Source: Malacoraja senta
Lineage: Eukaryota
Assembly (NCBI GenBank): GCA_038087875.1
Contig: CM075989.1
Location: 7,504,001 to 7,568,000 of the forward strand
Direction: 5' to 3'
DNA length: 64,000 bases
Below the pieces are notes generated by a model that saw only the letters and a list, made by a program, of their open reading frames with translations, made no database searches and was not told the DNA's origin. Position numbers and translations under genes: made by a program. Below, piece by piece: positions 1 to 64,000 of the stretch (positions are counted from its first letter, which is position 1; each line of letters opens with the position of its first letter).

Positions 1-975
1 GCCAATGACACCACAGTGCTGGTTTAATGATGGAGAAACACGGCAGCTGATTCACACAAACAGCAATGTGAGAGTCAAGCAGGTGATCAGTAATAGTCTG
101 TGCAGTCAGTCAATGCAGGAAGTCCCTTCTCTGCTAGTTATGCCCTCGATCTTTGCACCCATTCAAGTCGCCAGACGAACCCTTGCATGGTTGGGCTGAG
201 CTGACAGCCAGCCAAGGATCTGTAGAGTTGGCAGGTGTAATCCATTTTAACAGGGGACCGGAGAGGCAACTTCTTCACACAGAGGGTGGCGGACTTGTGC
301 CAGATGTGGGTACAATTACGATGTTTAAAAAGCGCGGAAAGAAAAGGTTTGGAGGGATATGGACGAAGCACAGGCAGATGGTAGAAGCAAGGAGGTGCAG
401 ATGCTGGTTTACAAAAATGGACACAAAGTGTTGGAGTAACTCAGCGGGTCAGGCAGCATCTCTGGAGAATATGGATAGGTGAAGTTTTTGGAAGGGTCCT
501 GACCCAAAACATCACCTGTCGTTGCTCTCCAGAGATGCTGCCTGACCCACTGGGATACTCCAACACTTTGTGTCTTTTTTTACAGACAAACGGGATTACT
601 CAGGCAGGCGATTTGGTCAGCATAGAGTGGGGGGGGGGGGGGGGGGTGGGGGCGATAGACAAATTGGGCCAAAGCGTGTTTCAATACTGTAGTTATCTTG
701 TACACAAAATGGTGGAGTAACTCAGCAGATCAGGCAACATCTCTGGAGAAAACGGAATAGATGATATCTTGGGTCAGAACCTTCTTCAGACCTGCACTGG
801 AAAAAAAAATTACCTTCCACAGTCTCCAAACTTATCGTTCCCCAGCCCCGTACAGCCCATTTTTACCCTCTCCCCAGAATTCATAAGCAGAACTACTACC
901 CTGGTTAAAAAAAGTTACTTCCTACTCAATGCTGTAGAATTCTGACTCTTCAGCAAGTATCTACCGTGCAAGATA

Positions 976-2619
976 CAGTGCCCTACATATTGTTTTGGAC
1001 AATGACCCATCATTTATTTATTTGCCTCTGTACTCCACAATTTAAGATTTGTAATAGAAAAAATCACATGTGGTTAAAGTGCACATTGTCAGATTTTAAT
1101 AAAGGCCATTTTTATACATTTTGGTTTCACCATGTAGAAATTACAGCAGTGTTTATACATAGTCCCCCCATTTCAGGACACCATAATGTTTGGGACACAT
1201 CAATGTCATGTAAATGAAAGTAGTCATGTTTAGTATTTTGTTGCATATCCTTTGCATGCAATGACTGCTTGAAGTCTGCGATACATGGACATCGCCAGTT
1301 GCTGGGTGTCTTCTCTGGTGATGCTCTGCCAGGCCTGTATTGCAGCCATCTCTAGCTGATGCTTGTTTTGGGGGCTAGTCCCCCAGTTTTCTCTTCAGCA
1401 TATAAAAGGCATACTCAATTGGGTTCAGATCGGGTGATTGACTTGGCCACTCAAGAATTTACCATTTTTTAGCTTTGAAAAACTCCTTTATTGCTTTAGT
1501 GGTATGTTTGGGATCATTGTCTTGCTGTACAATGAACTGCCGGCCAATAAGTTTTGAGGCATTTGTTTGAACTTGAGCAGATAGGATGCGTCTATACACT
1601 TCAGAATTCATTATGCTACTACCATCAGCAGTTGTATCATCAATGAAGATAAGTGGGCCAGTACCTTCAGCAGCCATACACGCCCAGGCCATAACACCCC
1701 CATCACCGTGTTTCACAGATGAGGTGTTATGCTTTGGATCTTGGGCAGTTCCATGTCTCCTCCATACTTTGCTCTTGCCATCACTCATATATTCGTTAAT
1801 CTTCGTCTCATCTGTCCACAAGACCTTTTTTCCAGAACTGTGGTTGCTCTATTAAGTACTTCTTGGCAAACTGTAACCTGGCCATCCTATTTTTGCGTCT
1901 GACCAGTGGTTTGCATCTTACAGTATAGCCTCTGTATTTCTGTTCATGAAGTCTTCTGCGGACAGTGGTCATTGACAAATCCACACCTGACTCCTGAAGA
2001 ATGTTTCTGATCTGTCGGACAGGTGTTTGGGGATTTTATTTTATTATAAAGAGAATTCTTCTGTCATCAGCTGTGGAGGTCTTCCTTGGCCTGCCAGTCC
2101 CTTTGCGATTAGTAAGCTCACCAGTGTAATGATGTTCCAAACAGTTGATTTTGGTAAGCCTAAAGTTTGGCTAATGTTTCTAACAGTTTTATTCTTGTTT
2201 CTCATAATGGCTTCTTTGACTTTGATTGGCAGAACTTTGGTCCTCATGTTGATAAACATCAGTAATCGTTTCCAAATGTGATGGAAAGACTGGAGGAAAG
2301 ACTAGGTGCTGAGAGCTCTCTTATACCTGCATTAAATAGGCATTTAAACAAACCTGAACAATTACAAACGCCTGTGAATCCATGTGTCCCAAACATTATG
2401 GTGCCCTGAAATGGGGGGGGGGGGGGGGGGGACTATGTATAAACACAGCTGTAATTTCAACATGGTGAAACCAAAATGTATAAAAATACCCTTTAAAAAA
2501 ATCTGACAATGTGCACTTTAGCCACATGTGATTTGTTCTATTACAAATCTCAAATTGTGGAGTACAGAGGCAAATAAATAAATGACGGGTCTTTGTCCCA
2601 AACATTATGGAGGGCACTG
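976..2619 (-). mobile_element. Tc1/mariner DNA transposon (IR/DR type), near full length, decayed transposase
   Basis: CAGTGCCC...GGGCACTG ends with TA on both sides. About 220-bp inverted repeats with internal repeats of ATAATGTTTGGGACA. Minus-strand WTDETKIN, VKHGDGGVMAW and QQDNDPKH, broken by frameshifts. Confidence 0.95.
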
Positions 2620-3228
2620 TATCTGCTCGGGTACGAATCCTGACCAGAGACGATCTGACCCAGACCAAGCTGATGGACTTCTTCTAATGCCGGGCCCCAA
2701 TAGCCTTTGTTAGGTAGCCAGCTGTAATGTCACTGTTCCAGCAGTCCATAGAAACTTCCAACCCTCTTGTAGCAGCTGGGAACATTAAATTGAGATAAAT
2801 AAATTCAGCATACTTATAGATTCTGATATTGGCCATTCATTGTGTTGAAATCGTCGAGGGTGGAGTTTCATGCTGGATTAGTATGCAGAGGAGCAGGCAC
2901 TGAGCCAAGTACTTGAGTCTGTATCTCACCCCAACAGCTCAGAAATGACTAATTCTAATAATTAAATGTGGAATTGAAGAGGCTGTGTCTAGTAATAATA
3001 ACTAGGAAACTATGACATTGTCATAAAAACTCCATCTGGTTCATTAATTGATTTTGGGGAAAGAAAGCGATCTTTGGTACCCAGCTAACCCTGTATGTGA
3101 CTTGCAGCAATTTTGACCTCTGTGCCCACTGTGAGGAAAGCTCAGCAGGTCACTGCTTTTTAAAACAATGCCTTCTCTAAATGAATTCCATTCCGCACAT
3201 TGAGCACTGCACTGTACTGAGTACCTAG

Positions 3229-3595
3229 GGCGGCACGGTGGCACAGCGGTAGAGTTCCTGCCTTACGGTGCCAGAGACCCTGGTTCGATCCTCACAACGG
3301 GTAGACAAAAATGCTGGAGAAACTCAGCGGGTGAGGCAGCATCTATGGAGCGAACACACTGACTACGGGCAGTGTCTGTACGCAATTTGTATGTTCTCCC
3401 TGTGACCTGCGTGGGTTTTCCCCGGGTGCTCCAGTTTCGACCCACACTCCAAAGACATGCAGGATTTGACTTTGGTAAACATTGTAAATTGTCCCTAGTG
3501 TGTACGACAGTGTATTGTTAGGGGATCGTTGGTCGGCACGGACTCAGTGGGTCGAAGGACCTGTTTCCGTGTTGCACCCCTAAACTAAACTAAAT
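3229..3595 (+). mobile_element. tRNA-derived V-SINE (HE1-like), interrupted by a Penelope-like tail piece at about 3300-3355
   Basis: GGCACGGTGGCACAGCGGTAGAG head (A box), GGTTCGATCC (B box), V-domain core GGGTTTTC.CCGGGTGCTCC.GTTTC and CR1-like tail ending (TAAAC)n. Confidence 0.85.
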
Positions 3596-6500
3596 TGCTG
3601 AAAGAATTGGAATCACATCCTCCTTGCCCTCCAGCTTTTTTAATTTGAAAGTTGCATCTCAGATTTACTTTTTTTCTTTGCTGTACAGATATTTCCACAA
3701 TAATACGAAAGGTGCATTCCCGAAGAAATTTCCTGTTATAGAAAATCATGTTATTAAAAAAAAAGTTGTTGCAGTGGGGCAAAGGGGCTTAGGGACTGGT
3801 GAATTTCTGATGTGATTTTTCTTTCTCCCGCAGGATTTTACAAAAATAAAAGTATTTTTAATAGCTGTGAGCTTATTTTTGTTACTGCAAGCTAAAAATA
3901 ATAAAGGCTGTTACGTAGAGTATCATTTCACAAGTGTCAATGGAAGCAATTGTGTGTCAATTTCCCACAGTGAAACTAGCAGCTACATTGAGAGACAATG
4001 TTATTTATGGAAACAGTATTTTTACACCGAGACTTTTTTTTCCAAGACAGCTTTTTTTCTGCTTGTCAATTTCCAAAGTAGCTCTTTAGATGCCCAGTTT
4101 CTGATCGAAATTGCATCATGGTTAACTTGGCTCACGTAAGATAAATCATAATCCCTAATTCATCAGTTGTGTAAATGTTTAGTTTAGTTTAGAGATACAG
4201 CGCGGAAACAGGCACTTCGCCCAACAGGTCCACGCCGAGCAGTGATCCACGCATATTAACACTATCCTACATACATTAGGGACAATTTTCACATTTACCA
4301 AGCCTAGATTTGCCTACAAACCTGTACGTCTTTGGAGTGTGGGAGGAAACCGAAGATCTTGGAGAAAACTTACGCAGGTCACGGGGAGAAGGTACAAACT
4401 CCGTACAGTCAGCACCCGTAGTCAGGATCGAACCTGGGTCTCTTGGGGATAGCTAAGGTAGAAAGTGAGATTATATTTCTTTCCACAGGTTGTGAGGGGA
4501 GGGGGGGGGGGTGTCTAAAACAAGACAGCATAGATGCGAGGTGAGAGATAGAAGGTTAGTGGGGATCTGAGGAGAGATTTATTGCACAGAATGATTTGAG
4601 TTCGGAATGCCATGCTTAGGTAAATATTCCAGGAATATTGAATTGATCCCACAACCCATAGTTGTCGAATGGATCCCTTCACTCCCCCGTCCCTGTTGAA
4701 TTGGTAGATGTTAATGTTTACTTTTATTGGAATTCCTGATTTGCGCCAAATATTTTGGGGAGCAAAAATATTTTTCCTTTTATTTCCCCCCTCCCACCCT
4801 CCCTCACCCAGTACTTTTTGAACAACTTTTTAATGTGGAAAATAAATTATTTAAGATGAATAAAAATATAATTTTGGAAACTGAATATAATCTATGCATT
4901 TTGTATCTATTGGGAACTGGCATTTTTAATCTATTTTAAGCTACTCGATAGTCTCATAAAGAAGTGACTATAATCACAATTTGCTGTTGTGATGGTTTTG
5001 ATTTGAATTGTAATTTTGTAATTTTTTAAAACATTAGGGATACTTGAAATTGTTTGAAAATATAGCCATCTGCTTGTGGCATATTCTGACGCTGTTCCTT
5101 GATGGGAACTTCAGAATCAAAGATATTGATGTTGATTCACCTACCTGGGTATGGGGAGCGCTGGAGAAGGCATCCAATGTCACCAATCTATTATTATTAT
5201 TATTACTAAACCACTGAGAATCGCGCCTGGCCACATTCAAAGCTGACTCAGACTCTTGTTTCCTGTTGTATCGCACAGCAGGCTAGCGTTCTTCCTTCAG
5301 GCAATGAATTCACTATCTAAGCGAGCACAATGGAACGCCAGGGTCACACTGCCAGTCATTTGCAACAGTTTTTCGAAGGAAGTCCTCTCTGTAATTGAAC
5401 AAGGGCCAGCTCCATCATTGCATTAGAACCTGGCTGTGGTGCGTCACATAAGCAATGAGGGAAGTCTGACGCAGCAGAGAACTCGTATATGTAGAAATTA
5501 ACTGCAGATGCTGGTTTAAACCGAAGATAGACACAAAAAGCTGGAGTAACTTAGGCAGCATCTTGGAGAGAAGGAATGGGTGACGTTTCAGTCTTAAGAA
5601 GCGTCTCAACCCGAAACGGCACCCATTCCTTCTCTCCAGAGATGCTGCCCGTCCCGCTGAGTTACGCCAGCATTTTGTGTCGAGCAGCAGAGAACTCTCC
5701 TTCCTCTGCACACAATGCTGCACACTGTGTCATTCAATAATTCTTGCCTTTGCTCCACGAGCTGCATTTATACTGCTTCTTGTTCCACATGGGGTGGTGA
5801 AAATAAATCCAATTTGTTTTGCAAAGTTGGCTTGTGAAATATTTAATTGCATCCTCACCGTGTCCCAAATGATTTGTTGCCACTCACTTGATAAAGTCAT
5901 TGTTGTAAATGCAGTTATAAATTTATGCCTACAGTATAAAGATCACAGAGATAATAATAGATAGCATATTAACAACCAAGTTCTAAAACAGCCTGCTCTC
6001 ATGTTAAGTGACTATAATGGGAGCTTCTCAGGTCCAGCTACACCACTTGGAAAGGCAGATAGACATTTGGTTTAATGTTAGATGGTGTGGAATCTGCCTC
6101 CAGCAGTAGTGTTAATAAAGTACCTTCCTGGTAAAACCTGGAATGGAATTCAAATGTGGAATACTTTCAATAATCTGTAAATTTGGATGTCATGGTAGTG
6201 CATTTTGTACGGTTGCTGCCTCACAGCTCCAGAGACTCGAGTTCCTTCCTGACCTTGGGTGCTGTCCATGTGGAACTTGCACCTTTTCCCTGTGACTGTT
6301 TGTTTCCTCCGGGTGCTCTGATTTCCTCTTACAACCCAAAGATATGTGGGTTGATAGGTCAATGGTTAATGGGTCACTGTAGACTGTCCCTAATATGTCA
6401 CTGAGTAGCGTGTATCGGGGTAGTTACTGTGATGTGGGGGGAACTGGTGTAGGATTAGTGTAAGTGGGTGGCTTGATGGTTGGAATAGACTCAGTTGGAA

Positions 6501-7379
6501 AAGGCCTGTTTCCGAGCTCTCTCTATGACTTGAAACAGAATCCTGTTCCGATTGGAATGAAAGACTTTCATTTCTCTGAGATCATTCATGACACTTCAAA
6601 TGGCTTCAAAACTTTTGAAGTAAAGTCAGTAACATAACGCAGAATAAGAGCACAGTTTGTGCACAACAAGCTTCCTCGGGCATTATGGTGACCGGTTTGG
6701 AAGTGTTAAATTCAAGAGAAGTATTGATCAGAACACAATGGAATACATACTAAAAAACACACAGGCAAAATTCTGGAAATACTCAGTACATCAGGCAGCA
6801 TCTGTGGAAAGAAAAAAATAGTTTGGATTAAAAGCATACATAAACACTGAACAGTACAGCATAGGAACAGCCCCATCAGCCCACAATGTCTGTGCCAAAC
6901 ATGATTCCCAATTAAACTAATCTCCTCGACCTGCACATGATACATACATATCCCTCCATTCCCTGCAAATCTATGTGCCAATTTAAAGGTCTCTTAACTG
7001 CCACATTCACATCTGCTTCCATCACTCCCCTGGCCATTAACGGTATACATTCTCGTTACATTCAACTTCCCAAAGTGCAACGTCTCATACTTGCTTGGAT
7101 TAAACTCCACCTGCCATTTCTCTATCCATTTCTTTAGCTAATCTACATCCCGCTGTATACTTTGATCGCCTTCTTCACTGTCCGCAACTCCACCAGAAAC
7201 TTGCCAACCAAACCCAGCTACATTGATGCCCAAGTTGTTTATGTATATAACAAATAATGGAGGTCCCAGCACAGATCCATGTGGAATGCCTCATCAAATG
7301 CCTCTGCCCATTTGGGCAACATCTGCTCGTCAATGACTCCTTCGCACAAATGCATTGCTTTTAATCACTGTTGCTTGTC

Positions 7380-8150
7380 ATCGATATTCATATTTTGGAT
7401 GACAATGAAGAAGGTTATCTAAGATTGTAACAGGATCGAGATGAAGTGAGCCAAGGAATAGAAGATAGCGTTTAACGTTGACATGCGCTGTTAAGTTAAA
7501 CCAGGGCAGGACTTGCACAGTAAATGGTCGTGCTTTGGGGAGTGTCATCAAACAGTGTGATCTCAGGGTGCAGGGAAATTGTATCATGAAAGTGACTACT
7601 TGGGTGTACAGGGTGTTGAAGAAAATGGTTGACATCAGTCAGAGCATTGGGCGCAGGAGATGGGACTGTAGGAAGGATGACATTAAGCTGGAATGGGTGC
7701 AGGAAAGATCACAAGGCTCTTATTGGGATTGAAGGGCTTGAGCAACAGTGAGAGGCTGGATAGCTGGGGACTTTTCCCCTGGAGTGAAGAGGTTGAGGTT
7801 TGACCATGTCGAGCTACATAAAAGCATGGATAAGGTGGATGGTCACAGTCTTATTCTAGTGTTAGGGAGGTCCACAATTTTCGGGCATAAATTTAAGGTG
7901 AGAGCAGAAAAATTCAAAAGTGAATTTTGACGAGGGGCAACATTTTCCATTCAGAGGTGATGGGTACATGGAACGAGCTGGCGGAGGAAGATGTGGAAGC
8001 AGGTACAATTTAAAAAAGACATTTGGACAGATTCATGGAGAGAAACATTTTGAGGATGTGTGCCAAATGCAAGTAAATAAAACTAGCTCAGATGGACATC
8101 TTGATCGGTGTGGGCCAAAGGGCCTACTACCAGCTGTATGTCTGACATCA
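7380..8150 (+). mobile_element. Old degenerate CR1 LINE fragment
   Basis: Decayed ORF2 end (GRT.TVNGRALGSV..Q.DL.V; GH.FKVR...FK) and CR1-type tail. Confidence 0.7.
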
Positions 8151-8393
8151 TGAATCAATGCAGGCCCTGTTTACCCATTCTTCTGTTGGTTTTATTGCAC
8201 CTGCCTATGTTTGCTTCCCATTGATCGTGTTCACAGTACATTGACCAAAATGGGCCACTCTTTGATGTGCTGTCGTAATCCAGTTATTGGTGACGGACTG
8301 TGGCGGCTTTGTTGTTCTCTCCTTGATGGTTTAGACATGAGGATTCAAATGTTTGCATTAAAGTGGGTGAAATGCAGAACAAAATATTTTGTT

Positions 8394-8599
8394 TAGGAAG
8401 GAACTGCAGATGCTGGTTTAAACTGAAAATAGACACAAAATGCTGGAGTAACTCAGCGGGACAGGCAGCATCTCTGGAGAGAAGGAGTGGGTGACGTTTC
8501 GGGTCGAGACCCTTCTACAGTCTGAAGAAGAGTCTCGACCCAAAACGTTACCCATTCCTTCTCTCCAGAGATGCTGCCTGTCCCGCTGAGTTACTCCAT
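8394..8599. mobile_element. Fold-back (palindromic) Penelope-like terminal element, representative of about 20 copies
   Basis: Arms TGGAGTAACTCAGCGGGACAGGCAGCATCTCTGGAGAGAAGGA... and their reverse complement. 13-bp target duplication AAAATATTTTGTT (8381-8393, 8600-8612). Confidence 0.8.
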
Positions 8600-8779
8600 A
8601 AAATATTTTGTTCTGTGGCTGCCTGATTCACTATTTTTCTCCTAATCACATTAGTCTCCAAATGCTCGTCTCACAGGTTGTGATTTCTCTAATTTTCTAC
8701 TATCATTAATAAAATACATTAATAAGAAGACATGGGAATGAATTAAGAAGTTTAATGCTGACATTTTATTTTATTTCAG

Positions 8780-8913
8780 AATGTGGCCAGTTATCTAACG
8801 CATCGTTGGCTGATGAGTGCAGTTCATCGATGCCCGTGGCTGATGATCCCCTCTGTCACTCCGATGGACAGGTCAGTAACAGGACTGTGGAGACGGAGGA
8901 TCTGCTCACAAAG
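8780..8913 (+). CDS. AKAP13: AKAP13 coding exon, 134 nt, phase 1 to 0: (x)CGQLSNASLADECSSSMPVADDPLCHSDGQVSNRTVETEDLLTK
   Basis: T-rich tract plus ttcag acceptor, AAG|gtagag donor, open frame, and phase 0 fits the next exon. Sequence conservation is weak (low-complexity region). Confidence 0.7.
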
Positions 8914-9042
8914 GTAGAGTGAAGTTCCTTTAGCAGCGGCTGTTCCTTCTTGTTTTATGTGTTGTTGTCAGCAACAACTAAAGTGAGTTGGACTAGACTA
9001 CATCCCTGTATGGTACAGATTGTTTCCTCTCTAGTATCCTTT

Positions 9043-9340
9043 GCGCAGCGGTAGAGCTGCTGCCTTACAGTGCCAGAGACCAGGGTTCGATCCTAACTAT
9101 GGGTGCTGCCTGTACAGATTTTGTACATTCTCCACGTGACCACGTGGGTTTTCTCCGGGTGCTCTGGTTTCCTCCCACATTCCAAAGGCAAACAGGTTTG
9201 TAGGCTAATTGGTTTCGGTAAAAGTTGTCAATATCCCTCGTGTGTAGGATAGTGTTAGTGGTACGGTGATCGCTGGTTGGTGCAGACTCGGTGGGCCGAA
9301 GGGCCTGTTTCCGCACAGTATCTCTAAACTAATCTAATCC
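9043..9340 (+). mobile_element. V-SINE (HE1-like)
   Basis: Same head, core and tail. Further + copies at about 6195-6530, 23470-23762, 55190-55495 and 57268-57605. Confidence 0.85.
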
Positions 9341-12300
9341 TAATGTCTGTTTAATGTTGCACAGATTCAAGTCATCCTCCGACACTGCCATTGGGTGAGG
9401 TGTTAGATGGTCACTCCTGAGTTGCACAACCCATCACTAATTTATCTGATTTACTTTTATTTCTCTCATTTCTTTCCTATTCTTTCAGGGGATGTGGACA
9501 TCATTGGCAATGCCCGCATTTATTATGCATCCCGAATGTCCCCACAACCAATAGCTTAAGTCAGCCTTGGTGGGTCTGGCGTCACAATAGTTACATTCTA
9601 CTTGCAGGATTTTCATGAGCCACATAGCTTTTTGCCATCAGCAAATGTGTTTAATTGCTTGAATTTAGATTCCCTGCTGTCACTGTGGGATATACTGTAG
9701 TCTCATATCTTTGGAGGAATGGTCCAGAACTCAGCTTACGAATTTACACAGTAGCCAATGATGTTAATGCATTATCATTAGGAGGAAGATTTGGCCCAGA
9801 GTGTAGCCCTATCTCTGGTCACAGTCATTTAGCCCATCCTACATGTAGTGAACTCCAACTTGCCACATTAATCTTGTTTATTGCCTGTGGATCCTAGTGA
9901 TTTATTATTTTCCGCTAAATTCAATGAACTTGTAAAAATGTTAGCTTGGTGTCACGAGCCACTCCCATTTTAGTCTTCAAGTTGTATGATACACTGTGAT
10001 GTACATCTTGACCTAGTTTAATTTATGAATGAATAAATAGTGTGATTTAACCACACTTGGAAACCCAGGGAGCCTACCTCGCCCAAGAAAGCACTCATCC
10101 TGTACTGTAGTTGAAGCTTCGCACTATTTGTGCTCTGTTGGTCAGAAATGGTGGAGTTAGTGTCCAATTCCACTTTTTTGCTATTTTAATTATTGTGAGG
10201 TTGTTTTCCCCCCCATCAATTTGCAGCATTGGGCTTTGTTCTCATCATAATTAAATGGAAATGTGAAGTTATCCGTCTTCTGGTTTACATCCAAGGATTC
10301 TTGCAGGAAATGTCAGTCGGTTGAGGGTGTGGTCAAAATGCGAAATGGAAGCAGCTATTGTGAGCTAATGTAAAGCTGGGTAGCAAATGGTTTGGTTTCC
10401 TGATGATATCATCTTTGTTTAAGGCTGGACGTTCACAGGCTCTGTGTGTAGGGTACGGCATTTGTGTGGAGGTTATGGGGCCCACCCATGTCAGTGAGCT
10501 GGAGAGAATGGATTCATTTCATGAACTAGCTGGCTAGTGGGCACAGGGTGTTCCAACATGGTGTGCAAGTCCCGGGCGATTTGTTGACGCTTCAACATTG
10601 GGAAATCACTGAGCGGAGTACAGCTGCTCTCCAGGGTTTGGCTCTTTGTATTTGAGAATTAAATTCATGGCTTCAATCAACCAACAGAAGTGCCACTGAA
10701 AATCTGTCTCTGAACTTTAGGGGAGAGGCAGGAAATCATAGGTATGAATTCTACAACCCCTTGTTATCATAGTTGTAACTGTGAACTATTCCTGCCGTTT
10801 ACGCCATGTGGAAAGGTTGGTAACAAAAGGCACGTTTTGAGTGATTTGTTTGAGACCAATTAAATATTTGTGTCCAAAGTCCAGGAGCTGCTATTTGTAT
10901 AATGTGTTTGGTAAAGTTTCAGATGCCTTCAAAGATTTGACTTCGCATTCAGGTAGAGAATTTAAACTCTATTTTCTAGAAGTAATATGTTTAGAAATTG
11001 CTGGTGTATCAACTATGGGCCTTCTGTCTTCAAAGTGAAGGTTGTTTAGTTTCAAGTCCTTTTGTTCCTTATCTGCTCTTCTATGTTGTCTGAGCGTAAC
11101 CAACTGAAAAATGTGCAAAGATTAATCCGCGCTGCATTTTTGTGTTTGCACTTGGTATTAATAGTTTAGCTTGTCGTTCCACCATAGAAGGAAAATAAGT
11201 CTGTTACCATTCCCATGGCACTGTTCGACCAAAACGAAGGAGGTTGCACAGTTGTCTTGGTGAAAATGTTTCCCCTGTCAGTTCTACCAGATTAACTGGT
11301 TGCCTGTTTAATTGCTGTTTATAGGAATTTGCTGGCAGGCTTCCCGACAATATAACTGTATAAATGCATTCCAGAAAGTAACTGATCCAGGAAAGTGAAC
11401 ATAAATGAGAGAATTATTGTCCTGATGTTGCCTTAAACAGTGTGTTTAGCCTTTTTCCTGCATTATAGAATGACAATGTTGTGAGAAGAAATGTGTTAAT
11501 TACTGTTATGGGGACATTAAAGGAGTGTTCAAAAGTACAACAAAAGCACTTTGGCAGAATTCCAGAGATTGCTGCTTTAATAACCCATTTATTTTGAATC
11601 TCCTGTTAGCGGTGAAGGGGGTGGGAGGTGGAACAATAGGTCTTCTTGAAGCTTCGACCCAATAACCAAGGAGTCCCGGATCTCAATCACTAAAGAGCAT
11701 TTCCCTGCACCACCTATCCATACCCTTCTCCTACTTTAGGTCTTAAAACTTACCTGATAGATCAAGCAGTTTTCTGAGTCTCCCCTCCCAATGTCAACAT
11801 GGCTTCAGGCATTACTGTATTTGATTACACACCAGCCTCAAGGGCCTTGGGAGGTTTATTGACATTCAAGGTGCACGACAGAGGCGATTTGTCGTTATCA
11901 AGACACGTAGAAGGCCGTTCAGTGTTTCATTCAGCTACTCGGTCTGCCGTTCCAGTGGCACCGCAGTTGGTACTGTTTACCTCGCATCTCCGGTGATTCA
12001 GGTTCAATCCCAACCTCGGATACTGTCCGTGCGGAGGCCACACATCCTCCCTGCCGCCATGTCGTTTTTTTCTTCTGCAACGCCTTTGGTTTCTTCCCAC
12101 ATCCCGAAGGCATGCTGATAGATTGACTGTAGTTAGTTGTAGGTGAGTGGCAGAAGCACTGGAAAGAATGTTGATGGGTCTGTTGCAGGAATACCAGAAA
12201 AATAAAAAGAGGACACAAAAAGCTGGAGTAACTCAGTGGGACAGGCTGCATAACCAGCATCTGCAGTTCCTTTCTACGCAAATAGAAAGAGGAATTGGGG

Positions 12301-13667
12301 GATGTGATTGTTTTTGTTTTTAGTGGACAGGATGGGCCCAGGAAGTTTCTACAATTCAATGTTCCCCTAATACTGGCCCCTTGTTTATCACTGAATTGCT
12401 CAATTGGTGGTTGTGGCCTCAGAGGGAAGGGGGGGGAGGGGGAATGTAATAGGTGCCTGAGGGGCAACGTTTTCACTCAGATGTTGGTGCGTATATGGAA
12501 TGAGCTGCCAGAGGATGTAGTTGAGGGAGGTACAATAACAATATTTAAAAGACATTTGCACAGGTACATGGATAGGAAAAGTTTAGAAGATAAGTGGGAT
12601 TGATGTAGATGGGGTTCCTTGGTTGGCATGGGCAAGTTGGGTCGAAGTGTCTTTTTCCATGCACTATGACTCATCGTAGTCCACTTCTTCAATACTGGCC
12701 ATTGTAGATCACCCTAAACTTACCAACCGGCATGTCTTTGAGAGGAAACCCATGTGGGAAGACGTGCAAACACCACACAGACGACACCTGAGAGCAGGAT
12801 TGAACCTGCTTCACTGGATCTGTGGAGTGCCATTCTGGGACACATCTCATCTACATCTCTCCTTAAACGTTCTCCAGAAATCTTTGCTTGTGAGGTGCCG
12901 GTTGAAACTTTCACTGTTGAATCACAGCAGGGTGATCAGATTGTCCTGTGGAATTTGAACCGGCGAGCCTTTTCCAAGAACAAAATCACGTTATTTTTTA
13001 TCATGAGCAGAAAAAGAAACAAAACCAAACGGCCGGGCTCCTCTCACGTGGGAACACATTGAAGGCTGAGGCAAAGATTTTCCTGAAAGCGCGTTGGATA
13101 AATTAACAATGCAGATGTTGAGTTGGCTGCTGCCTTAGAAAATTACCACATTACTACCCAGAAATATTTCAGACACAGCAATTCCACAATCTGTTCCTCG
13201 ATTCCATTAGTGGCAGGCTTTAAATTCTGTTCTTTATTTTTTATTTTTATTTATTTTTTTGGGATTTGATCAGGAGTTCATATGGCAAGCTTTTATTTTC
13301 ACAAAGATGATTCCTCAACTAATGCTGGGAGAAATTACTCCTGTCAGCACAAGCCTGCTACTATTAAAGAAACTGAGTAACGTCGACTCTGGGAGTCTGA
13401 ACCGAGAAGATAATGTTGGAAATAGTGGGTTTGGCAGTACTTGAAGGGAGAAAATGATTCAGCTAGATGACCTTTCATCACATCTCATCTCAAATCGACC
13501 ATAACGTAGGGACAACACATTGGTACGAAGCATTATGACCATGTGGCTTTTCCCCAGGTGCTCCAGTTTCTTCCCTCAGGCATGCTGGTAGGTTTGCTTG
13601 GCTGATGTAAATTGCCTCTCAACGTGTATTGATTGCAAAAAGAATCAAAGGGAAATTAATATCACAT

Positions 13668-13790
13668 GAGAGAGAGGGTGGGAAAGAGAGAGAGAATGGG
13701 AGAGAGAGGGTGGGAAAGAGAGAGAGAATGGGAGAGAGAGGGTGGGAAAGAGAGAGAGAATGGGAGAAGGAGAGTGGGAAAGAGAATGAG
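13668..13790. repeat. Purine-rich minisatellite, about 32-nt unit GAGAGAGGGTGGGAAAGAGAGAGAGAATGG
   Basis: Three to four tandem copies are visible directly. Confidence 0.85.
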
Positions 13791-15749
13791 TTATGATGGT
13801 ACAGAGAGAAAGAGAAATGGTGCATGCCTACGATATTGGTCTAAAAAGGAATGAGGCCCTGGAGAGTGAATATTGAGAGTTCGACAGATTAACAAGATGA
13901 GTCAATCTCATTTATTTGTGTGAATTCCAGCCTTGTAGATGAGAATTGAGTAAAATAAATTTAGTTTCGAGAGATGTTGGAAACAGACCCTTGAGCCCAC
14001 CAACTCAATGCCGACCATCGATCACCCGTTGACACTAGTTCAATGTTATCTCACTGTCTCATCCACTCCCTACACATTCGGGGTGATTTACAGAGGCCAA
14101 TTAACCTACAAACCCGTACATCGTTGAGATGTGGGAGGAACCCAGAGGAACCCCGCACAGTCACATGGTGACATGCAAACTCCACACAGACATCATCTGA
14201 GCTCGTGATCGAATCCGGGTCTCTGGTGCTGTGTGGTAGCAGCTCTACCAATGTTGTGCTAATATTCATTATTCTTTTTTTAATTTTAATATTTTGAACT
14301 ACCACTTTTCATATTAATGTGCTTTCATTCCTTTGAAAAATGAATTGCTTTCAATTATTTAAAACTAAAATAATTCCAATAATTATACAATCACAGTCAT
14401 ACAGCCCTTTGGCCCAATTTTCCCACGCCAATTATGATGCTCCCGAGTCCCGTTTGCCCGTGTTTGATCCATATCGCTCGAAACCTATCCTATCCGCGTC
14501 CCTATCCAAGTGTCTTTTAAGCATTGCCAGAGATATTTACAATCTATTACAAAGCCTCAATAGTTTTGAGAGGATGCATGATGAGTCGGCATGGAAACGG
14601 GCTCTTCAGCCCATCATGTGTGCACCAACCATCAAGAACATTGATCCTATTCATTACACATATTATTCTGCCCAAGTTCCCATCATCATTCCCACCATAT
14701 TCTAGCACTCATCTATAAACCAGAGACAATCCGCTTTAGCCCATTTACTGTATCTGCCGGCGCACACGTGTTTGGTTATGTGGGTGGCAACTAAAGCACC
14801 GGGGGCAATGGAGAGAATGTGCAAACTTTGCATGGGCAACACTGAAGGTGGGATTGATCCCAGCTCGGTGGAGCTATGAGGCAACAGCTCTGCCATCTAT
14901 TCCACTGTGCCATCCATTGTGAGACATGGCTGCCAAGGTGTGTTGGAGAGCAGAGCTTCACCACTGGAACACCCCTCGGCCTTGCTCAATGCCTCACAGG
15001 GTGTTGAAGGATGAGATCCTTCAGCCCTCAACCTCTGGCCTAGGTACAATACCGAGCCAGCTGCCAGGTGAACCCAAGCACCACTTAATCCAATCAGTGA
15101 ACAAATTTAGAAGAACGTTAAAACACAAAGCCTTGTGTTTGCTCAAATGAAACCGTCGGCATACCAGATCAACCGACCGTTTGGGAAATCCAAAGCCAGT
15201 GACGGCACCAATGCCGAACACAAATGGCTTTGAACTGATTCGCCCACTTTCATGGAAACCCGATGCCCCTCTTCTTTCTCCTCTTTCCTTGCACGCATTC
15301 GAACCAGATGTCATCCTGACATGACGTTTCACCAACCCTGACCAGTCAGTTTTCTTTCAAGTACTTCCCGGAAAGCAAGCCTTGATTTGGTGTTATTGAT
15401 ATGACCTGCCATACCAGCGCGCCAAGCTGCAGTGAAAGTTCACCATTAATTTCCCATGAAGGAAAAACAAACAGGAAATGTAGTTTTCTTTTGGGAGAAA
15501 GCCGTGCATAAGCCCTGATCCATTTGCTGTGAAAACAGCTGTTCCTGCTCATTTAGGTTGATTAATTGCAGACACATTATTGTCATTAATTTGTTGAAAG
15601 GTGTACACGTGATTTTTCATTTAATTCTCATTTTTGTCTTGTTAATGGTCCAACAACTGATCTTGCACTTTGGAGTTTTTCCCTTTTGCTTCAAGGTGAT
15701 TTCTATACTTCTCAATCCCAGATTCATTCGCACTTTATTTCTACCCTTA

Positions 15750-16079
15750 AAGCCCTGTCCCACGGTACGAGTTCATTCCAAGAGCTCTCCCGAGTTTAAA
15801 AAAAAAGAACCTCGTGGTAAGCACGGAGAATGAACGTAGCGGGTACGTCGGAGCTCGGGGACGTCTCTTAGCGGCTTGTTACGCTAACGGCAGGTACTCG
15901 GGAAGACTCGCTAACGGCAGGTAAACACGGGAAGACTCGTGAAGATTTTTCAACATGTTGAAAAATGTCCACGAGAGCCCCGAGTACCGACGAGTGGCCA
16001 TTACCGTAAATCTCCGAGTTCGAATCAGGGCAAACTCAGGAGAGCTCTTGGAGTGAACTCGTACCGTGGGACAGGGCTA
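15750..16079. mobile_element. PIF/Harbinger-type MITE
   Basis: About 45-bp terminal inverted repeats (AGCCCTGTCCCACGGTACGAGTTCA...) flanked by TTA/TTA; no coding content. Confidence 0.8.
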
Positions 16080-18049
16080 TTACATTTTCTCGTTCAGGTA
16101 ATGGACTCCTAAGGTTTTGACTGTCAAAATGTCAAAATGTTTCTTCCCCATTGGCGTTCTTCCCACCAATAACCAGCAAACAGAATTGTTTATTCCAACA
16201 CGGGTACATATCACTGAGCACTAAAGTGCTTTTAAAAAGAGGGGGGGAAATGTAATGCTCCCATAAATTTCTCCTGCGCAATTAGGAATATTCATCCGGC
16301 AATTTATTCTTTCTTCCTCCATGGGTCTCCTAGAGCAGTGGAAACCACGGCAATTTCTGTACGCCTCAGCTATAGGGGAGTTTCCATGTCCACAAGTTCA
16401 AATTAAAATGAGCTGCTTTGTGCAATCACAGAACCTATGATTTGTTTAGAGGCACAAGGACCTGCAGGTGCTGGTTTATACAAATAAAAAGACACAAAGT
16501 GCTGGAGTAACTCAGCAGGTCAGCCAGCCTCCCTGGAGAACATGGATAGGTGACATTTCAGGTCGGAACACTTCTTCGGAATGATTGGCGTGTGAGGGTA
16601 AAGGGGGTGAGGAGAGGTGGGGGGTAGGACAAAGCCTGGAAAGTGATTGGTGGATACAGGCACTCCAACACTTTGTCTTATTTTGGGGGATAAACCAGCA
16701 TCTGCAGTTCCTTGTGTTGCCATTTTACTGCTCCACTGCGAAAACTCCTCAAGGAATTAAAAAAAAACCCTCGCCTGTATCTACCCATCACGTGCAAGGC
16801 TTTATCCTGCCCCCACCGCTCTTCCCGGTTTCTCCCCCCACCACAATCAGTCTGAAGTAGTGCCCCAACCCAAAATGTCACCTATCCATGTTTTCCAGAG
16901 GTGCTGACCGGCTGAGGACTGAGGGCCAGGACTTTGTGTCTTATTAAAATTATTTGTTTACTTTAGTTCAGAGATGCAGCATGGAAACTGGCCCTTCAGC
17001 CAACAAAGTGCCCGCCAACCATTGGTCACCCCTGTTCACACTAGTTCTATGTTTTCTCACTTATGCATCCACTCCCTACACACTGGGGGATAATTTACAG
17101 AGTCCAATTAACCTGTCTTTGGGATGTGGGATGAAACCGGAGCGCCAGGCCATGATCACCGAGAGATCGTGCAAACTCCACATAGATAACACACGAGGTC
17201 AGGATCAAACTCGGGTATCTGGCACTATGTGGCAGCAACTACACTACTGTGCCACCACTGTGGCATGTTGTAACTGGAGACCTGCTATGATTGCCATGTT
17301 TTCCCACTTTCATGAGTTGTCGGTAAGCTATCACACCACAATCTCCAACCACATAACCTGTAGTCTGACATATTTTTGAACCAAAGACCTTCCCCTCAAG
17401 AGACAGCCACGTGGTGGCACACAAGTCTTTTCTGCCTCAGCTGTCCTGTGTCAGTTCATAGCATCCTGATAGGAAGTTAGAATTGCTGCAGAGGGTCAAA
17501 GAGTAAAGGGATCCTGTTGTTTCTGAGTGAAATGGGCAAACTAATCCTAAAGTGAATACCACAGGACGTTGTCACCTTTGATCTGAGGAAACAATTCTAA
17601 CTTCCTGTCAAAACCAAAACAAATGGCCACTTGGGGCAAAGGCCAAGTCCATGCTCTTCAACCCAAAAAACATGTTGTTTTTCAGATTCTGCAACAGCTG
17701 AAAGCTATTTTTTAATCCCTTTGACTGTTAGGTCTGCTGGTCTTGGCAGGGTCTTTTCCAATCACCTGCATTCTGTGTACTTTGGTTTATATACAAGCCT
17801 AGACCACTTATGTCAGCAATCATTATGTGAGAGACGCCAATATAACATGTGTACGCTGCCTGCTATTATGCTTAATGAAGGGCTGGGATGGAGGGATTTC
17901 AAGAGAAAAAGTGAAGATTAAACAGGGGAGGGAGCTTCAAACTACACCAGGATCAGAATGAAATTTAGGATTTATCTCCAAGTTGTTCACACGGGTGATA
18001 ACCCTTCAATTAACATCACTGATAAAAACAAAATAACTGTCCTTTATTT

Positions 18050-18366
18050 AGCTTTAGTTTTAGTTTTGGAGATGCAGCACAGAAACCGGCCCTCCGGCCC
18101 ACCGAGTCCGCAATGACCAGCGATCCTTGCACACCAGCGCTATCCGACACATCCTAGGAACAATTTACATTTATACCGAGCCAATTAACCTACAAACCTG
18201 TACGTCTTTAGAGTGTGGGAGGAAACCGAAGATCTCAGAACAAACCAGTGCATGTCACGGGGAGAATGTACAAACTCCGTACAGACAAGTACTCGTAGTC
18301 GGGATCGAACCCGGGGCTTCTGGCGCTGTAAGGTAGTAGCTCTACCGCTACGCCGCCGTGCTGCCC
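18050..18366 (-). mobile_element. V-SINE (HE1-like), full length, minus strand
   Basis: Reverse complement of the same element. Further minus copies at about 4177-4445, 13960-14260, 16955-17260, 31090-31405, 38325-38610, 44660-44935, 46490-46832 and 60570-60870. Confidence 0.85.
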
Positions 18367-19881
18367 CTTAATTTCATTGCTGTTTTTGGGGAGCTTGCTG
18401 ACTTGCAAAATAATTGATACCTTTTCTACATTACAACAACTTCAAGAGAATCTCATTGACTTGAAGACATTTTGCCATAGACCATGAAAGGAGCATTGGT
18501 AATGGAGGGGTTTCTTTGATTAACACGACAACTTATGAGCACTATGACCAAAATTGTACGTTCCAATGAGAAAAATAATTGTTTTCATTTCTAGAGGTTT
18601 GACGTAATGTTGGCTTCATGGATATTAGAGTGTCCCATGCTGTTTGAAGTTTCTGCGTGTAGCTTTTTCCCACAGCAGTGTTAATCTGTGTCTCCCATCA
18701 GTCACATAGCAATTTCCTCAAGCCCCTGCTTCAACTCTGAACAACCACTTAGTCATTGAATCATAGAGTCATAAGACATGGAAACAGCCCAACAACACCA
18801 TGTCAACCAAAATGCCCATTTGCCCCTATTTGGCCCATATCCCTCTAAACCTTTGCTACCCAGTACGTATCCAAGTATCTTTAAAATGTTGTGATAGCAC
18901 CTGCCTCAACTACCTCCTCTGGCAGCCCATTCCATACACCCCCCCCCCCCCCGAGTGAAATAGTTGCCCATCAGGTTTGCCCATCTAGGCCCTCTCAGCT
19001 TTTTGAATGGCCTACTTTGGATATAAGACTGCAGTCACCAAATCTATCCCCTTCATGATTTATACACCTTTATACACAAGATCGACTCTCAACCCCCCTG
19101 CGCATGCAAGAATAAAGTCCTAGCCTGCCCAACCTCTCCCGCAAGCTCAAGCCCCCGTGTCCTGGCAACATCCTTGTAAATCTGCACTGCACTTTTTCCA
19201 ACTGACACAGATTGTGAATAACTGGGCTCCAAGCAGCAAACCCTTCCACCCCCACCCCTCCCCCCCACACACACTCACACACACACACATTTGTCATATC
19301 CTGTCAAATTGAAAAGCACCCATATATTCTCACTCTTTGCTAAATGTCTGATAATCAGTTCTCAATCTGTAATTTGAGGAACTCGGCAGGATCTTTCTGT
19401 CCTGGGCCTTCTCCATTGCCAGAGTGAGACCACACGCATTCAGGAGGACAGCACCTCATATTCTGCTTGGGAAGCTTACAACCTAGCAGTATGAACATTG
19501 AATTCTCCTGTTTTTTGGTAATTAACTTACAGACCACCGTCTCCTCCTCCTTTCCCCGTAAAGATTGGTAACTAACGCTAACATGAGCTAACTAAAGTTC
19601 ACAGTTTCAAGAAGCAGAATTTGGCCATTCAGCCCATCAAGTCTGCTCTGCTATTCAATCATGGCTGATCTATCTTTCCCTCTCAACCCCATTCTCCTGC
19701 CTTCTCCCCATAACCCCTGATACCTGTACTAATCAATAATCTGTCAATCTCAATTAGCATTGCAAGGCTTTTTAGCCCCTTGAGCCTGTTGCACCTTTTG
19801 GTCAGATGATAATTTGTCATACAACTTAGATTGTCTGCAGAGATGTGAGCCCAGGGTTACTCAATTATTGCTTCTGTTGCA

Positions 19882-20286
19882 AAATGTGGATTACGGGAAT
19901 GACTGAGACCTTGCATTTGGAAAAAATAAGATTTGTCTTAATTGACAAACCAGAATTATTTGTTAGAATATGGTCCCCATTTATTGAATTTTTGAAAAAG
20001 TGAATTGGTTTAACATAAGATCAGGGTTGAAACCTGCGTTTGGGATTGGATGAATAGTTATACTCAACATTTCCTTGATCTATCGCCACAATCTTGTTAT
20101 TGGTAGTTTCCTTTTGCGTCTCCTTTTTTTTCAATTAGTTTCTCTCATCTTTTTCTCTCTTTATCTTTATTCTTCAAAAAAATTCTTTAAAAAAAAAACT
20201 GAAGCTATGTAAGAAATCTGTAATTAAATTGTCGCTCACTATTATTCGTATACATGCTTCTTATAAAAATACTTATTAAAAAAAAT
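19882..20286 (+). mobile_element. 5'-truncated L1-type LINE (ORF2 C-terminus, 3' UTR, A-tail)
   Basis: Encodes MWITGMTETLHLEKIRFVLIDKPELFVRIWSPFIEFLKK* (LEKI...W.PF motif of fish L1 ORF2 ends). A-rich tail and 17-bp target duplication TTATTGCTTCTGTTGCA (19865-19881, 20287-20303). Confidence 0.85.
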
Positions 20287-20304
20287 TTATTGCTTCTGTT
20301 GCAG

Positions 20305-20663
20305 GTAGAGGATGATCAGAATGTGGTGTACGAAATTGGTGGCGTGACGACAAGCAGCTCAACCGTCGGGGACCCTGAAGCCTCGGAGACCCTGGAAGGT
20401 GGCGTTTTCTTGCTCCCCACCACTGCCTTTGAAGTGCAAGAGCCAAGCCCGCAGCAGAGCCCCGCCGGCACAGAGGAGACGTCTGGGCAGCGGGACGGCT
20501 GCCCCGTGGTCTGCGAGGCGGAGGAGGAGAAGGACAGCATGGCCGAAGTGCCCACCCGCGGCCCCACCTTCAGGCCGTCCATCAGGTCGCTGTCGCCCTT
20601 CCGGAGGCACAGCTGGGGCCCTGGGAAAAACACAGGCAGCGAAACCGAGATCAACCAGCGAAG
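20305..20663 (+). CDS. AKAP13: AKAP13 coding exon, 359 nt, phase 0 to 2: VEDDQNVVYEIGG...EEEKDSMAEVP...RSLSPFRRHSWGPGKNTGSETEINQR
   Basis: ttgcag acceptor and AG|gtagga donor. Contains RSLSPFRRHSWGPGKN, matching the recalled human PKA/14-3-3 site region (Ser codon at 20611-20613). Confidence 0.95.
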
Positions 20664-21752
20664 GTAGGATGGGAAGAGAGAGGTCAGGGTGCAAGCAAGA
20701 GGTCGGCGTCCATATAACGCCATGGGCAGACACTTGTTCAATGGCAGACACTTGATGGGCAGATACCTGTTCATAATGCATCATCATCCTTACAGTGCAG
20801 AAGACATGAGCTAACTAAAGTTCATAATTTCAAGAAGCAGAATTAGGCCATTCAGCCCATCAAGTCTGCTCTGCTATTCAATCATGGTTGATCTAGCTTT
20901 CCCTCTCAACCCCATTCTCCTGCCTTCTCCCCATAACCCGTACCTATCAATAATCTGTCAATCTCAATTATCAATGCAAGGCTTTTTAGCCCATTGAGCC
21001 TGTTGCAACTTTTGGTCAGATGATAATTTGTCATACAACTTAGACACAGCCTCTTTGGCCCACTGTGTCCATACTGACCATCAAGAACTTATCTATACTA
21101 AACCCACATACCAGCATGTGGTCTATAGCCTGCTATGCCTTGACAATTCAAATGTTTGTCCAAATGCTTCTTAAATATGAGCCTCCCTGTCTCCAGATCC
21201 TCAGACAGTTCATTTGAGATTGCAACTACTCTGAGTGGAAGAGATTAATTCCCGAGTGTCCTTTCTCCTCACTTTATTCCTCAGTCTCATCTTAGACGCC
21301 TCTGCCATGGGGAAAAGTTTCTTACTATCTCACAGCTTTGGATGCCGACAACTGTGCCAATTTCAACTGTGGACCATTTTCCTGTATTCCACAATACCCT
21401 CAGTTAACAAAATTATCTTAGTTTCCTCATTAACAATTGGTGTAGCATCAGTTTTCTCCTGAAGAAGAATTCAAAATTGCTACCATTCGCATATTTCATA
21501 AGCCACTCACAGAAACATGTCATTTAGGCCAATTGGTTCATTCCAACATTAATATTTTTTGTGTGCTTCCTCATTGATATCCCACCATAACTAGAGACAT
21601 CAGGGTCACCTTTGATGTGGGTCTGAAGAAGGATCTTGACCCGAAACTTCATTTATTCAATTTCTCCAGGGATGCTGCCTGACCCGCTGAATTACTCCAG
21701 CACTTTGTGTCTGCCTGTCGCCTGACAGTTTGAATTTCTTATTCTTTTATTT

Positions 21753-22460
21753 TCATAATCATAATAATCATAATCATACTTTGTTAGCCAAATATGTTTT
21801 GCAACAAAGGAGGAATTTGATTTGCCATAGTCATACCAATAAAACAACAGAACACACAAAATACATTTTAACATGAACATCCACCACGGTGACTCCTCCA
21901 CATTCCTCGCTGTGATGGAAGGCGAAAAAAAGTTAAATCTCTCCCTTATTTGTCCTCCAGCGGTCGGGGGCCTCTAAACTTCCATTGACGGGACGATCTT
22001 GACTCCCATAGCCAGCGGCGGGCCTCCTCGTCAGGGCGATTAAGCTCCTGCATCGGGGGGAATCTCAGCTTCCCTGCGACGGGCGATCTACCCCGGGTTG
22101 GGGCTAGTCGAACGTCGTGCAGGTTTTGGAGCTTCCCGACGTCGGTCTCAACCCGAGACTGCGAGCTCCTTGATGTTAAAGTCCGCAGGCCGCGGTTGGA
22201 GCATTGATCCCAGGCAAGGAATCGGCTCCGATTGTAAGTCCACGCCCCACGGTGGGGCTCAAAGTTAGTCCCGAGCGAGGCCTCCAGCTTCATGATGTTA
22301 GGCCGCAGAGCGACCGGAGATACAACCCTGAAAACAATCGCATCTCCGGCAAGGTAAGAGAATGGAAAAAAGTTTCCCCCGACCCCCCCGCCCACATAAA
22401 ACAAACCAGAAAACATGAACACATACTTTTTAAACACACTAAAAACAACAAAAATAAACG
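21753..22460 (-). mobile_element. CpG-rich non-autonomous retroelement, unclassified
   Basis: Minus-strand (ATT/ATG)n tail. Shares the CCTTCCATCACAG.GAGGA...GTGGTGGATGTT block with 22664-23469 and about 49525-49780. Confidence 0.55.
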
Positions 22461-22663
22461 TTAATGAAGACTCGAGTTCATGATCCAGTCCACATTGATC
22501 CAACGTTACCATTCACAGCTCCCATTTCCCTTGCTGGAGTAATCAATTATTTCTCTGTAGGTTTGCGACAGAACCATTTAAAGCACACGATTGCTTCATG
22601 GTAACTAATAATTACACAGACCTGACTTGCAACATCATCTGTCCATGGGGCAGCAAGGTGGCG

Positions 22664-23469
22664 GCGCTGTTGCACAGCTGCGGCTCGCCTGCAGTCCGTC
22701 TGTTTTTACTTTTGTTGTTTTCTTTTGTCCTGTTTTAGTTAAATTTTAGTTATTGGGTTGTGTGGGGTGGGTGGGGGTGAAACATGATTTTTGTCTCTTC
22801 CTTCGGGGGAATGCGACTTTTTCTTGTCGTATCCCCCTTCTCTGCCTCCGTCTGCGCTGAGGCCAAAATGGCGGAGCTGCCGGCCTCCAACTCCAACTGC
22901 GACCAACCGACCTCGAGGCTCCGGAGGCAGAGCCAGGACTTACCAGCGCGGGGCTGGCCGGCTGCGGTGGCGTTCCGGCGGTGGTGACCGAGGACGCTGG
23001 TGGCGACCTGAGTCCGGAGGCTCGGCCGCGGGCTCGGAGGACGACATCGTCGGGAGCTCGCAGGTCACAGGTGGGTGACCTGTTTTTCTGGACCTCCCGC
23101 AACTACAGCTGCGTCCGCTGGACTGGAGGGCGGCAGCTTCGGCCACCCCGGGCCGCGGAGTTTGAACCAGCCCGTCGCGGACGGAGCACGGATTCAGCCG
23201 CGGGACTGACTTACCATCACCCGGCGGGGTCACAACGTCAGAAGCCTGGATCGCCTCAGCGCAGAGGGAGAACAAAGAGGGAAGAGACAGAGACTTTAAG
23301 ACTTTTGCCTCCATCACAGTGAGGAGGTGCCTGGTGAACTCGCTGTGGTGGATGTTAATTTGTGTTTATTGTGTGTTTTGTTATTTTATTATATGTATGA
23401 CTGCAGGCAACGAAATTTCGTTCAGACCGAAAGGTCTGAATGACAATAAAGGAATCTAAGTCTAAGTCT
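22664..23469 (+). mobile_element. CpG-rich non-autonomous retroelement inserted in a SINE head
   Basis: GC-rich body and TGACAATAAA plus (TCTAAG)n tail. Flanked by AAGGTGGCG (22655-22663, 23470-23478), after which the V-SINE resumes. Confidence 0.6.
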
Positions 23470-23761
23470 AAGGTGGCGCAACAATAGAGTTGCTGCCTTA
23501 CAGCGCCAGAGACCCGGGTTCGATCCTGACTATGGCTGCTATCTGTACGGAGTTTGTACATTCTCCCCGTGACCTGCGTGGGTTTTCTCCGGGCGCTCCG
23601 GTTTCCTCCCACACTCCAAAGATGGAGAGGTTTGTAGGTTAATTGGCTTCAGTAAATTGTAAATTGTCCCAAGTGTGTAGGATGGCCCTAGCGTACGTCG
23701 TGATCGATGGTTGGCGTGGACTCGCTGGGCCAAAGGGCCTGTTTCTGCACTGCATGTCTAA

Positions 23762-24093
23762 AGATTCAGATTCAGATTCAGATTCAACTTTATTGTCATT
23801 GTGCAGTGTACAGTACAGAGACAACGAAATGCAGTTAGCATCTCCCTAGAAGAGCGACATAAATATGAGCAGTAAATAAATAAATCTAATCTAATAAATC
23901 CTGGTGGGAGGAGTGTCCGGGGGGGGGGGGGGGGGTGTGATTGGCAGTCACCGAGGTACAGTGTTGAGTAGTGTAACCGCCGCAGGGAAGAAGCTGTTCC
24001 TGGACCTGGGTCCGGCAACGGAGAGACCTGTAACGCCTCCCGGATGGTAGGAGGGTAAACAGTCTGTGGTTGGGGTGAGAGCAGTCCTTGGCA
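23762..24093 (-). mobile_element. Rex1/Babar-type LINE 3' fragment
   Basis: Minus strand DCSHPNHRLFTLLPSGRRYRSLR...NSFFPAAVTLLN and a (TGAATC)n tail. A related piece lies at about 52560-52870. Confidence 0.7.
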
Positions 24094-24773
24094 TTCCCTC
24101 CACAGATGCGGCCTGACCCACTGACTTCCTCCTGGACTTTGTTTACATTTTAAATTCACCGTCTACTGGAGTTTGAATATCTGGACTTTTCATACTTAAA
24201 CTTCTGTAGTCAAGGAAAGAAAACTTGGATAGACACAAAAACCTGGAGTAACTAAGTGGGTCAGTAACATCTCTGGAGAAAAGGAATAGGTGATATTTCG
24301 GGTTGAGACCGTTCTTCAGACTGACTGAAGAGGAGCGAAAGTGGGATAGCATAGAACTATTGTGAACGGGTGATCGCTTGTTGGTGTGGTCTTGCTGGGC
24401 AGAAGGGCCTGTTTCAATGCTGTATCTCCAAACTAAACAAAACTTGATTCAAGTGGCTATACTTCCAAACGTCTTGTCCTTCGTTGTGGTAGAGTTTACT
24501 GATGCTGCTGAAGTTAGTGAAGAATCAACCAAGGTAGCTCAATTCTTAAAAGTCATGGTATTTGTGGATGGCTTTGAATATCAGTTAGACTAAATGGACT
24601 GAAACTTGTCCATCCATCCATCCATCCCAAAGTAAGCTGTTCCTAGTTTTTTCTTCTTTGTGTAAAAGTTTAAAAGTGAAATATCCAGATATTTAAACCC
24701 TGGATAATCCTTTAGTGTCTGCAACCTTTAGTTACTGAAAAGCAATCGTGTGACTGAGTGGTTCTGTCACTTA

Positions 24774-25501
24774 AAGGCCTGTCTCACGGGTATGCGGTTA
24801 CTGGCGGTGAAGCAGGAAGTTGGGACCGCTCGTGGACCGCCAGAGACTGCGAGGTCGGTCCCACGCACATCGCCGGCACCGTACGGTGTTGGTCCCAACA
24901 CCGCACGGTGCTCACAAAAACCGACAACGTTCAAAAATGTTGTCCTACCGCACAGCCGCCGCCAGTGCGGCACGAGCACCGCCACAGCCGCCGCCAGTGC
25001 GGCACGAGCACTGCCACAGCCGCCGTGAGCACCACTAGCACCGCCACAGCCGCCGCCAGTGCGCCATGAGCACCACTAGCACCGCCACAGCCGCCGTGAG
25101 CACCACTAGCACCGCCACAGCCGCCGCCAGTGCAGCACGAGCACCGCCACAGCCGCCGCCACAGCGCCGCGATCACCACTAGCACCGCCACAGCCCCGCG
25201 ATCCGAAATGACGTCATCGCGTAGCGCGTCGCGTTGCGCGATGTCGTCATCACCCGACGTCGCGCTCGTGGGACAGGCCGTGCGGTGATCACTCGGCATA
25301 CGCACGGCAACAGCTTCCGGTAAGGTTTAATTTTTTTTTACTTACCGCAAGCTCGTGGGACCGGCTGTACGGAGATCACTCGGCCCCCGCGCGGCATCCG
25401 TGCGGCGTTCCCGCGGCATATGCACGGCGCTCTTGCGGTAGCCGCGCGGTCCCCGCTTCCGGCGATGCCGCGCTTCACCGCCTGCCTGTGGGACAGGGCC
25501 A
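24774..25501. mobile_element. CpG-rich PIF/Harbinger-type non-autonomous element with internal minisatellite
   Basis: Imperfect terminal inverted repeats (AGGCCTGTCTCAC... / ...GTGGGACAGGGCC) flanked by TTA/TTA. Tandem GCACGAGCACCGCCACAGCCGCCGCCAGTGCG-like units at about 24950-25195. Confidence 0.7.
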
Positions 25502-26273
25502 TTACAGAGAAAGGAATTGATCTAATTTCAGTGACAGATTATTCTGGGAAGGGAGATGGCAGCTGTAAACAAGAGCATTGGATCAATACAGACTACATCA
25601 TGAACTGAACACGAGTTGTCTGCATTAAGGAAAGCACAAAGTGATGGAGTAACAAAGTGGATTGGGCGACATCTTTGGAGAGAATGGAGATTCAGACTGG
25701 AGAAGGTTTCCGACGTGAAACATCACCTATCCATTCCCTCCACAAGTCCTGGCTAATCCACTGAGTTACTCCAGCACTGTGTGCTCTGCTCAAGATTCCA
25801 GTATTTGCAGTTCCTTGAGCCTCTCCCGTGTTCAATATTTGAAAAACACCATAAACAGAAATTTAACATAACAGTCCGGCAACAGGAGCCATTTTGTGGG
25901 AGGGGACCGTTTTCCCAGAAAAATGAAACATCAAAGGTGACCTGATGTCCCAAGTTACAGTCTGTACGGATCTGAAAGAGGAAGCACACAAAAATAAGAC
26001 ATTCATGTTGGCATGGATGATTTGGGCCAAATGACATGTCTCTTTCATTGGCTTATGTAGCATGAGATCACAGCAAACAAAGAGGAAGATGTGGTTTCAA
26101 TTGTTGTCTGATATCTTGAACTTCAGACAGATTGGATGCTGAACTATCTTTGCTTGGTGTTATCCCTTGCTGTTGTTTCTCGATTACTTTTTGTTCTAAT
26201 TTTTCAGCCTATCTCGCTTCATTCATTTCTTTTCTCCATTGAATGATTGTTCATCTTCATGGTTCATTTTCAG

Positions 26274-26327
26274 TTCTGTGGGAATGCTTGGTGAAATCAT
26301 AAAGTGGCTGCCAATTCATAGAAGAAG
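26274..26327 (+). CDS. AKAP13: AKAP13 alternative exon A, 54 nt, phase 2 to 2: (S)SVGMLGEIIKWLPIHRR(S)
   Basis: ttttcag acceptor and AAG|gtaata donor. Resembles recalled human SSMRVLGDVVRRPPIHRRS. Confidence 0.88.
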
Positions 26328-26523
26328 GTAATAGACAAAGCAAAATAATGGATTTTAACATCCTGTTTTCACATATTTGGCTACAGCTCTGATGTTCAAA
26401 AATAATCCAAAACTCTCAAATAGAGTCTTCGAGTGTGGAAACAGGCCCTTCGGCCCAAAGTGCTTACATCGACCAACATGCCCTATCTACATGCCCTAGT
26501 CTCACCTGCCTGCGTTTGGCCTA

Positions 26524-28069
26524 CAGTGCCCTCCATAATGTTTGGGACAAAAAAACATCATTTATTTATTTGCCTCTGTACTCCACAATTTGAGATTTGT
26601 AATAGAAAAAATCACATGTGGTTAAAGTGCACATTGTCAGATTTTAATAAAGGCCATTTTTATACATTTTGGTTTCACCATGTAGAAATTACAGCAGTGT
26701 TTATACAAAGTCTCCCCATTTCAGGGCACCATAATGTTTGGGACAGAGCAATGTCATGTAAATGAAAGTAGTCATGTTTAGTATTTTGTTGCATATCCTT
26801 TGCATGCAATGACTGCTAGAAGTCTGCGATTCATGGACATCACCAGTTGCTGGGTGTCTTCTCTGGTGATGCTCTGCCAGGGCTGTATTGCAGCCATCTT
26901 TAGCTTATGCTTGTTTTGGGGGCTAGTCCCCTTCAGTTTTCTCTTCAGCATATAAAAGGCATGCTCAATTGGGTTCAGATCGGGTGATTGACTTGGCCAC
27001 TCAAGAATTGAAATTTTTTTAGCTTTGAAAAACTCCTTTGTTACTTTAGCAGTATGTTTGGGATCATTGTCTTGCTGTAGAAAGAATCGCCGGCCAATGA
27101 GTTTTGAGGCACTTGGATAGGATAGCAGATAGGATGTGTCTATACACATCAGAATTCATTATGCTGCTACCATCAGCAGTTGTATCATCAATGAAGATAA
27201 GTGAACCATTACGTTCAGCAGCCATACATGCCCAGGCCATAACACCCCCATCACTGTGTTTCACAGATGAGGTGGTATGCTTTGGATCTTGGGCAGTTCC
27301 TTCTCGCCTCCATACTTTACTCTTGCCATCACTCTGATATAAGTTAATCTTCGTCTCATCTGTCCACAAGACCTTTTTCCAGAACTGTGGTTGCTCTTTT
27401 AAGTACTTCTTGGCAAACTGTAACCTGGCCATCCTATTTTTTGCGGCTAACCAGTGGTTTGCATCTTGCAGTGTAGCCTCTGTATTTCTGTTCATGAAGT
27501 CTTCTGCGGACAGTGGTCATTGACAAATCCACACCTGACTCCTGAAGAGTGTTTCTGATCTGTCGGACAGGTGTTTGGGGATTTTTCTTTATTATAGAGC
27601 AAATTCTTCTGTCATCAGCAGTGGAGGTCTTCCTTGGCCTGCCAGTCCCTTTGCGATTCTCAGTCTCATAATGGCTTATTTGACTGCCATTGGCACAACT
27701 TTGATCCTCATGTTGATAAACAACGTAAAAGTTTCCAAAGGTGTTGGAAAGACTGGAGGAAAGACGACGTGCTGAGAGCTCTCTTATACCTGCATTAAGG
27801 AGGAAATTAAACACACCTGAGCAATTACAGACGCCTGTGAAGCCATTAGTCCCAAACATTATGGTGCCCTAACATGGGGGGACTATGTATAAACACAACT
27901 GTAATTTCTACATGGTGAAACCATAATGTATAAAAATGGCCTTTAATAAAATCTGACAGTGTGCACTTCAACCACATGTGATTATTTCGATTACAAATCT
28001 CAAATTGTGGAGTACAGAGGCAAATCAAAAAACGATGGGTCTTTGTCCCAAACATTATGGAGGGCACTG
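26524..28069 (-). mobile_element. Second copy of the same Tc1 family (DD34E), inserted in a CR1 tail
   Basis: TA-flanked CAGTGCCC termini. WTDETKIN / QQDNDPKH / WPSQSPDLNPIE with 34 residues between the second D and E. Frameshifts and an internal deletion near 27660. Confidence 0.95.
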
Positions 28070-29913
28070 TATATCCTTCTAAACCTGTCCTGTCCGTGTA
28101 CCTGTCTATATGCTTCTTAACGTTGCAATAATACCTGCCTCAACTATCTCCTCCGGCAGCTCATTCCATAAACCCACCACCCTTGGTGTAAAAAAAGTTA
28201 CCCCTCAGGTTCCTTTTATCATTTAACAATTATTTAGCATTTCTGCAAAATGTTCTTTCACTGAACCTTGGTCTCTGGTATGACAATTGGAACTGATCAA
28301 ATATCAATTTCTTAAGTAGACATATTTCTCACCCTAAACCTTGCAGCTATGAGATTGATAAATCATGCTGCCACAGACCAATGACTTTCAGTTGTCCCTG
28401 TATGTAACACATGGCTGACTCATGTAAATATTTGTCTTTGTTTCACTTCTTGCTTCATTTCTGCAATGGCTTTTGCAAAAATTCAACACATTTCCTGGGC
28501 GTCAAACCAGCGACTTCCCCAGGAAGGTTGAAGGTCTTGGTGGACATTGGTGGGCATTCATTGTCTAGACTCGAGATGCTCCCTTTGGTAAGACAATCAG
28601 GGAGAGCTAGCAACTAGACACCAAATGAACTGCAGGTTTACAAAAAGAAAGATAAAATGCTGGAGTAACTCAGCAGGTCACGCAGCATCCTTGGAGAACA
28701 TGGATGGGCGACATTTCCGATCGAGACCTTTCTTCAGACTGAAAAAGGATCCTTCACTTCATTCGAAACTTCACTTATCCATGTTTGCTGGGGATGCTGC
28801 CTGAGACTGAGTTACTCCAGCACGTTGTGTCGGATCGAACTACCACCGTTTGGGTGTTGTTCCTTGTCCTGCCAGTCCTCCATCATTCATCTCCTCCATA
28901 CTCCAGAGGAGTGGTGATGCAGAAGTCTGTGAGGTCTCTAACTGTAAAATTACACCCACCTAGTTTATTAATCAAGAGCAGGGTTTTGTTTTTGCAAGTA
29001 TTTTAAATATAAGCTTAATTGGCAAAGTTTCATAACAACCTCAATTGGCACAGTTTTATTTCTAAACTAATTACTGCCACGTTTTAACATTTTCTGGTAA
29101 CTGAATTGTTTAACAAATGAGATAGGAGCACATAACATGTATTTAGTCTCATTTGGGATAATACAAGACATTATCTGATCTGAATAGCATGCAAAACTGT
29201 ACCTCGGTACATGAGACAATAACAAATCGAAACCTATTTTGTAATTTTAGTCATTTGATGCATTATCATTAAGGTACAAAATGCACCTAAATTGACAACA
29301 GCAGTAATAATTCTTGACACTAAGTTGTCTTTTGCTGCCCATTTTTCCATCCCAGCACTCTGTGCAGGTCATTGAACAGCATATTTTTCACATATCTCCG
29401 GGCATTTTGATTGATCAACAGTGTTATACAAGTCTACATTGTGACATTGACAAAGCAAAGTGCATGGTTGATATTACAATGACAACACATCACTTTTGTT
29501 GGCCGTAAAATTAAAGCAAATTTTCCAAATAGGCTCTTGAGCATGTTCTAAAACCAAATGTTTAAAAATGTTTTAAAAAGATAATTTAAAAAAAAGATAA
29601 AAACAAATGTTAAACTGTTAAAAAATAATATCTTTCAGACTTCTGTCAGTGGTGGCAATGTCTGAACTATCTGGCAGAAATTGTTAAGGTATCAACAATA
29701 CTGACAGCACATTGGATTGTGCAATTTAAGAAGATAATTTGGCCAAGCATTTTAACCAACTTGAAAAACTTCAAGTCAACAAACATTTATGAACCTCCTA
29801 TCTTGAATGTGGTTGCTGTCATTGCATTAACCTCAGCTGAAATTTCCTGTATATGAGCTTCTTTCCTCTTGCTATTTCCTTCCTTGTTCTGATCTTTCTC
29901 CGCTTATTTGTAG

Positions 29914-29976
29914 TGTGAGCTGGTGTCCTTCTGACAAGCTACCCTTTGTCACGGGGTGTGACTTTAGTTGCAGCAG
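29914..29976 (+). CDS. AKAP13: AKAP13 alternative exon B, 63 nt, phase 2 to 2: (S)VSWCPSDKLPFVTGCDFSCS(S)
   Basis: Long pyrimidine tract plus tag acceptor, and CAG|gtatgg donor. Resembles the recalled human variant segment MSWCPSGVQYSAGLSADFNYR. Confidence 0.82.
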
Positions 29977-32570
29977 GTATGGACCGTACCATGTGCTGTC
30001 TGAGAGTGTAACTATCATTTACTTATTTGAAGTTTGAAATGGAAAGCTGGGGAAATTTAGTAAATACATTTTGGGTGCAACTTAAGATGACAAATTCTGT
30101 AAATAAAGGAATTAACACCAAAATAACACTTGAGTCCACAGCAAATGTGTTGGTTCTTGAACAGAACAAAGAAAAGTATTTCTGCATTAGGGTATTTTTG
30201 TGCACAATGACATCTAGAAGAGAGAACTATCTTCAGTTCGTATTTTTTTTGGGGGGGGTGGGGGGCTAGAACTTGTGAATAGGGTGGGGGAGGGGAAATG
30301 TACTTGAAACTTTTCCCAGGTAATATTTTGAGGAGCAACACGGGTGACTTTGTATTCCCATGGGGAAAGCAGTATTTGGGAGCTAGGTCTTTTCCTTATT
30401 TTGGGGTGGAGGCAGGGGCATGTGACCTGTTACAGTTGCTGATCAACCCCCCCCCCCCCCCCCTCCTCCTTTGTGGTCCCACCAATGTTTTTATAAGCAG
30501 TGTTGTCTGCCCCTTACCTCACATGGGGCCGGCAGCCGGGAGATGATGCTGCTCGTGGCCTGTCCCAGCAGCCCGCTGGAACGCGTGCCATCACTCGGAC
30601 TAACCCACCCTTATGTACAGTTTGGCCCATTCAGAAGATGTGTGAAGAAGGCAGAACATGCATCTCCACACTTTCAGTGATATGACAAGCATTTCCACTG
30701 GCCCCAATTAAAGAAAATCACATTGTACAGGACTATGTAAAGAAAAAATGTGGAAAGGTAGTGGAATGAATTCCTAGAGTTTTGGCACTGAAACCTGAAC
30801 ATTCACTACATTTGTTTCTGTTTGTCTCTGTCACTTATCCCTTTTCTCCCCATATCTCCCTTCCCTGAGTCCTGAAGGATCGTTTCAATGACATTTACAC
30901 AGGCATGGGAAGTGTGCACCAGATCTTTAAGTAATTGGTTTGTACTGAGGACTTCTTCTCAGCATCCTTGCTCTTCTATTTCAGGAATGCATGCAAGTCC
31001 ATAGACAGACTGATGGTCTGAATATGGACCAGCAGGCAGGCTCAATGGAAATCATCAGTGGCACTTTCACATTCACGTCAAAATGTTGTTTTGTTTAGAT
31101 ATACAACATGGAAATGGGCTTTTCAGCCAACCTAGTCCACACCAATCATGGATCACCCATGCGCACTAGTTCCATGTTAATTCCACTGTCTCATCCACAC
31201 CCCACATACTAGGGGCAATTTACTGAGGCCAATTAACCGACCAACCCCCACATCTTTGTGATGTGGGAGGAAACCTGGAGCACCCGGAGAAACCCCGCCA
31301 GCACAGGGAGAACGTGTAAATTCCACACTGAGAGCACCCAAGGTCAGGATCGAACCCGAGTCTCTGGCGCTATGAGGCAACCGCTGTAGCAGCTGCACCA
31401 CTGGGTTGCACTTTTGTTTTCCTGTCTAGTACTGTGAGCAGTGGTGCACATATCATCACTGTTGAATGCACTTCTCCAAGTTTCTCCGCATCCTCAGTTG
31501 CGTTGAGAGCTTCAGTGTTAAATATGCTTTTGTTATTGAATTTGAATTCCTTCGTGGCTCAGGGTATTGACACTAATCTTGGTTCTGATCACCATTCTGT
31601 AGTTTTCCCACGCACAAATATAGTAAAATGCTTTTTTTCTAAATCATTTTTCCTCTCCCACCTGCTTTGCCAAAAGCAACACAGCTTTCCTCAGTAAAAT
31701 CAGGATTCTAAATATACAGCAGATCAGTTGGCATCTAGAAAAGAACAGAATAGGTCTGTATCCAATTGTGGGTCCCAGTGCAATGTATCAATGTTATCTT
31801 CAGATATTATGGGTGATATCAACGCTGTTCCACCATCAAGGGGCAACGTTGAATATTTTATTGGTCATAGATCATAGGGTCTTAGTGCCATACAGTACAG
31901 AAAGAAGCACTCCAGATCACCATGTCCATGCCAACCATTGAACCTATCTACACTAGTCCCATCTACCTGCATTTGGTCCATAGCTTTCTAGGCTTTGGTG
32001 ATTTGGAGGCCCATCTAGATGCATCTTAAACGGTTGTGAAGGAGAGTACCTGCCTCACTTACCACCTCAGGAGGCGTGAAAACTGCCAACCTTACCGGTC
32101 TGGCCAAATGTGACTTCACATCCATCAATGTGGTAGATTCCTAACTACTGTCGGAAATGGTAAGTTTGGCAAGGCCAGGGAAAGGAAAAGCCAGAGTGAA
32201 ATGAAGTGTCTGCCCATGATGTCCACATCTCATCAATGATACTTTCAAACTATGAAAGCTTTCATTACTTTTTTTGTCCATTCCCTTGCATTAAATGCCA
32301 GCCTATCCACCATCATCTCTATCCTTATCTATCGCACAAGCCAATTCATTCCCCTAATTCTTCCCACCCACTCTCTCTCGTATCCATTATTATTTCCTCC
32401 CCTGACCAAAACCATGTCTGTTTAATGCAAGTTGTTGAAAATTGATTATTTGAAGACAAATATTTTTCGCTAGCCTTTGAAAAGTTTGCCAAGGGGGTAG
32501 TTGGTGGGGGTTATCTCTGTTGTTTTCCAAACATGCAAAGGTTACTTGAACCTGTCCTCTGTGTGTTCAG

Positions 32571-32769
32571 TTATAGCCTGGAAGGACTGACGGGCAGCAG
32601 CAGCGGTGTGACCAAGGAGCCACCGCACACCATGGAGTCGGTTCTGCAGAGTACGCGGGACCCACGGCGTACTCCAGTGGTCGGCACCGATGAGCGCGGC
32701 TCACTCGTCTCGCTGACCGAGGAAGAGATGGAGTCGGACCACAGTGAGGGCAGCGTGTTTGATAACTCG
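32571..32769 (+). CDS. AKAP13: AKAP13 coding exon, 199 nt, phase 2 to 0: (S)YSLEGLTGSSSG...ERGSLVSLTEEEMESDHSEGSVFDNS
   Basis: ttcag acceptor and TCG|gtaaat donor. Carries the SLEGLTG and SLVSL.EE..ESD motifs. Confidence 0.93.
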
Positions 32770-34518
32770 GTAAATCGGATTGGAATGCAAACGGATGGTT
32801 CTCACGACCAAAGCTCGGGGAATTGAGCTCTTATTCATGTTAGCTGGACGGCAACGTGGTTTACTGCAATCGGGATGTGCTGCTTAAAACCTGGGCTATG
32901 TGTGCTCAAGCTAAAGGAAGACATTTTGCCCTGAATGCATCATTGTCTGAAGATGCCCAAAGGGAACTCAAATTCCACAAAGAACTTTTGACTGTGGTGT
33001 TAGTGCAGGAACAGGAGGAGACCACCCCACCTCTGATCCCTTCCCGATCTTCAATGAGACTTTGTTAATCCAATATCTATCTCTCTACACCTGTCTTTTC
33101 CCCAAAACACTCAACGCATTTGGTTAACAAAGAAATCAGCAGACTCAGATTTAAATCTAACTCTTGGCTTTGTCACCAATGGTTGTTTGTGGAAGAGTTC
33201 CTACAAAATAATTCATAACCTCACATTTGAAAGGCACCCTTTAAATGTTTTAGATTACACCCTCTCCAACAGGTTATCTCTATTTTCATTAATACTTGAA
33301 TCAAATTATTATTTAACCTTTATAGGCTTCAGGTCAATAGAACTTTAGTTTGGTTGCAAATGCTCATGTCCAGGGTGTGGGCTTGCAAGCAAATGAAGTA
33401 TTATTGTCTGTCCCTCATTGCCCTGGAGAAGACGTTGAGCCTCTGACACAGTCTCCCATCATTGTCCATTGACACTGACCCTTGGATTCCTGCTATCCTT
33501 CTGAGAAACACTGGGAGCTTAACCATCCAAGGTTGGCATAAGCTTCCCAAGATGTGTTGTCTGAAACTCTTCTCAGTGCACTGAATGTAGTCTAACCCAG
33601 ACTTTGTACAACTGAAAGATGATTTCCTGCGCCCAATGTTGCTCGTCAGGTCAGGTCTGGGGGGAGTTCCCCCCGCCACGGGTACCATGTAATCCCGTGC
33701 TACCTGCTCCATGGTCAGATAGTCGGCGACTAAACCGTCTCCCCCACCTGATTTGCCAGGCTGTGGACCCCCAGCAGGACCAAAAACAAGACCTGTCAAA
33801 GAACGGATGAGCTACCAGCGAGCCAACGGCCATTCACACTTGAGTAGAAGTTGCGATCACTGTCGTACATAGCATAGTAAGGAAGGATGATAAAGCACAC
33901 ACACCAAAATCCTATACTTCCAGCGGCGGAAGTCCGCAGAAACGGGAGGACGGAGATGTGTGGTGCGTCCGTCACCGTTCCCTTCGGAAACCAGCACCAC
34001 TGCGTCGGTAATGTTTTCAACGATGATGATGAATGTTGCTCGTCCCCATGTGCAGACATCAGTCATTAGATCTTTGATAATTTTCCCTTCCTGTCCATAT
34101 TGTAATGTTCTTTGAACAGGAACCCTTTGGATCTCTACTTTCACCATCGTCCAAAATCTCCATTCCATCCCCCTTTGGTTCAAGCTGATGGCCTCACTTT
34201 TATAATCAATTTATCACAGTTCCACTTATTTATATGCATAAACTATTAATACCTTTTTCTTCAGTGTTGGAGCTGAGGAAATGCTCAGCACATTTTTACC
34301 ACATTGTAGTTACTTCATCTGCTATTTTAACAGAGGCTGTGTTTTAAATAGCTGCTGTGGTTGACTCACAGTCAAGTCTATTGTTTAGGTGACCATCTGG
34401 GCTTCAGCTCCGGTGCACTTAATATTAACCATTTGGGAGATGCAGGATTTGCCTACGACTTTACACACAATGCCATTGGGATAAGAATTACAATTAAACA
34501 CACGTTGTTTCCCTACAG

Positions 34519-34603
34519 AATTTGCCCAGGACTCAGCTGCATTCTGCTCCTCCATTAACAAAATCCCTCTCGCTCCAAGCCATCAGTGCTCCAAGCACAG
34601 ACA
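34519..34603 (+). CDS. AKAP13: AKAP13 coding exon, 85 nt, phase 0 to 1: NLPRTQLHSAPPLTKSLSLQAISAPSTD
   Basis: ccctacag acceptor and A|gtgagt donor. PLTKS.SL..IS.P..D matches recalled human PLTKSISLMTISHPGLD. Confidence 0.88.
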
Positions 34604-36230
34604 GTGAGTACTCTGTGACTTTCTTAGATGGCTTACAAAATAATCATTAATTAATGTGTTGCATGTGTGGGAATAAACAAGAGTGGAAATGTTGACTGTC
34701 TTGCACTTCTTAAAACTGCATGCCCTCCCGGTGGCCATTTGCTTTTCCACATGTTCTCATCCTCCTGAAGATGTTTATGTTTGTTGCATGGATCATAAAG
34801 AATTGGTGATGGCAGAGCAGTAGGCATCGTCTGCGTGGACCTTAGTAAGGGCTTTGACAAGGTACAGCATGGGAGGCTGGTCTGGCAAATTAGATCACAT
34901 GAGATCCATACAAAGTTGCCTTGAAGCTGGGAAACAATCGATGATGGTAAAATACTGTTCGATGGTCTGTTTTCCAGACTGGAGGGCTGTAACAAGTGGT
35001 GTGCTACAGGGATCAGTGCTGACTCCACTATTATTCATTATTTTTATTCATGATTTGGATGTGAGTGTAAGTGCTGTGGTTAATAGGTTTATGGATGACG
35101 CTAACATTGGTGGTATTGTGGACAGTGAGGAAGTCTATCTATAGTTACAGCAGGATTTTGATTAAATGGGCCAAGGAAAGGCAAGGAAATCTTCCATCAA
35201 CTGGACCAAATGGGCTAAGGAAAGGCAGATGAAGGTTCATTCAGGTAAATATATGGTGTGGTGTTTTGGTAAGACTTACCACAGCAGGGCTTGCACAGTA
35301 AATGGTAAGACCATGGGAGTATTGTAGAACAGAGAGGCCTAAGGGTAAAGGTACATAGTACTATAAATGTGGTGACACAGGTGGACATGGTGGTTAAGAA
35401 GGATTTTGGCATGCTTGCCGGCATCTGTCAAAGTGCTCAGTACATGAAGTGGGCAACATGTTGCAGCTGGACAAGAAGAAGGGTCTCGACCCGAAACGTT
35501 ACCCGTTCCTTCTATCCAGAGATGCTGCCTGCCCTGCTGAGTTACTCCAGCATTTTGTGTCTATCTTTGGTAAGGCCACATTTGGAGTACTGTGTACAAT
35601 TCTGCTCGCCCTGCTAGATATCAGTCATTAAACTGGAAAGGGTGCAAAAGTAATTTGCAAGGCTGCTGCGGGTCTGGGGTGTTTTGAGTAGTAGAGGCTG
35701 GATAGAGTGGCTCTTTTTTTCCCTGGAACATAAGATGCTGAGAAATACAGATACATATAAATCTTATAAATATAAATGTACCTTATAGTTACATATACCT
35801 CATATATATGTACCTTATACATACATATAAAATCACGAGGGTGCAGATAAGTTGAATAGCCATAGTCTTTTCCACAGGACAGGGAGTCTAAATCTAGAAG
35901 GCAATGCTTATGATGAGAGAGAAAAGATGTAAAACGGACATGAGGTGCAATATTTTCCACATAGCGAGTGGTGCATGTGTACCTGCAAACATTCCCCAGG
36001 GACTAAATCCTGCCCTGGTTTGTCCTTCCAAAATACAACACCTCACATTTCTCTGAATTAAATCGAGTCTGCCACTCCTCAGCCTATTGGCCTGGTTGAT
36101 CAAGATCTAATTGTAATTATAGATAACCACCTTCACCATCCACTATATCATCAATTTTTGTGTGGTCCATGAAATTGCCAAAAGAAGTGGTCGAGGCAGG
36201 TACAATTATAACATTAAAAATGAGGAGTAA

Positions 36231-36938
36231 TGTACCTGCATGCTTACTATGAAAGTAAGCATGCAGGTACAGCAGGCAGTGAAGAAAGCGAACGGCATGT
36301 TGGCCTTTATAACAAGAGGAATTGAATATAGGAGCAAAGAGGTCCTTCTGCAGTTGTACAGAGCCCTAGTCAGACCACGCCTGGAGTATTGTGTGCAGTT
36401 TTGGTCCCTTAATTTGAGGAAGGACATTCTTGCTATTGAGAGAGTGCAGCGTAGGTTTACAAGGTTAATTCCCAGGATGGCGGGACTGTCATATGCTGAG
36501 AGAATGGAGCAGCTGGGCTTGTACACTCTGGAGTTTAGAAGGATGAGAGGGGATCTCATTGAAACATATAAGATTGTTAAGGGCTTGGACACGCTAGAGG
36601 CAGGAAAGATGTTCCCGATGTTGGGGGAGTCCAGAACCAGGGGCCACAGTTTAAGAATAAGGAGTAAGCCATTTAGAACGGAGACGAGGAAACACTTTTT
36701 CTCACAGAGAGTGGTGAGTCTGTGGAATTCTCTGCCTCAGAGTACGGTGGAGGCAGGTTCTCTGGATGCTTGCAAGAGAGAGCTAGATAGGGCTCTTAAA
36801 AATAGCGGAGTCAGGGGATATGGGGAGAAGGCAGGAACGGGGTACTGATTGGGGATGATCAGCCATGATCACATTGAATGGCGGTGCTGGCTCGAAGGGC
36901 CAAATGGCCTACTCCTGCACCTATTGTCTATTGTCTAT
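36231..36938 (+). mobile_element. Young CR1-clade LINE 3' fragment (open 202-aa ORF2 C-terminus) nested in an older CR1 (about 34790-37090)
   Basis: KKANGMLAFI...LYRALVRPRLEYCVQFWS...FFSQRVVSLWNSLP, followed by the GGGCCAAATGGCCT hairpin and (CTATTGT)n tail. Confidence 0.92.
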
Positions 36939-39900
36939 AAAATACACTTAGGTGTGTTGATAGGAAAGATTTGAAGGGATACGGGCACGGTGGAGGCAAG
37001 TGGGACTAGCTCAGTTAGCAACTTGGTTGACATGGACCAGTAGGGCCAAAAAGCGTGTTTCACTGGTATATAGCCTTATGACTATAATTCTATGTTGACT
37101 TTTCATTGAGGTACATCTATAGATGTTTGTCACCTTTGCCAGATCTGTGGACACCTTGGTAGAAACTAGGGTCTAATGGCTTCACTTGTAAAGGATCTAA
37201 TTTGGTCATCCCCAGATAGATACACAATGAAAAGGTTCCCTCAGAAAACTTATCTTGGGGCAATTAAGTCCACCAGTGTCCTAGCTAAGCATGTCTAACT
37301 TACTGGCAGTCAAACCTGACCAGAAGGTAGCACCATTCATTCCCATAAAGAAAAGGGAGTTTAAATTTAAGTGGCATCTCTTTTTCCCCTCAGTAATTCC
37401 CAGCATAAATCCCAGAATAGAACGTCATGCACTGCTTGCTGGTGAATGGGAATAGTGTGGATCGGTACCCAATGGTCAACATGGATGTGATGATACTATG
37501 CTGTACGATTCCAGAACAGATTTATGGAGAAGAACGCCTGTGCAGGGTTCACGAATGACTCATTCACTCCACCTTCACTTCAAATATCTCATTAATACTG
37601 TGGGTCAGCCACATAAACTCAATCTGATTTACTCATATTCTTATGTGAAGTTTGCCACCAACATGCGAGAGAGTCACGTCAGACTCTGAAATTGCTGTCA
37701 GGGTTGGGCAACAAATGTTTACCTTGCCAGGGACTTCCACAGTCTTCACATTTTGGACGATTGAAATCCAAGTCGGTGCTTACTGTTGTGTGCTTGCTTT
37801 CCTGCTGGCTGAGTTGGCATTAATCTTCTCTGGTTAAGATTAGCAAAGGCTTATCTATCCTTCTGCAGTTTAAAGGTGCTACCGTTTCAATGCAATGCAA
37901 TCCTCCTCAGTCAACAATGGACCATTGTGGAGTCTCTGGCCATCGGAGCCGTCTCTGCTTTGTTCTGAACCTTTTTATACCCCTAATATAAACACAAAAT
38001 GCTGGAGTAACTCAGCAGGATAGGCAGCATCTCTGGATAGAAGGAATCGGTGACATTTTGGGTCGTGACCCTTCTTCAGACCTCTAGTTTCCCTCTCCCC
38101 TGACTCTCAGTCTGAAGGATCCCGACCTGAAACATGACATATTCCTGTTCTCCAGGGATCTGCCTGACCCACTGAGTTACTTCAGCGTTTTGTGTCTTAC
38201 CTTTGGTCCTATTAGCTCTGGGGTTGACAGCTCCTGCTGACCTTGTTACCTAATGGATGTCGCAAAAGAGCTTTTGATCGAGTCATTTCTCCCGAGATGA
38301 TAAGAATAAGGCTGCATCAATAGTTTTAGATTTAAAGATACAGTGTGGAAACAGCCCCTTCGGCCCATTGAGTCTGTGCCTGCCAAAGATCACCCGTACA
38401 CTAGTTCTATGTTAGCCAAGTTTCACATCCTACACACATGGGGCAATGTACAGAAGCCAACTAACCTACAAACCTTTGGAATGTGGGAGGAAGCCGGAGC
38501 ACCGGAGAAAACCCACGCAATCATAGGGAGCTCCATACAGACAGCATCTATAGTCAGGATTGAACCCTGGGCTCTGGCGCTGTAAGGCAGCAACTCTACC
38601 ATTGTGCCACTGGAGTGCCCAGACTAACTTGATGCTAGGGCAATGCAATAGCACCATTAAACTCTCACTTTCCAAGTGTTAATGACCCAGTCAACACTCT
38701 AGTCTCAGCCATCACTACTCTCTACATATGTTGCAGGATCTTGAAACTATTGAATGGCAGAAACATAGCCTTTCAAAGGTGCCTGTCCAAATCTCACTGT
38801 GTCAAATATCTGACACAGGGAGCCATGAGCTAAAAAGAGTTCAAGAAAATTATACCGGAAGATTGAAAGAATCTATGTTTCTATAAGCCTTTGGTTGTTG
38901 AATGACTTTCTCGTGGTGATTGGACAATGGGAGGCAGTATGAGTGCAAAGCTGTCTGTTTCAAGGATGGAGTTGGGGCTTAACCACTTTCTCGGGAAAAA
39001 CGATGAGCTAGTTTGTTTTTCCTGAACAGATTCATCCAGACTTTGAGCTACACCAGTCTGAATAATGAGAGTCAGAGACTTTGAGTTCAGTTTGATTAAT
39101 TTGTAAAGATGTCAGCACTAGAAGAGATGAGTCAGTCCTTGGCTGAGGGTGAAACTCACGCAATCATCCTTCCCACCCTTCAGTAATAAAGGATTGGAAA
39201 ACAGCAGAGAACATAAAACGTCCAACAGAGTGGCATGGGAATGGGCCCTCTGGCCCACAATGTCCATGTTAAACATGATGCCAACTAATGCTTTAGCTTA
39301 CATGATCCATATCCATCCATTCCCTGCCCATCCATGTGTCCATCTAAAGGCCTCTTGAATGTCCCTCTTGTATCTATCTCCACCATCAACCCTGGCAGCA
39401 TGTTGCAGGCACTCACCACCCTCTGTGTAAAACAAAAAAAATCTCATTTTAAACGTCGTGCCTCTCACCTTAAAACTGAGTCCATTAGTCTTTCACCTTT
39501 CCACCCTGGGGAAAAAGGTTCTGACTGTCTCCCCTAGCTATGCCCCTCATAATTGTATATACCTTGTGGTTTTATATATAATTTTGGTGGCACGCTTGTG
39601 TTTAAATCTCGTAAAACAGTTCAAATGCACAAAATGTACATTCTAATGTGGTGGCAACCATTTCCAGTGGAGGCCCTTTCTGTAAGTAAACTGGACATGG
39701 TAATTCTAGGTGCGATTCATCGCCATGCAGCTGATGTGTGTGTGTGTGGACAATAACGTTGTCAATATGCACGGCACTCAGACCCGCCTTCCAACATAAC
39801 GTGCTAACTACAGCCTTTGTTTTTAATTGCTGATAAAACAAGGACAATGTCAACTCGGAGTCTGGGATGTCAATGTGTTGTTGTCTGCATCAGACTGCCT

Positions 39901-40762
39901 GAGATTTTATTGCCAGGCAACAAAAAAGGAGTGAAACGCGGTCTTGTTTTTCAGGCAGGGATCATCACAGCCCATCTGCACCACCCAATGAACCCTTACA
40001 CCACCATCTTTGTAAATTGCTGTCCGTTTCCCCGTTTCCAATGTCCCTGAATGCACGCTGCCTCTGGTTTCTCTCCCACCTTTGCCTCACACCCTTGGTT
40101 GAGTCTTTCATGTTGAGTTTCATCCAAGTCAAGGCACTGTGATGGCAGTAACAAAAGCCATAAATAGCTGTTTTAGCATTGTGCCAGTCATCTTACGTGG
40201 CACGTTCGTCTTGTTGAACTAAACTGAACCCAACAGCACCATGGCCCCCATGTGTTACAAACTGAGTATGCTAGGTCAATCTTGTTGCCAAGTAAACACA
40301 AATGTTACAATTCAAGTGGACATAATCTAGAATTTTTACATTCCTATTAATTTTGTTAACTAAAATCCAAGTGGCAGCATTTCTTTTGATAGAGATCAAT
40401 GAGGAGAATGGATTTTGTAGACTTGGTCCTGATGAATTTGTAAATCATGCCCACTGTAGGAGTCAGTTGACAAATTGGCCTCTATTCTTCTCCAATTGCA
40501 CCATTACCTGGGACAATTCAGTTGATATGAAAAATCTAATTAGAAGGGACTTTGAAGTGTCTCCAGTCTAGGTAACTCAATCTCCTCTCTGGCTTGTTAC
40601 AATGAGCACCAATTACCAGCTGTAAATCTAATCAGAGCAGCTAACCTGCATGCAGCCTTGTCCTGTGTGGCTCAGTGCTTTGATCCAGTATGTGGTGGAG
40701 GAACAGCAATAGCAATTTGCTTCCTTTCAGTAAAATGCATGCTCTAATTCTACTGTTAACAG

Positions 40763-40879
40763 AACCCGGAAGGACCAAGCCCAGGAAGAGAATCTCCTTT
40801 TCCTGGAATATTTCTCCACTCCTTCCTAAGCCTAAAACTCTCTTTTCTCTTGGTTCCTCAAGTGATGATGAGTCAGATA
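40763..40879 (+). CDS. AKAP13: AKAP13 symmetric (candidate cassette) exon, 117 nt, phase 1 to 1: (K)PGRTKPRKRISFSWNISPLLPKPKTLFSLGSSSDDESD
   Basis: aacag acceptor, strong A|gtaagt donor, open frame, and phase fits both neighbours. Confidence 0.75.
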
Positions 40880-41081
40880 GTAAGTAAATCTTAGCATGAA
40901 ATATCTACCTTTCTTTCTTTGTCAATGTAATGATGGTATTCCGAAGAATAAGGTTGAAATGTGCCCTTTGAGTTAAGCTTCTGCTTGCTTGATCATCTTG
41001 ATGCTTCTATATAGCTGTTCTATACAGTGGATGTTTTTTGGGTTATTGACTGACTTATTTACCAGGTTAAAACCGCATTAA

Positions 41082-41491
41082 AGGGCCTGTCCTACTTTCA
41101 CGAGTTATTCACGAATTCTCCCGAGTTTTCCCCTTGATTCAAACTCGCAGGATGTTCGTAACAAGTCCGTAGGAGTTCGTAGATATATTGTAGCGGCTCG
41201 TTATGCCAGCCGTAGGTACTCGTGGCATCAGGTAAGTCAGGACGTTTTTTCCAGCCCGATAAAAAATGTCCACGAGTAAAAAAATGGTCGGGATGAAAGA
41301 AATTGCAACTTTTTACTCGTAAGGAGGGCATCGAAATAGTCGTGGGAATTCGTAGACATACTCGTAGGAGTTTGTTAACATAGTCGTGGAAGGTCGTAGG
41401 AGTTCGTAGATTACCACGATCTTGATTTTTTTTTAGGTCCTTTAAACTCGGCAGAGGTTTTGAATTAAGTCGTGAAAGTGGGACAGGCCCT
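41082..41491. mobile_element. PIF/Harbinger-type MITE
   Basis: AGGGCCTGTCCTACTTTCACGA ... TCGTGAAAGTGGGACAGGCCCT termini flanked by TAA/TAA; internal TCGTAG-type repeats. Confidence 0.8.
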
Positions 41492-43669
41492 TAAGTGTGC
41501 TTTCCCTTTGTGTAGAATGGTTTCTCCAGTTTAACCTTTTCTTAAACATAGTCAAACTTACCAATTAGTTTGAGGCGGCAAGTTTTCCTGTGCTAGTTAT
41601 CATAACTATTTGCACCATTTCTGTATCATGGTGATCCTGACCTCTGGCACTGTCTGGGTGGAATTTGCACATCCTCCCTGCGACCCGCCAGGTGCTCCAG
41701 TTTCCTCCCACATCTCAAAAACGTGCAGGTTTGTAGGTTAATTGGCCGCTGTAAATTGCCTCTAGTGTGTAGGGAATGGATTTTCAATTTACTTAAAGCA
41801 AACCTGGTAAAGTACTCTCGGAAGCTTGCTGGTGAAAATTCCAATTTATTTCAACTTGGTTGTGTAGAAATAAAAATCTTATTATTCCTTGTCTTTTACC
41901 ACAAAATAGTTCAGTGGAAAATAATATGTTCATAAGTTATAGGTACAGAATTAGGCCATTCGGTCCATCTAGTCTAATCTGCCATTCAATCATGGCTAAT
42001 CGATCTTTCCCTCTCAACCCCATTCTCCTGCCGTCTCTCCCTAACCCCTGACACCCATACTAATCAGGAATCTATCAATCTCCACCTTAAAAATATCCAC
42101 TGACTTGGCCTCCACAGCCACCTGTGGCAAAGAATTCCACAGATTCACTAAACTCTGACTAAAGAAAATTCTCCTCATCTCCTTTCTAAAGATACGTCTT
42201 TTTTTATTCTGAGGCATTGGCCTCTGGTCCGAAACTCTCCCACTAGTGGAAACATCACTCTATCCAGGCCTTTCACTATTTGGTAAGTTTCAATGAGGGG
42301 GCTCCTCACCCTTCGGTATCAGATATCCAGGTTCAGTTTCGGCAGCTAGTCATCATTACCAAATCTCTGGTGATCTATGGTTCAGTTTGGGGAGCACAGG
42401 GTTAAGATGAGAGAAAGGCTGTGCATTCAGTTAGCTCCGGTAGTCTACACTTTTCCCATAACGTTGCCAGCCTAAAATATTCCATTGGCCACATTGACTT
42501 CAAATAAAAGGTATGTTTAAAGATTTATGATTTGCTTTATGAGATGTGGTTCAAAGACGGAAAACAAACTGGGAATATCATTGTCAAGATTATAAATAAT
42601 GTCTTATTTATATTCAATTATGATGACCTTAGGGAGATTAATAGGGAGATTAATATGACTCCTCGGTGGAAAGAGGAAATGTTTGGCTAATGTTATTGCC
42701 CTAAATAACACTTCAACACCTGCTGCTCGGACTGAATATTTGCTGATGACAGGTTTTTCTTCAGCAGCAAGCAAAGCTGTGGTGATAGTATGTCTGGGTT
42801 TGAGGGACCTTGGATCAAAAAAGCAGTGCCTCTGGATGGGGGAGCAAGTAATATATTGACTGCCTTGCATTAGATGCCAAAGTCAGATTGCTACCTTCTG
42901 TTGCCCGATTAAAGTGTGCCAGCAAGTTATTTCTCAGCAGAATAGTCCAGAGACCTCTGTTCCCTGAGGAAGCCTCTCGATAATCCATCTCCGAGCCTTA
43001 ATAGTGGTGCAAAGTGCGGGAATAAGCCAACAGGTCAAGCATTGAATCATCTCTGGAGGACATGAACAGGCAAGGTATCGCACAAAGTCCATTCATATGC
43101 CGATCAAGACTATTTTGCCTGTATCCACCTATCACTTGCTAGACTTTGTCCTACCCCCACTTCTCTTCTGCCATTTTCTCCTCCCCTACTACAATCAGTC
43201 TGAAGAAACGATCCGATCTGAAACTTGCGTATTCATAAGTCTCCAGAAATGCTGCAAGACCCGTTGAGTTACTCCAGCATTGCATCTTTTTTTGTAAACC
43301 AGCATCTGTGGTTCCTTGTGTCCACATCCCAGCCTTAACAGATTGGTTGCTGAACTGGAAAGTCATTTATTAACTCATTGAGGACTATATTACAAAAATG
43401 CTGGTAAGTTAACTAAAAGTAACCATGAAAAAACAATTCATGATATTTAGTTTTAAATGCAGTGTTTGATGGTGTCATAGAGCCACACAGCATGGAAACA
43501 GGCCCTTTGGCCCAACTTGCCCATGCTGACCAAGATGCCCCATCTATACCACGTGCCAGCGTTTGGCACATATCCCTCTAAACCTTTCCTATCCACGTAA
43601 GTTGTCCTCAATCAATATCATTAAAAATTAGTAATTAATTAACTATTTACCATGATTGACTAGAGCCTT

Positions 43670-44200
43670 TATCATAAGTGATAGGAGTAGAATTAGGCCA
43701 TTCAGCCCATCATGTCTGCTCCGCCATTCAATCATGGCTGATCTATCTCTCCCTCCTCACCCCATTTTCCTGCCATCTCCCCATAACCTTTGATACCTGT
43801 AGTAATCAAAAATCTATTTTTCTCTGCCTTAAAAATATCCACTGACTTGGCCACTAAAGCCTTCCGTGGCAAAGAATTCTGCAGATTCACCACCCTCTGA
43901 CCAAAGAAAATTCTCCTCATCTCCTTCCCAAAAAAAACATCCTTTAAATCTGAGGCTATGACCTCTAGTCCTCGACTGTCTCACTTGTGGAAACGTCCTC
44001 CACCCAAGCCTTTCACTATTCTGTATGTTTCAATGAGATCCCCCCCTCATTCTTCTAAACTCCAGCGAGTACAGGCCCAGACAATCGCTCATCATAGGTT
44101 AACCTACTCATTCCTGGGATCATTTGTGTAAACCTCCTCTGGACACTCTCCAGAGCCAGCACATCGTTCCTCAGATATGGTGCCCAAAATTGCTCACAAT
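43670..44200 (-). mobile_element. CR1 LINE 3' fragment
   Basis: Reverse-complement CR1 tail and ORF2 end. Similar minus-strand pieces lie at about 41930-42310, 61270-61595, 49130-49870, 51175-51615 and 18760-19205. Confidence 0.8.
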
Positions 44201-47200
44201 TTTGGTGGTGGTGTTGGGGTTATAGATCCAGGATACCAATTGCTAAAACCTACAATCCAAGAGAGTGTTTTTTGATTGGGGCTGGAGTGATAGGTGGTGG
44301 GGTGCTGGTGACCATAATTGCAATTCCAGTACGATGCCTTTATTACAGGTGGCTCTTCAGAATAAAGGATGCCACACAAACAGTGCCCTTTTGGGGCTAA
44401 TACTGTAAATTTGTTCTCAATAGGAAATTTGGTTTTCTGAAGAAATAAAGTGTGCACTGTATCCAGCAAAATATAACAAGTGTTATGAAGACTTATCTTG
44501 AATAGATTGATTGAAAGATACAGAACGGAAACGAGCCCTTTGGCCCACCGAGCCCACGGTGACCATCGATCACCCATTCCCTCTAGTTCTATGCTATCCG
44601 TGTGAAGCTTTTCACGGTTCCTTAGTACACATGACAATAAATAAAATAAACTGTAAATAAGCGAAACTATCGCACAGCATGGAAACAGGCCCACCAAGTC
44701 CACACCGACCATCAATCACACTTGTTCAACATTTCCCCATTTTTGCATCCAGTCCCTACAGACGAGGGCATTTTACCTTCAAACCCGCATGTCTTTGGGA
44801 AATGGGAGGAAACTGGAACCCCTGGAGGAAACCACGTGGTCACAGGGAGAATGTGCAAACTCTACATATCAGCACCGGAGGCCAGGATTGAACCCACGCC
44901 TCTGGCACTGTGCGGCAGCAGCGATACCAATGTGCCAAGTCAACGCAATGATCTGATTTCCAGTAATATGTTGTCCTCAATCAATATCATTAAAAATCTG
45001 ATCATTTGTTCATCTTCACAGCATGACCCATGGTGAATTCCACATATAAATTGGTTTCTTCATTTCCAGCATCACATAAATGGGCTACAATTCAAAAGAG
45101 CTCAATTGGTTATAACCCAATTTGAAAAGAGTCATTAATAGTAGTATATACATTCAAATCTTTGTTTCACTGCAATATAAAATCCTCCTCGGTTGAGCCA
45201 TAATAGAAGGATTCCTCAACAGATCATAGATTTGTTGTAAGCTGTGGGGGGTAAAGATATGGTGTAAGTCTCTTCCAGATGGGCAGGGTGTAGGTCAAGC
45301 CAACTTTGAAAATATATGTAAGTGAACAAACTGCAATGATAGGGAGCAACATGTTCCCAGCCCAATAGATTTTCACCAACTGGCAAAGTTCCTGAGTTTT
45401 CCTGTAGAATCCATAAAATAAACGACTTGGGGATTGTAATAAAACACAACTTCTTTCAGAAAAATAAACAAGTGAAAGTTGTACTTCTGGTCCTTGTGTG
45501 GTTATTGATTCACAGGCAGGGAGGGAGCTGTGTGTGATGCCAACGTGAATGTACTGTACATGGCTACAATTTAGAAACAAGGAACTGCAGATGCTGGGTT
45601 ACAAAATAAAGAACCAAAGTGCTGGAGTAACTCAGTGGGTCAAGCAGCATCTTTGGAGAACATGGATGGGTGACGTTTTGGATCGGGACCCTTCTACAGG
45701 CTCGGACCTGAACCTAAATGTCACCAATACATTCTTTCCAAAGATGCTGCTTGAGATAGAATTTAGTGGCTAAAATTTGTACATTTGTTACATTTCTTGT
45801 GTTGGGGTAATGGATGCCAAACACAAACTTGCATTGAGTGCGGTGTGAATTGGTGCTGGCTGTCCTGAAGGCATTATGGATAATTCTCTTTAGCTTTTGT
45901 AAGTGGGTCAGTCTCACCCAGTAATTTTATATGTTGTCAGTGTAGATCTCCCTAGAAAGTCTTCCATCTCCAGAAAGGTTTACCCAGTGTTAATGTTGCA
46001 CTGATAACAGTGTGCAAGTAAAAGCTTATCTCCAAACTGATTCCTCTCACACCTTCAGGCTCAGCCCCTGTTTCTCCCCTCACAACCAAGGCTCCTTTCA
46101 AATTTTCTCTCGCTCTCATTTCCTTTTAATCTACAGCTATGGTGCCCTGCACATTCCCTTCCCCCTTCCTCCTTCCTGTGTCACGATTTCCTGATTCACT
46201 TTCCTTCATGCTTTTCTTTAAATTGAGTGCCTCACATTGTGGCTTCTTCCCTGGGTCTCTCCAACCCTTCACACAACCTCTTTCTCTGTGGTTGCTCTGT
46301 CATTTGAGGGCTTCTCAAGACTTTTGATTCCAGGAGTGTATCAATTGCACTCATCTTATTTTTAATATATCAACTGAACAAGTAATTTAAAAAGCAATCA
46401 TTGATCGCAGGCCAAGATTTTCAGCATTTGGGCTGCAGACAGAGTCTTCAGAATTAGTCTCAGGAGCATTTAACAAGGAACATGGAGATCAACTTGGAAA
46501 CAGGCCCTTCAGCCCATTGGGACCATGCCAGCCATCAAAACCACCTGTTTGCACTAATCCAACATTAATAACATTTTTTAAATGTTCTCATATTTTCATC
46601 AACTCCCCACATTCTTCCCACTCAGTGAGACACTCGAGGTAATTTACAGAGGCCAATTAACCCACCACCTGCACATCTTTGTAATGTGGGAGATAACGGG
46701 AGCAACGGGGAGGAAGCCCATACAGTCGCAGAGAGAACATGCAAACTCCACTCCGACAGCACAAGGGAGTGGATCAAATCCGGGTGTCCAGCACTGTGAA
46801 GCAGCAGCTCTCCAAGCTGAGCCATTGTGCTGTCCAGTAACCTGTATTAATATAGTATCGTTCACATTCTATAATGGAGATCTAAAATATTTTGCAACCA
46901 ATAAAGTTTGGTGACTTTATTGTAATGTACATAAAAGTATATTACTCCTAGAACCACATGTAAAATATTTATTTCACTGTACCTTTGGTACACGTAATAA
47001 TAAAAGAACCATTGAATTCAAATGACATGGTAATACACTTTTAACGCACTGAATTTCCACCAATCTTTTACTGCTTATATTACGCAATTTCATTTATTGA
47101 AAATTAATATCATTAATTGGAGATATAAGCTTGTTGGGATGGGAATTTGAATTAATTTTATTGCTCGAATACTCTGGTGCTTAGACGTTTGAGTGCCTAC

Positions 47201-47820
47201 ACTTGCCCCTAAAGCCCAACCCATACCAGAGCCCACGCTGAGGGACACAACACTTGTTGCTATCACCAATGGCGCTGGTGATTGACACCAACCCACTTTC
47301 AAATACTCAAGCCTCTGCTTTCTTGGCAAGTGTCTGAAGAAAGATCAAACACCGATTCATTTTCCCTACACACTTGTAGAGCTTCTAAATAAATACTGTA
47401 GTGCAAATCTCCCATACCACTGGGTATGGGGTGTAGACCATGTAGACTTGAGTTAATGCAAGTTTAACAGGTAGACCACATTTTCTAAGGGCCCAACGTG
47501 CAGAAGCTTTGTCACCACATGCCCTGTTGGGACATTTTTAACACTGCTTATGTTTTGGAGCCATTTCAAGTCCAAAGTCCTTTCTGCCCGAGCACTCGGT
47601 CTACTGGAGCAGCAGTCTACTGGATCCAGAGAACATGAACACCACCAGTTCCACCCACCAACAGTAACAAGGCTGATTATCCACTTCAATAATCTGTCAC
47701 TACTTCTTCCCATATTCGCAGTTCCACCAGCCTTGAGAAATAATATCTGACTCATTCGTATGCAATCAATGACTTAGCCTCCTGTTGATGTGAATTCCAA
47801 AAGATTCATTCTCTGTGATC

Positions 47821-48702
47821 GCATTCCGCTTCATCGCAGTTTCAGATGACCCGTATCCTGAGGCCGTGATTCCTGGATTTGGAATCTCCAATCATCAGAA
47901 ACTTCCTCATGTCTATTCTAGTCCTGATTAAAGTCTAAACTTTAGTGAATGTAGATCTAACCACTGCAGCACATCAGTCCTTCCATCCCTGTCCAATGTC
48001 CAAAATAAGTCCAATAACTCTTTGTTACCCTCCCGCCAGATCAAGAACATCCTTGCCCAAATAGAGAAACCAAAACTGCACACGACACTCCAGATAAGAT
48101 CGACAATGCACTATGTTCTTATTAATCTTCGTTTATATAAATCTCATTGTGATTTGAAGATGTTCTAGACAGAAGCTGGGCAGCATTGACTCGCAGCCAA
48201 TTTCTTTGAGTAAAATCAATGTCCGATGTGCATCGTTTATATTACTGCAGCTTCGTAATGTGTGCAAACATGTCCCATTAGTAACTCTGGGTGTTGTCTC
48301 TGATCATGCACACACTTGTTGGCCAGACTTTTTCAGCTCAGTTTCTCCAGACCCGTATTCTCTTCTTGTGTCATTGAGTTATTTTCCACTGTTGATCCCA
48401 CCTGCAGTGTTGGGTACAGTCGTGGTCTCTCTGTCTGGGCAAGGATGTTCTTGATCTGGAGAGAGGGCAACGAAGATTTATTGGACTGAATATCGGAGAT
48501 GGAGGGACAAATGTGTTGCAATGGTTCGATCTACATTCATTGTGATGTGGAAGAATGAGAAGGGAGTGTAGAGCAGTGTTTAGATTTTAATCAGAACCAG
48601 AATAGACATGAGGAAGTTACCAATGATTGGAGAATCCAGATGCAGGAATCACAGCCTTAGGATATGGGTCATGCCATCTGAAACCGTGATGAAGCATAAT
48701 GT
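47821..48702. repeat. Inverted repeat of a diverged CR1 fragment (arms about 47821-48093 and 48401-48702)
   Basis: The reverse complement of the left arm aligns along the right arm, e.g. GGGCAAGGATGTTCTTGATCTGG, GATCTACATTCA, AGAATAGACATGAGGAAGTT. Confidence 0.8.
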
Positions 48703-48781
48703 TTTCACCCAGCGAAGATGCCTCTAATTTCAACACTTTAAAAATTACCAAGAAATTAATTCTGAAACTTTTATTTTCCAG

Positions 48782-48818
48782 ATTTAAGATCATCCACCAG
48801 TAATTCTCTTGGCCAGAG
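48782..48818 (+). CDS. AKAP13: AKAP13 microexon, 37 nt, phase 1 to 2: (N)LRSSTSNSLGQ(S)
   Basis: ttttccag acceptor and GAG|gtatgt donor. It supplies the phase 1 to 2 change needed between the flanking exons. Confidence 0.78.
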
Positions 48819-49874
48819 GTATGTGACTGTTGACAGTTTTCTGTTGATACTTAGTTTTGTTAAAGCGATTAATTTTAATTGGGATTTAGTTGAGAGTTTG
48901 GAAGCTTCCTTACTCCATTCATGTGTGAATGTGGTGATTCATGCTGGTCATTTTAAATTGTGAAAATCACTTGCTCACGTCCCACAAGTTCCTTGTGTTG
49001 GCTCGTCATTGCCCCTCTGCTCAGGTTGTGCTCATCTTTCTGCCAGGATTATTCATCAGCAATATTGGCTTCCTGTGGCCTTGTTTGACCCAGGACAGTG
49101 AAACATATTGTGGTGCGTTCCATACTTATAACGTCATACAGCGTGGAAAGGGGCTCTTGCCCATGCCAATCAAGATGCCCCATCTACACGCCCCACCTGC
49201 CCACGCTTGGCCCATTTTCCTCTATCCTATTCACATTCCTCTCCAAATGTTGTTTAAATGTTGTTATGGTACCTGCCTCAACTACCTCCTCTGGCAGCTC
49301 TTTCCATATACCTACCACCCTCTGTGTGAAAACATTGTCCCTCAGGTTTCTAGTAAATCTTTCCCCGCTCACCTTAAACCGATGTCCTCTGGTTCTTGAT
49401 TCCCCAACTCTGGATAAAAGACTGTGCATATACCCTGTCTATTCCCCTCATGATGTTATGTACTTCTATAAGATCACCCCTCATCCTCCTTTGCTCCAAG
49501 GAATAAAGTCCTAGCCTGCCCAATCAAAGTCAAGGTCAGTTTATTGTCACGTGTACAAATTAAGGTTCAGTGAAATTCGAATTACCATACAGCCATACTA
49601 AAAAAAAGCAACAAGACACACCGCTACATAAAAGTTAACATAAACATCCACCACAGCTGATTCCCCACGTTCCTCACTGTGATGGAAGGCAATAAAGTCC
49701 AATCTTCTTCCTCTTTATTGTCCCATGGTCGGGGCAGTCGAACCATCCGCTGTCGGGGCGATCGAAGCTCCCGCAGTTACAGTTCAGGCTCCCCTTACAG
49801 TTCAGGCTCTCAAGTCCTGGCAGCATCTTCATAATTGTTCTGTACACTCTTTCCAGCTTAACAACATCCTTCCT

Positions 49875-50234
49875 TAAATCAGACCAATTCTTAACGGGTT
49901 GGTCTCCATTTGTCGATTTTTTCGAAGCAACAAAATCGTAGAAGCTAACTGTTTCAGGACTGGGTGAGGGATGGTCAACAATATAGATAACGATGTCCTT
50001 AATCTCTTATTTTCTATTTCTCTTTTCTTCTTTTCTTCATTTTACTTCTTTCACCCTTTTTTCCTTTTCACACACTATATATCACACGTTTTTCTATCTT
50101 TTATTATCTATTCTCTCTTTTTCTTTTTCATTATTAAAAAAAAAAAAATGTATCATGTCAATATATATTAGGCCCCTCGGTGCCATATTCCTGTACTTAC
50201 TTCTAATAAAATAAAATTACAAAAAAACAAAAAA
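49875..50234 (+). mobile_element. 5'-truncated L1-type LINE nested in a CR1
   Basis: KSDQFLTGWSPFVDFFEATKS*, T-rich UTR, AATAAA and A-tail. 15-bp target duplication AACAACATCCTTCCT (49860-49874, 50235-50249). Confidence 0.8.
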
Positions 50235-50773
50235 AACAACATCCTTCCTATAGCAGGGTGACCTAAATGGAACACAATTCTCCAAATGTGGCCTCACCAA
50301 CACCTTGTACAACAACTGAAGGTTTCGGCCCGAAACGTTGCCTATTTCCTTCGCTCCATAGATGCTGCTGCACCCGCTGAGTTTCTCCAGCTTTTTTGTG
50401 TACCTTGTACAACAACGCCTTGCACAGGACTAAATTGGAATTGTGAAGGAAGGATGCTGATTTAGACCAAAGATAGACACACAAAGCTGGAGTAACTCAG
50501 CCGGTCAGACAGCACCTCCGGTGAAAATGAATAGTTGACATTTTGGGGCGAGATTTATGATCTGTTAGCTCAGTTACTTCCTTACGCCAACAGCCACTTC
50601 AAGTTGTTTCTTTCTCTCTCTGTGTACACAATATCCATTGCATTTTACTCATTTGTATCGCTCTTTGACCATGTAAATTATTCCTGTTAATGCCTGTTGC
50701 ACAATTATAGAAATGCTTCAGTGGATCTTGAATTGGACGTCATTTAAAGCTATTGTTTGCTTTAATTACACAG

Positions 50774-50909
50774 CATCTCAGAGGAGGGTAATAGCCAGAT
50801 GCCACCGAGTCCGACACGAAAAGATTCGGAAGGAAAAAGCAGCACCAAAGTGTATCGGACGTTCAGCTACATTAAGAACAAAATGTCAAGTGGAAAACAC
50901 AAGAACAAG
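50774..50909 (+). CDS. AKAP13: AKAP13 coding exon, 136 nt, phase 2 to 0: (S)ISEEGNSQMPPSPTRKDSEGKSSTKVYRTFSYIKNKMSSGKHKNK
   Basis: acacag acceptor and AAG|gtatgg donor. Close to recalled human KDSEWKSGTKVSRTFSYIKNKMSS. Confidence 0.95.
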
Positions 50910-51719
50910 GTATGGGCTGAGAAGGTATCCTTCTGCTCTTCCTGCATGGTCTCTTCCAGGTCAGGATAGAGACACTGTGAGAACTTGCATGGTAAAAATC
51001 CTGTTAAACCAATACCTCACAATATGAGAGAATCCGTGATGCATCTCAGAGCAGAAATTGTGATCTTGGGGCAAGACCCTATCAATTGACGCCATCTTGA
51101 TGGTGGTGGCTGCCACATGTGTGATATACAGCAGGAAAAGTCTTCCAAAATACCACGATGTTGATCCTCAGTCATAGAGCAAAGCGAGTCATACAGCATG
51201 GAAACAGGTCCACCTTGCCCATGCTGACCAAGATGCCCCATCTACACTAGTTCCACCTGTCTGTGTTTGGCCCATATCCCTCTAAACCTTTCCTATCCAC
51301 ATACCTGTCCAAATGTAATTTAAATGTTGTTATAGTATCTGCCTCAACTACCTCTGGCAGCTCATTCCATATGCTTTGTGAAAAAGTTGTTCCTCAGGTT
51401 TCTGTGTAATCTTTCCCCATTCATCTTAAACCTATGTCTTCTGGTTCTTGATTCCCCAACTCTGGGTAAAGGACTGTACATCTACGCTATCTATTCCCCT
51501 CATGATTTTATCCACCTCTATAAGATCACCCCTCATTCGCCTGCGTCCAAGGTATAGAGTCCTAGCCTGCCCAACCTCTCCCTGGAGCTCAGACCCAGAA
51601 GTCCAGGCAACATCTAAAGGTTTACTCTAAACAACAGTGAGAATTGCAAAGTCTTCAGGAAAATCTAGACTGGTGAACAGAATGAGCAGATATGGGGCAG
51701 CTACAGGTTAATGTATATG

Positions 51720-52475
51720 AGACAATATATTCCAGCTTTATAGGACTTTGGTTAGGCCACATTTGGAGGACTGCATGCAGTTCTAGTTGCCCCATTACAG
51801 GAAGGATGTGGCAGCTTTGGAAAGAGAGGTTTACCAGAATGATTCCTGGATTTAGGGTGTATTAGCTACATGGAGAGGTTAGACAGAGGGGAACTTAAAG
51901 AAACATATAAAATTCTTAAGGGATTAGACAGGCTCGATGCAGGAAACATTTTCCTGATGGTGGGGGAGTCCAGAACCAGGGGTTACAGTTTAAGAATAAG
52001 GGGTAGGCCATTTAGGACTGAGATGAGGAAAAACTTTTTCACCCAGAGAGTTGTGAATCTGTGGAATTCTTTGCCACAGAAGGCAGTGGAAGCCGATTCA
52101 GTGGATGTTTTCAAGAGAGAGTTAGATTTAGCTCTTAGCCCTAAGAGCTAAATCTAACTTTCTCTTGAAAACATGATCATATTGAATGGCGGTGCTGGCT
52201 GGAAGGGCCGAATGGCCTACTCCTGCACCTATTTTCTATGTTTCCAGACTTGGATTGATTTCTCTGGAACGCCGGAGGTTGTTAGGAGACCGGATGAAAG
52301 TGTATAAAATTATGAGAGGCATAAATTAGATAGGCAGTCAGAATCTTTTATCTCAGGATGGTAAAAAAAAATCAAATACTAGAGTGCATATCTTTAAAGC
52401 GAGAGGGGCAAAGTTTAAAGGAGATGCCCAAGGCAAGTTTTTTTTTACACAGAGGCCGGTGAGTGCCTGGGACGC
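51720..52475 (+). mobile_element. CR1 fragment with a younger CR1 nested at about 51886-52245
   Basis: LVRPHLE/TYKILKGLDRLDAG/FFTQRVVNLWNSLP motifs and a CR1 tail. Confidence 0.8.
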
Positions 52476-54235
52476 GATGCATGACAAATACATTGAATAC
52501 AATGACAAGTGCAAAACAGCAGAATGATGCAAAGATGAGTGCAATCTGAAATCATGCAAGCAATGCTGAAGTAACAATAACAGAATAACGGAATGAGATG
52601 GAATTAAGATGAAAAATGCATGGCAGCATCCCCGGGAATGGAAAGTGAAAGAAGTTTGATAGCTTTTTGGGGAAGAAACTGTACTTAAGTCCGTATGTCT
52701 GGGCTTTCAAACGCCATATCTTTTTCCAAGACGGTAGAAGATAATAAAGGGAATGGCTGGGGTGCCAGGCATCCATGACGATACCTCCAGCCTTCCTGAT
52801 GCAATGCAACATGAAGATTTACTGGATGGAAGGAAGTGACAAGCCTGTGACGGACTGGGCTGTGTTCACCTATTGTAACGACACGTCAGAACATCGAACT
52901 GTACAGCACAGGAGCAGAACCTTCAGCCCACGATATCTGTGCCAACCATAATGCCAAACTTTATAAACTTCTACCAGGCCAATCTCTCAGCTTCTGACAC
53001 TCCAGTGAAAACAATCCAAGTTTGTCCAACCTCCCCTAATACTGAGGGTGACGGGGAGCTTGGTTCATGTTGTCCTGCCTGACATCTGACACCCCCAGGA
53101 CAGCAAGATCGTCACACCCCCCAGTGCTGAACTGGGACATCTGCTCGGCAAGAAAACCAAAATGCCGGCATCTTGTGGCTGTACCCAAACCACAATATAG
53201 TCACCAACCAAATTAGAGTCATCGAGCTGTGCAGCACGGAAACAGGCCCTTCAGCCCACCTTGTCCATGCCGAGCAAGATAACATACTGAGCTAGTGCCA
53301 TTAGCTTGCATTTGGCCCATATCCCTCTAAACCCTGCCTATCCATACATCAGTCATTGTCTTTTAAAAGTCGTAATTATATTCACTTCCGTAGCTTTTTT
53401 TGGCAGCGCATTCCAGATAACAACTCCCCGACTCCGTGTTTCTCCTCATCTATTTTCCACTTTAAAGACAATCACTTTGTTCCCAATTTCTTACTCCCTC
53501 TCCTCTGCTGCTCACCACATGAGCCAAATGTAAGCTTTCAAGTGCCCTGGTATTTTCTATTTATTTTTGCCATCGCAGGCAAGGCCAGTAATTTATACAG
53601 CCTATTTCAAACCGTTTTTAAGAAGCTGGAGTTGGGGAATCTGCCACCTTGAATCTCTGCCGTCCCTTCTGGTAATGTTAGGGAGTGAGTTCCAGGATTT
53701 AGGCTCAATGACGATGAAGGCAATACATTTACAATGGCCGCCTTGGAGGGAGACCTGGAGGCAGTGATGTCCACATGCACCTTCTGCCCTTGTGTCTCTT
53801 GGTGGTGGAGGTCACAGCTTGATAGCTGGTGTCAGAATGACCTGGGTGAGTAAGTACAGTGCGTTTTGTAAATAGTATACACAGTGGCCACTGCACACAG
53901 TTGTGGGAAGGTTCTTCCAGATGGTGGATAGGATGCTCACCAAGTTGGCTGCTTTAAGTGAACTAGGACTTGTATCTATCTAACTAACCGAAAGTCAAAT
54001 TTTTTTTTAAATTCGGACACAATCGCCATTACACAAATCGAAAAAATAAATTGTACATTTATCAAATTAATGTATTTCGCAAATTTTTTAAGTTTGGTTT
54101 CATTTAAAATGAATGATGTACAATCATTTTTAAAAGTGTGGGAGAATGATTATTCAGGCACTTGGAACAAAATGAATGCAGAAATGTTCTATTTGGCTTA
54201 ATGCTTTTAAACAACTTATCAAGAGAGCCCGAAAG

Positions 54236-54290
54236 ATTGGCCTCCCCCTCTCTTCAACCCCAACTTCCTCTGACTGAGAGGCACGTCATG
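54236..54290 (+). promoter_or_regulatory. Possible internal promoter motifs
   Basis: Reverse CCAAT (ATTGG 54236-54240), C-rich tract, ETS-like ACTTCCT (54263-54269) and CRE-like CACGTCA (54282-54288), all upstream of the candidate exon. Motif matches only. Confidence 0.3.
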
Positions 54291-54363
54291 GCAAATCGAG
54301 ACAGACAGCCCATTTTGCTTTTGCAACCAGCATGTTGAAAGAAGACTTCTCCTGATCGGAATT

Positions 54364-54411
54364 ATGTCGTGGAAGAGATTTTCTATTCCGCATATGAGTC
54401 CTTTCAAGACG
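54364..54411 (+). CDS. Candidate alternative first coding exon MSWKRFSIPHMSPFKT (or 81-nt cassette 54331-54411), phase 0 donor
   Basis: ATG at 54364, 16 open codons and an ACG|gtaggt donor in frame with exon 60277. Lies in a repeat-free block with promoter-like motifs upstream. Confidence 0.5.
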
Positions 54412-55904
54412 GTAGGTGAACGAGTGATTCAGGGCGACCCTGGATCTCCTACTTTGTTGCCATTTAGGTTTGGGAGACGAAAACTTTAATCTTCCTGATT
54501 GTAAATGTCTTTGTGTTGGCTGCCGTTAAGTTGGTTTCCTGTTTATGGTCTGTGTTGTAATAGACTTGCATCTTCAGTGTTAGCGTCTAACATTTCAATG
54601 CAGCTGGTTTTTTTCTTAAAACCTTTCACATATGATTTCGTTTCAGTTCCTGATGGTTAAAAGTGTTCAGTGCTGTTTATTTAAATATAAGCTTCTGATT
54701 TACAAACTAAGTGGAAAACAAAGTACCTTCCAAACTCGATCTGCGAGGCTGTTGTCTTTTTGTAAAACACCAGATCTTGTCGGATTTTACATTGAGCACA
54801 ACTGTCTGGAGAAAACATAGCGTTACATCAAATGAAATGCAAGAGCAGTTATTTGTGCAGCAGTAGTTGTGGTGCAGCTAACACAAAAGTGCAAAACAGA
54901 ACAAAAATGTTCAAAATGACAGCAGGGGCTTAAGGGGCCTTCGACTGGTCCCTGCTGTGTCAAGACAAATTGTTGACGTTCATGTCACAGTAATGGAACT
55001 AGAGATAGTTGTTTCTGGATAAATTGTTCCGTTTTACAAATGGAAGTGTACAAAGCCCAGCAGAATACAACTTGTGACACAGCACAACTTGTGGTCTTCA
55101 CACTTGGTAGTCACAGTGTTCATTAGCATTTGGCTGCATTTCAAAAAAGGACACAAGGTGCTGCAGTACCTCACCAGGTTATCCTGGACCAGCACAGTGG
55201 TGCAGCGTTAGAGCTGCTGCCTACATGTCCCTTGGTTTGATCCTGAGTAGTATGAGTGCTGTCTGTACGGAGTTTGCACGTTCCCCCCCGTGACCGCAGG
55301 GGTTTTCTTCTGGTGCTGCAGTTTCCTCCCACACTCCAAAGAAGTGCAAGTTTGCAGGTTAATTGGCTTTGGGAAAATTGTAAATTAGCACTAGTGTGTA
55401 TGTAGGATAGTGTTAGTGTATGTGGTGATCGCTGGTCAGCGTGAACCCGGTGGGCCAAATGGCCTGTTTCCACACCGTTTCTCTGAAGTCTAAACTCTGC
55501 AAGTTCTGGCAGCATCTCTGGAGATCATGGATAGGTGTTCCAACCCTTTGCCTATCAAAAATCCGTTGTGCTTTGTCCTGCCTCTCCCAGCTTTCTTCTC
55601 CCCTCCCCAACCAGTCTGAGGATGGGTCACGACCCGAAATGCTGCGTATCCATGTTCTCCAGAGATGCTGCCTGACCCGTCGAATTATTCCTGCATTTTG
55701 TGTCCTTTTGGCTGCATTTCAAGTTGTGTGCAGCGGACAAGCAGGTGTCAGAATGAGTTAATCGCTTGCCCTGACTCTAAGCTCCTGCTCCACAGTTGCC
55801 CTGAAGCGTGAGATAGATTTGGTCCCCCTGGTGTTCTGATACACTGTCTTCGGAGTGTGCACCCACTAGTGCAAAACTCCACACAGTCTTCTGCATGTGG
55901 ACTG

Positions 55905-56545
55905 CAGGGGGCAGGTTATTATCTCAATGGGGTTAGGTTAGGCAAGGGGGAGGTGCAGCGAGACCTGGGCGTCCTTGTCCACCAGTCACTGAAAGTTGGC
56001 GTGCAGGTACAGCAGGCAGTGAAGAAAGCTAATGGAATGTTGGCCTTCATAACAAGAGGATTTCAGTATAGGAGTAAAGAGGTTCTTCTGCAGCTGTATA
56101 GGGCTCTGGTGAGACCACATCTGGAGTATTGTGTCCAGTTTTGGTCTCCTAATTTGAGGAAGGACATCCTTGTGATTGAGGCAGTGCAGCGTAGGTTCAC
56201 GAGATTGATCCCTGGGATGGCGGGACTGTCATATGAGGAAAGATTGAAAAGACTAGGTTTGTATTCACTGGAGTTTAGAAGGATGAGGGGGAATCTTATA
56301 GAAACATATAAAATTATAAAAGGACTGGACAAGCTACATGCAGGAAAAATGTTCCCAAAATTGGGGGAGTCCAGAACCAGGGGCCACAGTCTTAGAATAA
56401 AGAGGAAGCCATTTAAGACTGTGGTGAGAAAATACTTTTTCACCCAGAGAGTTGTGAATTTGTGGAATTCTCTGCCACAGAGGGCAGTGGAGGCCAAGTC
56501 ATTGGATGGATTCCTCCTGCACCCATTTTCTATGTTTCTATGACA
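55905..56545 (+). mobile_element. CR1-clade LINE ORF2 3' fragment
   Basis: QRDLGVLVH...LVRPHLEYCVQFWSP...QRVVNLWNSLP; internally deleted tail. Confidence 0.9.
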
Positions 56546-59500
56546 TTAAAACCCTGCCAATGTCCTGAGGATAATGGCAGAGTGACTGACACTAATCGTA
56601 TGTGCAAAGATATGATATCCAAGCTCCAAGGACTGTTAGAGATGGAAAGTAAATGCTAGCTGTGAAAAATAGGATGAGTGTAAATGAGTGGTTGATGGTC
56701 ACCAAGAATTTAGTGGGCCGAAGGGCCTGTTTCCATACTGTATCTCTGTCAGCGAAAGGTCTTCCGCATGTTGCAGAGTGGACAATCTGTCAAAGGCATC
56801 TCTTGTCGCATTCTCACAATATAGATTGCATTTGTTGACTTCATTTGATGCCTTGGTCATATTCAGCCACAGTCTGTATATGTGTGCCTACTAATGTGCT
56901 ACAATGCGTACAAACTCCAGTGACATTTGATTTTGCAAGTAAATAACTGGCACATGGTGAAGGAGAGTGTTTTACAAGATAGTTTGGAGATGTTGCAGTC
57001 ATTATGTACGGTTAAAGTGGTTGGCTCATCACCAGGAAGCTGCATTAAAGGGTTTGTTCATCTCTGATCATCGCACTTACAGACAATGATTGGTTCCTCA
57101 ATGTGTCGCCATATGTAGATATATTTGCTTGAAAGAATTTGAGGTGGGATATAGAGCTGACCTTGAAAATAGGCAGATAGCAAAGCAGTAGGTAACAAAG
57201 ACTGAATACATATTTTCTCCATCTGTTTAAGAATTGGGATCCTATATAACTTTTACTTCCATGGTGGGACAGTAGCACAGCTGGTAGAGCTGCTGCCTCA
57301 CAGAGCCAGAGACCCGAGTTCGATCCCCACCCCCAGTACTGTCTGTGTGGAGTTTGCATGTTCTCCCTGTGACCATGTGGGTTTCTTCCAGTTGCTCCAG
57401 TTTCTTCCCACATCCCAAAGATGTGTGGGTTTGTAGGCGAATTGGCCACTGCAAACTGCCCCCAAGTACGTAGGGAATGGATACGGAAGTTGGACAACAA
57501 ATCAAACTCTACATGAAGTAAAGTCATCAATGGGTGATTGATAATCAGCATGGACTTGGTGGGCCAAAGGGCCTGTTATCTTGCTGTATATTACAATCAA
57601 TCAGTCTAGCCTGTGAACAACCTTGGGAATTAATTGAGAAAACTTTGGATATTTTTTAGCTGGTCAATGGTTACTTATGTGTGGTGTGAACGGAAGATCA
57701 ATGATCAGAGTGGACTCAGTGGGCTGAAGGACCTGTTTCCATTCTGTACCTTTCATACAATTCAATCAATCAGTGATTTCAAAAACACTTCAACTTCATG
57801 GCTGCCATTCTTGGATAGGATCAATTAACCCAGCGCAGGCTGGGAAGTGGAAGTGGAATCCAGTGAGCACATTTTTTGAGAGAGCACAATAGGTTCAGTC
57901 AATATGATTCCATTCAGTGCTTTGTCCACTGCATCTGATGACAAAGCTACGGTTCAAGTCAATTCGTTACACCCTTCTCAGTTGAGCTTTAAGAATTCTC
58001 AAAGCTATCACCGTAGACTCATTGAGTTGTGTTAAAGCTATGTTGTACCAGATCCAAGTTTGAATGAGAAATCAGGTGCAAACAAGATATACAATAGTTT
58101 GAAAGGCTCAAGGGTGGTTTTGAAGTTGTCAAGTTACTAAAATAATCTGGTTGAAGTAAAACCTCTTCTGGCTGCAGAGATTAGGACTAAAGGCCACTGT
58201 CTCAACACCAAAACCATGCCTTGATTTGTGAAGAGGAAGCACTTCTACACGTGGATGGTGGTAGCAAAGTGAAACACTCTTCCAAAAAAAGTTGTCATGG
58301 TTCAATTGTCATTTTTAAGTCTAAGATTAATAGGTTTTTGATAATTGACTGATACAGTATGGAGAAAAGTTGGCTCTGAGAGGTGAAGTCCAAATCATCA
58401 TCTTATTCAACAGCAAACTCAAGGAGCTACATTTCGTCCGGAACCTTTGTTCCTGACCACCAGTGGAGTTAGAAGAGCTAGAGGGATTTTTCAAGAAGAG
58501 TTCTTTAAAGAGGTGGAAGGAGATATGAAGAGCAGGTTGCCAAGCCTGGAATCAGGTCAGCTGAATGGAAAGGCGATTCAGTTTAGTTAATTTATTATTG
58601 TCACGTGTACCGAGGTACAGTGAAAAGCTTTGGTTTGTGTGCTATCGGGTCCACAGTACACCGATAAAGAGTACAACACAGGAAGGCTGGTTGATCAGAA
58701 GCAATTAGGGTGGGGATGAGTTCATAGGAATCCAATCATCTGAGCAGGAGGAGGTAAAGGCTTCAGTGTGGCTGCAGAAGGTCCAGTGTGTGAAGAGTCC
58801 TCTAAATGAAAATGGACTATTTTGAATTCAAAGCCGGTTGAGACAATTGTGATCCTTATATAACACTTTGCCATGTGCATCCAATGAACTGAACTCCAGT
58901 GTAATGTCTTCCCGCTGACTGGATAGCACACAACATACGCTTTCCACTGTACCTCGGTACATGACGATAAACTAAACTGTAAACTGTTATGAATTGTAAA
59001 CTCGTAGCTTCTTTGAGCCTAACCATTAAATTGTCAAAAGAAGATGCTGAGGTTTTCTTTGACTTGTTTCTTGTCAGTTCTTTTCAATCAATTAATCATT
59101 GGTTAACTGCTGGGCCTGGAACAACTTTAAATGGAATTACTGACATTGACAGAATGAGGAACCAGCTGGGTTTTATTATTGATGTTACCAAATCAACGTG
59201 GTTAGTTTCAGAATCAGTAACATGAGGAAACATAATTGTGAACAGTTAAAGAATCTGTTTGCTTCTCTTCATGAATAGCCAACACTAACCAAAAGGCCAC
59301 TAAACTGGTAATACCCACAAAATGCAGGAGTAACCTGGCAGGTCAAGCAGCATCACTGGAGAAAGAACAGGTGGCGTTTCAGATCGGAACCCTACTTGAG
59401 CCTGAAGAAGGGTTCCAACCTGAAGCATCACCTATTCCTTTTCACCAGAGATGCTACCTGACATGCTGAGTTACTCCAGCATTTTGTGTTTATCTTTGGA

Positions 59501-59839
59501 ATAAACCAGCATCTGTTGTTCCTTCTTACACGCACAAAGCCAAAAACTCGTATTCTGACTATTATATAACGGCATTTCCAGTCCTATGTAATCTCTATTC
59601 CCAAGTCGGCTGTGTCTGATCCCAAGGATCTTGAGCCTTCTTAAACTCTACATGAAGTAAAGTCACCAATGGGTGATTGATAATCAGCATGGACTCGGTG
59701 GGCCAAAGGGCCTGTTATCTTGTTGTATATTACAATCAATCAATCAGTCTAGCCTGTGAACAACCTTGGGAATTAATTGAGAAAACTTTGGATATTTTTT
59801 AGCTTGTCAGTTGAGACTGTGGAACAGCATCCTTCTTCC

Positions 59840-60065
59840 CATCAGAACTGCCCCCTCCATCGACTCTTTTAAGTCGAGACTTAAAACTCATCTTTACTCT
59901 CAAGTCTTTCTTGACGTCCTCTGAGGGAGGGCTATATTTATGTATGTACTTAATCTATGAACCACTGTTATATAACGTTAGTACCTCCACCAATGTAAAG
60001 CACTTTGGTCAACGAGAGTTGTTTTTTAAATGTGCTATAGAAATAAAAGTGACTTGAGTTGACTT
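59840..60065 (+). mobile_element. L2-type LINE 3' end
   Basis: SIDSFKSRLKTHLY ORF end, TGTAAAGCACTTTG...TGCTATAGAAATAAA tail and (TGACT)n-like terminus. Confidence 0.7.
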
Positions 60066-60276
60066 ATGTGTTGTGTGTTGGCAAAGTTGTTCTTGTGAGT
60101 GAGAGGGTTGATTCTTGATTCACACTGGCTGTGTGTGCTGCCACAAGCTATATCACGCTATATCAAGCTATATCACGGCTGCAGTTATCACAGGAAGCAG
60201 AGGCGAGGTTCCACTGCCGTGGATATGTAAAAATTGATTGCGCTGTCATCACTGATCACTTCCCTTTGTGTTTTAG

Positions 60277-60412
60277 GAGAAGGAGAAAACAAAAGAGAAG
60301 GACAAGAAATCCACAAATGGCCATGCATTCACTGCCATCTTAGCATATGGCCCACCCCAATGTCACCAGTGCAACAAGAGTATAACCACCCGCGAGGCAT
60401 ATCTCTGTAACA
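60277..60412 (+). CDS. AKAP13: AKAP13 coding exon, 136 nt, phase 0 to 1: EKEKTKEKDKKSTNGHAFTAILAYGPPQCHQCNKSITTREAYLCN (first half of C1 domain)
   Basis: ttttag acceptor and A|gtaagt donor. H-x12-C-x2-C-x11-C pattern of the C1 finger of Lbc-family GEFs. Confidence 0.93.
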
Positions 60413-62334
60413 GTAAGTAACTGGTTTGCTTCACTAGCTGTTATAAGAAATATTCTTTGTGTAAAATGCTGGAGGAATTCCGTGGGTCTGGCAGCTTGTG
60501 GGAAGCGGATGGGCAGACAATGTTTTGGGCCGAGACCTTACTTCAGACGGAAGCAAGGAAGCAGTCATTCAGTGTGGTTCAGTTCAGAGAGGCAGCATGG
60601 AAAACAGGCCTTTCGGCCCATCAAGTCCGTGCTGACCATCGCAATAGTTCTATGTTATCCCACTTTCTCAACCACACCCTACACACTGGAGGCAATTTAC
60701 AGAGATCAATTAACTTATAAACCCGCACACCCATGGGACGTGGGCCGCAACCCGGAGCACTTGGAAGAAACCCAAGCAGTCACAATAAGAACTCTACACA
60801 CGCAGTACCCGAGCTCAGGATCAAACCTGGGTCTCTGGTGCTGTGAGACAGCAGCTCCACCAACTGTGCTATCTGAAGAAGGATCCAGACCTGACACATT
60901 GCCTGTGCATTCCCTGTCCCATTCGCTAAGTTCCTCCAACATGTTTTGGTTTTGTTCAGGATTCCAACATCCACAGTCTTGTGTATCTCCATCTCCTTTA
61001 ACGTCATGCTTTTGAATCCATGACTTACTGACACTTCACTCTGATGGCACATTGAAGGACTATCACTGTCAAGCTTAAAGTTGTGTCTTATTTTCAAACA
61101 ATGCGTAGAAATGATATCTTGGATGGTTGTCTCATATATTGCAATTTAAATATTCTCCTTCGTGTGTGTGTGTGTGTGTGGGGGTGGGGGGGGGGGGTGG
61201 GGGGGGTGTGTGTGTCAACCCACTCCTCCAACAGTGACTTTATGCTTATCCCACTTTTTAATCAATTAGAAACATAGAAAATATGTGCAGGAGGAGGCAC
61301 TTTGACCCTTCGAGCCAGCACCGCCATTCATTGTGATCATGGCTGATCGTCCCCAATCAATAACCCGTGCCTGCCTTCTCCCCATATCCCTTGATTCCAC
61401 TAGCCCCTAGAGCTCTATCTAACTCTCTCTTAAATCCATCCAGTGATTTGGCCTCCACTGCCCTCTGTGGCAGGGAATTCCACAAATTCACAACTCTCTG
61501 GGTGAAAACGTTTTTTCTCACCTCAGTCTTAAATGGCCTCCCCTTTATTCTAAGACTGTGGCCCCTGGTTCTGGACTCGCCCAACATTGGGAATTCATCA
61601 GGTGTCACTCGTATTACAGCTGTCACGTCTCTTCACCTCAGGAATTGCCTTTCTATCTTTCTCTTTATGCTCTTCAGTACTATTTGTAACAAAACTTCTC
61701 ACTATATCTTCTAACTCATTGAGCACTGCTACTGTGACTCAGGTGCTGAGCAAGTGTAAGTTGTTGTTGTTGCAGTAACAAAAGAATATGATATGATTGA
61801 GGCACAAGTCTGGGTCCGTGGTCGAGTATTGTCAACAGGCTGTACTCTCGACATTCATGTGGGCAAGCATTGTCTGTCGGGCCCACATGTTGAACTGTGG
61901 CCTTTTGTCTGCAAGTATTCTGCATGACACGAGACGCTGCTCTCGTTTAATCTTTTAACAGCATCGTTGCTGAAATTAACTTCCAATGCGGGGTGTCTCA
62001 CTTCTTTTCCACACTTGGTATTGAATACAGCCGCAGCAAAGCTCCTCAAGCTGATGCACATTTAGTCCCAGAGACTTTTGTGACCTTTAATAAATCTGAT
62101 TGATTACAATCAGACTGGCTATGTGAAGCGGTTGCTGAATTTGTAGCAGATACTGTACTTTAACCCCATCACTGTACATAAGCTTGTCTTGATGTTAGAG
62201 CAAAAAAAATTCACTCTCGTCGATCTCGTCTAAAGCAGTTATCTTAGTTTTAGTTTAGTTTACAACGTGGAAACAGCTCCTTCCGTCCACTGAGTCCGCA
62301 CCAATGATCACCCATACACTAGCTCGATCCTAGA

Positions 62335-62930
62335 TAGAAACAAAATGCTGGAGTAACTCAGCTGGACAGGCAACATCTCTGGATAGAAGGAATTGGTGAT
62401 GCGTTTAAGAAGGAACTGCAGATGCTGGAAAATCGAAGGTAGACAAAAGTGCTGGAGAAACTCAGCGGGTGCAGCAGCATCTAAGGAGTGAAGGAAATAG
62501 GCAATGTTTCGGGCCGAAACGTTGCCTATTTCCTTCGCTCCATAGATGCTGCTGCACTCGCTGAGTTTCTCCAGCACTTTTGTCTACCTAGGAATTGGTG
62601 ATGCTTCAGGTTGAGACCCTTCTTCAGATTGAGAGTCAGGGGAGAGGGAGACAGAGATATGGAAGGGTAAGGTGTGAAAATGAGAAAAGGGGGACGAAGA
62701 TCAAGGAACATGTAGAATAGATCATTGTTAGCGAGGGGAAGATGACGACAAAGCATACAAAGATAACATTTAATCAGGAGGATAGTCAGACTGGTCGGAG
62801 AACTGGGATGGGGGAATGATGGAGAGAGAGAGAGGGAAAGCAAGGGTAATTTGAAGTTAGAGGTCACTATTCATACCGCTGGGTTGTAAGCTGCCCAAAT
62901 GAAATATGAGGTGCTGTTCCTCTAATTTGA
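62335..62930 (-). mobile_element. Penelope-like element 3' end (GIY-YIG C-terminus plus terminal repeat), with a second tail element nested at 62403-62589
   Basis: Minus strand reads KLEEQHLIFHLGSLQPSGMN, followed downstream by the same terminal sequence as the fold-back elements. The nested copy has the 15-bp duplication AGGAATTGGTGATGC. A related peptide QHLIFCLGSLQPSSMNIEFS lies on + at about 19449-19510. Confidence 0.75.
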
Positions 62931-64000
62931 TTTCTCACACATCCCAAGGACTTGCAGATTTGTAGGTTAATTGTTTTCTGTAAATTGTCCCTTGTGTATA
63001 GGATAGAACCAGTGTACAGGAGATTGTGGGCTGAAGGGCCTGTTTCCACGCTGTGACGCGAACTAATTAAAAGTATTGAAAGGCAGATTCTGGGTTTGAC
63101 CGATGTCCAAATACTTGTTCTCTTTGGATGGTTTGTTTTGAATCGACCTCTGTCCAGTGCTTCTGATTTGTTGTTCTGTGTAGCTCGTGACACATGCTGG
63201 CCACCATCACATGGGACACGTGTAGACCCAAGACAGTGAGCACCAACTTCGCCGCTGTTTAACCACAGGAATGCGGGCCAGCTTCATTGTGTGGCTTCCC
63301 CAGCGGCTTTCATGCCCAACTAGTGCCTCAGAACATGTTCAGTGCCCTGACAACTCTGAACTAACACTTCACCCACTACTCCCACTGCTGCACTCCCAAA
63401 GACCAAGATATGCACATTACTCTTGGATTCCACTGCAATAATGCGCACTATAATGTCTCAGAAGGCAGTGGAGGCCAATTCTCTGGATGCTTTCAAGAGA
63501 TAGTTAGATAGCGGAGATAGCGGAGATAAAGGATATGGGGAGAAGGCAGGAACGGGGTACTGATTGTGGATGATCAGCCATGATCACAGTGAATGGCGGA
63601 GCTGGCTCGAAGGGCCGAATGGCCTACTCCTGCACCTATTGTCTATTGTGTATAAAGGCAGCTTCCTCAGTGGCTTTCATAAGATACAATACGATAGAAC
63701 TTTATTTATCCCAGGAGGGAAAGTGATCTGTCAACTGTCATAAAAAACACAAAATACATGAAACATGAAATTAAAGAGACAAATGAAATGGATTGGGGAT
63801 GTGTAAAGTTTGGGGAGGGGGGGAGTCCATCTCAGTCTCAGTCTACCCCATGACAGAAAGGGGAGGAGTTGTACGGTTTGATAGCCACAGGGATGAGCCT
63901 CAGAACATGTTCTGTGCCCCAACAACTCTGAATTAACACTACTCCCACTGCTGCACTCTCTATAGAGACCAATGCACGCACATTACTCTTGGATTTCACT

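Follow-up and report, generated by a model that had tools for sequence, protein, structure and literature searches.

What do the two small exons do that lie between the RRHSW and SLEGLTG exons of AKAP13 in the skate Malacoraja senta? A first-pass annotation of the locus took them for alternatives that switch a PKA site on and off, and the question is whether this reading or another one fits the orthologues. The DNA analysed here, called the window below, is a stretch of 64,000 nucleotides, and the earlier call of its gene as AKAP13 (AKAP-Lbc) is borne out: with thorny-skate AKAP13 as query, tblastn returned eight collinear pieces over 8.8-60.5 kb of the + strand, and the named matches of the homologue search were all AKAP13 or 'hypothetical'. 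The exon upstream of the pair is identical to AKAP13 of Amblyraja and Leucoraja at 115 of 119 amino acids (stingray 96, chimaera 51), and the first exon of the pair is identical to the annotated skate exons at 15 of 17. The DH-PH Rho-GEF module is present in thorny-skate AKAP13 (96% identical) and lies beyond the window here. No Pfam family matched either flanking exon, and no solved structure matched the region. The features needed for the argument are the following.

20305..20663, + strand: upstream flanking AKAP13 exon (U), 359 nt, phase 0 to 2
26274..26327, + strand: cassette exon A, 54 nt, phase 2-2, donor AAG/GTAATA
26317..26325, + strand: H-R-R codons closing exon A (from the codon list), near-invariant
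26522..28071, - strand: Tc1/mariner-type transposon remnant in the A-B intron, 223-nt inverted ends, 92% complementary
29914..29976, + strand: cassette exon B, 63 nt, phase 2-2, donor CAG/GTATGG
32571..32769, + strand: downstream flanking exon (D; SLEGL/SLEGLTG), 199 nt

The description of two phase 2-2 exons of 54 and 63 nt between the RRHSW and SLEGLTG exons holds in its coordinates and its peptides, and both exons have AG/GT ends. Each of the two has an AG acceptor, a tract with 15 pyrimidines in 20 and an AG/GTA donor. Against the 64-kb window, tblastn found exon A with thorny-skate AKAP13 (E=2.3e-4) and exon B with stingray AKAP13 (E=4.6e-5), in the expected order and interval. A filter for phase-2 exons in the 11.9-kb intron left three candidates, namely A, B, and A with an upstream acceptor, although the filter was devised after A and B were known and its support is therefore weak. 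With lengths divisible by three and symmetric phases, the reading frame is open in all four splice forms (skip, A, B and A+B). From 20602 on, exon U encodes the RRHSW that corresponds to the S1565 PKA/14-3-3 site, and its 3' end reads N-Q-R plus AG. The junction serine (S-Y-S-L-E-G) is encoded by the second full codon of exon D and has the number 1602 in the A-only isoform of gorilla. Exon D also has a second acceptor 6 nt inside (32577), the use of which would remove two residues. Counts of splicing-factor motifs near A and B, taken without statistics, showed no excess over U and D. The transposon remnant is outside the switch itself.

To see how these exons are used elsewhere, we parsed isoforms between RRHSW and SLEG in 456 proteins, all automatic annotations, drawn from three homologue searches (two of them through the best 120 of 528 and the best 120 of 1092 matches) and three cluster look-ups. 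The set contains 284 A+B, 96 skip, 44 A-only and 11 B-only isoforms, counts that are biased and do not stand for frequencies, since two of the three homologue queries were themselves A+B forms; the rest are 2 aberrant models, 11 in which D could not be parsed and 8 lacking RRHSW. The stingray Hypanus, marmoset, ground squirrel and koala each have all four forms, and both exons are skipped in nine of nine retrieved isoforms of Bufo. Among the 18 cartilaginous fish species retrieved, 14 have an A+B isoform (that of Stegostoma read from a printed string), and in four (Amblyraja, Leucoraja, Carcharodon, Scyliorhinus) exon B is in no retrieved isoform.

The pair is found in chimaera, sharks, rays, sturgeon, paddlefish, teleosts, amphibians, reptiles and mammals. 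Its presence in chimaera, sharks and rays as well as in ray-finned fishes and tetrapods places its origin, as judged from these protein models, before the split of cartilaginous and bony fishes, in agreement with the age proposed for the switch exons in the first-pass annotation. Exons A and B thus appear to be conserved from the common ancestor of jawed vertebrates. No jawless vertebrate was seen among the named homologue matches, a further set of 68 representatives being unnamed. The same annotation stated that human isoforms carry a counterpart of each peptide. Gorilla isoforms, which stand in for human here because no human isoform was among the members listed, contain both exons with the peptides given there for human, and the mouse exons match as well; the correspondence therefore stands for gorilla and mouse.

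The either/or part of the PKA proposal is refuted for the orthologues, and it is very probable that A and B form an architecture of independent cassettes instead of an exclusive pair. Mutually exclusive exons should be represented exactly once per mRNA, but A+B forms and the double skip are widely annotated, and transcripts with none, one or both exons are found in orthologues. Nor did we find a mechanism that would enforce exclusivity, given that the intron between the exons is 3586 nt long, that both are multiples of three and that the A+B frame is open. The exons are also used singly or not at all, with A-only (44), B-only (11) and skip (96) forms among the 456 proteins. Experimental work in mouse points the same way. 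In mouse Akap13, the exons listed as AKAP13_54 and AKAP13_66, whose sequences we read as exons A and B, are classed as 'multiple cassette' (Bland et al., 2010; PMC2995044, Table S1). The RT-PCR products of 283, 229 and 163 bp correspond to both exons, the 66-nt exon only, and neither, and the 283- and 163-bp products are the forms with both exons and with none that an exclusive pair should not yield (PMC2995044). Both inclusion values increase as C2C12 myoblasts differentiate, one from 3 to 40 and the other from 7 to 49, as we interpret the columns of the table (PMC2995044).

For the skate lineage itself, 15 of 21 runs were guessed to be RNA of relatives, and four runs were viewed over 20300-32800 at 85% likeness. 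One 808-nt contig from a relative joins U straight to D, and this skip join is the only one visible in this lineage, intronic repeats having swamped the joint table and the exon A bin. The exon B bin was covered at 0.45 in one of the four runs (which would be about depth 3 over 63 nt) and at 0 in the other three, with no contig; we draw nothing from it. In human, a 54-nt AKAP13 exon at chr15:86201768-86201821 is mis-spliced in Fuchs corneal dystrophy and has been reported for DM1 (PMC4358235), with a PSI of 0.80 in controls and 0.57 in the presence of the repeat expansion; its equation with exon A is by gene and length only. Changes in AKAP13 splicing or phosphorylation are also described in PMC12248823, PMC9922982 and bioRxiv 10.1101/2020.07.22.215897, in passages that leave these exons unnamed.

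The exons also change what is encoded at their junctions. Exons U, A and usually B close with Arg plus AG. Since B and D open with T plus x-Ser, R-S-x-S is rebuilt at the junctions into either of them, and every combination is in frame. We find the explanation as a whole reasonably likely, namely two independent phase-2 cassettes beside the S1565 site that tune basophilic phosphosites. That such tuning, 37 residues from S1565, is the function for which inclusion of A and B has been selected is also somewhat favoured by the data. Exon A sets a His at -5, and the next junction serine becomes H-x-R-x-x-S; exon B brings a new serine in R-S-x-S-W-C-P, similar in shape to S1565. In most vertebrates B retains the downstream site, and the skate B, which has lost its last Arg, swaps the site instead of adding one. 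Regulated inclusion (both exons rise in mouse myoblast differentiation) would then change which basophilic kinases could act beside S1565, LATS/NDR most specifically when exon A is in, and a RhoA-GEF scaffold would be tuned.

The end of exon A is near-invariant. Its terminal H-R-R plus AG gives H-R-R-S-x-S, an HxRxxS motif, with the next exon, whichever it is. His at -5 and Arg at -3 are present in 71 of 72 contexts with A, but His at -5 in none of the 23 contexts without A, where the residue comes from U, and in none of the 91 after B segments. The 46 distinct A peptides all end in H-R-R, two aberrant models having been dropped by length. When divergent representatives are added, 70 of 72 contexts read HRR, one HKR and one QRR. 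Within that divergent set (65 of 68 representatives used, three having an aberrant or missing D), 34 have exon A: the His is kept in 33 of them, whereas the most common preceding residue reaches only 10 of 34, and the sole K substitution falls on the free position. The gorilla A isoform of 2810 aa has a single HxRxx[S/T], at residue 1602 (its RRHS is at 1565), and the skip isoform lacks it; in the window, HxRxxS appears in the A and A+B forms only. Exon B has a conserved motif of its own, at its opposite end. It starts x-S-W-C-P, giving R-S-V-S-W-C-P across the junction in the window, and S-x-S-W-C-P is invariant in 27 of 27 divergent B exons. In the five proteins checked, the R-x-x-S-W-x-P shape occurs elsewhere only at S1565.

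These data have to be weighed against three other readings. The first-pass model, in which A and B are alternatives, A creating a PKA site and B abolishing it, now seems to us very improbable as a whole. The junction words on which it was built are there: exon A adds a second Arg and gives RRSYS, the window's exon B ends in Ser and gives C-S-S-Y-S, and both A-only and B-only isoforms exist. PKA can, moreover, act on non-optimal R-x-x-S sites. Yet RRSYS is no RRxS match, for its arginines lie at -4/-3 of the last serine and not at -3/-2, so the consensus R-R-x-S/T is absent from the exon-A junction. Each of the four window forms contains one RRx[ST], namely RRHS, and two RxxS, and the skip form already carries Q-R-S-Y-S, so R-S-Y-S is kept without either exon. 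The alternation is further contradicted by the 283-bp band in mouse and by the A+B isoforms seen in 14 out of the 18 cartilaginous species retrieved. Finally, the loss of Arg in B is restricted to this lineage and a few others. The last residue of the 102 distinct segments containing B is R in 98, K in two, F in two and S in none, hence an Arg at -3 of the junction serine is kept in 98 of the 102, and the terminal Arg is retained in 85 of 91 in a wider set of 516 proteins. C-S-S-Y-S is therefore, by these counts, a trait of this lineage, and B adds a site in most vertebrates instead of removing one. What survives of the first-pass model is the broader notion of a second phosphosite close to S1565 (RRHSW) that is tuned by splicing, with HxRxxS as the motif in place of a PKA-type one.

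That Ser at the end of the skate B also raises the possibility that B is rarely used or decaying in skates, so that effectively only one cassette is left, with A either included or skipped. Exon B is in none of the 11 isoforms retrieved from Amblyraja and Leucoraja, as opposed to most stingray and electric-ray isoforms, and the intron between the two exons holds a transposon with long inverted ends. However, the skate B keeps its frame, its AG/GT ends, its 15/20 pyrimidine tract and S-W-C-P, and is about as similar to its stingray counterpart (13 of 20 residues identical) as A is (12 of 17). The great white shark also lacks a B isoform (0/8), so annotation gaps may explain the absence, and we regard rare use or decay as possible but rather doubtful. 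Less likely still is that the exon ends are conserved as RNA signals (donor context, purine-rich enhancer), with the peptides serving as spacer or interaction segments and HxRxxS as a by-product. In phase 2, an AG exon end, as found at all four upstream junctions, does force a Ser/Arg codon, and the A exons of skate and mouse have near-identical purine-rich 3' bases. But the His codon of exon A is 9-11 nt from the donor, which is outside the donor consensus. The preceding residue is free to vary whereas the His is kept, and U and B, which share the AG end, never place a His at -5 (0 of 23 and 0 of 91). The invariant S-W-C-P of exon B, in turn, is on the acceptor side. Even so, splicing and not the protein may account for part of the conservation, notably that of the terminal R-S and the purine-rich exon end. 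Also in favour of RNA signals is a row from mouse brain in which the junction site does not respond to NDR1/2 loss (PMC9711861), and it bears on the identity of the kinase as well.

Returning to phosphosite tuning, H-x-R-x-x-S is described as the LATS consensus (PMC5362547) and as the NDR consensus (PMC9711861). NDR2 binds GEF-H1, a carrier of HxRxxS at S265, and promotes its phosphorylation (PMC6461807), and a row from mouse brain records phosphorylation of the junction serine, with a localisation of 0.80 (PMC9711861). It counts against NDR that this phosphosite does not fall in the brain of NDR1/2 knockout mice (logFC +0.27, P 0.14, adjusted 0.49), although the tryptic peptide at the mouse junction is common to all isoforms and LATS is still present in the knockout (PMC9711861). 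LATS/NDR are candidates for the kinase that acts when exon A is in, and we put this forward tentatively. We hold just as cautiously the broader proposal that exon A would be an ancient jawed-vertebrate splice switch that makes AKAP13 a LATS/NDR substrate, with H-R-R licensing serine 1602 and B adding an S1565-like acceptor. Depletion of AKAP13 reduces YAP/TAZ activity, in a manner described as LATS-independent (PMC5362547), and the passages of this review mention AKAP13 and HXRXXS separately.

A search of the open-access literature returned no LATS data or kinase assay on the AKAP13 junction site. An in vitro kinase table (PMC6642169) has at least eight AKAP13 rows, none at 1602 among the rows listed, which run to Erk5 and may stop short of LATS, NDR and PKA, and a supplement of PMC10400926 at least nine, again with none at 1602 among those listed; the supplements of PMC12636402 and PMC10099770 gave no matches. 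Whether phosphorylation of this serine would recruit 14-3-3 is a separate matter.

The mode I consensus of 14-3-3 is RSxpSxP. The R at -3 and the S at -2 are there, since R-S-x-S occurs in all four splice forms, but the Pro at +2 is replaced by Glu (exon D) or Cys (exon B, with Pro at +3). Human residue 1602 is among the top five predicted 14-3-3 sites (PMC10099770). In HEK293T cells, with a plasmid whose isoform is not given in the part of the paper available to us, S1565A plus T2467A abolished 14-3-3 binding (PMC10099770), and 1602 was therefore insufficient for binding there.

The exon pair and its regulation are already known, from mouse splicing tables and from RefSeq models of sharks and rays, and the skate copy is ordinary. 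What appears to be new is the reading of the exon A junction as HxRxxS: we found no prior paper on it, or on S1602 of AKAP13, in the open-access literature, a weak negative given that most subscription papers are outside it. Although the inclusion of these exons is under regulation during muscle differentiation, and repeat-expansion disease involves aberrant splicing of a 54-nt AKAP13 exon, no assigned function for them turned up; judged by what jawed vertebrates have conserved, the functional candidates reduce to H-R-R at the end of A and S-W-C-P at the start of B. If the LATS/NDR reading were true, it would tie splicing to Hippo kinases and to a RhoA GEF scaffold. AKAP13 promotes YAP activity via Rho and actin, so splicing of exon A would toggle a Hippo-kinase feedback onto a RhoA GEF, and would do so in muscle differentiation. 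Repeat-expansion disease would then disturb this feedback switch, if the human 54-nt exon is indeed exon A.

Several known systems give a measure of how familiar this arrangement is. The mouse pair AKAP13_54/_66 resembles that of the skate in its 54-nt exon ending in H-R-R and in its second exon starting M-S-W-C-P-S, and differs from it in the length of the second exon (66 nt in mouse versus 63 nt in skate) and in the residue that closes it (Arg in mouse, Ser in skate); the passage and rows concerned in PMC2995044 describe the event only, with no peptide-level function for the pair. The AKAP-Lbc S1565 site (Diviani, 2004, cited in PMC10099770) lies in RRHSW of exon U, 37 residues upstream of the junction serine, and its R-x-x-S-W-x-P shape is repeated at the B junction. 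Unlike S1565, the junction serines have no Arg at -2, do not conform to RRxS and are optional or dependent on context. At the A junction, the consensus is that of the HxRxxS substrates YAP S127, Raph1 S192 and GEF-H1 S265 (PMC5362547, PMC9711861, PMC6461807), of which GEF-H1 is, like AKAP13, a Rho GEF of the same family, with one Drosophila orthologue for both. In contrast to the motifs of YAP, Raph1 and GEF-H1, that of AKAP13 spans a splice junction and exists only with exon A, which would make it a candidate LATS/NDR site under the control of splicing.

Exon A, the 54-nt AKAP13 cassette exon at 26274-26327, reads K-W-L at 26296-26304, where the skates Amblyraja and Leucoraja have K-R-L and most sharks K-R-P. 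On this peptide comparison, the drift of the skate exon lies outside its H-R-R end. A splice-site scan of the intron also revealed an in-frame acceptor upstream of exon A, the use of which would give a 120-nt version (26208-26327) that is absent from all relatives retrieved. At the downstream flanking exon (exon D, 32571-32769), the window sequence holds a second acceptor 6 nt into the exon (32571-32577). If used, this inner acceptor would remove two amino acids and disrupt the spacing within R-S-x-S; the corresponding form is annotated in 2 of the 516 retrieved proteins, P0412 from the epaulette shark and P0226 from the coqui frog.

The following repeats and mobile-element remnants lie in the window:

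909-1848, second Tc1-like remnant
24780-25500, GC-rich region containing short tandem repeats, some 0.8 kb before exon A
26522-28071, Tc1/mariner-type transposon remnant (Pfam: Tc3 HTH and DDE_3, in differing frames)
36231-36848, open frame resembling a LINE reverse-transcriptase end
55812-56543, open frame resembling a LINE reverse-transcriptase end

The Tc1/mariner-type remnant begins 195 nt downstream of exon A and has inverted ends of 223 nt that are 92% complementary. We speculate that these ends could pair in the pre-mRNA and influence the optional use of exons A and B (29914-29976) in Malacoraja senta. The two LINE-like open frames gave no match in a Pfam search.

Other AKAP13 exons in the window are (the last four with tblastn bounds):

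8781-8913, exon whose internal ATG lies at 8830
34522-34602, further exon
40762-40854, further exon
50769-50909, further exon
60316-60414, further exon, start of the C1 domain

No part of the chimaera X1 protein matches the exon at 40.8 kb, which may be a further cassette. The ATG at 8830 matches the start of the short isoforms (~1430 aa) annotated in sawshark and whale shark, a correspondence that hints at an upstream internal promoter which has been conserved.
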